The notes: generated from the sequence alone by a model not told the origin. Shown: positions 1-32,000, numbered from the stretch's first letter. The stretch is DNA of 32,000 nt from Candidatus Nanosynbacter sp. BB002 (GCF_037013405.1 NZ_CP146064.1:150001-182000); one strand, 5' to 3'. Program-made: numbers and translations.

Positions 1-124
1 CATCTTGCCTGATATATTGATAGGCGATGATGCTAATTGTTGAGAGGATAGCAATAACAGAAATGATGATGATCATCTCCACTAAAGTAAACCCAGGCTT
101 ATGAGAAAAAGTACTACGTTTCAT
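1..124 (-). CDS. Type IV pilin/pseudopilin-like protein, N-terminal fragment (gene runs off the window start)
   Basis: Reverse-complement translation from the ATG at 124-122 gives MKRSTFSHKPGFTLVEMIIIISVIAILSTISIIAYQYIRQD. This is a short basic leader, a G|FTLVEM prepilin cleavage/N-methylation motif with Glu+5, then a hydrophobic helix. It is absent from the ORF track because it is truncated. Confidence 0.75.
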   Translation of the reverse strand, partial: MKRSTFSHKPGFTLVEMIIIISVIAILSTISIIAYQYIRQD

Positions 125-160
125 GTGTCTAGTGTATCATGCTTATACTTTTTTGACAGC

Positions 161-190
161 TTGCAAAATGACCCCATATTCCTATATACT
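161..190 (+). promoter_or_regulatory. Candidate sigma70-type promoter of ftsA (TTGCAA-18-TATACT); ATG lies 8 nt after the -10 box
   Basis: TTGCAA at 161-166 and TATACT at 185-190. The ftsA ATG is at 199 and no SD lies between. Confidence 0.4.
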
Positions 191-198
191 GTAAGCAT

Positions 199-1428
199 AT
201 GCAAGAACAATCTCATTATGCGGTAGGAATTGATATCGGCACGAAAAAAGTGCGATGTGTTATTGGACATATTGACGAAACAACGGGCGTGCCGAGAATT
301 ATTGGAGTGGGACAGGCTCCCAACAGCGGGATGCGTAAAGGTGTGATCACGCACTTGAATGGGCCGGCAGCGGCGATTGATACGGCGCTTGACGCTGCAG
401 AGCGAATGAGCGGACATCGAGTGAATCAAGCTGCTTTAGGTACTAATGGCGTGCACATCATCAGTACTAGAGTAGACGGTATGGTTGCTGTTAATGCAAG
501 CAGTAGTGAAGTGACGGAAGACGACGTAGCGCGTCTGGAGAATGTAGCGACAGTTGGAAAAGTTCCTGCAAATCGTGAGATTTTGGAAGTAGTTCCGTAC
601 GAATATCGATTGGATGGGCAAGATAATATCAAAAACCCGATTGGTATGACTGGGACGAGGTTGGAGCTACGAGCAAATGTTGTCTCTGGGTTGGTGCCGC
701 ACTTGGGGAATTTACACAAGTTGGCGGAGATGTCCAATATTGATGCTGTCAGAATAGTCCCAACAGTATTGGCGAGCGCTCAAGCGGTATTGAATGAATC
801 TCAGATGGAAAATGGTGTGGCTGTGATCGACATCGGGGCTTCCACGACAGGAGTGGCGGTGTTCGAAGAGGGTGACTTGCAGCATCTTTCAGTTGTTCCG
901 ATGGGCTCACAGAACGTCACCAATGATTTGGCGATTGGTCTTAAGGTTGATTTGGAAATTGCTGAAAAAGTTAAGTTGCAGCATGGTGAATTGGGCGGCG
1001 AGACTACGGGCGTGATTGACATTAAGCACGAGAAGGAAACGCAGGTTTTTCACCGGGCAGAAGTTGCAGAAATCGTTGAAGCGCGCTATGAAGAAATTTT
1101 TGAGCTGGTCGCTAAGGAACTGAAAAAGGCAGGTGGCATTAGCAAAATGCCGAGCGGAGCCGTGTTAGTTGGCGGTGGCGCTAAAGTTAAGGGCTTGGCT
1201 GAATTTGCCAAAGAACAGATTGGGCTGGCAGTGAAAATCGGCAAACCGCAGGACTATGCTGGCATGACTGATGATATCAAAGATCCAGAGTATGCAGCGG
1301 CTATAGGACTAATGTTGGCAATGTCCACCAATCCGTCCCGCTCTGAAGGAACTCATGGTAAAAAAGCTAGTAAAGTTGCCCAAAAGGCTGGCGGATTCTT
1401 AGGTGGGTTATTCGCAAAATTCAAATAA
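199..1428 (+). CDS. ftsA: Cell division protein FtsA
   Basis: Actin-fold motifs AVGIDIGTKKV and VLVGGGAKVKG. C-terminal amphipathic membrane-targeting helix GGFLGGLFAKFK. Lies immediately upstream of ftsZ. Confidence 0.95.
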   Translation: MQEQSHYAVGIDIGTKKVRCVIGHIDETTGVPRIIGVGQAPNSGMRKGVITHLNGPAAAIDTALDAAERMSGHRVNQAALGTNGVHIISTRVDGMVAVNASSSEVTEDDVARLENVATVGKVPANREILEVVPYEYRLDGQDNIKNPIGMTGTRLELRANVVSGLVPHLGNLHKLAEMSNIDAVRIVPTVLASAQAVLNESQMENGVAVIDIGASTTGVAVFEEGDLQHLSVVPMGSQNVTNDLAIGLKVDLEIAEKVKLQHGELGGETTGVIDIKHEKETQVFHRAEVAEIVEARYEEIFELVAKELKKAGGISKMPSGAVLVGGGAKVKGLAEFAKEQIGLAVKIGKPQDYAGMTDDIKDPEYAAAIGLMLAMSTNPSRSEGTHGKKASKVAQKAGGFLGGLFAKFK

Positions 1429-1489
1429 ATATGACCACTCCAGGGTCAAAGATGATATACTGGATAGAGATTAGAGGGGAGATACAATA

Positions 1490-2680
1490 ATGCCACAAAT
1501 ACAACCAAGCGAAGTTCAGACATTTGCTAGCATCAAAGTTGTTGGTGTTGGTGGCGCTGGTGGTTCAGCAGTCAACCGCATGAAAGACGCTGGCCTCAAC
1601 GGTGTGCAGTTCATCGCTATGAATACCGACGCACAAGCGTTGCATAACTCAAAAGCTGACGTCAAAATTCATTTGGGACATTCCACGACAAACGGTCTTG
1701 GTGCTGGTGCTGACCCAGCTGTTGGTGAAGCAGCCGCTAATGAATCACGTGAAGAAATTCGTGCCGCTCTTGAAGGCGCCGACATGGTGTTTGTGACGAT
1801 TGGTGCTGGTGGAGGAACAGGCTCTGGTGCTGGGTATGTGGTTGCTGAGATTGCTCGTGAGTTGGGTATTTTGGTGGTTGGTGTTGCAACACGACCGTTT
1901 AGCTTTGAGGGTGAAAAGCGCCGAGTGAATGCTGACTGGGCGATCACTCACTTGGGTCGACAAGTTGATACGTTGATTACCATTCCAAATGATCGCTTGC
2001 TGCAGACAATTGATCGGCGCACTCCGCTATTGGAAACCTTCAAAATCGCTGACGATGTATTGCGTCAGGGTGTGCAGGGTATTTCTGAATTGATCACTGA
2101 ACATGGGCTGATTAACCTGGACTTTGCTGACGTGAAGGCTATCATGAGCAATGCTGGATCGGCCTTGATGGGCATTGGTCGGGCGAGCGGTGAGAATCGA
2201 GCAGCTCAGGCGGCCCAGCAGGCAATTGAGTCGCCGTTGATTGAAGTGTCAATTGATGGCGCTAAGGGTGTGTTGTTCAACGTTACTGGTGGCTACGACA
2301 TGAGCATGGCAGAGATTCAGGAGGCAGCTGAAATCATCACCAGTGCGGTATCACCAAATGCAAACATCATCTTTGGTGCGACGTTGAAGCCAGAAATGGA
2401 AGATGATTTGGTGATCACGGTCATTGCTACAGGATTTGATAGCGAGACCTTCCACGACAGGGACGTAACGCTTGATGTGAACCCAGTTGAGACCAACTCT
2501 AACAATTTGGATGAAGAAATGGTGCAAAATATCGACATGGAGCTAGAGCACAAAGAAGCTGCTGAGCATTTTGCTGCTGAGGATGACACGAATATTTGGG
2601 ATAATCCACCAGAAGATGAGGATGACGACGAAGACGACACCCCAGCATTCTTACGCCGTCGCAAGAAGAATAGGGAGTAG
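1490..2680 (+). CDS. ftsZ: Cell division GTPase FtsZ
   Basis: [15 protein letters not shown] and the tubulin signature [11 protein letters not shown]. Acidic linker (EDEDDDEDD) and conserved C-terminal peptide [17 protein letters not shown] lies upstream. Confidence 0.97.
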
Positions 2681-2683
2681 TCT

Positions 2684-3133
2684 ATGGGAGCAGTAAATAT
2701 TGGTGACAGTCGGGTGCTTGAGTCGCGTGAAGTTGCTGGCGGTATGGCAATTCGCCGCCGCAGAGAAACGGCTGATGGTAGGAGATTTACGACGTACGAG
2801 CGGATTGAAAAACCAAACTTAGCAGTGCTCAAAAAGAGCGGACGCCGTGAACTGTTTGACCGGTTTAAGCTATCTTCAGCGGTACACCAGTCAGTTGGTA
2901 AGTTTTTCAAGTCAGAAGAAGAGGTTGAGCAAATTGTCAGCGCCGTTGAAGACGCTTTGTATGCGTTGGGAGAATCTGAAGTGCCGTCAAAGCAGATTGG
3001 TGATGCGGTTTTGGACGCTTTGGCTGATCGTAATGAAGTGGCGTATGTTCGATTTGCCAGCGTGTATTATGATTTCAAGACACTGGACGAATTTGAGAAA
3101 ATTTTAGCTCAGCAACGAGAGAAAAGGGATTAA
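2684..3133 (+). CDS. nrdR: NrdR-like transcriptional repressor (ATP-cone) with a degenerate, cysteine-free zinc-ribbon region
   Basis: 149 aa, collinear with NrdR: DSRV...RRRR...RFTTYER, then an ATP-cone (KKSGRRELFDRFKL...EVPSKQIG...VAYVRFASVYYDF). The positions of both CxxC pairs carry no Cys. An in-frame stop (the ftsZ TAG) lies one codon upstream of the ATG. Confidence 0.8.
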   Translation: MGAVNIGDSRVLESREVAGGMAIRRRRETADGRRFTTYERIEKPNLAVLKKSGRRELFDRFKLSSAVHQSVGKFFKSEEEVEQIVSAVEDALYALGESEVPSKQIGDAVLDALADRNEVAYVRFASVYYDFKTLDEFEKILAQQREKRD

Positions 3134-3135
3134 CA

Positions 3136-3393
3136 ATGCGCGTTGTTGTTGTGTACAAAACAGAGAGCGACCACGCTCGCACAGTGTTTGATTATCTCAG
3201 GGATTTCAAAAATCAGACAGGGCATGATCTGGAGGAAGTCAATCCGGACTCGGCGGCTGGCAGTGATTTCTGTAGGACATATGACATTGTGGAATATCCG
3301 ACGATCATTGCGTTAAGTGATGGTGGCCAATTACAAAATATGTGGCGGGGAACTCCGCTACCGACAATTAGCGAGGTAAGTTTTTATGTTTAA
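3136..3393 (+). CDS. Small thioredoxin-fold protein lacking a CXXC active site
   Basis: 85 aa with a beta-alpha-beta pattern and a cis-Pro-type loop (VEYPTIIAL) typical of the thioredoxin fold. The expected CXXC site reads YKTESDHAR. Overlaps the downstream VKOR gene by 8 nt. Confidence 0.5.
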   Translation: MRVVVVYKTESDHARTVFDYLRDFKNQTGHDLEEVNPDSAAGSDFCRTYDIVEYPTIIALSDGGQLQNMWRGTPLPTISEVSFYV

Positions 3394-3994
3394 GAAAGTG
3401 CGAGATTGGTTATTTCATGAGGACTTGAAGCGGCGACATCTGTCGGCACTGGCGTTGCTGGTCGGAAGCGCATTGGGGCTATTGGCGTCACTGGCTTTGT
3501 CAATTGAATCTTTAGTATTAGCCAAAAACTCAGAGGCGGTTCTTAGTTGTGACTTAAACTCAGCGCTGAGTTGTTCGGCGGTTGCCAATCATTGGTCTGC
3601 AGCGATTTTGGGTTTTCCAAACAGCTTTATTGGCCTGGCGACCTTGCCGGTGATGATTACCATCGCCGTTGCCCTGTTGGCAGGGACAAAGTTTCCGAAA
3701 TGGTTTATGCAATGCGCGCAAATTGGCGTAATTGCGGGGCTTCTCTTTGCCTTTTGGATGTTTGGTATGAGCTATTTGGTGATTGGCGCACTGTGCCCGT
3801 GGTGCTTGACTCTTGACCTTGGTATGATTTTGATTTTCTTTGGTATGACACGGTACAATGTTTTGGTTAAGAATATACCTGGTAAGACCTTGGGTAAATT
3901 TGTTGATCGCGGATATGATATGTTATTTGCAGCAGTTTTAGTAGTTCTTGCCATGATGGCGATAATCGCCAAGTTTGGTGAGCAGTTGTTCTAG
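3386..3994 (+). CDS. Vitamin K epoxide reductase (VKOR) family membrane oxidoreductase, a DsbB analogue
   Basis: Multi-pass membrane protein with a loop cysteine pair (CDLNSALSC) followed by Ser-rich SAVANHWS, and an intramembrane CPWC redox motif. Confidence 0.75.
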   Translation: MFKKVRDWLFHEDLKRRHLSALALLVGSALGLLASLALSIESLVLAKNSEAVLSCDLNSALSCSAVANHWSAAILGFPNSFIGLATLPVMITIAVALLAGTKFPKWFMQCAQIGVIAGLLFAFWMFGMSYLVIGALCPWCLTLDLGMILIFFGMTRYNVLVKNIPGKTLGKFVDRGYDMLFAAVLVVLAMMAIIAKFGEQLF

Positions 3995-4040
3995 ACGTAT
4001 CGCCCTATTTTACGAAAGCATTATTGCAAATTTTTTTACT

Positions 4041-4068
4041 TTGGTAACGCGTGATCATATGTCATAAT
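4041..4068 (+). promoter_or_regulatory. Candidate promoter (TTGGTA-16-TGtCATAAT); ATG at 4075 lies 6 nt after the -10 box
   Basis: TTGGTA at 4041-4046 and an extended -10 TGTCATAAT at 4060-4068. This supports ATG 4075 as the start rather than the ORF-track GTG at 4051. Confidence 0.45.
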
Positions 4069-4074
4069 AAAGAT

Positions 4075-4758
4075 ATGAAGAAAAACTTTCTTGTCAGAGC
4101 GTTCTTTGGTGTTACCATTGTAGCGCTCGGCGGGGTTCTGTTACTCAGGAATCTCGAAATTATCAAGTTTGATAGCTGGAATGTGTTCTGGGGAACGGTT
4201 TGGGCAGCCGGCCTAGTGCTGGCGGGGCTGGTGACAATAGTTAGCTCCCGGAAACTGCTGACGCGGGCGTGGGGCCTGCTATTGATGGCCGCTGGCGTGT
4301 CGATTGGTTTGAATGCGTATGGCGTCATTGATGTTAGTATTTGGAAACTGTTTTGGCCAGTGGTATTGATCGCTGTTGGGTTGATGATGGTGTTTAGTAT
4401 TGGGTCCGCAAATCGCAAGCGAGCCGAAGAATCGGGTACTAATGATAATGAAAAAGTGGCGATTTTTTATGGTGAAGAATCACGAGTGAGAGGTGATTAC
4501 ACTGGTGGCTCACTGACGGCGGTATTTGGCGGCGTCGATTTGGATTTGCGCCAGGCAAAGATCAAGGATGGTACGGTGATTGATGTCTTTACCTTTTGTG
4601 GCGGCATTAATATTAGTTTGCCTGATGATGTGATTGTCGAAAACGAGGTTCGCGGTGTTTTGGGCGGTAGCGATGATAAGACTGTACCGAAGCCTTCTGC
4701 TAAAAAGACAATCTATCTGAAGGGCGAATGTGTCCTGGGCGGCCTGGAAATTAAATAA
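4075..4758 (+). CDS. Membrane protein with a LiaF/YvqF-like C-terminal domain (cell-envelope stress module-like)
   Basis: N-terminal half has about 4 TM helices. The C-terminal Gly-rich beta-type region (GGSLTAVFGGVDLDLRQAKI...FCGGINISLPDDV...GVLGGSDDK) resembles the LiaF C-terminal domain. Confidence 0.5.
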   Translation: MKKNFLVRAFFGVTIVALGGVLLLRNLEIIKFDSWNVFWGTVWAAGLVLAGLVTIVSSRKLLTRAWGLLLMAAGVSIGLNAYGVIDVSIWKLFWPVVLIAVGLMMVFSIGSANRKRAEESGTNDNEKVAIFYGEESRVRGDYTGGSLTAVFGGVDLDLRQAKIKDGTVIDVFTFCGGINISLPDDVIVENEVRGVLGGSDDKTVPKPSAKKTIYLKGECVLGGLEIK

Positions 4759-4762
4759 TCTC

Positions 4763-4791
4763 TTGGGATTTTGGTAAAAACGCGCTACAAT
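4763..4791 (+). promoter_or_regulatory. Candidate promoter for the T-box leader (TTGGGA-17-TACAAT)
   Basis: TTGGGA at 4763-4768 and TACAAT at 4786-4791. Overlaps an A/U-rich hairpin (4776-4808) that could also end the upstream gene. Confidence 0.4.
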
Positions 4792-4797
4792 GAGAGT

Positions 4798-5042
4798 AGG
4801 GCGTTTTTGCGTGTGTCTAATGAGGTTTTCTCTGATGATGTCAGCGCAAAATGAGCGGCTATCAACCGCGAAGCCTGCGGGAAGAAATCAGTTTTTATCA
4901 GCTGAGATTAGACCCCGCCGTGAGCTTGCGTAAATAGCATAAGAAAGAGCTAAAAGAATCACTTCTTTTGGAATCGAGATGGTACCGTCCGTTTGAAACA
5001 CCTCCAGCGGATTCTCGAAGACAGAAGAGGTGATTTTTGTTT
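4798..5042 (+). promoter_or_regulatory. T-box-like riboswitch leader (Ile specifier candidate AUC) ahead of the DUF4145-ileS operon
   Basis: GA/K-turn-like CUGAUGA (4832-4838) with CUGA (4902-4905). GAA-AUC-A at 4884-4890. Stem III hairpin AAAAGAA-UCAC-UUCUUUU (4952-4969). Antiterminator: UCGAGA (4974-4979), 7-nt bulge UGGUACC (4980-4986), GUCCG (4987-4991), 16-nt loop, CGGAU (5008-5012), UCUCGA (5013-5018). Competing terminator: CACCUC (4999-5004)/GAGGUG (5027-5032) plus UUCU/AGAA, then AUUUUUGUUU. Stem I could not be folded confidently by hand. Confidence 0.55.
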
Positions 5043-5052
5043 GAGGAGAATA

Positions 5053-5706
5053 ATGACAAAAATAACGTATTATCCACCGGAATACAGGAAAGATGAGTTT
5101 AACTGTGCATATTGTAAGGTGTTTGCACATCAAAAGTGGAATTATAATTATATATTCAATTCATTCTCGTCACTATTAGAGTTACTCGCTATATCGAAAT
5201 GTGAACACTGCGGTAGATGGTCTATCTGGATTGAGGAGTCTTTAGTTTATCCGGTGCAAATTACAGTGGAAGATCCGAATGATGACATGCCAGATGAGGT
5301 TAAAAAACTATATAGAGAGTCTGCTCAAATTTTGTCTATTTCACCCCGTGCGGCTGCAGCACTATTGAGGCTAGGATTGCAGATACTTCTCGGTGCTGTG
5401 GGGGGTGATGGTAAAAATATAAATAATGATATAAAGAAAATAGTTGCGTTGGGTGTTGAACCTGAAACACAAAGGGCTCTAGATATTCTAAGGGTATTTG
5501 GTAATAGTGGAGCTCACCCTGGGGAGATTAAGCTTGATGAAGATCCTGGCCTGGTGCACAAAATGTATAGGCTAATGAACTATGTTACCGATAGGCTTAT
5601 CACCCAGAAGAATCAGATAAATGAGTTATTCGAAGGTTTATCAGAGGGAATTAAAGATCAGATTGAATCACGAGATAGTAAAAATAAGGACAAGGAGAGA
5701 TCATGA
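5053..5706 (+). CDS. Zinc-ribbon + DUF4145-domain protein (accessory gene, function unknown)
   Basis: Start moved to ATG 5053 (MTKITYY...) behind SD GAGGAG at 5043-5048. N-terminal CAYC...CEHC zinc ribbon. C-terminal pattern SPRAAAALLRLGLQILL...ALDILRVFGNSGAHPGE matches the DUF4145 signature (R..gN.aaH). Visibly AT-rich. Its TGA stop overlaps the ileS ATG (ATGA). Confidence 0.7.
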   Translation: MTKITYYPPEYRKDEFNCAYCKVFAHQKWNYNYIFNSFSSLLELLAISKCEHCGRWSIWIEESLVYPVQITVEDPNDDMPDEVKKLYRESAQILSISPRAAAALLRLGLQILLGAVGGDGKNINNDIKKIVALGVEPETQRALDILRVFGNSGAHPGEIKLDEDPGLVHKMYRLMNYVTDRLITQKNQINELFEGLSEGIKDQIESRDSKNKDKERS

Positions 5707-8700
5707 TGAAATTCAAACACGGCGTACGCCGCCGAGCAGCAGAATATGAAAAGGATTGGGTGCAGCGCTGGAAGGACGACCGGACGTTCCAAAAGTCGGT
5801 GGCGCAGCGGCCGGCGGATAATGCGTATGTCTTTTATGATGGGCCGCCGTTTATCACCGGTGTGCCACATCACGGAACGCTGCTCAGCAGTATTGTGAAG
5901 GACGCCGTGCCACGCTATTGGACAATGAAGGGTAAGCGCGTGGAGCGCCGTTGGGGCTGGGATTGCCATGGTCTACCGGCGGAGAATTTCGTCGAAAAGC
6001 AGCTGAATATTACCGACCGGCGGCAGATTGTGATGTGCCCGGGCCAGCCGGCACCGCTGGATAAAGACGGTCAGCCACTGCCGACCATCAGCCTGGAAAA
6101 ATACATCACCAAGGCGCGCGAAAGCATGGTGGCGAATAGCGAGACGTGGCAGGGTGTGATCGACCGGATTGGCCGCTGGGTGGACTTTACGGGCGCTTAC
6201 CGCACCATGGATAAGGACTTTATGGAGAGCGTTTGGTGGGCCTTTAAACAGCTGTATGAGGCTGGCAAAATCTACGAAGGCGAAAAGGTGCTGATGTATG
6301 ACACCAAGTTCGCCACCCCTGTCAGCAAGGCCGAAGTAACCATGGACAACGACGCCTACCAGACGGTGACCGACCCGAGTGTGTATGTGAAGTTTAAGTT
6401 AAAAGATGGTAAGACGAGCCACAAAATAGTATTAAGTGAACACTCAAAAGTCTTGTTTGTATGTAATGCAAATGCTGCTCGCTCGCAGATGGCGCAGGGA
6501 TTTTATAACCACTATTCTGGCTCTCAAAATGCCGATTCTGCTGGGTTGAACCCAGAGAAAAAATGGGGCGAAGCTCCAACATTGAGTGATTTTGAAACTA
6601 TGAGCCGCAAGCCAGCCAGAAGTAGTGAGACGATGCAAGAAGTGGGTATTGACATCACTGGACATAAGCGGCAGCTGCTTACCGCCGATAAGCTGGGTGA
6701 TTATGATTTGATCGTTAATCTAGCGGAGAAATCCCAGACACCGGACTGGCTCAGGGGTGATAATATTATTTGGTGGGATGTGGCTGATCCACGTAACGAG
6801 AGTGTAGAAAAAAATCGGATAGCGCGTGATGAAATTGAGCAGCGAGTAAAGCAACTTTTGAACGGTGAAATAGTTGATGATGCACAAAAGCCAGCAGGCT
6901 TTGACGAATGCGAGAGGAGTTATGTTGGCGCTTTGTTGGTGGATACAAATGGCAAACTCATTGCACAACAACGAGACGATAAGTCAGAAATCACAAACCC
7001 AGGCATGGTGAGCCTCTTTGGTGGGACGAGCCACGAGGGCGAGTCGCCAATTGAGACGCTACGCCGTGAGCTTCAGGAGGAGCTTGAGCTTGAAGTAAGC
7101 TCGAATAATCTTTTGCTGCAAACTGTCAAGCACGAAAATGGAACAAATGTTGCATGTTCCATCTATATTGTGACTGGTGTTGATGCTGAGAAGCTAGAAT
7201 TACATGAGGGTGCAGGATTTGCTATGGGTACGCCAGAAGAGCTGCTGAGCCGCCCTGTGACAGCCGTGACTCAGCAGGCGATTGAAGCGTTTGTTGAAGC
7301 TCAAGATTCTGTATCTGTCCTGGCCTGGACCACTACCCCGTGGACGCTCCCAGCCAACCTGATGCTGGCGGTTAATCCGGAGATGACGTACTGCGAAGTG
7401 CTGGTGGGGGGTGAGAAGCTAATCATCGCTGAGGAAGCGTTGGGACGCACCCTGCAGGACGAAAAGCACCATCCACTAGATTACAAAGTATTGCGCACAT
7501 TCCCCGGCAGTGAATTGGTCGGCAAGAAATACCAGCCGCTCGATACGGGCTCGACTTGGCCAGAAAATGACAAGATCCACACCATTTACGCGGCGGATTT
7601 CGTCTCGCACGAGTCGGGTACGGGCATCGTGCACATTGCGCCGGCTTATGGTGAGGACGATTTTGAGCTCGCCAAACGCTATGGTGTCAGTGCTTTCCAT
7701 GTCATCGATGATAATGGCTACTACACCGATGGTAATTATAAGGGCCTGGAGGTGTGGGACAACAACAAATTCATCGCCAAAGATCTGAAGGAAAAGGGCG
7801 CGGTGTGGAAGATTGAGTATATTCGCCACGAATATCCGTTTAACCCGCGTAGCAAGCAGCGCATCATGTACCGGGCTATCCCCAGTTGGTTCTTTGACAT
7901 TCAGGGGCAAAAGCCGCTGATGCTGGAGCAGAACGAGCATATCAATTGGTTTCCAGGCCATCTGAAGCACGGCCGCTTTGCCAAGAACATCGAGCAAGCG
8001 CCGGACTGGAACCTGAGCCGCGACCGCTTCTGGGCGACGGCCATGCCGGTGTGGAAGGGTGACCGCGGCACCGTTAAGGTGGTCGGCTCGTATGCGGAGC
8101 TCAAGGAGCTGAGCGGCGTGGAGCTGGATGATTACCACCGCCCGTGGGTGGATGATATCACCTTTGAAATTGACGGCGAGAAATTTACGCGCATTGACAA
8201 GGTACTGGACTGTTGGTTTGAGTCAGGTTCTATGCCGTTTGCGCAGCTGCACTATCCGTTTGAAAACCAGGCCAAGTTTGAGCAGAATTACCCAGCGGAC
8301 TTCATCGTTGAGTACATCGGCCAGGTGAGGGCATGGTTCTACTACGTGCATGCCGTCAACGCCGCCTTGGCGGAAATTGGTGCCTTTGGTCAGGCCGGCG
8401 CCCAGCACAAAAACGCCTACAGCAACGTCATTACCACTGGTGTGGTGGCGGGCAATGACGGCCGCAAGATGAGTAAGTCCTTAGGTAACTTTACCGACCC
8501 GAACGAGCTGATGGATAAGTTTAGTGCCGATAGTTTACGCTTCTTGCTGCTGAGCAGTCCGCTGCTGAACGGCGAGGACTTTGCCTTGCACGATAAGGAC
8601 GTTGGTGACGTGGCGCGTAAGCTCAGTATGATTTGGAATATGTATGATTTCTTTACCATGTATGCGGAAGTCGATGGCTGGGAATTTAGTGGTGAGCTGA

Positions 8701-9614
8701 AAGATCCGCTTGGCGAGTTGACGAATCCGCTGGATGTCTGGATTGTTAGTCGTCTGCATCAGCTGGTAGCAGAAGTTGAGCGTCACATGGATACCTACAA
8801 TATCCCTGACGCGCTGAGCCCGATATTGCCGTTCCTGGACGACGCGTCTAACTGGTATGTTCGCCGTAGCCGTCGCCGCTTCTGGAAATCTGAGGATGAT
8901 GGCGATAAGAACGATGCGTACCGCACGCTACATTATGTGCTGGTGCGTCTGAGCTACATCTTGGCGCCATTTACGCCGTTTTTGGCTGAGGAGTTGTATC
9001 GCAATTTGACGGGCGATAATGAATCGATTCACTTGAAGGATTGGTTGCCGGCGGGTGAAGTCAATGATCAGGTGTTGGCCGATATGTACCGGACACGCGA
9101 ATTGATCAACAACGGCCTTAGTTTGCGTATGAAGCAGGATGAGCATCAGGTGTCGATCAAGGTTCGCCAGCCGCTGCAATGTGCGGCATATGCGGGTGCA
9201 AAGCTGGCTGAGTACTACGAACAGATCATGGCCGAGGAGCTAAATGTTAAGGAAATTCGCTGGATTGAGAGTCTAGACGAGCATCTGGCGGACTATGATG
9301 TGACTGAGGGCGTGATCAAGCCAGAGAGCTGGGTAGAAATTAGTAAGCACTTAACGCCCGAACTCAAACGCGAGGGTCTGATGCGTGAAGTCATTCGCCA
9401 CGTCCAGAGTGCGCGTAAAAAAGCGGGGCTACAGGTGGATGATCGGATTATGCTGCAGCTGATGACGGATGACGAGCAGCTCCGTCAAGCGATTGATGAG
9501 CATGCGGAGGTGATTGCTGCTGAGACATTGGCAACCTTTGGGCAAAGCGACGCGTATTCAACCACGGTTGTGATAGAAGGTGCAGAGCTGCAGATTACGC
9601 TTCAGCGCCAGTAA
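5703..9614 (+). CDS. ileS: Isoleucyl-tRNA synthetase (type-2-like) carrying a ~300-aa in-frame insertion
   Basis: PPFITGVPHHGT (HIGH region), WTTTPWTLP and GTGIVHIAPAYGEDD (CP1 editing), WNLSRDRFWATAMPVW, KMSKS (GRKMSKSLGN), and no C-terminal zinc-finger. SD AAGGAG at 5692-5697. At 1303 aa it is about 300 aa longer than the core motifs account for. Confidence 0.95.
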   Translation: MMKFKHGVRRRAAEYEKDWVQRWKDDRTFQKSVAQRPADNAYVFYDGPPFITGVPHHGTLLSSIVKDAVPRYWTMKGKRVERRWGWDCHGLPAENFVEKQLNITDRRQIVMCPGQPAPLDKDGQPLPTISLEKYITKARESMVANSETWQGVIDRIGRWVDFTGAYRTMDKDFMESVWWAFKQLYEAGKIYEGEKVLMYDTKFATPVSKAEVTMDNDAYQTVTDPSVYVKFKLKDGKTSHKIVLSEHSKVLFVCNANAARSQMAQGFYNHYSGSQNADSAGLNPEKKWGEAPTLSDFETMSRKPARSSETMQEVGIDITGHKRQLLTADKLGDYDLIVNLAEKSQTPDWLRGDNIIWWDVADPRNESVEKNRIARDEIEQRVKQLLNGEIVDDAQKPAGFDECERSYVGALLVDTNGKLIAQQRDDKSEITNPGMVSLFGGTSHEGESPIETLRRELQEELELEVSSNNLLLQTVKHENGTNVACSIYIVTGVDAEKLELHEGAGFAMGTPEELLSRPVTAVTQQAIEAFVEAQDSVSVLAWTTTPWTLPANLMLAVNPEMTYCEVLVGGEKLIIAEEALGRTLQDEKHHPLDYKVLRTFPGSELVGKKYQPLDTGSTWPENDKIHTIYAADFVSHESGTGIVHIAPAYGEDDFELAKRYGVSAFHVIDDNGYYTDGNYKGLEVWDNNKFIAKDLKEKGAVWKIEYIRHEYPFNPRSKQRIMYRAIPSWFFDIQGQKPLMLEQNEHINWFPGHLKHGRFAKNIEQAPDWNLSRDRFWATAMPVWKGDRGTVKVVGSYAELKELSGVELDDYHRPWVDDITFEIDGEKFTRIDKVLDCWFESGSMPFAQLHYPFENQAKFEQNYPADFIVEYIGQVRAWFYYVHAVNAALAEIGAFGQAGAQHKNAYSNVITTGVVAGNDGRKMSKSLGNFTDPNELMDKFSADSLRFLLLSSPLLNGEDFALHDKDVGDVARKLSMIWNMYDFFTMYAEVDGWEFSGELKDPLGELTNPLDVWIVSRLHQLVAEVERHMDTYNIPDALSPILPFLDDASNWYVRRSRRRFWKSEDDGDKNDAYRTLHYVLVRLSYILAPFTPFLAEELYRNLTGDNESIHLKDWLPAGEVNDQVLADMYRTRELINNGLSLRMKQDEHQVSIKVRQPLQCAAYAGAKLAEYYEQIMAEELNVKEIRWIESLDEHLADYDVTEGVIKPESWVEISKHLTPELKREGLMREVIRHVQSARKKAGLQVDDRIMLQLMTDDEQLRQAIDEHAEVIAAETLATFGQSDAYSTTVVIEGAELQITLQRQ
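6447..6872 (+). other. LMW-PTP/ArsC-superfamily phosphatase domain embedded in IleRS
   Basis: KVLFVCNANAARSQMAQGFY is a C-X5-R-(S/T) P-loop (Cys254, Arg260) with the RSQMA context of the ArsC/LMW-PTP family. DSAGL follows, then the DP general-acid loop (WWDVADPRNES) and a C-terminal helix (RDEIEQRVKQLL). It lacks the two downstream Cys of thioredoxin-coupled ArsC. Confidence 0.7.
6913..7300 (+). other. Nudix hydrolase domain embedded in IleRS
   Basis: Nudix box G-x5-E-x7-R-E-U-x-E-E-x-G-U is matched by GTSHEGESPIETLRRELQEELELEV (about 7022-7096). Only the penultimate G is replaced, by E. The flanking beta-strand-like segments (YVGALLVDTNGKLIAQQR, ACSIYIVTG) fit the fold. Confidence 0.75.
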
Positions 9615-9641
9615 TTCATCTGCTAAATAATGTGGCTGGTA

Positions 9642-9670
9642 TTGACGTATTGATAATAATGTGCTATCAT
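9642..9670 (+). promoter_or_regulatory. Candidate promoter (TTGACG-17-TGcTATCAT)
   Basis: TTGACG at 9642-9647. Extended -10 TGCTATCAT at 9662-9670, 28 nt upstream of ATG 9699. Confidence 0.45.
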
Positions 9671-9698
9671 ATTTTAGGTAGATTGATAAAACAAACAT

Positions 9699-9902
9699 AT
9701 GAAAGTTACATTTTTTCATCCACGCATTCAGTTTGAACCGATTGATCCATTGGCTGATGGCTTGGGGGAGGAAATTGCGCGTGAACAGCAAGAACCTCAG
9801 GCTATTCGCTTGGATCAATCAGATATTACTGATATCCAACGCTTTTGGACTGATGTTGAAGAAGACCTCCACAGAGGCAACTCAGTAGAATTTTCTGAAT
9901 AA
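9699..9902 (+). CDS. Small acidic hypothetical protein (67 aa)
   Basis: An ORF with its own good promoter that fills an otherwise 325-nt gap. No recognisable motif and no clear SD. Confidence 0.4.
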   Translation: MKVTFFHPRIQFEPIDPLADGLGEEIAREQQEPQAIRLDQSDITDIQRFWTDVEEDLHRGNSVEFSE

Positions 9903-9925
9903 CTCACGTCAGTAGTAACCGTTAG

Positions 9926-9934
9926 TGCTATAAT
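9926..9934 (+). promoter_or_regulatory. Extended -10 promoter (TGcTATAAT) 6 nt upstream of ATG 9941
   Basis: TGCTATAAT at 9926-9934. No SD, so the geometry is leaderless. Confidence 0.45.
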
Positions 9935-9940
9935 TGGTAC

Positions 9941-11269
9941 ATGTTTGCAATCGAAGTGATGTCGCTATTGGCACGAGCAGGTGGTGGCGGAAGTAGTTCT
10001 GGCGGCGGCTCTGGTGGTGGCGGAATTTTTGCGCTACCTGCAGTTGTAGCTGCTGGCGTAGCTGGTTTTATTCGCTCAAAAACAGGTTCCAAGGCTGCTG
10101 GCGTGGCAGTGGGTATGGCGGCTGGAACCGTGGTTAGTTTGTTGTATCTTTGGGGCGGTACATTCGCTTTCATCGTGGCGATGATATCTACTGTCATCGG
10201 TGCCTTTGGTGGGGCGTGGGCTGATAAACTAGGTCGTTTCCGGAAAGGCAGTGCGGCAGCGCAACGGTCCGTGCAGCAAGCGGCGGCTTCGGACGCGGTG
10301 TGGAGCCCAGAGCGGTTAACGGAATACGCAGTATCAATTTTTGGCAAGTTCCAGCACGACTGGCAGCAGATGGACGTAGCGTCAATTCGGACTTACACCA
10401 CACAGCGATACGCAAATCACATCAGTCTGATGTTGTACGCCTTGCAGCAAATGGGCCGCACAAATCGCATGAGTAACATTCGCATCAAGGAAGTTATCAT
10501 CACGTCTGCTCATGACGATGCCAATGACCAGCAAGACCGTGTTAGTTTTGGTATTTTGGCTCAGGCAAATGATCAATTGATCGATACAGCAAGTGGTGAT
10601 GTTTTGACTGCGACGACAGAGGAGTTTGGCGAACAATGGAACTTTGTGCGCCATGAAAACACTTGGCTACTAGACAGCATCGATCAAGCGACGGAAGAGG
10701 AAAGCATGCTAGTGCGGTCTTTGAGGCAATTTGCTGTTGATAACAGGATGTACTTTAGCCCAGACTGGGGTAATCTACTGCTGCCAACCAGAGGTCAGTT
10801 GTTTAAGGCTGGGTTTAAGAATGCAGACATTAACAACCATATCATTGGCTTCTGGACAGGTGATTTGTTGGTCCAGTTATATACCTATCGCACCAAAGAA
10901 GACGAGTCAGGCGACCAATACGTGGTCGGGCAAATCAATCTGCCAAAATCATATGGTGGAATTTTAGTGGAGAGGCGCGGTAAACTCCTGTCGCGTCTGA
11001 AAGCTCCACGTGGATATAACAAAGTGTCTTTGGAATGGGGCGATTTCAATAAACGCTATCAAGTGTATGCGACTGACGAAAATCAAGTGACAAGTTTTGA
11101 GCTGCTCAATCCATCTTTTATGGCGTGGTTATACGACCAAGATATCAAAGTGAACATTGAAGTGGTTGACGATGTTGTGTATCTCTACGCAAAACTAAGC
11201 GCCAATGAGCAGCGCTACGAGGCAATGTTGGAAATTTTGAAGCGAAGCCACAAAGAACTAAAGATGTAA
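9941..11269 (+). CDS. Membrane protein with a Gly-rich N-terminus, a Tim44-like domain and an uncharacterised C-terminal domain
   Basis: The N-terminus has GGGGSSSGGGSGGGG plus 2-3 TM helices. The central region (WSPERLTEYAVSIFGKFQHDWQQMD...WNFVRHENTWLLDSIDQ) resembles the Tim44-like/NTF2-like fold. The C-terminal ~190 aa is unassigned. Confidence 0.55.
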   Translation: MFAIEVMSLLARAGGGGSSSGGGSGGGGIFALPAVVAAGVAGFIRSKTGSKAAGVAVGMAAGTVVSLLYLWGGTFAFIVAMISTVIGAFGGAWADKLGRFRKGSAAAQRSVQQAAASDAVWSPERLTEYAVSIFGKFQHDWQQMDVASIRTYTTQRYANHISLMLYALQQMGRTNRMSNIRIKEVIITSAHDDANDQQDRVSFGILAQANDQLIDTASGDVLTATTEEFGEQWNFVRHENTWLLDSIDQATEEESMLVRSLRQFAVDNRMYFSPDWGNLLLPTRGQLFKAGFKNADINNHIIGFWTGDLLVQLYTYRTKEDESGDQYVVGQINLPKSYGGILVERRGKLLSRLKAPRGYNKVSLEWGDFNKRYQVYATDENQVTSFELLNPSFMAWLYDQDIKVNIEVVDDVVYLYAKLSANEQRYEAMLEILKRSHKELKM

Positions 11270-11278
11270 GGAGAAATC

Positions 11279-12097
11279 ATGATCACTAAAGCTATCATTC
11301 CAGTTGCTGGTTGGGGTACGCGGATGTTACCGATTACCAAATCAATCGAAAAGTGTATGCTGCCGGTGGGGACGCGGCCAGTGGTTGATTATATCGTGCA
11401 GGATATTGTTCGGGCTGGTGTGGAGGATATTTATTTCGTGGTGGGCGAGCAGAGTACTCAGGTGCAAAGCTATTATCGGTCAAATATTCAGCTGAACGAT
11501 TATCTGCGACGTGCCGGTAAAGAAGATAAATTACCTCTAGTAGCGCCGCTACGCGACGTGCGAATACATTTTTTAACTCAGCCAAGCACTGGTGGTTATG
11601 GCACGAGTATCCCAGTGGGCTTGGCGAGCGAATTTATCGAACCGGGCGAATCGGCCTTTGTGGTGATGGGCGATCAATTTTTCTGGCGTAGCGATGGCGG
11701 TTCAAATGCCGCTGATTTGGCAGAGTTGGTGGAGGCGCGTGGCTTGTCGGCTGGTTTATTAGGTAATTCTGTTGAGGAGTCGTTTATCCCACACACCGGT
11801 ATCATCGAAACCGACCAGCAGGGTAATTTTGTCCGCATCATTGAAAAACCGAAGCTAGAAGAAGCGCCGAGCAACCTCAATAATTCAAGCTTTTACATTC
11901 TCAACAAAGAAATTTTCGAGTTAGCACGGACATTACCCGCCAATCCGCAACGCGGTGAATTTGAGCTGACCGACGCTATCAACGCGTACATCGCGGGCGG
12001 CGGTATTATCGCGGTTGGCGAGGCCAAGGGCGACTACATGGAGTGCGGCTCGCCAAGTGGCTGGCTGCGGGCAAATAATGCTATGGCCGAGCTATAG
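11279..12097 (+). CDS. galU: UTP-glucose-1-phosphate uridylyltransferase-like sugar nucleotidyltransferase
   Basis: N-terminal KAIIPVAGWGTRMLPITKSIEKCMLPV (G-x-G-T-R nucleotide-binding loop), VVMGDQF and IEKPK motifs. SD AAGGAG upstream. Confidence 0.8.
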   Translation: MITKAIIPVAGWGTRMLPITKSIEKCMLPVGTRPVVDYIVQDIVRAGVEDIYFVVGEQSTQVQSYYRSNIQLNDYLRRAGKEDKLPLVAPLRDVRIHFLTQPSTGGYGTSIPVGLASEFIEPGESAFVVMGDQFFWRSDGGSNAADLAELVEARGLSAGLLGNSVEESFIPHTGIIETDQQGNFVRIIEKPKLEEAPSNLNNSSFYILNKEIFELARTLPANPQRGEFELTDAINAYIAGGGIIAVGEAKGDYMECGSPSGWLRANNAMAEL

Positions 12098-12126
12098 AAA
12101 AACTAGTTGCATGTATCGCCCGTCTC

Positions 12127-12135
12127 TGTTATAAT
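12127..12135 (+). promoter_or_regulatory. Extended -10 promoter (TGtTATAAT) for rplU
   Basis: TGTTATAAT at 12127-12135, followed by a ~35-nt leader with an AAGGAA SD before ATG 12171. Confidence 0.4.
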
Positions 12136-12170
12136 TGGTCACTGATAGTAAATATATTGCAAGGAACGAA

Positions 12171-12476
12171 ATGAAAGCAGTCGTAAAAATCTCTGGCAAG
12201 CAATACATTGTCAGCGAAAAAGAGTCCCTCTTGGTGGATCTCCTCCCTGAAGGCACAAAAGAACTCACTCTCGACGCACTTTTAGTGATTGATGGTGATA
12301 AAACAAAAGTTGGCACACCAACCGTAAAAGGTGTGGTAGTGAAGGCAAAAGTTGCTGAAGCAGAAGTCAAGGGCGATAAAATCCGCGTCATCCGCTACAA
12401 AAGCAAAAAACGCGTTCACAAAGAAACTGGTCATCGCCAGAAATACACCAAGATTCAGATTACGTCAATCAAATAA
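12171..12476 (+). CDS. rplU: 50S ribosomal protein L21
   Basis: MKAVVKISGKQYIVSEKE...IRVIRYKSKKRVHKETGHRQKYTKIQI is typical bL21. Start trimmed from the ORF-track TTG at 12135. Confidence 0.9.
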   Translation: MKAVVKISGKQYIVSEKESLLVDLLPEGTKELTLDALLVIDGDKTKVGTPTVKGVVVKAKVAEAEVKGDKIRVIRYKSKKRVHKETGHRQKYTKIQITSIK

Positions 12477-12485
12477 TTGAAAGAG

Positions 12486-12512
12486 CCGCTTCCATCAGAG
12501 AAGCGGTTTTTT
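12486..12512 (+). terminator. Rho-independent terminator after rplU
   Basis: CCGCTTC (12486-12492), 7-nt loop, GAAGCGG (12500-12506), then TTTTTT. Confidence 0.75.
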
Positions 12513-12538
12513 GATGTCTGTTATTTCTGTTTTGCTCA

Positions 12539-12547
12539 TGCTATAAT
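12539..12547 (+). promoter_or_regulatory. Extended -10 promoter (TGcTATAAT) for parA
   Basis: TGCTATAAT at 12539-12547. The leader carries an AAGGGGA SD before ATG 12572. Confidence 0.4.
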
Positions 12548-12571
12548 TAAGGCAGGTAAGAAGGGGAACGA

Positions 12572-13336
12572 ATGACAAAAATCATTGCGGTGACAAATCA
12601 AAAAGGCGGCGTTGGCAAGACAACGACAAGTGTTAATGTTGCGTATTATTTGGCAAAAAGTGGTAAGAAAACATTGCTGATAGATTTTGACCCTCAGGGC
12701 AACGCGACCAGTGGTCTGGGGATTGATAAGTCCAATCTATCGCGCACGATGACCGAGGTGATCACCGGTCAGGCGACACTACAAAGCGCCATCATTCAAA
12801 CAGAATATAAAAATTTAGCGTTGGCTCCATCTACGCCGCATTTGGCAAATACTGAGGTCGAGTTGGCGCAGGCTGAGGGTCGGTTCATCAGGCTACGGCG
12901 CGCAATCAACAATCTACAGGGGTATTATGACTACATCATCATCGATAGTCCGCCAAGTTTGAGCCTGCTGACGGTTAATGGTTTGATTGCGGCAAACTAT
13001 ATCTTATTGCCAGTGCAGGCAGAGTTTTACGCACTGGAGGGGCTGGGTCAATTACTGGAAACCATGAAATTGATACGCAAGGGACTCAATCCACAACTGG
13101 ACTTGCTGGGTGTGTTGCCAACCATGATGGACAGCCGCACGACACTGTCGACACAGGTTCACGATGAAATCAAAAAGCATTTTCCAGATCGGGTTTTCCA
13201 AACGACTATTCCACGAAATATTCGCTTAGCTGAAGCGCCAAGCCATGGACTGCCAGTTGGCGCGTATGACCGCTTCTCCAAGGGTGCACGAGCATACAAG
13301 GCGCTGACCAAGGAGATCATAGGGAGGATTGGCTGA
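12572..13336 (+). CDS. parA: Chromosome partitioning ATPase ParA/Soj
   Basis: Deviant Walker A NQKGGVGKTTT, IIIDSPPSL, and the C-terminal RLAEAPSHGLPV. Confidence 0.93.
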   Translation: MTKIIAVTNQKGGVGKTTTSVNVAYYLAKSGKKTLLIDFDPQGNATSGLGIDKSNLSRTMTEVITGQATLQSAIIQTEYKNLALAPSTPHLANTEVELAQAEGRFIRLRRAINNLQGYYDYIIIDSPPSLSLLTVNGLIAANYILLPVQAEFYALEGLGQLLETMKLIRKGLNPQLDLLGVLPTMMDSRTTLSTQVHDEIKKHFPDRVFQTTIPRNIRLAEAPSHGLPVGAYDRFSKGARAYKALTKEIIGRIG

Positions 13337-14211
13337 TGAAAAAAGGATTGGGTCGTAGCTTTGATTCACTTATTCCAACAAATCTGATCGATGAGTCATT
13401 TGATCCGACTGCCAAGCAAGACGGCAGACTTAGCCAGCTCAAACAATTACCGATTGAGCAAGTCATGGCCGATCCAGATCAGCCACGTCGGATGTTTGAC
13501 GAAGAGGCGCTTGATGAGCTGTCTGAGTCGATAAAGATTCATGGTATTTTACAGCCGCTGGTAGTGACAGGCAAAGCAGGTGCTTATGTGATCGTTGCAG
13601 GTGAACGTCGTTGGCGTGCTGCTCAGAGAGCTGGGCTGACCGAGGTACCGGCACTGGTGCGAACGCTGACTGGTCAGCATCGTTTGGAACTGTCTCTGAT
13701 TGAAAACCTGCAGCGCCGCGATCTCAATCCTTTGGAAACTGCTACAGCATACGCGAAATTGCGCGATCAGTTCAACCTGACACTGGATGAAATAGGGCAG
13801 CGAGTTGGCGGCAAATCGGTTAGCGCCATCTCTAACACTATGCGTCTTCTGAAACTGCCAAAGGCGGTCCAGGAAGCTGTTTTTAGCTATAAAATCACTG
13901 AAGGTCAGGCTCGACCATTGATCAATGTGCCCAAAGAAGTGGCAGAAGAGCTGCTGGAGAAAATCATTACTGAAGGGTGGTCTGCTCGCCGCATTGAGCA
14001 GGCGATAGTCCTTTGGAAAGAGTCTAAAAACAATCCATTTGAAAAGCGACGTCCGGTCGAGATTCCTCATGAAGAAGTCGTTCAAAATTTGACCAAAAAA
14101 CTGAATTCAAAGATTAAAATTCGCACCAATACGCGCGGCGCTGGGCAAATCATCATACCATTCAAAAATGCTGTTGATTTTGAGCGTATTCATCAACTGC
14201 TGAAAAAGTAG
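13336..14211 (+). CDS. parB: Chromosome partitioning protein ParB/Spo0J
   Basis: ParB box IVAGERRWRAAQRAGL and an HTH region (LTLDEIGQRVGKSVSAISNTMRLL). Overlaps the parA stop by 1 nt (TGATG). Confidence 0.93.
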   Translation: MKKGLGRSFDSLIPTNLIDESFDPTAKQDGRLSQLKQLPIEQVMADPDQPRRMFDEEALDELSESIKIHGILQPLVVTGKAGAYVIVAGERRWRAAQRAGLTEVPALVRTLTGQHRLELSLIENLQRRDLNPLETATAYAKLRDQFNLTLDEIGQRVGGKSVSAISNTMRLLKLPKAVQEAVFSYKITEGQARPLINVPKEVAEELLEKIITEGWSARRIEQAIVLWKESKNNPFEKRRPVEIPHEEVVQNLTKKLNSKIKIRTNTRGAGQIIIPFKNAVDFERIHQLLKK

Positions 14212-14817
14212 TTAAAATCCACGGATTTTAGTGATTGGCCAAATCCTCATGGAGACTGGTCCGACGATGTCGTATAGTGGTATTGGCCCCATGCAGTTTC
14301 GGGAATCACACGAATAGTTTTCTTGTCGGTGGTCGCCCATGACAAAAATAGTCCCCTCTGGTACGGTAGTGTCAACATCGCCAGAGGTTGGCTGCCCAGG
14401 CTCATTTTTATTCACTGTGGTATCAGGATTAAACCCATGAATATGAGCGCTATTATACACCGTAACGACGCCATCCTTAACCGTAACACGCTCACCAGCA
14501 AAGGCGATAACTCGCTTCACGATGTACTCATCTTTATTTGTTGAAGAGTTAAAATTTGGGTTTTTAAAGACAATGGTTTGACCCCGCTCAGGGACGTATC
14601 GCTTGTTTTTGATTTGTGCCGCTGTCACTGGTAGTCGATTAACAATCAAACGATCACCTGTGTGCATGGTCGGTTCCATACTGGCGCCTTGAACAGTAAA
14701 ATTACGAAAAATAAAGGTGTTAATCAGCAGAGTGCCGACCACCACGCCAACAACAAAAACGATGAGCCCCAAACTGTCACGAATCTTTGGGTGTCTATCA
14801 AGAAAAGTTGCATCCAT
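14212..14817 (-). CDS. lepB: Signal peptidase I
   Basis: N-terminal TM helix. Catalytic Ser box GASMEPTM, the Lys region (VKRVIAFAGERV), and GDHRQENYSCDSR (box E). Its stop abuts the parB stop with zero gap. Confidence 0.9.
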   Translation of the reverse strand: MDATFLDRHPKIRDSLGLIVFVVGVVVGTLLINTFIFRNFTVQGASMEPTMHTGDRLIVNRLPVTAAQIKNKRYVPERGQTIVFKNPNFNSSTNKDEYIVKRVIAFAGERVTVKDGVVTVYNSAHIHGFNPDTTVNKNEPGQPTSGDVDTTVPEGTIFVMGDHRQENYSCDSRNCMGPIPLYDIVGPVSMRIWPITKIRGF

Positions 14818-14824
14818 CCTATTT

Positions 14825-14830
14825 AGTATA
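14825..14830 (-). promoter_or_regulatory. -10 box (TATACT) 7 nt upstream of the lepB ATG
   Basis: The minus strand reads TATACT-aaatagg-ATG. Leaderless geometry. Confidence 0.4.
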
Positions 14831-14842
14831 GCCTGTATAGTG

Positions 14843-14851
14843 TGATATAAT
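14843..14851 (+). promoter_or_regulatory. Extended -10 promoter (TGaTATAAT) 8 nt upstream of ATG 14860
   Basis: TGATATAAT at 14843-14851, divergent from the lepB -10 box within a 42-nt intergenic gap. Confidence 0.45.
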
Positions 14852-14859
14852 CAAGAGAT

Positions 14860-15633
14860 ATGGAGCTACTGCGAACCGTTAAACGCAAATCATTTTTTAG
14901 TGAGGTGGTGTATCATCTGTTGAACATCAGCTTAGCTTTGGTATTATTTGGTATTACGCTCATGGTCCAATCGCCAGTAGCTGCGGTAGTATTGGTTATT
15001 TTGAGTAAGTGGCGTGTCTTGGCGGTGAGGCCACGTTTTTGGTGGACGAATATTCAGTCTAACTTGGTGGACTTGATCGTTGGATTGAGCGTGGTGGCAT
15101 TGCTGTACCTGTCTGTGGGGAATATCGCCGTGCAAATTGCTTTCACTGCCTTTTATATCATTTGGCTGGTGATCATCAAACCAATGTCAAAGCGCTGGCA
15201 AATGATGTTGCAGTCGGCCATCGCTATCTTATTTGGTACGGTAGCGTTATTCTCCATTGGTTATTTGTTGCCAGATATTGCAGTTGTTGCTGGCTCAATG
15301 GTCATTGGCTACAGTGCCGCTCGGCATTTTTTGGTTAGCTATAAAGAAGATCAAATAGTTCTGCTGAGCTCTATCTGGGGAATTATGTTTGCGGAGATTG
15401 GCTGGCTGGCGTACTATTGGACCTTTGCCTATGCTATACCAGGACTCACCATGATCAAACTTCCGCAGGTGACTATTATTTTGCTGTTGATATCTTTCTT
15501 GGGTGAGCGGGTCTATCGATCATGGAAGAAAAACGGTGCGGTCGTACGGAGCGAGATCATGCCGCCAGTCTTGTTTTCTGTAGCAGTGATAGGCGTTATA
15601 TTACTATTTTTCAACACAGTAACGAGGATTTGA
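14860..15633 (+). CDS. Multi-pass membrane protein, function unknown
   Basis: 257 aa with about 7 hydrophobic helices. A 3-nt gap to the downstream htrA suggests one operon. No recognisable catalytic motif. Confidence 0.5.
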   Translation: MELLRTVKRKSFFSEVVYHLLNISLALVLFGITLMVQSPVAAVVLVILSKWRVLAVRPRFWWTNIQSNLVDLIVGLSVVALLYLSVGNIAVQIAFTAFYIIWLVIIKPMSKRWQMMLQSAIAILFGTVALFSIGYLLPDIAVVAGSMVIGYSAARHFLVSYKEDQIVLLSSIWGIMFAEIGWLAYYWTFAYAIPGLTMIKLPQVTIILLLISFLGERVYRSWKKNGAVVRSEIMPPVLFSVAVIGVILLFFNTVTRI

Positions 15634-15636
15634 TAG

Positions 15637-16803
15637 ATGACGGAGGTGGGACTAGATCAACCAAATAACAGTGCGCGGGTAATCACACTGTCGCGGCGAC
15701 GGATGATGGCTATCTGGGTTGCCATAGCAGCGCTATTTTTGTTGATAATTATGATCGGTAGCGTGCTACTCATGATGGTGTTGCGTCCAAAGCTCGCCAG
15801 TACGCATGGCCCAACGGTTGACGGTAATCTGACTGTTACCGCCGAAGAATCGAATGTCTCAAAAATCGTCAATCAGGTATCCCCTAGCGTCGTATCGATT
15901 ATCACTGTAAAAAGTAATGGCTTCAGATCACAAGAGAACGCTGGAACTGGCGTAATCATCAGTAAAGACGGCTATATTTTGACGAATAAGCACGTAGTAA
16001 ATGGTGGGCGATCCTTCCAAATCATCACTGGCTCGGGCGACCGCCACACCAATGTCAAACTAGTGGGAGTTGATCCACTAAATGACATTGCGTTTTTGAA
16101 GATTAACCGTGTTGATAATCTGTCGCCAGCGACTATTGGTGACTCAAGCACTGTCCGTGTTGGTCAGAAAGTCATTGCCATCGGTAATTCGCTTGGTAAA
16201 TTCCAGAACACTGTCACGAGCGGTATTATCTCAGGTAAGGGCCGTCCATTGCAGGCTTCGTCAGATAGCGACGACGATCAAGACCAGAAGCCTGAGTCAT
16301 TGACAGACCTTTTGCAGACCGATGCTGCTATCAATCCAGGCAACTCGGGTGGTCCGCTGTTAAATATGGCTGGTCAAGTTATCGGCATTAATACCGCCAT
16401 CGTCGAGGATGCCCAGAATATTGGCTTTGCTATCCCGATAGGTGCAGCCAAAGGACTGATCCGGAGTGTTCTAGAAAAAGGTGAGATCAATAAATCATAC
16501 ATCGGTATACGTTATTTGGAAGTGACGCCAGAAACGCGGGCTGCAAATAAACTATCAGTCAAACATGGTGCTTTTGTCGGTGGTGTTTCTGGGCAATTGG
16601 TGCAGCAGGGCGGTCCAGCAGACAAAGCGGGCATCAAATCTGGCGACATCATCACCAAGGTTAATGATAAAACCATTGGCGAACATGGTGGTTTGACAAG
16701 CTTGATTGGCGAATATCTGCCAGGCGAAACTATCGAGCTGACGGTTATCAGAGATAACAGAGAGCAGAAGCTGAGACTAACGCTCGGTGCCTACAAATCG
16801 TAG
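15637..16803 (+). CDS. htrA: HtrA/DegP-family serine protease with a PDZ domain
   Basis: N-terminal TM anchor. Triad contexts TNKHV, NDIAFLK and GNSGGPLLN. C-terminal PDZ (GIKSGDIITKVNDKTI). Confidence 0.9.
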   Translation: MTEVGLDQPNNSARVITLSRRRMMAIWVAIAALFLLIIMIGSVLLMMVLRPKLASTHGPTVDGNLTVTAEESNVSKIVNQVSPSVVSIITVKSNGFRSQENAGTGVIISKDGYILTNKHVVNGGRSFQIITGSGDRHTNVKLVGVDPLNDIAFLKINRVDNLSPATIGDSSTVRVGQKVIAIGNSLGKFQNTVTSGIISGKGRPLQASSDSDDDQDQKPESLTDLLQTDAAINPGNSGGPLLNMAGQVIGINTAIVEDAQNIGFAIPIGAAKGLIRSVLEKGEINKSYIGIRYLEVTPETRAANKLSVKHGAFVGGVSGQLVQQGGPADKAGIKSGDIITKVNDKTIGEHGGLTSLIGEYLPGETIELTVIRDNREQKLRLTLGAYKS

Positions 16804-17619
16804 AGCCACGATTAGCCCGCTGGTCTCCAAGTGTAAAAAGCCATTTTGATTACCAAAGGCTACGATCGTCTGGTGTTGTTCCTCGTCTGCCTCGATGAAT
16901 AGCAGTCCTTGGTCGGTCATATGCTTGGGTGCTTGCTGAATGAGCTCTCGGATTAGCTTAAGTCCTCCTTCGCTGGCATACAGGGCTTCTGACGGCTCGT
17001 GACGGAGCTCTGGGGAGGTGTTCTTCCAATCCTTGTCGACATATGGTAAATTCGCTAAGATGCAGTCGAGCTTTTCAAATTGGCCGAGTAGTAAGGATTG
17101 TTTTTGCGTAAAGATTTTAGCACCCAATTTCTTGGCATTCTTTTCTGCCACTAGGAGTGCTTTAGGGCTAATATCTGACAAAACAACATGCCAGTTGTCT
17201 GGCAACTCGAGCGCCGCAGTGATCCCCAAGCATCCAGAGCCAGTTCCTATGTCGATGAGCGTCCTTGGTTGGTCGTCTTGTGGCGCTAGCTTTAGTAGTA
17301 GATTGATCATTTCTTCTGATTCGGGACGCGGTACTAGTACGCTGGGCGATACACTAAAATTCCGTCCATAAAACTCTTTTTCGCCCAAAATATACGCCAG
17401 CGGTACTCGGTCGAGACGCAGGCTAAGTCGTGCTTCGACGATATCAATACGCCGCGGATCAATCTCTTCGTCCGGGTGCGCGTGAAGGTATGTTCGGTTT
17501 TTGCGCAAAGTATTAGCTAAAATGAGCTCCGCGTCTAATCGGGCTGATGCGATATCGGCTTGCTTTAATGTATTGGTGGCGGTTGCTAACCAGGATGTTA
17601 TGGTTGACTTTTCTTGCAT
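16777..17619 (-). CDS. prmC: Release-factor glutamine N5-methyltransferase PrmC/HemK
   Basis: SAM-binding LIDIGTGSGC. Substrate tetrapeptide NLPY in place of NPPY. PRPETE-like VPRPESEE. Its 3' end overlaps the htrA 3' end by 27 nt (convergent). Confidence 0.88.
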   Translation of the reverse strand: MQEKSTITSWLATATNTLKQADIASARLDAELILANTLRKNRTYLHAHPDEEIDPRRIDIVEARLSLRLDRVPLAYILGEKEFYGRNFSVSPSVLVPRPESEEMINLLLKLAPQDDQPRTLIDIGTGSGCLGITAALELPDNWHVVLSDISPKALLVAEKNAKKLGAKIFTQKQSLLLGQFEKLDCILANLPYVDKDWKNTSPELRHEPSEALYASEGGLKLIRELIQQAPKHMTDQGLLFIEADEEQHQTIVAFGNQNGFLHLETSGLIVALRFVGTER

Positions 17620-17699
17620 TATATGCTAAATTATACACCATTGAAGAGAAATTTCATAATCAACGTGGCTACTAGACGGCACGGGAAGAGTTGGCATGT

Positions 17700-18791
17700 A
17701 TGAATAAGCGCGTGAACAAATTGAAAGTAGATTTTCCTTCTTGTGAGGGTATTGTGACCGTTGATCATGATTTTCCAAAGATTCAGCTTGATCGTAAGCT
17801 AGGTGCTGAGCTAGTGCCTGGTGAAGTTGTTGACCTTTCTGAAGAACGACTAAAAAAATATCTTGAGTATGCTGAAATACCGGAGCAGCGTTGGGGCGAT
17901 TTGTCACTAATCATCACTGGTGCAGAAAATTCTTCGTATCTGGGGAGTGATGAATTAGGGTATGTAAGTGATGATGGCGAGGGAGGACTTGATGCTGTTA
18001 TCGGGATTGATTACGACTCTGACTCTGAGGCTACGCTACGGCATGAGCTGTGCCACGTCAAGGATGCGATAGATGGGGAAATTGACTTCCAGAAGAAAAA
18101 TTTGTTATACACACTGGGAAGTTCAATATCTAAAGAACGATTACGTAAGCAGGCCATTATAATTCATGCTTTGGGCGCTCTTGCTTATGCGTGCGGTATG
18201 TATTTTAACTCTGAAGAGATGAAAAATAGTGTGCTCTCTGCGTTGGTTGCAAATAATACCGTGGCTGCGGCATTATTGGGAGCACACCTGAAAGGGTATT
18301 ATCATGATCCAGGAGAAAAGCGCGCTCGTAAGGCTGCGGAACATGGTAAATGGTTACCACATGTGTTCACGAGGCGTATTGATACTATGCCTGTTGACGA
18401 ATTGGCGTCATCATTTGCGTCTCATCCTTGGACCTCGGTATATATAGCAAAAAATGATGATGAAGTGCGCGCCAGGGAGCAAGCCGCTGGCCAACTTGGT
18501 CTGTCGTATTATGCAACGACAGATCCAGAGGAGGTTAAACTGCTTGCCATTAAAGAGGCTGAGCGAGAGTATGTTGAGTATAAACGATTAGCCGAACAAG
18601 GGATAATCAGTAAAAGAGGACTTAGAGAGTTTAAGATTAGCGAAATAGCTGATGATTTCATGGATCGTGCAGAGGTAGCTACTAAAGGTGGCGGTGCAAT
18701 GGTTGCTGTACTGCCTGATTCTACACATCGTGTCAACATGGGAGAATATAGCAAACGATACGATGACATCAAGCGCGATATCACGGAATAG
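17700..18791 (+). CDS. Hypothetical protein with an HExxH motif (possible membrane-associated zinc metallopeptidase)
   Basis: LRHELCHVKD (HExxH) followed by two hydrophobic segments (AIIIHALGALAYACGMYF and VLSALVANNTVAAALLGAHL). The start is taken at the first ATG (17700); the ORF-track start is TTG 17691. No confident family assignment. Confidence 0.45.
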   Translation: MNKRVNKLKVDFPSCEGIVTVDHDFPKIQLDRKLGAELVPGEVVDLSEERLKKYLEYAEIPEQRWGDLSLIITGAENSSYLGSDELGYVSDDGEGGLDAVIGIDYDSDSEATLRHELCHVKDAIDGEIDFQKKNLLYTLGSSISKERLRKQAIIIHALGALAYACGMYFNSEEMKNSVLSALVANNTVAAALLGAHLKGYYHDPGEKRARKAAEHGKWLPHVFTRRIDTMPVDELASSFASHPWTSVYIAKNDDEVRAREQAAGQLGLSYYATTDPEEVKLLAIKEAEREYVEYKRLAEQGIISKRGLREFKISEIADDFMDRAEVATKGGGAMVAVLPDSTHRVNMGEYSKRYDDIKRDITE

Positions 18792-18799
18792 AGTTTTTG

Positions 18800-19870
18800 T
18801 TAAGCTTCAGCATTCTTTGCTTTTAGCTCTCGCTCATACCGCTGCAGTTGCTCAATCAAATCGTCAATGTCCCCGTTCATCGCAGCGGGGATATTGCTGC
18901 GGCTGTAGTGTATGCGGTGGTCGGTGATGCGGTCTTGCGGGAAGTTGTAGGTGCGGATTTTTTCGGAGCGGTCACCAGTACCAACGAGTGAGCGTCGTTC
19001 GGCGCTTAACTTGGCGTTTTCCTCGTCAATTTTCATCTGTAGTAAGCGCGAACGCAGCACACTCATGGCTTTTTCGCGGTTCTTGATCTGTGATTTTTCG
19101 TCTTGGTTAGTGACGACGATGCCAGTTGGTAGGTGAGTGATACGCACTGCTGAGTCGGTGGTGTTGACGCTTTGGCCACCATGTCCGCCCGAGCGGAATA
19201 CGTCAACGCGGAGGTCATTTGCATCTAGCTCGACGTCAGTTTCTTCGGCCTCTGGCAACACCGCTACGGTGACGGTGGAGGTGTGGACGCGACCTTGGCT
19301 TTCGGTGACTGGGACGCGCTGGACGCGGTGGACGCCGCCTTCAAATTTCAATTTGGCGTATGGTGCGTCGCCTTTGACCATGAATATGACCTCTTTGTAG
19401 CCGCCTGAGTCGTTGGCAGATTCACTGACGAGCTCAGTTCTGTAGCCATTTGCTTCACACCAACGTAAATACATGCGGTACAGTTCCGCTGCAAATAGCG
19501 ATGCTTCGTCGCCGCCAGCACCAGCACGGATCTCTATGATGATGTTTTTCTCGTCGTTTGGATCTTTTGGCGTCAGTAGGATGAATAATTCTTCCTCCAG
19601 CTCTGCCAGACGCGCTTCAGTTTCAGTGATTTCAGCTTTTGCTAGTTCCGCAATTTCGTCACCGCCAGTCGCCAGCTGTCGTGCTTCTTCCAAGTTTTTT
19701 GTCAGTTGCTGGCGTTCCTTGGCTTTTGCTATCAAGGTTTCCAGTTCTGAAAAACGTTTATTCTTCGTGGTAAACTCTGGGTCGCTATATGCAGTTGGTT
19801 GTGCTAAAAAATCTGCCAAGATTTGTCTCTCGGCAATCAAGTCGTCTAAGTGTAGTGCAATTTGTGCCAT
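18800..19870 (-). CDS. prfA: Peptide chain release factor 1
   Basis: GGQ loop ([24 protein letters not shown]) and the RF1-type PxT tripeptide ([10 protein letters not shown]). Start trimmed to ATG 19870 ([10 protein letters not shown]...). The ORF-track N-terminal extension runs through promoter sequence. Confidence 0.95.
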
Positions 19871-19879
19871 ATGAATTGT

Positions 19880-19888
19880 ATTATAGCA
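19880..19888 (-). promoter_or_regulatory. Extended -10 promoter (TGcTATAAT) 9 nt upstream of the prfA ATG
   Basis: The minus strand reads TGCTATAAT-acaattcat-ATG with no SD. Confidence 0.45.
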
Positions 19889-19908
19889 CAGAAGACGGGC
19901 GCCGTATA

Positions 19909-19937
19909 TTGACATTTTAGGCATTTGTATGTATAAT
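19909..19937 (+). promoter_or_regulatory. Consensus promoter TTGACA-17-TATAAT
   Basis: TTGACA at 19909-19914 and TATAAT at 19932-19937. The in-frame ATG at 19947 is 9 nt downstream. The ORF-track start at 19929 would lie inside the promoter. Confidence 0.55.
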
Positions 19938-19946
19938 ATGCTCAAC

Positions 19947-21074
19947 ATGGTTAAGCTTAAAAACATAATCCCCGCGCGACTGCGCAGAGTCGGGCAAGCC
20001 AGTCCGGGCAGAGAGCCTGTATATGACCAAAACCAGGTGATGTACAATCTGTATGAGAAGGGTTCCGTTGCCGTTCATCCACTCGAGCCGTTTGAAGAGG
20101 TGTCTTCAGAAGATATATCGCATCGGATGGAAATAGATCACTGTGTGAAGCGAGCACCTACGTTGGCGGAGCTGATGAGCGATAGGGAGCATGGCAGGGA
20201 AAACGATGTGCATAGTGTGATCGGTAGGCGGGCTTTGCTTTCGCGTGAGGTTGATGCCTTGACCCGAGCAGATTTTTCAGTGCAAACGGAGCAACAGACA
20301 ATTTCGGCATTGTTTTCTGGGTTGTGTGCGCGAAGTGATGATTTGGCGCGTACCTCACGATTGTCTAAAATCCGGAATCATCTCAACTATGTTGGTGAGC
20401 CGGAGCTCATGGAGGCGGCGCACGGAATCGCGACATATTGGAAGCATCGGTTGGATACGCATCTTGATAAAGCATTGTTTGTGATGCTGGGCGAAATTGG
20501 TAACATGGAACGTGCTGACTATGCCGCCCCAGAAGGAAAAATAAAAAGTGACGAATATTTCATGGAGTTGATCATGAGGGAGTTTTCTGATGATGAGTTG
20601 ACCCAATATGCTGATAGGCTGCTCATCGATGAGGGGGAATTGGTGAACTTGCCTAAAGAAAATGTTGATATCATCATGCTGGACGACTGGACAAGTAGTG
20701 GTATAGAAATCGCGGAACAGCAACAGTGTTTCTTGAGGCGACATCCGGACTTGAGGGACCATATAGAAGTTCAACTAGCGATTGCCAATGAAGAAAGGTT
20801 GAAAGTGGGCTTCCGTATGAATGGGGGGCAGTATGTGCCAGTTCGCTCCTACTACTCGGCAAATAGTTCATCCGAGCTTTTTAGTACGTATATTGCAGGG
20901 TCACATTCGTCAGACTACTCGTTGGCGTTTGATATTAGTTCTCTACTTGGAACAGAGGATACGATGCCACCAGGCGTGCAAGTTGCGCGACCATATCACC
21001 GAGACGACTATCAGACGACCTTTCGCCAGCGTTTACAGTACGCTAGGTCACGTGACTCAAACGTGATTAAATAG
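19947..21074 (+). CDS. Hypothetical protein with a PRTase-like (PRPP-loop-like) signature
   Basis: [16 protein letters not shown] resembles the type I phosphoribosyltransferase PRPP-binding motif (four hydrophobic residues, DD, xx(T/S)xG). [13 protein letters not shown] lies ~75 aa upstream, like the PPi loop. The start is chosen from promoter geometry. The family call is weak. Confidence 0.4.
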
Positions 21075-21078
21075 ATAT

Positions 21079-21741
21079 ATGGCATTTTCAACATGGCGCG
21101 AGTTTGTTGAAGCTGAGGCTCAGCAGCCGTATTTTCGGGTGTTGATGAATCGGGTGGACGCTGAGCGCGATCAGTACGAGGTATACCCAGCACGGCAAGA
21201 TATGTTTTCTTGTTTTGCAGCTTGTCCACTGGAGGCGGTTAAAGTGGTAATTATTGGGCAAGATCCCTATCACGGTCCAGGTCAGGCACATGGCATGAGT
21301 TTTTCGGTTAAACCAGGAGTTAAATTACCGCCAAGTTTGCAGAATATCTTTAAGGAACTGGTTGACGATCTTGGGGTGGATATGCCGACTAGTGGTTTTT
21401 TGGAGCCATGGGGTAAACAAGGCGTATTGCTGATGAATACTAGCTGGAGTGTTAGGCGAGGTCAGGCTGGTAGTCATGCAAACTATGGCTGGATGGAGTT
21501 CTCCCAGCGATTACTGGCAATGTTAAATGATTATGACCGGTCGCTGGTATTTATACTGTGGGGAGCGCACGCCCAAAAGGTTGGTCAGGCGATCACAGAC
21601 AGTCGCCATTTGAAGATTTGTAGTGCTCATCCGTCACCGTTTTCTGCCAATCGGGGATTCTTTGGTAGTAAGCCATTTTCGCGTGCCAATGATTTTCTGG
21701 TACGGAATGGCTGCGGGGCGATTGACTGGCAGTTACCTTGA
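21079..21741 (+). CDS. ung: Uracil-DNA glycosylase, family 1
   Basis: VVIIGQDPYHGPGQAHGMSFSV (water-activating loop), LLMNTSW, and the HPSPFSA loop. Confidence 0.93.
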   Translation: MAFSTWREFVEAEAQQPYFRVLMNRVDAERDQYEVYPARQDMFSCFAACPLEAVKVVIIGQDPYHGPGQAHGMSFSVKPGVKLPPSLQNIFKELVDDLGVDMPTSGFLEPWGKQGVLLMNTSWSVRRGQAGSHANYGWMEFSQRLLAMLNDYDRSLVFILWGAHAQKVGQAITDSRHLKICSAHPSPFSANRGFFGSKPFSRANDFLVRNGCGAIDWQLP

Positions 21742-21771
21742 TTGACAAATAGTAACTTTATGTGGTATAAT
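21742..21771 (+). promoter_or_regulatory. Promoter TTGACA-18-(TGg)TATAAT, 7 nt upstream of ATG 21779
   Basis: TTGACA at 21742-21747 and TATAAT at 21766-21771. No SD, so the geometry is leaderless. It begins 1 nt after the ung stop. Confidence 0.5.
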
Positions 21772-21778
21772 ATGAACT

Positions 21779-22477
21779 ATGGAACATTCAATTGATACTA
21801 TTAAACAAAAACCAGATACGTTGCCGTTGCCATCTGTTACCAAAACGTACAGATTGCCCGAGGGGATGTCGCTCGGACCAGATGAATCGGTCAAAGTGAA
21901 AGGGTTTATAGCTCGGGGAAGAATTGATGGAAGGTCGGCTGTCTTGGCTTTGGATGACTCGGGAGAGGATTATACTCAGGACTCAGTGCTGCAGTCTCAT
22001 CTTGAGGATGCAATTTTTGGAGATTTTTCATTTATGCGCTCAGCATATTATAACCACATTGCTCAGCATCAGGGCATGACGATGCCAGATATGATGAAAT
22101 TGACACCAGATGATTATAAGCAACTTACATCGACCGGTCTATCTACAGTGTTAGCAACTGGATCTTTGGAGGAGATAGAGCAGAGGCAGGGCTTCTCCGC
22201 GGGATTAGTTGTATCAAGGGGCGACGAACTGAAGAAAGTGGCTGATATTGAGCATAGGGCAGCAGAGATTGGTCTGTACTTTCGAGTGGCTGTACAGTTT
22301 CCTGGAGATGCGCAAGGAGCGAAAGGGTACATCCTATTGACGGATGCAGTTGGCAACCAGGTCATCATGCCGTCTCGTGAAGAGACGACAGACCTCCTGA
22401 AGCGCTTGTTTGGTTATCAAGAAACCGAAGAACAATTGTTTGATGCTGAAGCGGCGTTGTCGGCTATGTCTGAGTAA
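21779..22477 (+). CDS. Hypothetical protein (232 aa)
   Basis: Long ORF with its own strong promoter, followed by a terminator hairpin. No recognisable motif. Confidence 0.5.
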   Translation: MEHSIDTIKQKPDTLPLPSVTKTYRLPEGMSLGPDESVKVKGFIARGRIDGRSAVLALDDSGEDYTQDSVLQSHLEDAIFGDFSFMRSAYYNHIAQHQGMTMPDMMKLTPDDYKQLTSTGLSTVLATGSLEEIEQRQGFSAGLVVSRGDELKKVADIEHRAAEIGLYFRVAVQFPGDAQGAKGYILLTDAVGNQVIMPSREETTDLLKRLFGYQETEEQLFDAEAALSAMSE

Positions 22478-22501
22478 TTCGAAAACTGATTAGCCTAACA
22501 A

Positions 22502-22526
22502 AAACCGCCCCAGTGATGAGGCGGTT
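22502..22526. terminator. Bidirectional rho-independent terminator between the 21779 gene and rpmE
   Basis: AAACCGCC (22502-22509), 9-nt loop, GGCGGTTT (22519-22526). T-rich runs flank it on both strands. Confidence 0.7.
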
Positions 22527-22547
22527 TCTTATAGGTGTCACAGCCTG

Positions 22548-22904
22548 CTATTTGCTAGACTTTTTAGCCTTTTTGTCTGATTTTGGAGCATCAGTTTTTG
22601 CGGCTTTGTTGGCGTTCGCTTTTTTAGCTTTATTTGCCAAAGCTGCTTTGCGAGCTTCAGCTGCTGCCTGGCGCGCCTTAAAGCGGTCAACACGACCTTC
22701 GGTGTCGATAATCTTTTCCTCGCCAGTAAAGAATGGGTGTGAAGCCGACGAGATGTGAACTTTCACGAGAGGGTAAGTATTACCGTCTTTCCATTTGATG
22801 GTATCTGTTGTCTGCGCTGTTGACTGAGTCAAGAACGCGAAGCCCGCTTGATCGTCGCTAAATACGACAGGGCGATAGTTCTGTGGGTGAATACTGCTTT
22901 TCAT
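22548..22904 (-). CDS. rpmE: 50S ribosomal protein L31, type B, with a Lys/Ala-rich C-terminal extension
   Basis: [15 protein letters not shown]...[23 protein letters not shown] without a CxxC pair (type B). A ~40-aa tail, [39 protein letters not shown], follows. Confidence 0.88.
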
Positions 22905-22913
22905 AACCGTTCA

Positions 22914-22942
22914 ATTGTACACAATTTACCCTAGAATGTCAA
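22914..22942 (-). promoter_or_regulatory. Promoter TTGACA-17-(TGt)TACAAT, 9 nt upstream of the rpmE ATG
   Basis: On the minus strand: TTGACA (22942-22937), a 17-nt spacer, TACAAT (22919-22914), then tgaacggtt-ATG. No SD. Confidence 0.5.
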
Positions 22943-22948
22943 AAGGAG

Positions 22949-22977
22949 TTGTCTCGAGAGTCGAATAGTGGTATAAT
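22949..22977 (+). promoter_or_regulatory. Promoter TTGTCT-17-(TGg)TATAAT for rpsB-tsf
   Basis: -35 at 22949-22954 and -10 at 22972-22977. The ~75-nt leader contains a hairpin (23005-23035) and an AAGGAG SD. Confidence 0.45.
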
Positions 22978-23054
22978 CGTTGGGTAACTAATTTTAATGA
23001 CACAATCCGTTTCACACTCCATATCGTGAGCGGATGAGGCAAAAGGAGAAAGAA

Positions 23055-23783
23055 ATGTCTGTAGCAGTAGACATTAAGGCTTTGCTGGAGTCAGGTGTTC
23101 ACTTTGGACACAAAACCAGCCGCTGGCACCCAAAGATGGCGCCATATATTCACAGTAAGCGTCAGGACAGTCACATTATTGACTTGGTCAAGACGGTTGA
23201 AGCGTTGGATAAGGCGTTGCCAGAACTAACAAAAATCGCAGCATCAGGCCGCAAAGTACTGTTTGTTGGCACGAAAAAGCAAGCCAAAGACGTGGTGCGT
23301 CAGGCTGCTGAAAAGATCAACCAGCCATATGTAGTTGAACGCTGGATCGGTGGTATGTTGACCAACGGTGCGACGATTACTCAGCAGATCAAAAAGCTGA
23401 AGAATTTGGAAAAGCGTATGGCGTCAGGTGACCTGGAAAAGCGCTACAACAAGTTGGAAGTGCAGCGTTTCCAAGAGGAAATCGATAGCTTGAACGTTAA
23501 ATATGGCGGTATCAAAGACTTGATGGGCAAGCCAGGCGCAGTGGTCGTGGTTGATGCTTTGACTGACGCAAATGCAGTGCGTGAAGCTCAGACATTGGGT
23601 GTGCCAGTATTTGCTATTGTTGATACTAATGTCAATCCAACTGGTATCGACTACGTCATCCCTGGTAACGACGACGCTATCAAGGGTATTCAATTGCTAC
23701 TAGACTACTTCACCGAAGCTGTTGCCGAAGGTGCGGGTAGCGTGAAAGCTGAAGAAAAACCAGTGAAAAAAGAGGAGAAATAG
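23055..23783 (+). CDS. rpsB: 30S ribosomal protein S2
   Basis: LLESGVHFGHKTSRWHPKMAPYI...VFAIVDTNVNP. Start trimmed to ATG 23055, behind SD AAGGAG. Confidence 0.95.
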   Translation: MSVAVDIKALLESGVHFGHKTSRWHPKMAPYIHSKRQDSHIIDLVKTVEALDKALPELTKIAASGRKVLFVGTKKQAKDVVRQAAEKINQPYVVERWIGGMLTNGATITQQIKKLKNLEKRMASGDLEKRYNKLEVQRFQEEIDSLNVKYGGIKDLMGKPGAVVVVDALTDANAVREAQTLGVPVFAIVDTNVNPTGIDYVIPGNDDAIKGIQLLLDYFTEAVAEGAGSVKAEEKPVKKEEK

Positions 23784-23784
23784 G

Positions 23785-24381
23785 ATGGGCGTTTCTGTTG
23801 ACGACATTAAAAAACTGCGCGAATTGACTGGCGTAGGTTTGACCGACGCAAAGAAGGCATTGGTTGAAGCTGACGGTGATTTTGACAAGGCGCTGGAGGC
23901 AATGCGCAAAAAAGGCTTGACTAAGGCTGAGAAAAAAGGCGACCGTGAAGCACGTGAAGGCTTGATTGAGAGCTATGTTCACTCTGGTCGAATTGGCGTG
24001 ATTGTCGAGGTTAACTGTGAGACTGACTTTGTGGCGCGCTTGGACGACTTCAAAACCTTGGCGCACGAAATTGCTATGCAGATTGCCGCGATGAACCCAA
24101 AGTATGCTTCTACAGAGGATATCCCAGCTGAAGAGATGGAGCGGGTGAAGGCTGAGTTGATGGCGAGCGAGACACTAGCAAGCAAGCCTGAAGAGATGCG
24201 CGAGAAGATCGTGACTGGTCAGTTGAATAAACACTTTGCTGAGCAAGTATTGATGAGTCAGGCGTACATTTTGGACGACTCTAAGACGGTTGAGCAGCAC
24301 ATCAAAGAGGCAATCGCTAAATTGGGTGAGAACATTGTAGTCCGCCAATTTAAGCGAATTGAGCTGGGCGTCAGCGAATAA
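23785..24381 (+). CDS. tsf: Translation elongation factor Ts (short form)
   Basis: N-terminal UBA-like IKKLRELTGVGLTDAKKALVEADGDFDKALEAMRKKG, then GRIGVIVEVNCETDFVAR. Starts 1 nt after the rpsB stop. Confidence 0.93.
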   Translation: MGVSVDDIKKLRELTGVGLTDAKKALVEADGDFDKALEAMRKKGLTKAEKKGDREAREGLIESYVHSGRIGVIVEVNCETDFVARLDDFKTLAHEIAMQIAAMNPKYASTEDIPAEEMERVKAELMASETLASKPEEMREKIVTGQLNKHFAEQVLMSQAYILDDSKTVEQHIKEAIAKLGENIVVRQFKRIELGVSE

Positions 24382-24401
24382 CCTCTATATACAGAAAGGA
24401 A

Positions 24402-24432
24402 ATCGGTTGCAGTAATGTAGCCGATTTTTTTT
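24402..24432 (+). terminator. Rho-independent terminator after tsf
   Basis: ATCGGTT (24402-24408), 10-nt loop, AGCCGAT (24419-24425), then T8. Confidence 0.7.
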
Positions 24433-24526
24433 GTTTTGTCAATATTTGCCATAAGCATGTTGACAAAATAGCAAATCTATGCTAATCTGAGGACAGATTA
24501 AACCAATTGATACAAAAAGGAAAACT

Positions 24527-25858
24527 ATGAACAAAAACATGAATGTAGCTCCGGCGTTCCCAGACCTTAATAATACAGTTCCTGATGGCTGGGCTAACCT
24601 ATCAAGTGGGCTGGCTGTTCCAGAGAGTGCAGCTGCTGCATTCCCGAGCATTAATAAAGAGCCTAATGACTGGAATGAACTGGGAAATGGACTACTTGTT
24701 CCGGAAAGCGCAACAAAAGGTGGCGCTGAAAATGGCATGATGACGCGCGATGAGCGCATCACTGACGGCCAAGAGAGATTTAACGCCTTGAAGACCCGGG
24801 CTCAAGAAGGCTTGAGCAAGATGATGCAAGGTCTTAAAGACCGTTTTTATATCGGCATTAGTCGGGGTGCTGAGTTACCTGGTCAAATTGCCACTGGTGC
24901 TGAGATGGTACGAGAGACTGTAGCTCAAAAAGGTACTGAAGCGCAAGAGTTTGTTGTTCAAAAGGGTAGTGAAGCAAGAGAAGCTATTGTTCAAAAAGGC
25001 GCTGAAACAAAAGAGGCAATTGGTAATGCCTGGGGCGCTGCACGAGGAAAGGCTGCAGAACTGTTTGAAAAGGGTAGTGATGTAATACTGCAAAATGTAA
25101 AAGTAGCACGTGAACGCAAGGCTGCTAGAATAAAAAATCGTCAGGAGCGGCGAGCAGCTCGTCAGCAGGCGCGCGAACAACGAGTAGCTGAGCTCGACAA
25201 TCGCCAGGCGGCTCGTGTCAGTCGTCAGGAGGCTCGCCAGCAACAACGGGAAGCTCAAACTAAAGAGAATATAGCGGACAAGCTGGATACCGGGGACGAC
25301 AAGGTATTCATCCGGCAAGAGCAACAAGCAGACACTGGAGCAACCTTAGAGTCTATGATGACCAAGAGGGAGCTGAATGACGCTAATGCTAAAGTGGAAC
25401 AAATGAGCAAAGAAGCCGAGCGGGCAGAACAAGCGGCAGAAGCTGCTCGGTTAGAAGCAGATGCTAATCCTGGAGATGAGCGGTTACAGCTTGATGCCGA
25501 AGAAAAAGAGGGGCTGAAAATTGCAGCGAATGCTCGATTGAAGCGCGCAACAGGCGAAGTTACTCGGCTGCAGGCAGCGATGAGTCAGCTGGAGAAGAGC
25601 TCTGAAAGTGCGCAAAGCAATATTGAGGCTGCTCGAGAGCGTATTGAGGAGCGACGTGGTCGAGCTGAAGCGCGTAGAGCTGCTCGTATGGCTGCTCGTA
25701 AAGAAGCATTGGGCGACACCTGGGAATCAGCGAAAGATAGGGTTGCACGACTAGTAAATACCGACCCGAATAAGGTTAAACAGTTCGGCGTAAAGGTAGC
25801 AAAGGCAGCTGGTAGGTTGACTAAGGCTACCGCAAGTCGGTTGGTTCCAGTGAGCTAA
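24527..25858 (+). CDS. Repeat-containing, Arg/Ala/Glu/Gln-rich coiled-coil protein (hypothetical)
   Basis: 443 aa with an upstream TTGACA...TGcTAATCT promoter-like sequence and an AAAGGAAAA SD. It has internal repeats and long charged heptad-like stretches (RERKAARIKNRQERRAARQQAREQRVAELDNRQAAR...). Confidence 0.55.
   Translation: MNKNMNVAPAFPDLNNTVPDGWANLSSGLAVPESAAAAFPSINKEPNDWNELGNGLLVPESATKGGAENGMMTRDERITDGQERFNALKTRAQEGLSKMMQGLKDRFYIGISRGAELPGQIATGAEMVRETVAQKGTEAQEFVVQKGSEAREAIVQKGAETKEAIGNAWGAARGKAAELFEKGSDVILQNVKVARERKAARIKNRQERRAARQQAREQRVAELDNRQAARVSRQEARQQQREAQTKENIADKLDTGDDKVFIRQEQQADTGATLESMMTKRELNDANAKVEQMSKEAERAEQAAEAARLEADANPGDERLQLDAEEKEGLKIAANARLKRATGEVTRLQAAMSQLEKSSESAQSNIEAARERIEERRGRAEARRAARMAARKEALGDTWESAKDRVARLVNTDPNKVKQFGVKVAKAAGRLTKATASRLVPVS
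24920..25018 (+). repeat. Three tandem in-frame 33-nt (11-aa) repeats within the coiled-coil gene
   Basis: VAQKGTEAQEF / VVQKGSEAREA / IVQKGAETKEA, read directly from the translation. Confidence 0.8.
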
Positions 25859-25900
25859 AGACAATAGATATAATTGATTAGAAAAGATAAAAAGGGTATT

Positions 25901-26251
25901 ATGATAGTTATGAATAATGACGAAAATACACAAATAATCATCCCAACAACTATGATAACGAAAGCACAGTTGAGCTCGGTAGGAATTAATCTACCTGACG
26001 ACCAGGCACAGGCACTGATTCAGCACGTGGAAGAGACGGTGAATGAGCGGATTAGTGAGGAAATTGTTGACTCATTGGACGATGCGCAATTGGCTGAGCT
26101 TGTGGCGTTGCAGGATGGTGATGTACCGGCTGAGCAACTTGAGGCTTGGATTCGTGAACGAGTGCCAGAATATGATGAGATCGTTGAAGACAACGTGACA
26201 ATCGTACTAGGTGAGTTGGTCGAAAATTCTGACGCAATTCAGGCGCAATAA
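25901..26251 (+). CDS. Small acidic hypothetical protein
   Basis: The ORF-track start is TTG 25874. ATG 25901 behind AAAGGG is more plausible. Asp/Glu-rich helical sequence with no recognisable motif. Confidence 0.45.
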   Translation: MIVMNNDENTQIIIPTTMITKAQLSSVGINLPDDQAQALIQHVEETVNERISEEIVDSLDDAQLAELVALQDGDVPAEQLEAWIRERVPEYDEIVEDNVTIVLGELVENSDAIQAQ

Positions 26252-26265
26252 TACATGCTAGTGAT

Positions 26266-26294
26266 AAAATCGCCTTCCTCATGAGGGCGATTTT
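26266..26294. terminator. Bidirectional terminator hairpin shared by the acidic-protein gene and recF
   Basis: AAAATCGCC (26266-26274) pairs with GGCGATTTT (26286-26294), plus inner pairs. It overlaps the recF stop codon (26293-26295). Confidence 0.7.
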
Positions 26295-27348
26295 ATTGTG
26301 TGGAGATGATCAAGCAGCCGTCTTTCTGATGACGGGCATCAGTGGTAGTGACGACAAATTGGTGGTGTTGGATAGTCTCTTGGAGTAGTTTTTCGCGAGT
26401 TGCGTCCAGTTCAGAAAACACATCATCCATCAAAATGAGTGGGCGATGTTTGGTTCGTTCAGTTTGTAGCTCCAGCTCTAGGAGTTTAAAAGCTAGCATG
26501 ATGGTGCGCATTTCGCCGCGAGAAGCAACTTTGACGGCTGGTCGTGAATGCAAGGATATCAAAAAATCTTCTCGCTGTGGTCCGGCGGAGGAGTGTCCTG
26601 TCGCTAGTTCATACTCACGGGAATGCTGTAATTTATCTAGGAGAGATTGCTCGTAGTTATCGAGCCCGACTGACGGTAGATACTCAATAGTGAACGGTGT
26701 CTGCTTTCCTGCCAGAGAAGCGTAGAGTAATTCAAGGCGTTTTTCGTAGGTATATAAAAAATGTGCACGGGCAGTTGTCAGGGCGTTTGCCGCCTGAACA
26801 AATTTTATATCCCATGCAAATAAGTGGTCTCGCCACTCGGCGGCGTTCTCGGGATGATGCTTGAGCAGTTCATTACGCTGTAGGAGTGTTCGGTTAAAAA
26901 TACGTAGCTGGGCGTCATAGGTTGCGTCCAAGCGTGACAACAATCCATCTAGAAAATCACGACGTCGCTGCGGAGAAGACGAGATGAGTCGCAGGTCATT
27001 CGGCTCAAATAGCACCACAGGTAGGCGGTGTTTTCGGGGAAGTGTTTTGGAGACACTGTCGGCAATAGTGAAGTCTTTTGTGATTGCGTTATCAGCTGAA
27101 CGTAACAACTGGACGCGGCGCGGTTGGCCGTTGGTCTCCAGGTGAATGATGCTGTGTACTGTTTGGTGGCGCATGCAATCAAGCAGCGATCCACGAAAGC
27201 TTGTGCCGCGCAGCGCTATGTATATCGCTTCTAATAGGTTGGTTTTGCCGGTGCCATTTGGCCCAACGATAACCGTTCCGGTATCTCCCAGTTGCGTCTC
27301 GAACAACTCATACGAGCGGAAATTATACAATTTTAACCTCGAAATCAT
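26293..27348 (-). CDS. recF: DNA replication and repair protein RecF
   Basis: MISRLKLYNFRSY... Walker A GPNGTGKTNLLEAIY, and Walker B LILMDDVFSELD. Confidence 0.9.
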   Translation of the reverse strand: MISRLKLYNFRSYELFETQLGDTGTVIVGPNGTGKTNLLEAIYIALRGTSFRGSLLDCMRHQTVHSIIHLETNGQPRRVQLLRSADNAITKDFTIADSVSKTLPRKHRLPVVLFEPNDLRLISSSPQRRRDFLDGLLSRLDATYDAQLRIFNRTLLQRNELLKHHPENAAEWRDHLFAWDIKFVQAANALTTARAHFLYTYEKRLELLYASLAGKQTPFTIEYLPSVGLDNYEQSLLDKLQHSREYELATGHSSAGPQREDFLISLHSRPAVKVASRGEMRTIMLAFKLLELELQTERTKHRPLILMDDVFSELDATREKLLQETIQHHQFVVTTTDARHQKDGCLIISTQ

Positions 27349-27355
27349 TATTCAT

Positions 27356-27364
27356 ATTGTATCA
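27356..27364 (-). promoter_or_regulatory. Extended -10 promoter (TGaTACAAT) 7 nt upstream of the recF ATG
   Basis: The minus strand reads TGATACAAT-atgaata-ATG with no SD. Confidence 0.45.
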
Positions 27365-27393
27365 TGGGCCGGGTAGCGCCATACGGGTAAAAT

Positions 27394-27402
27394 TGCTATA
27401 AT
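27394..27402 (+). promoter_or_regulatory. Extended -10 promoter (TGcTATAAT) for frr
   Basis: TGCTATAAT at 27394-27402. The leader carries a GGAGG SD before ATG 27428. Confidence 0.45.
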
Positions 27403-27427
27403 AGATAGGAAATAATTGGAGGCAGAT

Positions 27428-27982
27428 ATGTTTGACACTAAACCGTATGAAGATAAAATGGCACAAGCCTTAGAGCATTTTCAGGATGAGCTGAAAAAAG
27501 TACGCACTGGTCGTGCGCACGCTGGGATGCTTGAGGGAGTGATGGTCGAGGTGTATGGCACTAAAATGCCGCTCAATCAAGTAGCTAATGTAACTGCTCC
27601 AGAAGCCCAGATGCTGCTAGTAACGCCATTTGATCCAAGCAATATTACGGCTATCGCCGCAGCTATTCGTGACAATCAAAGCCTAGGCTTTAATCCATCA
27701 GACGACGGTCGGGTGGTTCGCGTGCCAGTTCCGGCTCTCACTGAAGAGCGCCGCAAACAGTTAGTGAAGCAGGTGAGCGAGAAATCAGAAGAGGCACGAA
27801 TCGCCATGCGAACTATTCGTCAGGATGCATTGAAGGACGCTAAGCGCATGAAAGATACTAAGGAACTGGGCGAAGACGACTTTAAGCGAGTTGAAAAAGA
27901 AATTGATTCATTGATGGGCGATACTCAAAAGCGAATCGAAGAGCTCTTTAAGGCTAAAGAACAGGACGTGCTGACTATTTAG
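27428..27982 (+). CDS. frr: Ribosome recycling factor
   Basis: KVRTGRAHAGMLEGVMVEVYGTKMPLNQVANV...LTEERRKQLVKQ. Start trimmed to ATG 27428, behind GGAGG. Confidence 0.93.
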   Translation: MFDTKPYEDKMAQALEHFQDELKKVRTGRAHAGMLEGVMVEVYGTKMPLNQVANVTAPEAQMLLVTPFDPSNITAIAAAIRDNQSLGFNPSDDGRVVRVPVPALTEERRKQLVKQVSEKSEEARIAMRTIRQDALKDAKRMKDTKELGEDDFKRVEKEIDSLMGDTQKRIEELFKAKEQDVLTI

Positions 27983-28025
27983 TCTGATCGGCTACTCAGG
28001 TGGGCGATTCGAGATAGGTGTCTGA

Positions 28026-29087
28026 ATGACTCTTGAAGATTTGAAACAATATGCACCGTATATAGACCAGCATATCGAGAAAGTGCTATGTGATTTTGCT
28101 GATGAAGTTCAGCCTGAGGCTGATGATGAACAGGCAGTTTGGGCACTGTCAACAATACGTGAATATGCTTTGAGGTCAGGAAAGCGGCTGAGGGGTGCTT
28201 TGGCTGCTTGTCTGTACGACGTGAGGACAGGTCAAAAATATGCCGAGGCTGGTTTATCTTTAGCAGCAGTGATTGAGCTAATGCATGATTATCTGCTTAT
28301 ACTGGACGATGTTATGGATCGGTCTGCGACGCGCCGCGGGCTGCCAACAGTTCATGAACAGTACCAAAAGCAGTTCTCGCATATTGGAGCTGATAGCTTT
28401 GAATCAGATATGATGGCTATCAATGTCGGGTTATTGGTACAACACATTGCCAGTTGGTATCTGTCTCGCATGGATGTGAATACAAAAACTGTTCAGCAAA
28501 TAATGCACCGTAACATCGGTATCACCGGGTTTGGACAGATGGCTGACGTGGCGGGTACAATTACTCGTCCAACGACGTCTGAGCAGATTATCAAAAAGTA
28601 TTATAAAAAGAGTAGCATCTACACTTTTGTGAATCCGTTGCTCTGTGCGCTGGCTTTGGCAGGTGACACCGATGAAACTGCTCAACGACAAGTTGAGGCG
28701 TTTGGGCTGCCAGCGGGACTGGCGTTTCAGCTTCGTGATGATTGGCTGGGTATCTTTGGCAGCCCGGAAGAGTCAGGAAAAAGCAACCTTGATGATATTC
28801 ATGAAGGAAAGAATACATTTTTAGTACAAGAAACTTTGGAGCGATGTACTGAGGATCAGAAGAAAACATTGTTGGAAATCATTGGTAATGAGCAGGCGAC
28901 AGCAGATGACCTAAGTGCCGTGAAGGAAGTTATGACGCAGACAGGTGCGGTAGAGACGGCTCAAGCTTTGATGGAGCAAGCGGGGCGTGAGGCATGCGAA
29001 GCTGCCCGAGTCTCAAGCTTGTGGACTAGTGATTTCGCTGGGTTGTTACAACAAGTGGTACAATATAGTATGGAGCGAATAAAATAG
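28026..29087 (+). CDS. Trans-polyprenyl diphosphate synthase (IspA/GGPPS family)
   Basis: First Asp-rich motif LILDDVMDRSATRRG. The second motif region FQLRDDWLGIFG reads DDxxG instead of DDxxD. GKxxxxDxxEGKxT-like GKSNLDDIHEGKNT. Confidence 0.8.
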   Translation: MTLEDLKQYAPYIDQHIEKVLCDFADEVQPEADDEQAVWALSTIREYALRSGKRLRGALAACLYDVRTGQKYAEAGLSLAAVIELMHDYLLILDDVMDRSATRRGLPTVHEQYQKQFSHIGADSFESDMMAINVGLLVQHIASWYLSRMDVNTKTVQQIMHRNIGITGFGQMADVAGTITRPTTSEQIIKKYYKKSSIYTFVNPLLCALALAGDTDETAQRQVEAFGLPAGLAFQLRDDWLGIFGSPEESGKSNLDDIHEGKNTFLVQETLERCTEDQKKTLLEIIGNEQATADDLSAVKEVMTQTGAVETAQALMEQAGREACEAARVSSLWTSDFAGLLQQVVQYSMERIK

Positions 29088-29779
29088 TGAGTGAGAGTAG
29101 CGTACCCCAGCATATTGGATATATCATGGACGGCAATCGTCGGTGGGCTGAGCGTCATGGCTTGCCAGCCTATGAAGGACATCTGGCGGGCTATACTGCC
29201 ATGAAAGAAGTCCTGACGGCTAATATTGATGCTGGTGTGAAATATGTTTCGGTATATGCGTTTAGTTCTGAGAACTGGCGTCGTTCGCAAACGGAAGTCG
29301 ACAAGCTGATGAAACTATTGGTCAAATGCGTTAAAACCGATGCGAAATATCTCCATGACCGTCAAGTTCGTGTCGTGGTGCTTGGTTCACGCGACCAGCT
29401 GCCAGAGAAGGTCATCCAGGCAATAGAAGAGATTGAGTCTGCTACCTCGAACTATACTAAAGGTACGTTGGCGTTGTGCTTTAACTATGGTGGTCAGCAG
29501 GAAATCGTCAATGCTGTCAAGCAGATCATCGCTTCAGGAGTTACAGAGGACCAGGTGACAGCTGATTTGATTGAACAAAATTTATACTCACCAGAGATAC
29601 CGCCGTGTGATTTGATCGTTCGGACTAGTGGTGAGCAACGCCTGAGCAACTTTATGCTGTGGCGATCGGCCTTGAGCGAGTTTTTGTTTCTAAAAAAGCA
29701 TTGGCCGGACATGCGAGCGGAAGACGTTGAAAATATATTAGATGAATACGCTAAGAGAAATCGAAGGTTTGGGGGGTAA
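29087..29779 (+). CDS. uppS: Undecaprenyl (cis-prenyl) diphosphate synthase
   Basis: HIGYIMDGNRRWA, YAFSSENWRR, and RTSGEQRLSNFMLW. Its GTG start overlaps the upstream TAG by 1 nt. Confidence 0.92.
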   Translation: MSESSVPQHIGYIMDGNRRWAERHGLPAYEGHLAGYTAMKEVLTANIDAGVKYVSVYAFSSENWRRSQTEVDKLMKLLVKCVKTDAKYLHDRQVRVVVLGSRDQLPEKVIQAIEEIESATSNYTKGTLALCFNYGGQQEIVNAVKQIIASGVTEDQVTADLIEQNLYSPEIPPCDLIVRTSGEQRLSNFMLWRSALSEFLFLKKHWPDMRAEDVENILDEYAKRNRRFGG

Positions 29780-29782
29780 CAT

Positions 29783-30946
29783 ATGGTCGTGTTGGGTGTT
29801 GTAATTGGGCTGTTGGTTTTAGTCTTTTTGGTGGCCATCCATGAGCTTGGTCATGCTATTGTGGCGAAACGCAATGGCGTGAAAGTGGAGGAATATGGCA
29901 TTGGTTTTCCGCCACGAGCAAAAAAATGGCAGCCAAAGCAAAGCTTTTTGGGCAAGAATGTTGTGTTTAGCTTGAATTGGTTGCCACTGGGTGGCTTTGT
30001 GAAGCTTAAAGGTGAGTATGACTCAGCTCGTGGCAAAGGTGCGTATGGAGCTGCGGGGTATTGGGTTAAAACGAAAATATTGCTAGCAGGTGTATTGATC
30101 AATTGGCTGGCGGCTGTAGTGTTATTTGCGGTGTTGGCTGTGTTCGGGTTGCCTAAAATATTACCAAACCAAGTGATGTTGCCGTTTGATAATACATCTG
30201 TTAAAACACCAGTTAAGATTGTTCGTCTCACCGATGGCTCGCCAGCGGCACAAGTTGGCCTGCGAGTTAATGATGAAATTATAGCTATGAACGAAAAAAC
30301 AATTAGTACTTCAGCCCAACTTTCTGAAGCGACGCAGCAGTCTTCTGGGCAGACCGTAAATATTGAAGTGAAACGAAACAGTCAGACACTACATTTTCGA
30401 ACAACGCTACTCAGTCGTGATCAGGCAAAAAATGGTGGCTATCTGGGGGTTGTGCCACATCAGTCAGAGACTATCCATGCGACATGGTCGGCGCCACTAG
30501 TGGGCGTTGCAACAACGGTGCAGCTAACTCATGAAACGCTGAAGGGCGTTGGCTCTATGATAGTACAGGGAATTGGCGGCTTCTTTGGACAATTTATTGG
30601 TTCACCAGAACAGAAGCAGGCAGCTAAGGCTGATTTGGCAAAGGTGGGTAATAACGTGGCAGGTCCAGTTGGTATCTTGGGTGTACTATTTCCATCAGTT
30701 GTTAATTCTGGATTGACGCAGGTGCTACTGTTGGCGGCAATCATCTCTTTGACGCTGGCAGTGATGAATATTTTGCCAATCCCAGCACTTGATGGCGGGC
30801 GTTGGTTTACCATGACGATTTTTAGATTGTTGAAGAAGCCGTTGACCAAAGATCGCGAAGAAACGATTCAAGCGACTGGCTTTTTGATTTTAATGGCATT
30901 AACAATAGTGGTAACGTGGAATGATATCGCAAAATTATTCTCATAA
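29783..30946 (+). CDS. rseP: RIP site-2 metalloprotease RseP (M50 family)
   Basis: HELGHAIVA (HExxH) in TM1, a central PDZ (GSPAAQVGLRVNDEIIAMN), and NILPIPALDGG. Confidence 0.88.
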   Translation: MVVLGVVIGLLVLVFLVAIHELGHAIVAKRNGVKVEEYGIGFPPRAKKWQPKQSFLGKNVVFSLNWLPLGGFVKLKGEYDSARGKGAYGAAGYWVKTKILLAGVLINWLAAVVLFAVLAVFGLPKILPNQVMLPFDNTSVKTPVKIVRLTDGSPAAQVGLRVNDEIIAMNEKTISTSAQLSEATQQSSGQTVNIEVKRNSQTLHFRTTLLSRDQAKNGGYLGVVPHQSETIHATWSAPLVGVATTVQLTHETLKGVGSMIVQGIGGFFGQFIGSPEQKQAAKADLAKVGNNVAGPVGILGVLFPSVVNSGLTQVLLLAAIISLTLAVMNILPIPALDGGRWFTMTIFRLLKKPLTKDREETIQATGFLILMALTIVVTWNDIAKLFS

Positions 30947-31739
30947 GCATAAGAGCAAAAAATTAGTACAGCTCAAAAAGAACTGGCTGTGGTGCTTGAT
31001 TTTGCCTGTTTGGGCGTACGCATCGTTCATGGTGTCAGGTCTACTGGTTTCGTTGGTAGTGTGGTTGTTGGTGCAGGCGGGTGTGCCGCTCAAGAGTGTA
31101 CCGTCGGTTTTGTTGACAACTGGTGTTTCGGTGGTCGTGTGGATAATCACGGTAGTTATGGTCACTATGGTGCCGTATTGGCTATTTAGGCGTAAGTCGA
31201 GCATCAAAGACCTTGGTGTCACTGGTAAACCAGCATGGCTGGACCTGGTTATACCCGTACCGACTTTTGCTGCGTATTTTATTTGTTCCATCATGATGGC
31301 GGCATTGGCAGTAACGTTTTTGAATGTTGATTTTAAGCAAACACAACAGTTGCCTTTTGATACGACAACATTGTATTCACAGGCTCAGTACGCCATGATC
31401 TTTTTCACACTGGTGGTATTGGCGCCCTTGGCAGAGGAGCTGCTATTTCGCGGGTACCTATACACGAAATTGCGCAAGACAACCTCAGTAAAAGTCTCGG
31501 TCATCATCACCAGTCTCACGTTCGGTTTGGCGCATTTGGCAATTGGCAGTGAAAACTTGCAGTGGAATGTCGTACTAGACACCTTTGTGCTCAGCATATT
31601 TTCGTGTTTGTTACGGGAATACACTGGGGCGGTTTGGGCAAGTGTAGTGCTGCACGCCATCAAAAACAGTTTGGCGTTTTATCTGTTGTTTATCAATCCA
31701 ATTACTATTCACAGTACTGTTGGAATATTATTTACGTAA
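30921..31739 (+). CDS. CPBP-family intramembrane metalloprotease (CAAX protease-like)
   Basis: EELLFRGYLY (EExxxR), FGLAH (FxxxH) and HAIKN (HxxxN) within TM helices. Overlaps the rseP 3' end by 26 nt if ATG 30921 is the start. Confidence 0.8.
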   Translation: MISQNYSHKHKSKKLVQLKKNWLWCLILPVWAYASFMVSGLLVSLVVWLLVQAGVPLKSVPSVLLTTGVSVVVWIITVVMVTMVPYWLFRRKSSIKDLGVTGKPAWLDLVIPVPTFAAYFICSIMMAALAVTFLNVDFKQTQQLPFDTTTLYSQAQYAMIFFTLVVLAPLAEELLFRGYLYTKLRKTTSVKVSVIITSLTFGLAHLAIGSENLQWNVVLDTFVLSIFSCLLREYTGAVWASVVLHAIKNSLAFYLLFINPITIHSTVGILFT

Positions 31740-31752
31740 AGGAGTTTGACGT

Positions 31753-32000
31753 ATGAGAATGAGCCAATTATTTACCAAAACCAGCAAAACTGCGCCAAGT
31801 GACGAGATGGCGAAGAATGCTCAGTTGTTGATCCAGGCTGGTTATGTTCACAAAACGATGGCTGGTGTATACTCGTACACCCCCTTAGGACTGCGCGTGC
31901 TGGAGAACATTAAGCGCATTGTGCGAGAAGAAATGAACGCGATCGACAGCCAAGAGCTCATCATGAGCAGCCTGCAGCGCAAGGAACTGTGGACAGAGAC
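31753..32000 (+). CDS. proS: Prolyl-tRNA synthetase, N-terminal fragment (runs off the window end)
   Basis: MRMSQLFTKTSKTAPSDEMAKNAQLLIQAGYVHKTMAGVYSYTPLGLRVLENIKRIVREEM matches the conserved ProRS N-terminus. SD GGAG at 31741-31744. Confidence 0.9.
   Translation, partial: MRMSQLFTKTSKTAPSDEMAKNAQLLIQAGYVHKTMAGVYSYTPLGLRVLENIKRIVREEMNAIDSQELIMSSLQRKELWTE

Follow-up and report, generated by a model that had tools for sequence, protein, structure and literature searches.

The isoleucyl-tRNA synthetase (IleRS) of Candidatus Nanosynbacter sp. BB002 carries a phosphatase domain and a Nudix domain inserted into the first beta-hairpin of CP1, and this architecture, encoded in an analysed stretch of 32,000 nucleotides (the window), is confirmed as real. 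The sequence-only reading, in which it was noticed, knew of no described IleRS of this kind. Literature searches agree, as no published description of an IleRS with a phosphatase and Nudix insert was found in them, but sequence databases show that this kind of IleRS is common in oral Saccharibacteria and belongs to an insertion hot spot of much greater extent. With a probability of about one half, the module works autonomously as a cassette for phosphoester clean-up, with IleRS as its permissive scaffold.

The host synthetase and its inserted domains

AAGGAG precedes the start ATG of ileS (Table 1), which overlaps with the stop codon of the preceding ORF. The product shows 100% identity to a Candidatus Nanosynbacter sp. 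BB002 protein, and the identical protein is present on an 804-kb NCBI contig. The assumption of a Patescibacteria origin, made in the sequence-only reading, is thereby supported. The TIGR00392 ileS profile scores 731.3 bits (cut-off 621.4), matching in two stretches with the insert between them, and Pfam matches to tRNA-synt_1, Anticodon_1, the editing domain PF13603, and the C-terminal DUF5915 (71 bits) were found in the backbone. The type-2 assignment is supported by MupB (564 bits) and MupA (538 bits), which are relatives only, both scores lying far under the exception cut-offs, and by the PDB entries closest to the insert-free homologue P0275 (953 aa), namely 8c8u (E 5.5e-210) and 1ILE, with the type-1 entry 1FFY far weaker. 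The whole backbone resembles that of known type-2 (eukaryote-like, mupirocin-resistant-type) enzymes, such as Priestia megaterium IleRS2 (8c8u) and Thermus thermophilus 1ILE: the Rossmann fold, CP1 with WTTTPWT and GTGxVHxAPxxGxxD, KMSKS, the anticodon-binding domain, and DUF5915 are common to them. It had been claimed that the IleRS motifs flanking the insert are intact, which holds for the editing motifs, including the Thr-rich peptide with its established role in editing, and for KMSKS; the HIGH motif, however, reads H56-H57-G58-T59, with the last His substituted. This variant sets the enzyme apart from known type-2 IleRS, but it is lineage-wide and occurs also in insert-free Saccharibacteria IleRS. 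The ileS product was shown to have the look of a working type-2 IleRS, with predicted aminoacylation and editing. Annotation pipelines demote such synthetases to “class I tRNA ligase family protein.”

Table 1. Position of ileS and of the features discussed, in nucleotides from the first letter of the window.
Feature	Residues	Nucleotides	Strand	Remarks
ileS, type-2 isoleucyl-tRNA synthetase with insert	1303 aa	5703..9614	+	single uninterrupted ORF
Recombination tract	~141-520	6123..7262	+	sliding-window codon identity
VYVKF strand, upstream anchor of the CP1 hairpin	227-231	6381..6395	+	
N-terminal linker KLKDGKTSHKIVLSEHS, predicted flexible	232-248	6396..6446	+	AF2 pLDDT <50, model residues 1-13
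LMW-PTP/ArsC-fold phosphatase domain	249-392	6447..6878	+	Pfam PF01451, sole cysteine C254
Inter-domain linker (..DDAQKPAGFDECE..)	393-405	6879..6917	+	also LMWPc-allele recombination border
Nudix domain	406-536	6918..7310	+	Pfam PF00293
WTTTPWT, Thr-rich CP1 editing-site peptide	542-548	7326..7346	+	intact in all loci
Second permissive hairpin EVLVGG/EKLII	565-575	7395..7427	+	empty in window
Editing-domain motif GTGIVHIAPAYGEDD	639-653	7617..7661	+	intact; PF13603 match
KMSKS loop	922-926	8466..8480	+	intact

The position of the insert is defined by alignment. The VYVKF strand aligns with the strand that precedes a short loop both in P0275 and in the solved type-2 structure 8c8u. Between VYVKF and WTTTPWT there are 310 residues in the window IleRS, ~300 of them extra, as compared to 10 (“KLSDDMTLLA”) in P0275 and ~10-12 in the hairpin of known type-2 IleRS, which bears out the suspicion of an unusually long spacer. 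The insert ends 5 residues before WTTTPWT. Two catalytic domains, read in frame with the synthetase where CP1 begins, had been proposed, and both exceed their Pfam thresholds within the uninterrupted ORF, LMWPc with 44.8 bits (aa 250-386; threshold 23.2) and NUDIX with 35.0 bits (aa 406-475; threshold 21.1). All motifs quoted in that proposal (P-loop, DSAGL, WWDVADP, and the Nudix box) were found in the sequence.

The phosphatase domain combines a gathering-level score with the P-loop C254-N-A-N-A-A-R260-S261 (C-X5-R-S; nt 6462-6485), DSAGL (aa 278-282), an acid loop with the general acid D362-P363 (WWDVAD362-P363; within nt 6771-6791), and the fold itself, which was predicted by AF2 with pLDDT 87-94 and superimposed by Foldseek on 1ljl with TM 0.82. 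These features, with the CX5R(S/T) P-loop and its Asn, place it with LMW-PTP-fold arsenate reductases and phosphatases (2l19, S. aureus pI258 ArsC 1ljl, Wzb, YwlE). The top phmmer match in the PDB is Synechocystis ArsC (2l19, E 3.7e-13), and the Foldseek neighbours include Wzb, AmsI, YwlE, and YfkJ. However, the scores with the arsenate reductase models TIGR02689, TIGR02691, and PRK13530 were 54, 40, and 42 bits, where 158, 174, and 215 are required, and the resolving-cysteine positions of ArsC hold no cysteine in the IleRS-borne domain (“VNLAEKSQTPDW” aligned to “ISLCGCGVNLPPEW”). It also differs from ArsC/LMW-PTP in a subfamily-specific extension of 13-20 residues past DSAG, in being embedded in another protein, and in its Nudix, 2H, and PemK partners. 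Its catalytic residues are invariant in 79/79 loci, and the homologues are 42-100% identical.

The Nudix box of the second domain (G441-L463; nt 7023-7091) reads GX5EX7REUXEEX[E]U, with G441, E447, R455-E456, and E459-E460 in place. The final consensus Gly is replaced by Glu; all metal-binding Glu/Arg residues are kept despite this, which assigns the domain to the superfamily, and REx2EE is invariant in 32/32 Nudix-bearing sequences (31 loci and the window). The nearest relatives are NudG, MutT, and BdRppH, and the MutT/NudG-type enzymes (E. coli NudG/ORF135 2rrk, MutT, Bdellovibrio RppH 3ees) resemble the domain in size and in the REx2EE box and are its best matches in sequence and fold. Unlike them, it carries the Glu at the end of the box, falls under every equivalog threshold (best 32 bits vs 156 for NudG PRK10546; MutT TIGR00586 and others lower; the RppH, ADP-ribose pyrophosphatase, and Ap4A hydrolase models were likewise not reached), and belongs to a distinct “RDDKPxIxxPGxxxxFGG” subfamily, which elsewhere is duplicated or fused to HAD (4 cases), Ham1, formyltransferase, or LMWPc. 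A Tyr 16-18 residues past the box marks Ap-n-A hydrolases and a Pro at +15 marks ADP-ribose pyrophosphatases; the sequence downstream of L463 (EVSSNNLLLQTVKHENGT) has neither. Structure prediction of the module, proposed as a check, gave the LMWPc fold as described above; the Nudix fold was recovered with low confidence, with pLDDT 70-80 in the two-domain AF2 model and a weak 63 in the Nudix-only model.

An insertion hot spot with exchanged cassettes

The first hairpin of CP1 was shown to be a lineage-specific insertion hot spot in Saccharibacteria, with contents that vary from nothing upward. An LMWPc domain occupies the same hairpin in 79 of the 80 Saccharibacteria species genomes, and five architectures occur among the 80 loci: LMWPc alone, LMWPc with Nudix, with a Ser-hydrolase, or with both, and the Ser-hydrolase alone. 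LMWPc without Nudix (44/80 loci) is the older and far commoner insert. Presence and absence of the insertion among relatives, a further check that had been suggested, indeed vary, and the window module recurs in 31/80 species-representative genomes and in 120/120 of the best 90%-identity clusters from NCBI, ENA, JGI, and Logan assemblies. In environmental relatives, 100/120 have no insert and 3/120 carry a 2H domain at the hairpin. This 2H candidate (P0276, P0326, P0347, and P0134) contains two HxT/S motifs, “EFHMSLL” and “IPHVTLY,” matches Pfam 2H-SAK PF22547 with E 1.1e-5 and 26.1 bits (threshold 27), and is homologous as an IleRS insert to the C-terminal half of the P0134 family (E 2e-25). 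A second hairpin of the editing domain (Table 1) holds an additional alpha/beta-hydrolase domain of 170-180 aa in five species (L005, L012, L014, L021, and L022).

Both inserted domains were shown to be under purifying selection as strong as that on the host, with dN/dS of 0.08-0.15 for LMWPc and 0.04-0.11 for Nudix (dS 0.6-1.1) compared to 0.03-0.13 for the host. Homologous recombination was also shown to carry the insert from species to species as a cassette. The recombination tract has ~100% nucleotide identity to two other loci (L001 and L002) with flanks of 80-88%, and dS of LMWPc is 0.01-0.02 vs 0.35-0.67 in the host flanks. LMWPc exists as two alleles, A and B, which share the N-terminal linker sequence and are only ~55% identical, although their hosts show 92-95% identity; at the inter-domain linker, nucleotide identity to L028 goes up from ~0.6 to 0.86. 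GC3 is 0.42-0.44 in the insert and 0.66-0.71 in the backbone. The option of a captured cassette, raised in the sequence-only reading, is supported by the near-identical insert in diverged flanks, by the two alleles, and by this GC3 contrast.

Candidate functions of the inserted hydrolases

The phosphatase is also found away from IleRS. In L027, where the hairpin holds only the Ser-hydrolase, LMWPc is a separate gene that begins with MKILFVC, is 66% identical to the window's domain, and has a Nudix gene 45 nt downstream; free-standing LMWPc genes lie between atpA and atpG, in the ATP-synthase operon, at 11 metagenome loci, and P0152 is a free-standing LMWPc-Nudix fusion. In other relatives LMWPc (41-54% identical to the IleRS-borne domains) is fused to a 2H half related to the IleRS 2H insert (E 2e-25), and the gene of this fusion, likewise situated in the ATP-synthase operon, overlaps a Nudix gene in L081 and a PemK toxin gene in L082 and L083, i.e., on two contigs of one lineage; no ligase or kinase was seen. 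The Nudix genes adjoining free LMWPc belong to other Nudix subfamilies, so the LMWPc/Nudix pairing holds at the superfamily level only. Together with serine hydrolases, the recurrent partners are 2H phosphoesterases, PemK/MazF RNases, and other Nudix families. The 2H fusion, the Nudix and PemK/MazF neighbours, and the HAD/Ham1 fusions of the Nudix subfamily point to a putative role in the healing of RNA ends or in nucleotide clean-up; in the clean-up of RNA 2',3'-cyclic phosphate, 2H, phosphatase, and Nudix enzymes are known to go together (PMC9503650).

If the module is such a clean-up cassette, then the synthetase would aminoacylate and edit as usual, with the module working alongside. The Nudix domain would act on a nucleotide, or on an RNA-end adduct linked to a nucleotide, by cutting a pyrophosphate linkage in it, and the Cys-phosphatase would take off a terminal phosphomonoester via a Cys254 phospho-enzyme intermediate, with Arg260 holding the phosphate and Asp362 acting as the general acid. 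Catalytic coupling to aminoacylation would not be required, because orthologous phosphatases occur as free-standing genes, and IleRS would serve mainly as a permissive scaffold and a constitutive expression vehicle. A scaffold-only role leaves unexplained why it was IleRS that took up several different hydrolases and why the insert sits 5 residues from the editing-site peptide. The variety of hydrolases, this proximity, and the second hydrolase inside the editing domain speak for a link of some kind with the acceptor end of the tRNA.

Such a link is central to a tentative alternative, to which roughly a one-in-five chance may be given. It assumes that the domains in the CP1 hairpins, beside the editing pocket, unblock A76 of tRNA-Ile or of neighbouring tRNAs in cis, with 2H taking off a 2',3'-cyclic phosphate, LMWPc a 2'- or 3'-phosphate, Nudix an adduct of pyrophosphate-linked or ADP-ribosyl type, and the Ser-hydrolase an acyl ester, as a counter to tRNA-targeting toxins; the quick turnover of cassettes would then reflect an arms race. 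Consistent with it, every domain at the site is a small hydrolase with chemistry fitting ribose-end adducts, and the LMWPc-2H fusions stand in antitoxin position ahead of a PemK/MazF RNase gene, metal-independent RNase toxins being known to leave 2',3'-cyclic phosphate ends that are cleaned by 2H enzymes and phosphatases (PMC9503650). The high architectural turnover, the deeply diverged alleles, and the inter-species sweeps fit as well, and the hosts of Saccharibacteria use secreted effectors against them (PMC13622651). However, tethering to IleRS appears dispensable, since L027 and atp operons have this phosphatase as a gene of its own, and the 100/120 environmental relatives lack any insert. 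The module is acidic (pI 4.8; Nudix alone 4.4), which counts against non-specific RNA binding, and no LMW-PTP-fold enzyme acting on RNA ends was found in literature searches. A broader form of the idea, slightly less probable still, regards the IleRS of host-associated Saccharibacteria as a modular “tool-holder,” whose two editing-domain hairpins would carry swappable hydrolases for tRNA repair and anti-toxin immunity in cis; the repertoire of each strain would be reshuffled by recombination, as expected of an arms-race locus.

The function first proposed for the module, destruction of Ap4A/Ap-n-N or of an inhibitor mimicking the aminoacyl-adenylate, or a link between aminoacylation and dinucleotide signalling, gained no support from the analysis and is improbable. 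Aminoacyl-tRNA synthetases do produce Ap4A and Nudix enzymes degrade it (PMC10148737), and the module is covalently joined to an adenylate-forming enzyme. The Nudix domain, however, is MutT/NudG-like, reaches no NCBIfam equivalog threshold, and lacks the Tyr and Pro markers; the commoner and older insert has no Nudix at all; and the cassette, with its 2H, PemK, Nudix, and serine hydrolase partners, also exists away from any synthetase, while in IleRS it is set on the editing domain and not at the adenylate site. Marginally weaker is the proposal of a regulatory protein phosphatase, in which LMWPc would dephosphorylate phospho-Tyr or phospho-Arg of IleRS or of a partner, as Wzb or YwlE do, with Nudix as a passenger. 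The structural neighbours Wzb, AmsI, YwlE, and YfkJ and the CX5R(S) and DP machinery of LMW-PTP type agree with it, but by sequence the domain stands nearer the ArsC-type branch than the Wzb/YwlE one, no kinase partner is found in the neighbourhood, and the recurrent partners are phosphoesterases for nucleotides or RNA.

It is quite unlikely that the phosphatase is an ArsC arsenate reductase that serves arsenic or redox defence as a fusion to IleRS, even though LMW-PTP-fold arsenate reductases are its best matches (TIGR02689, 2l19, and 1ljl) and single-cysteine ArsCs dependent on low-molecular-weight thiols exist, with 3rh0 among the matches. All NCBIfam ArsC thresholds are missed widely (54 vs 157.6 bits), the resolving cysteines of Trx-/Grx-coupled enzymes are missing, no ars genes were found in the 32-kb window, and the partners are Nudix, 2H, and PemK rather than ArsB, ArsR, or Acr3. 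An assembly chimera, a pseudogene, or a segment that is removed like an intein or expressed separately has practically no chance of being correct: in favour speak just the unusual length and the fall of GC within the insert, against the identical architecture in >100 independent clusters and 31 species genomes, an unbroken frame, and dN/dS far below 1, no Hint/intein Pfam match at E <0.01 was obtained, the junctions (...FKLKDGK... and ...AQDSVSVLAW...) lack the Cys/Ser/Thr ... His-Asn residues, and there is no internal Met at the domain start, in contrast to the free-standing L027 gene.

Comparison with known systems and significance

Few known enzymes are as well conserved as aminoacyl-tRNA synthetases, and the domains added to them are as a rule fixed and have to do with tRNA or editing. 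The principle of tolerated or exploited additions is the same in ProRS INS, ThrRS N2, AlaRS C-Ala, free YbaK/AlaX, and the eukaryotic GST, WHEP, and EMAPII domains, and the known additions include hydrolytic domains inserted in the catalytic core. Those additions, however, work on aminoacyl-tRNA or serve in interactions, and within a lineage they do not change, whereas the IleRS inserts are generic phosphoesterases, vary even among close species, and are traded as cassettes. That an IleRS may contain an additional catalytic domain has a curated precedent in NCBIfam NF040702 (“ileS_w_GNAT”), in which that domain is a GNAT instead of a phosphatase and Nudix pair; the window IleRS is not a member, matching through its IleRS parts only (225 bits vs a cut-off of 1999). 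The combination of 2H, phosphomonoesterase, and Nudix resembles RNA end-healing sets (Trl1 CPD, T4 Pnkp, and the “Swiss Army Knife” proteins behind Pfam 2H-SAK), as does the location of free-standing relatives next to a metal-independent RNase toxin gene. Unlike these sets, the IleRS-family phosphatase has an LMW-PTP fold, not a HAD/DxDxT or calcineurin-like one, no ligase or kinase is associated, and the window insert lacks 2H.

An essential synthetase thus holds generic phosphoesterases in its proofreading domain, and their set differs between backbones that are ~90% identical; such swapping of hydrolases at one site is unusual for an essential translation enzyme. As ileS is mosaic, phylogenies that use it as a marker would be misled. 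If the domains are passengers, then ultra-small genomes can house accessory enzymes in essential genes and trade them as cassettes, and the hairpin is a naturally validated permissive site for IleRS engineering. If they act on tRNA ends, then no synthetase before this one would have been known to have tRNA repair built in, and the conflict between epibiont and host would include a new type of counter-defence.

An in-frame two-domain insert in isoleucyl-tRNA synthetase

The isoleucyl-tRNA synthetase (IleRS) encoded in the window contains a real, in-frame and constrained insert consisting of two enzyme domains. Between the strand VYVKF (aa 227-231) and the motif WTTTPWT (aa 542-548) there are 310 residues, compared to 10-21 in the same hairpin of most relatives, which bears out the insertion proposed in the sequence-only reading. 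Both domains named there exceed their Pfam thresholds: the LMW-PTP/ArsC-fold phosphatase (LMWPc, PF01451) matches at aa 250-386 (44.8 bits, threshold 23.2) and NUDIX (PF00293) from aa 406 (35.0 bits, threshold 21.1). All the motifs it quoted are present, i.e., C254-X5-R260-S261, DSAGL, and D362-P363 of LMWPc, and the Nudix box (aa 441-463), in which Glu replaces the last consensus Gly. In the closest solved structures, those of type-2 IleRS (8c8u and 1ILE), the insert site holds a short loop, and the crystallised CP1 fragments 1wk8 and 1udz begin just ahead of the VYVKF strand; this places the insertion in the editing domain's first beta-hairpin. Five residues separate the end of the insert from the Thr-rich peptide, whose role in IleRS editing is established.

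The host enzyme is predicted to be an intact synthetase, as had been supposed, and not a pseudogene, since it passes the curated NCBIfam isoleucine--tRNA ligase model TIGR00392 (731 bits, cut-off 621), its reading frame is unbroken, and its dN/dS is far below 1. Pfam domains tRNA-synt_1, Anticodon_1, and DUF5915 are found on the backbone, and an AAGGAG Shine-Dalgarno sequence precedes the start codon. The Thr-rich peptide, GTGIVHIAPAYGEDD, and KMSKS are kept, so the claim of intact flanking motifs stands for the editing motifs and KMSKS; HIGH reads HHGT. Saccharibacteria IleRS without an insert, such as the 953-aa P0275, share this variant, which is therefore lineage-wide.

An identical protein, annotated as 'class I tRNA ligase family protein [Candidatus Nanosynbacter sp. 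BB002]', lies on an 804-kb contig, and LMWPc together with Nudix was found in 120/120 of the best 90%-identity clusters (NCBI, ENA, JGI, and Logan assemblies). That contig, the sharing of the module by >100 independent clusters, and the low dN/dS rule out an assembly chimera or pseudogene, and the insertion is genuine. An intein or separate expression was also ruled out, as the Hint domain, junction residues, and an internal start are all missing. A tblastn search with the insert for a known phage or plasmid source returned generic ArsC only (<35% identity) and no two-domain match, and nothing convincing was found in the way of direct repeats or target-site duplication flanking the insert borders.

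The P-loop Cys, Asn, Arg, and Ser and the Asp-Pro pair are invariant among LMWPc homologues of 42-100% identity, the REx2EE residues in 32/32 Nudix-bearing sequences, and GHSxG throughout the serine-hydrolase inserts of relatives. For species pairs of adequate divergence (dS 0.3-1.1), dN/dS was 0.08-0.15 for LMWPc, 0.04-0.11 for Nudix, and 0.03-0.13 for the host parts. The AlphaFold2 model of the insert (pTM 0.70) shows two globular domains, LMWPc with pLDDT of 87-94 and Nudix with 70-80. Foldseek matched the LMWPc domain to pI258 ArsC (TM 0.82), Wzb, and YwlE, and a low-confidence model of Nudix only (pLDDT 63) to NudG, MutT, and BdRppH. Residue invariance, low dN/dS, and the folded models lead to the prediction that the inserted domains are functional proteins.

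Features of the window in and around ileS
Feature	Position	Strand	Remarks
DUF4145 gene	4993-5706	+	Pfam E 1.7e-12; GC 0.387, GC3 0.35
ileS (IleRS, 1303 aa)	5703-9614	+	single unbroken ORF
IleRS backbone	5703-6395 and 7335-9611	+	GC3 0.66-0.71
Class I HIGH signature	5865-5879 (aa 55-59)	+	reads P-H-H-G-T, Thr for His at fourth position
LMWPc and Nudix parts	6447-7310	+	GC3 0.42-0.44
Second editing-domain hairpin	7395-7427 (aa 565-575)	+	empty in the window
Sites of low-complexity insertions in relatives	~8673-8711 (after aa 991-1003), ~9474 (after aa 1258)		anticodon-binding region, near C-terminus
442-aa protein directly downstream of ileS	9941-11269	+	Gly-rich N-terminus, Tim44-like domain, weak DUF3137 match
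Five ORFs (232-443 aa) among core genes	14860-15633, 17691-18791, 19929-21074, 21779-22477, 24527-25858	all +	no Pfam match at E <=0.001

Cassette exchange in the CP1 hairpin

The lineage baseline came from a search in which a Microsaccharimonas IleRS (genome L034) was the query, and its 120 best relatives were classed. The hairpin is short (10-21 residues) in 100 of them, proteins of 945-1045 aa such as P0275 ('...VYVKFKLSDDMTLLAWTTTPWT'). It holds an LMWPc domain in 12 and a different domain of ~180 aa in three; one protein has a 51-residue loop, another (P0344) a 27-residue loop and an unrelated C-terminal extension, and three, in which the anchor motif was not found, were left unclassed. 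The ~180-aa insert (P0276, P0326, and P0347) contains two HxT/S motifs and matches Pfam 2H-SAK (2H phosphoesterase) with E 1.1e-5 and 26.1 bits, just under the threshold of 27. A 2016 RNA-repair survey by Burroughs and Aravind is said to describe 'Swiss Army Knife' proteins.

An LMWPc alignment scan of one genome per GTDB species matched 114 genomes. The best 80 loci, which were analysed, come from 80 different assemblies, all Saccharibacteria, and in 79 of these 80 the domain lies inside IleRS at exactly the hairpin used in the window. The hairpin contains LMWPc only in 44 loci, one of them truncated (spacer 173-179 aa), LMWPc and Nudix in 26 (310 or 315 aa), both with a Ser_hydrolase domain (PF06821) in five (506 aa), LMWPc and Ser_hydrolase in four (366 aa), and Ser_hydrolase only in one, L027 (200 aa). 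Nine hairpin contents, counted as domain sets with spacer lengths, coexist in one clade whose IleRS backbones differ by <12%. In five species (loci L005, L012, L014, L021, and L022) the second editing-domain hairpin, after window aa 570, is also occupied, by an alpha/beta-hydrolase of 170-180 aa ('VVTHSLGAATF'; Pfam Hydrolase_4/Ser_hydrolase), and IleRS reaches up to 1737 aa with four inserted enzymes. The CP1 hairpin is a lineage-specific insertion hot spot with cassette exchange. Some close relatives (P0038, P0062, P0091, L006, and L017) have additional Ser/Thr/Ala/Glu-rich low-complexity insertions, 21-62 aa long, which account for the IleRS length variants of 1340-1400 aa.

The insert itself behaves as an exchangeable cassette. 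Over aa 141-520, ileS is ~100% nucleotide-identical to two related loci, L001 and L002, despite 80-88% identity over aa 1-140 and beyond aa 520, in agreement with the captured cassette offered as one option by the sequence-only reading; dS against these loci is 0.01-0.02 for LMWPc and 0.35-0.67 for the flanks. The reverse pattern is seen in L028, L035, L036, and L062, where backbones 92-95% identical to that of the window carry an LMWPc of only ~55% identity (B allele). The Nudix of L028 is ~87-92% nucleotide-identical to the window's, which places the breakpoints at domain borders. With a window GC of 0.474 and GC3 of 0.43-0.56 in ordinary genes, the compositional outlier is the IleRS backbone and not the insert, and the GC3 step between them is repeated in 14 related loci. 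The high GC3 of the backbone possibly results from codon bias or a horizontal origin of type-2 ileS.

Free-standing relatives and the role of the module

At L027, where the IleRS hairpin carries the serine hydrolase, LMWPc is a separate 149-aa gene, 66% identical to the window's domain, with a YffH/AdpP/NudK-type Nudix gene 45 nt downstream. The region upstream of ileS in this locus (5283-9509) encodes, in this order, a GDSL acylhydrolase, the free LMWPc, and the AdpP/NudK-type Nudix, followed by an EcoRI-type adenine methylase and a protein whose C-terminus is HNH-like; ileS therefore adjoins both a cluster of hydrolase genes and a restriction-modification island. Eleven metagenome loci also have a 164-aa LMWPc between atpA and atpG. 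A rare family (P0134, P0391, and P0392) joins the same LMWPc subfamily (41-54% identical to IleRS-borne domains) to a C-terminal 2H-type domain homologous to the one inserted in IleRS (34% identity, E 2e-25), and these genes likewise lie within the atp operon. The homologue search for the fusion gave 4 clusters only, which makes for thin neighbourhood statistics. The fusion gene is overlapped by a Nudix gene in L081 and by a PemK/MazF toxin gene (Pfam E 4e-9) in L082 and L083. The atpA-atpG junction of metagenome contigs (L081-L083, L086-L094, L107, and L126) is another LMWPc lodging site with variable cargo: LMWPc alone, Nudix with LMWPc-2H, or LMWPc-2H with the toxin; L082 and L083 also have a DUF3224 gene between atpG and atpD.

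Upon comparison, the Nudix genes beside free LMWPc (L027 and L081) do not belong to the window's Nudix subfamily, and the LMWPc-Nudix association therefore holds at superfamily level only. One free-standing LMWPc-Nudix fusion, P0152, was found. The window's Nudix subfamily has free relatives, either tandem duplicates or fusions whose partners are HAD phosphatases (4 cases), Ham1/ITPase, a formyltransferase, a hexapeptide transferase, or a kinase-like domain.

Literature searches turned up no IleRS described as carrying an LMWPc, Nudix, 2H, or serine-hydrolase insert. An NCBIfam exception model exists for IleRS with a GNAT domain, so domain-bearing variants are known in principle, and the window enzyme is one more aminoacyl-tRNA synthetase with accessory domains. 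Unusually, it belongs to a group in which generic phosphoesterases are inserted internally in CP1, several domains stand in series, and cassettes turn over rapidly.

It is proposed that the two domains form a phosphoester clean-up pair, Nudix to cleave a pyrophosphate linkage and the Cys-phosphatase to take off a terminal phosphate, and that the module may belong to a guild concerned with RNA-end healing or nucleotide clean-up. For RNA 2',3'-cyclic-phosphate ends, which metal-independent RNase toxins leave behind, 2H enzymes, phosphatases, and Nudix enzymes are recognised clean-up partners, and they also process ADP-ribose by-products (PMC9503650). IleRS itself would act as a permissive scaffold and as a vehicle for expression (probability about 0.5), a reading favoured because orthologues occur as free genes and essential expression units (the ileS ORF and the atp operon) have been host to the subfamily more than once. 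Its main rival, action in cis at the tRNA acceptor end, appears unlikely: the insert adjoins the editing pocket, only hydrolases are used, with a chemistry suited to ribose-end adducts, and the turnover resembles an arms race, but free-standing orthologues exist, insert-free relatives are numerous, and the module is acidic (pI 4.8). The first idea, destruction of Ap4A or of an adenylate-mimicking inhibitor, gained no support and is quite improbable; a regulatory protein phosphatase, for which no support was found either, is very doubtful. Arsenate reduction is hardly credible, and a true ArsC was ruled out, as the domain misses the thresholds and lacks the resolving cysteines, and the 32-kb window has no ars genes.

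Surroundings and mosaicism of ileS

The stop codon of the DUF4145 gene, directly upstream, overlaps the ileS start (ATGA), and this gene is found in only 3/80 related loci. In 40 loci the slot between a LiaF-like gene and ileS measures anywhere from 0.8 to 5 kb, which makes it a second variable site adjoining ileS. The window contains no tRNA genes, and no Rfam matches to RNA elements such as a T-box.

Compared with L001, L002, and a third related locus, L003, the entire ileS is a recombination mosaic, in which patches of ~100% nucleotide identity alternate with stretches of 73-88%, as at aa 601-640 and 1001-1040 versus L002. In the window's group, ileS would serve poorly as a phylogenetic marker.
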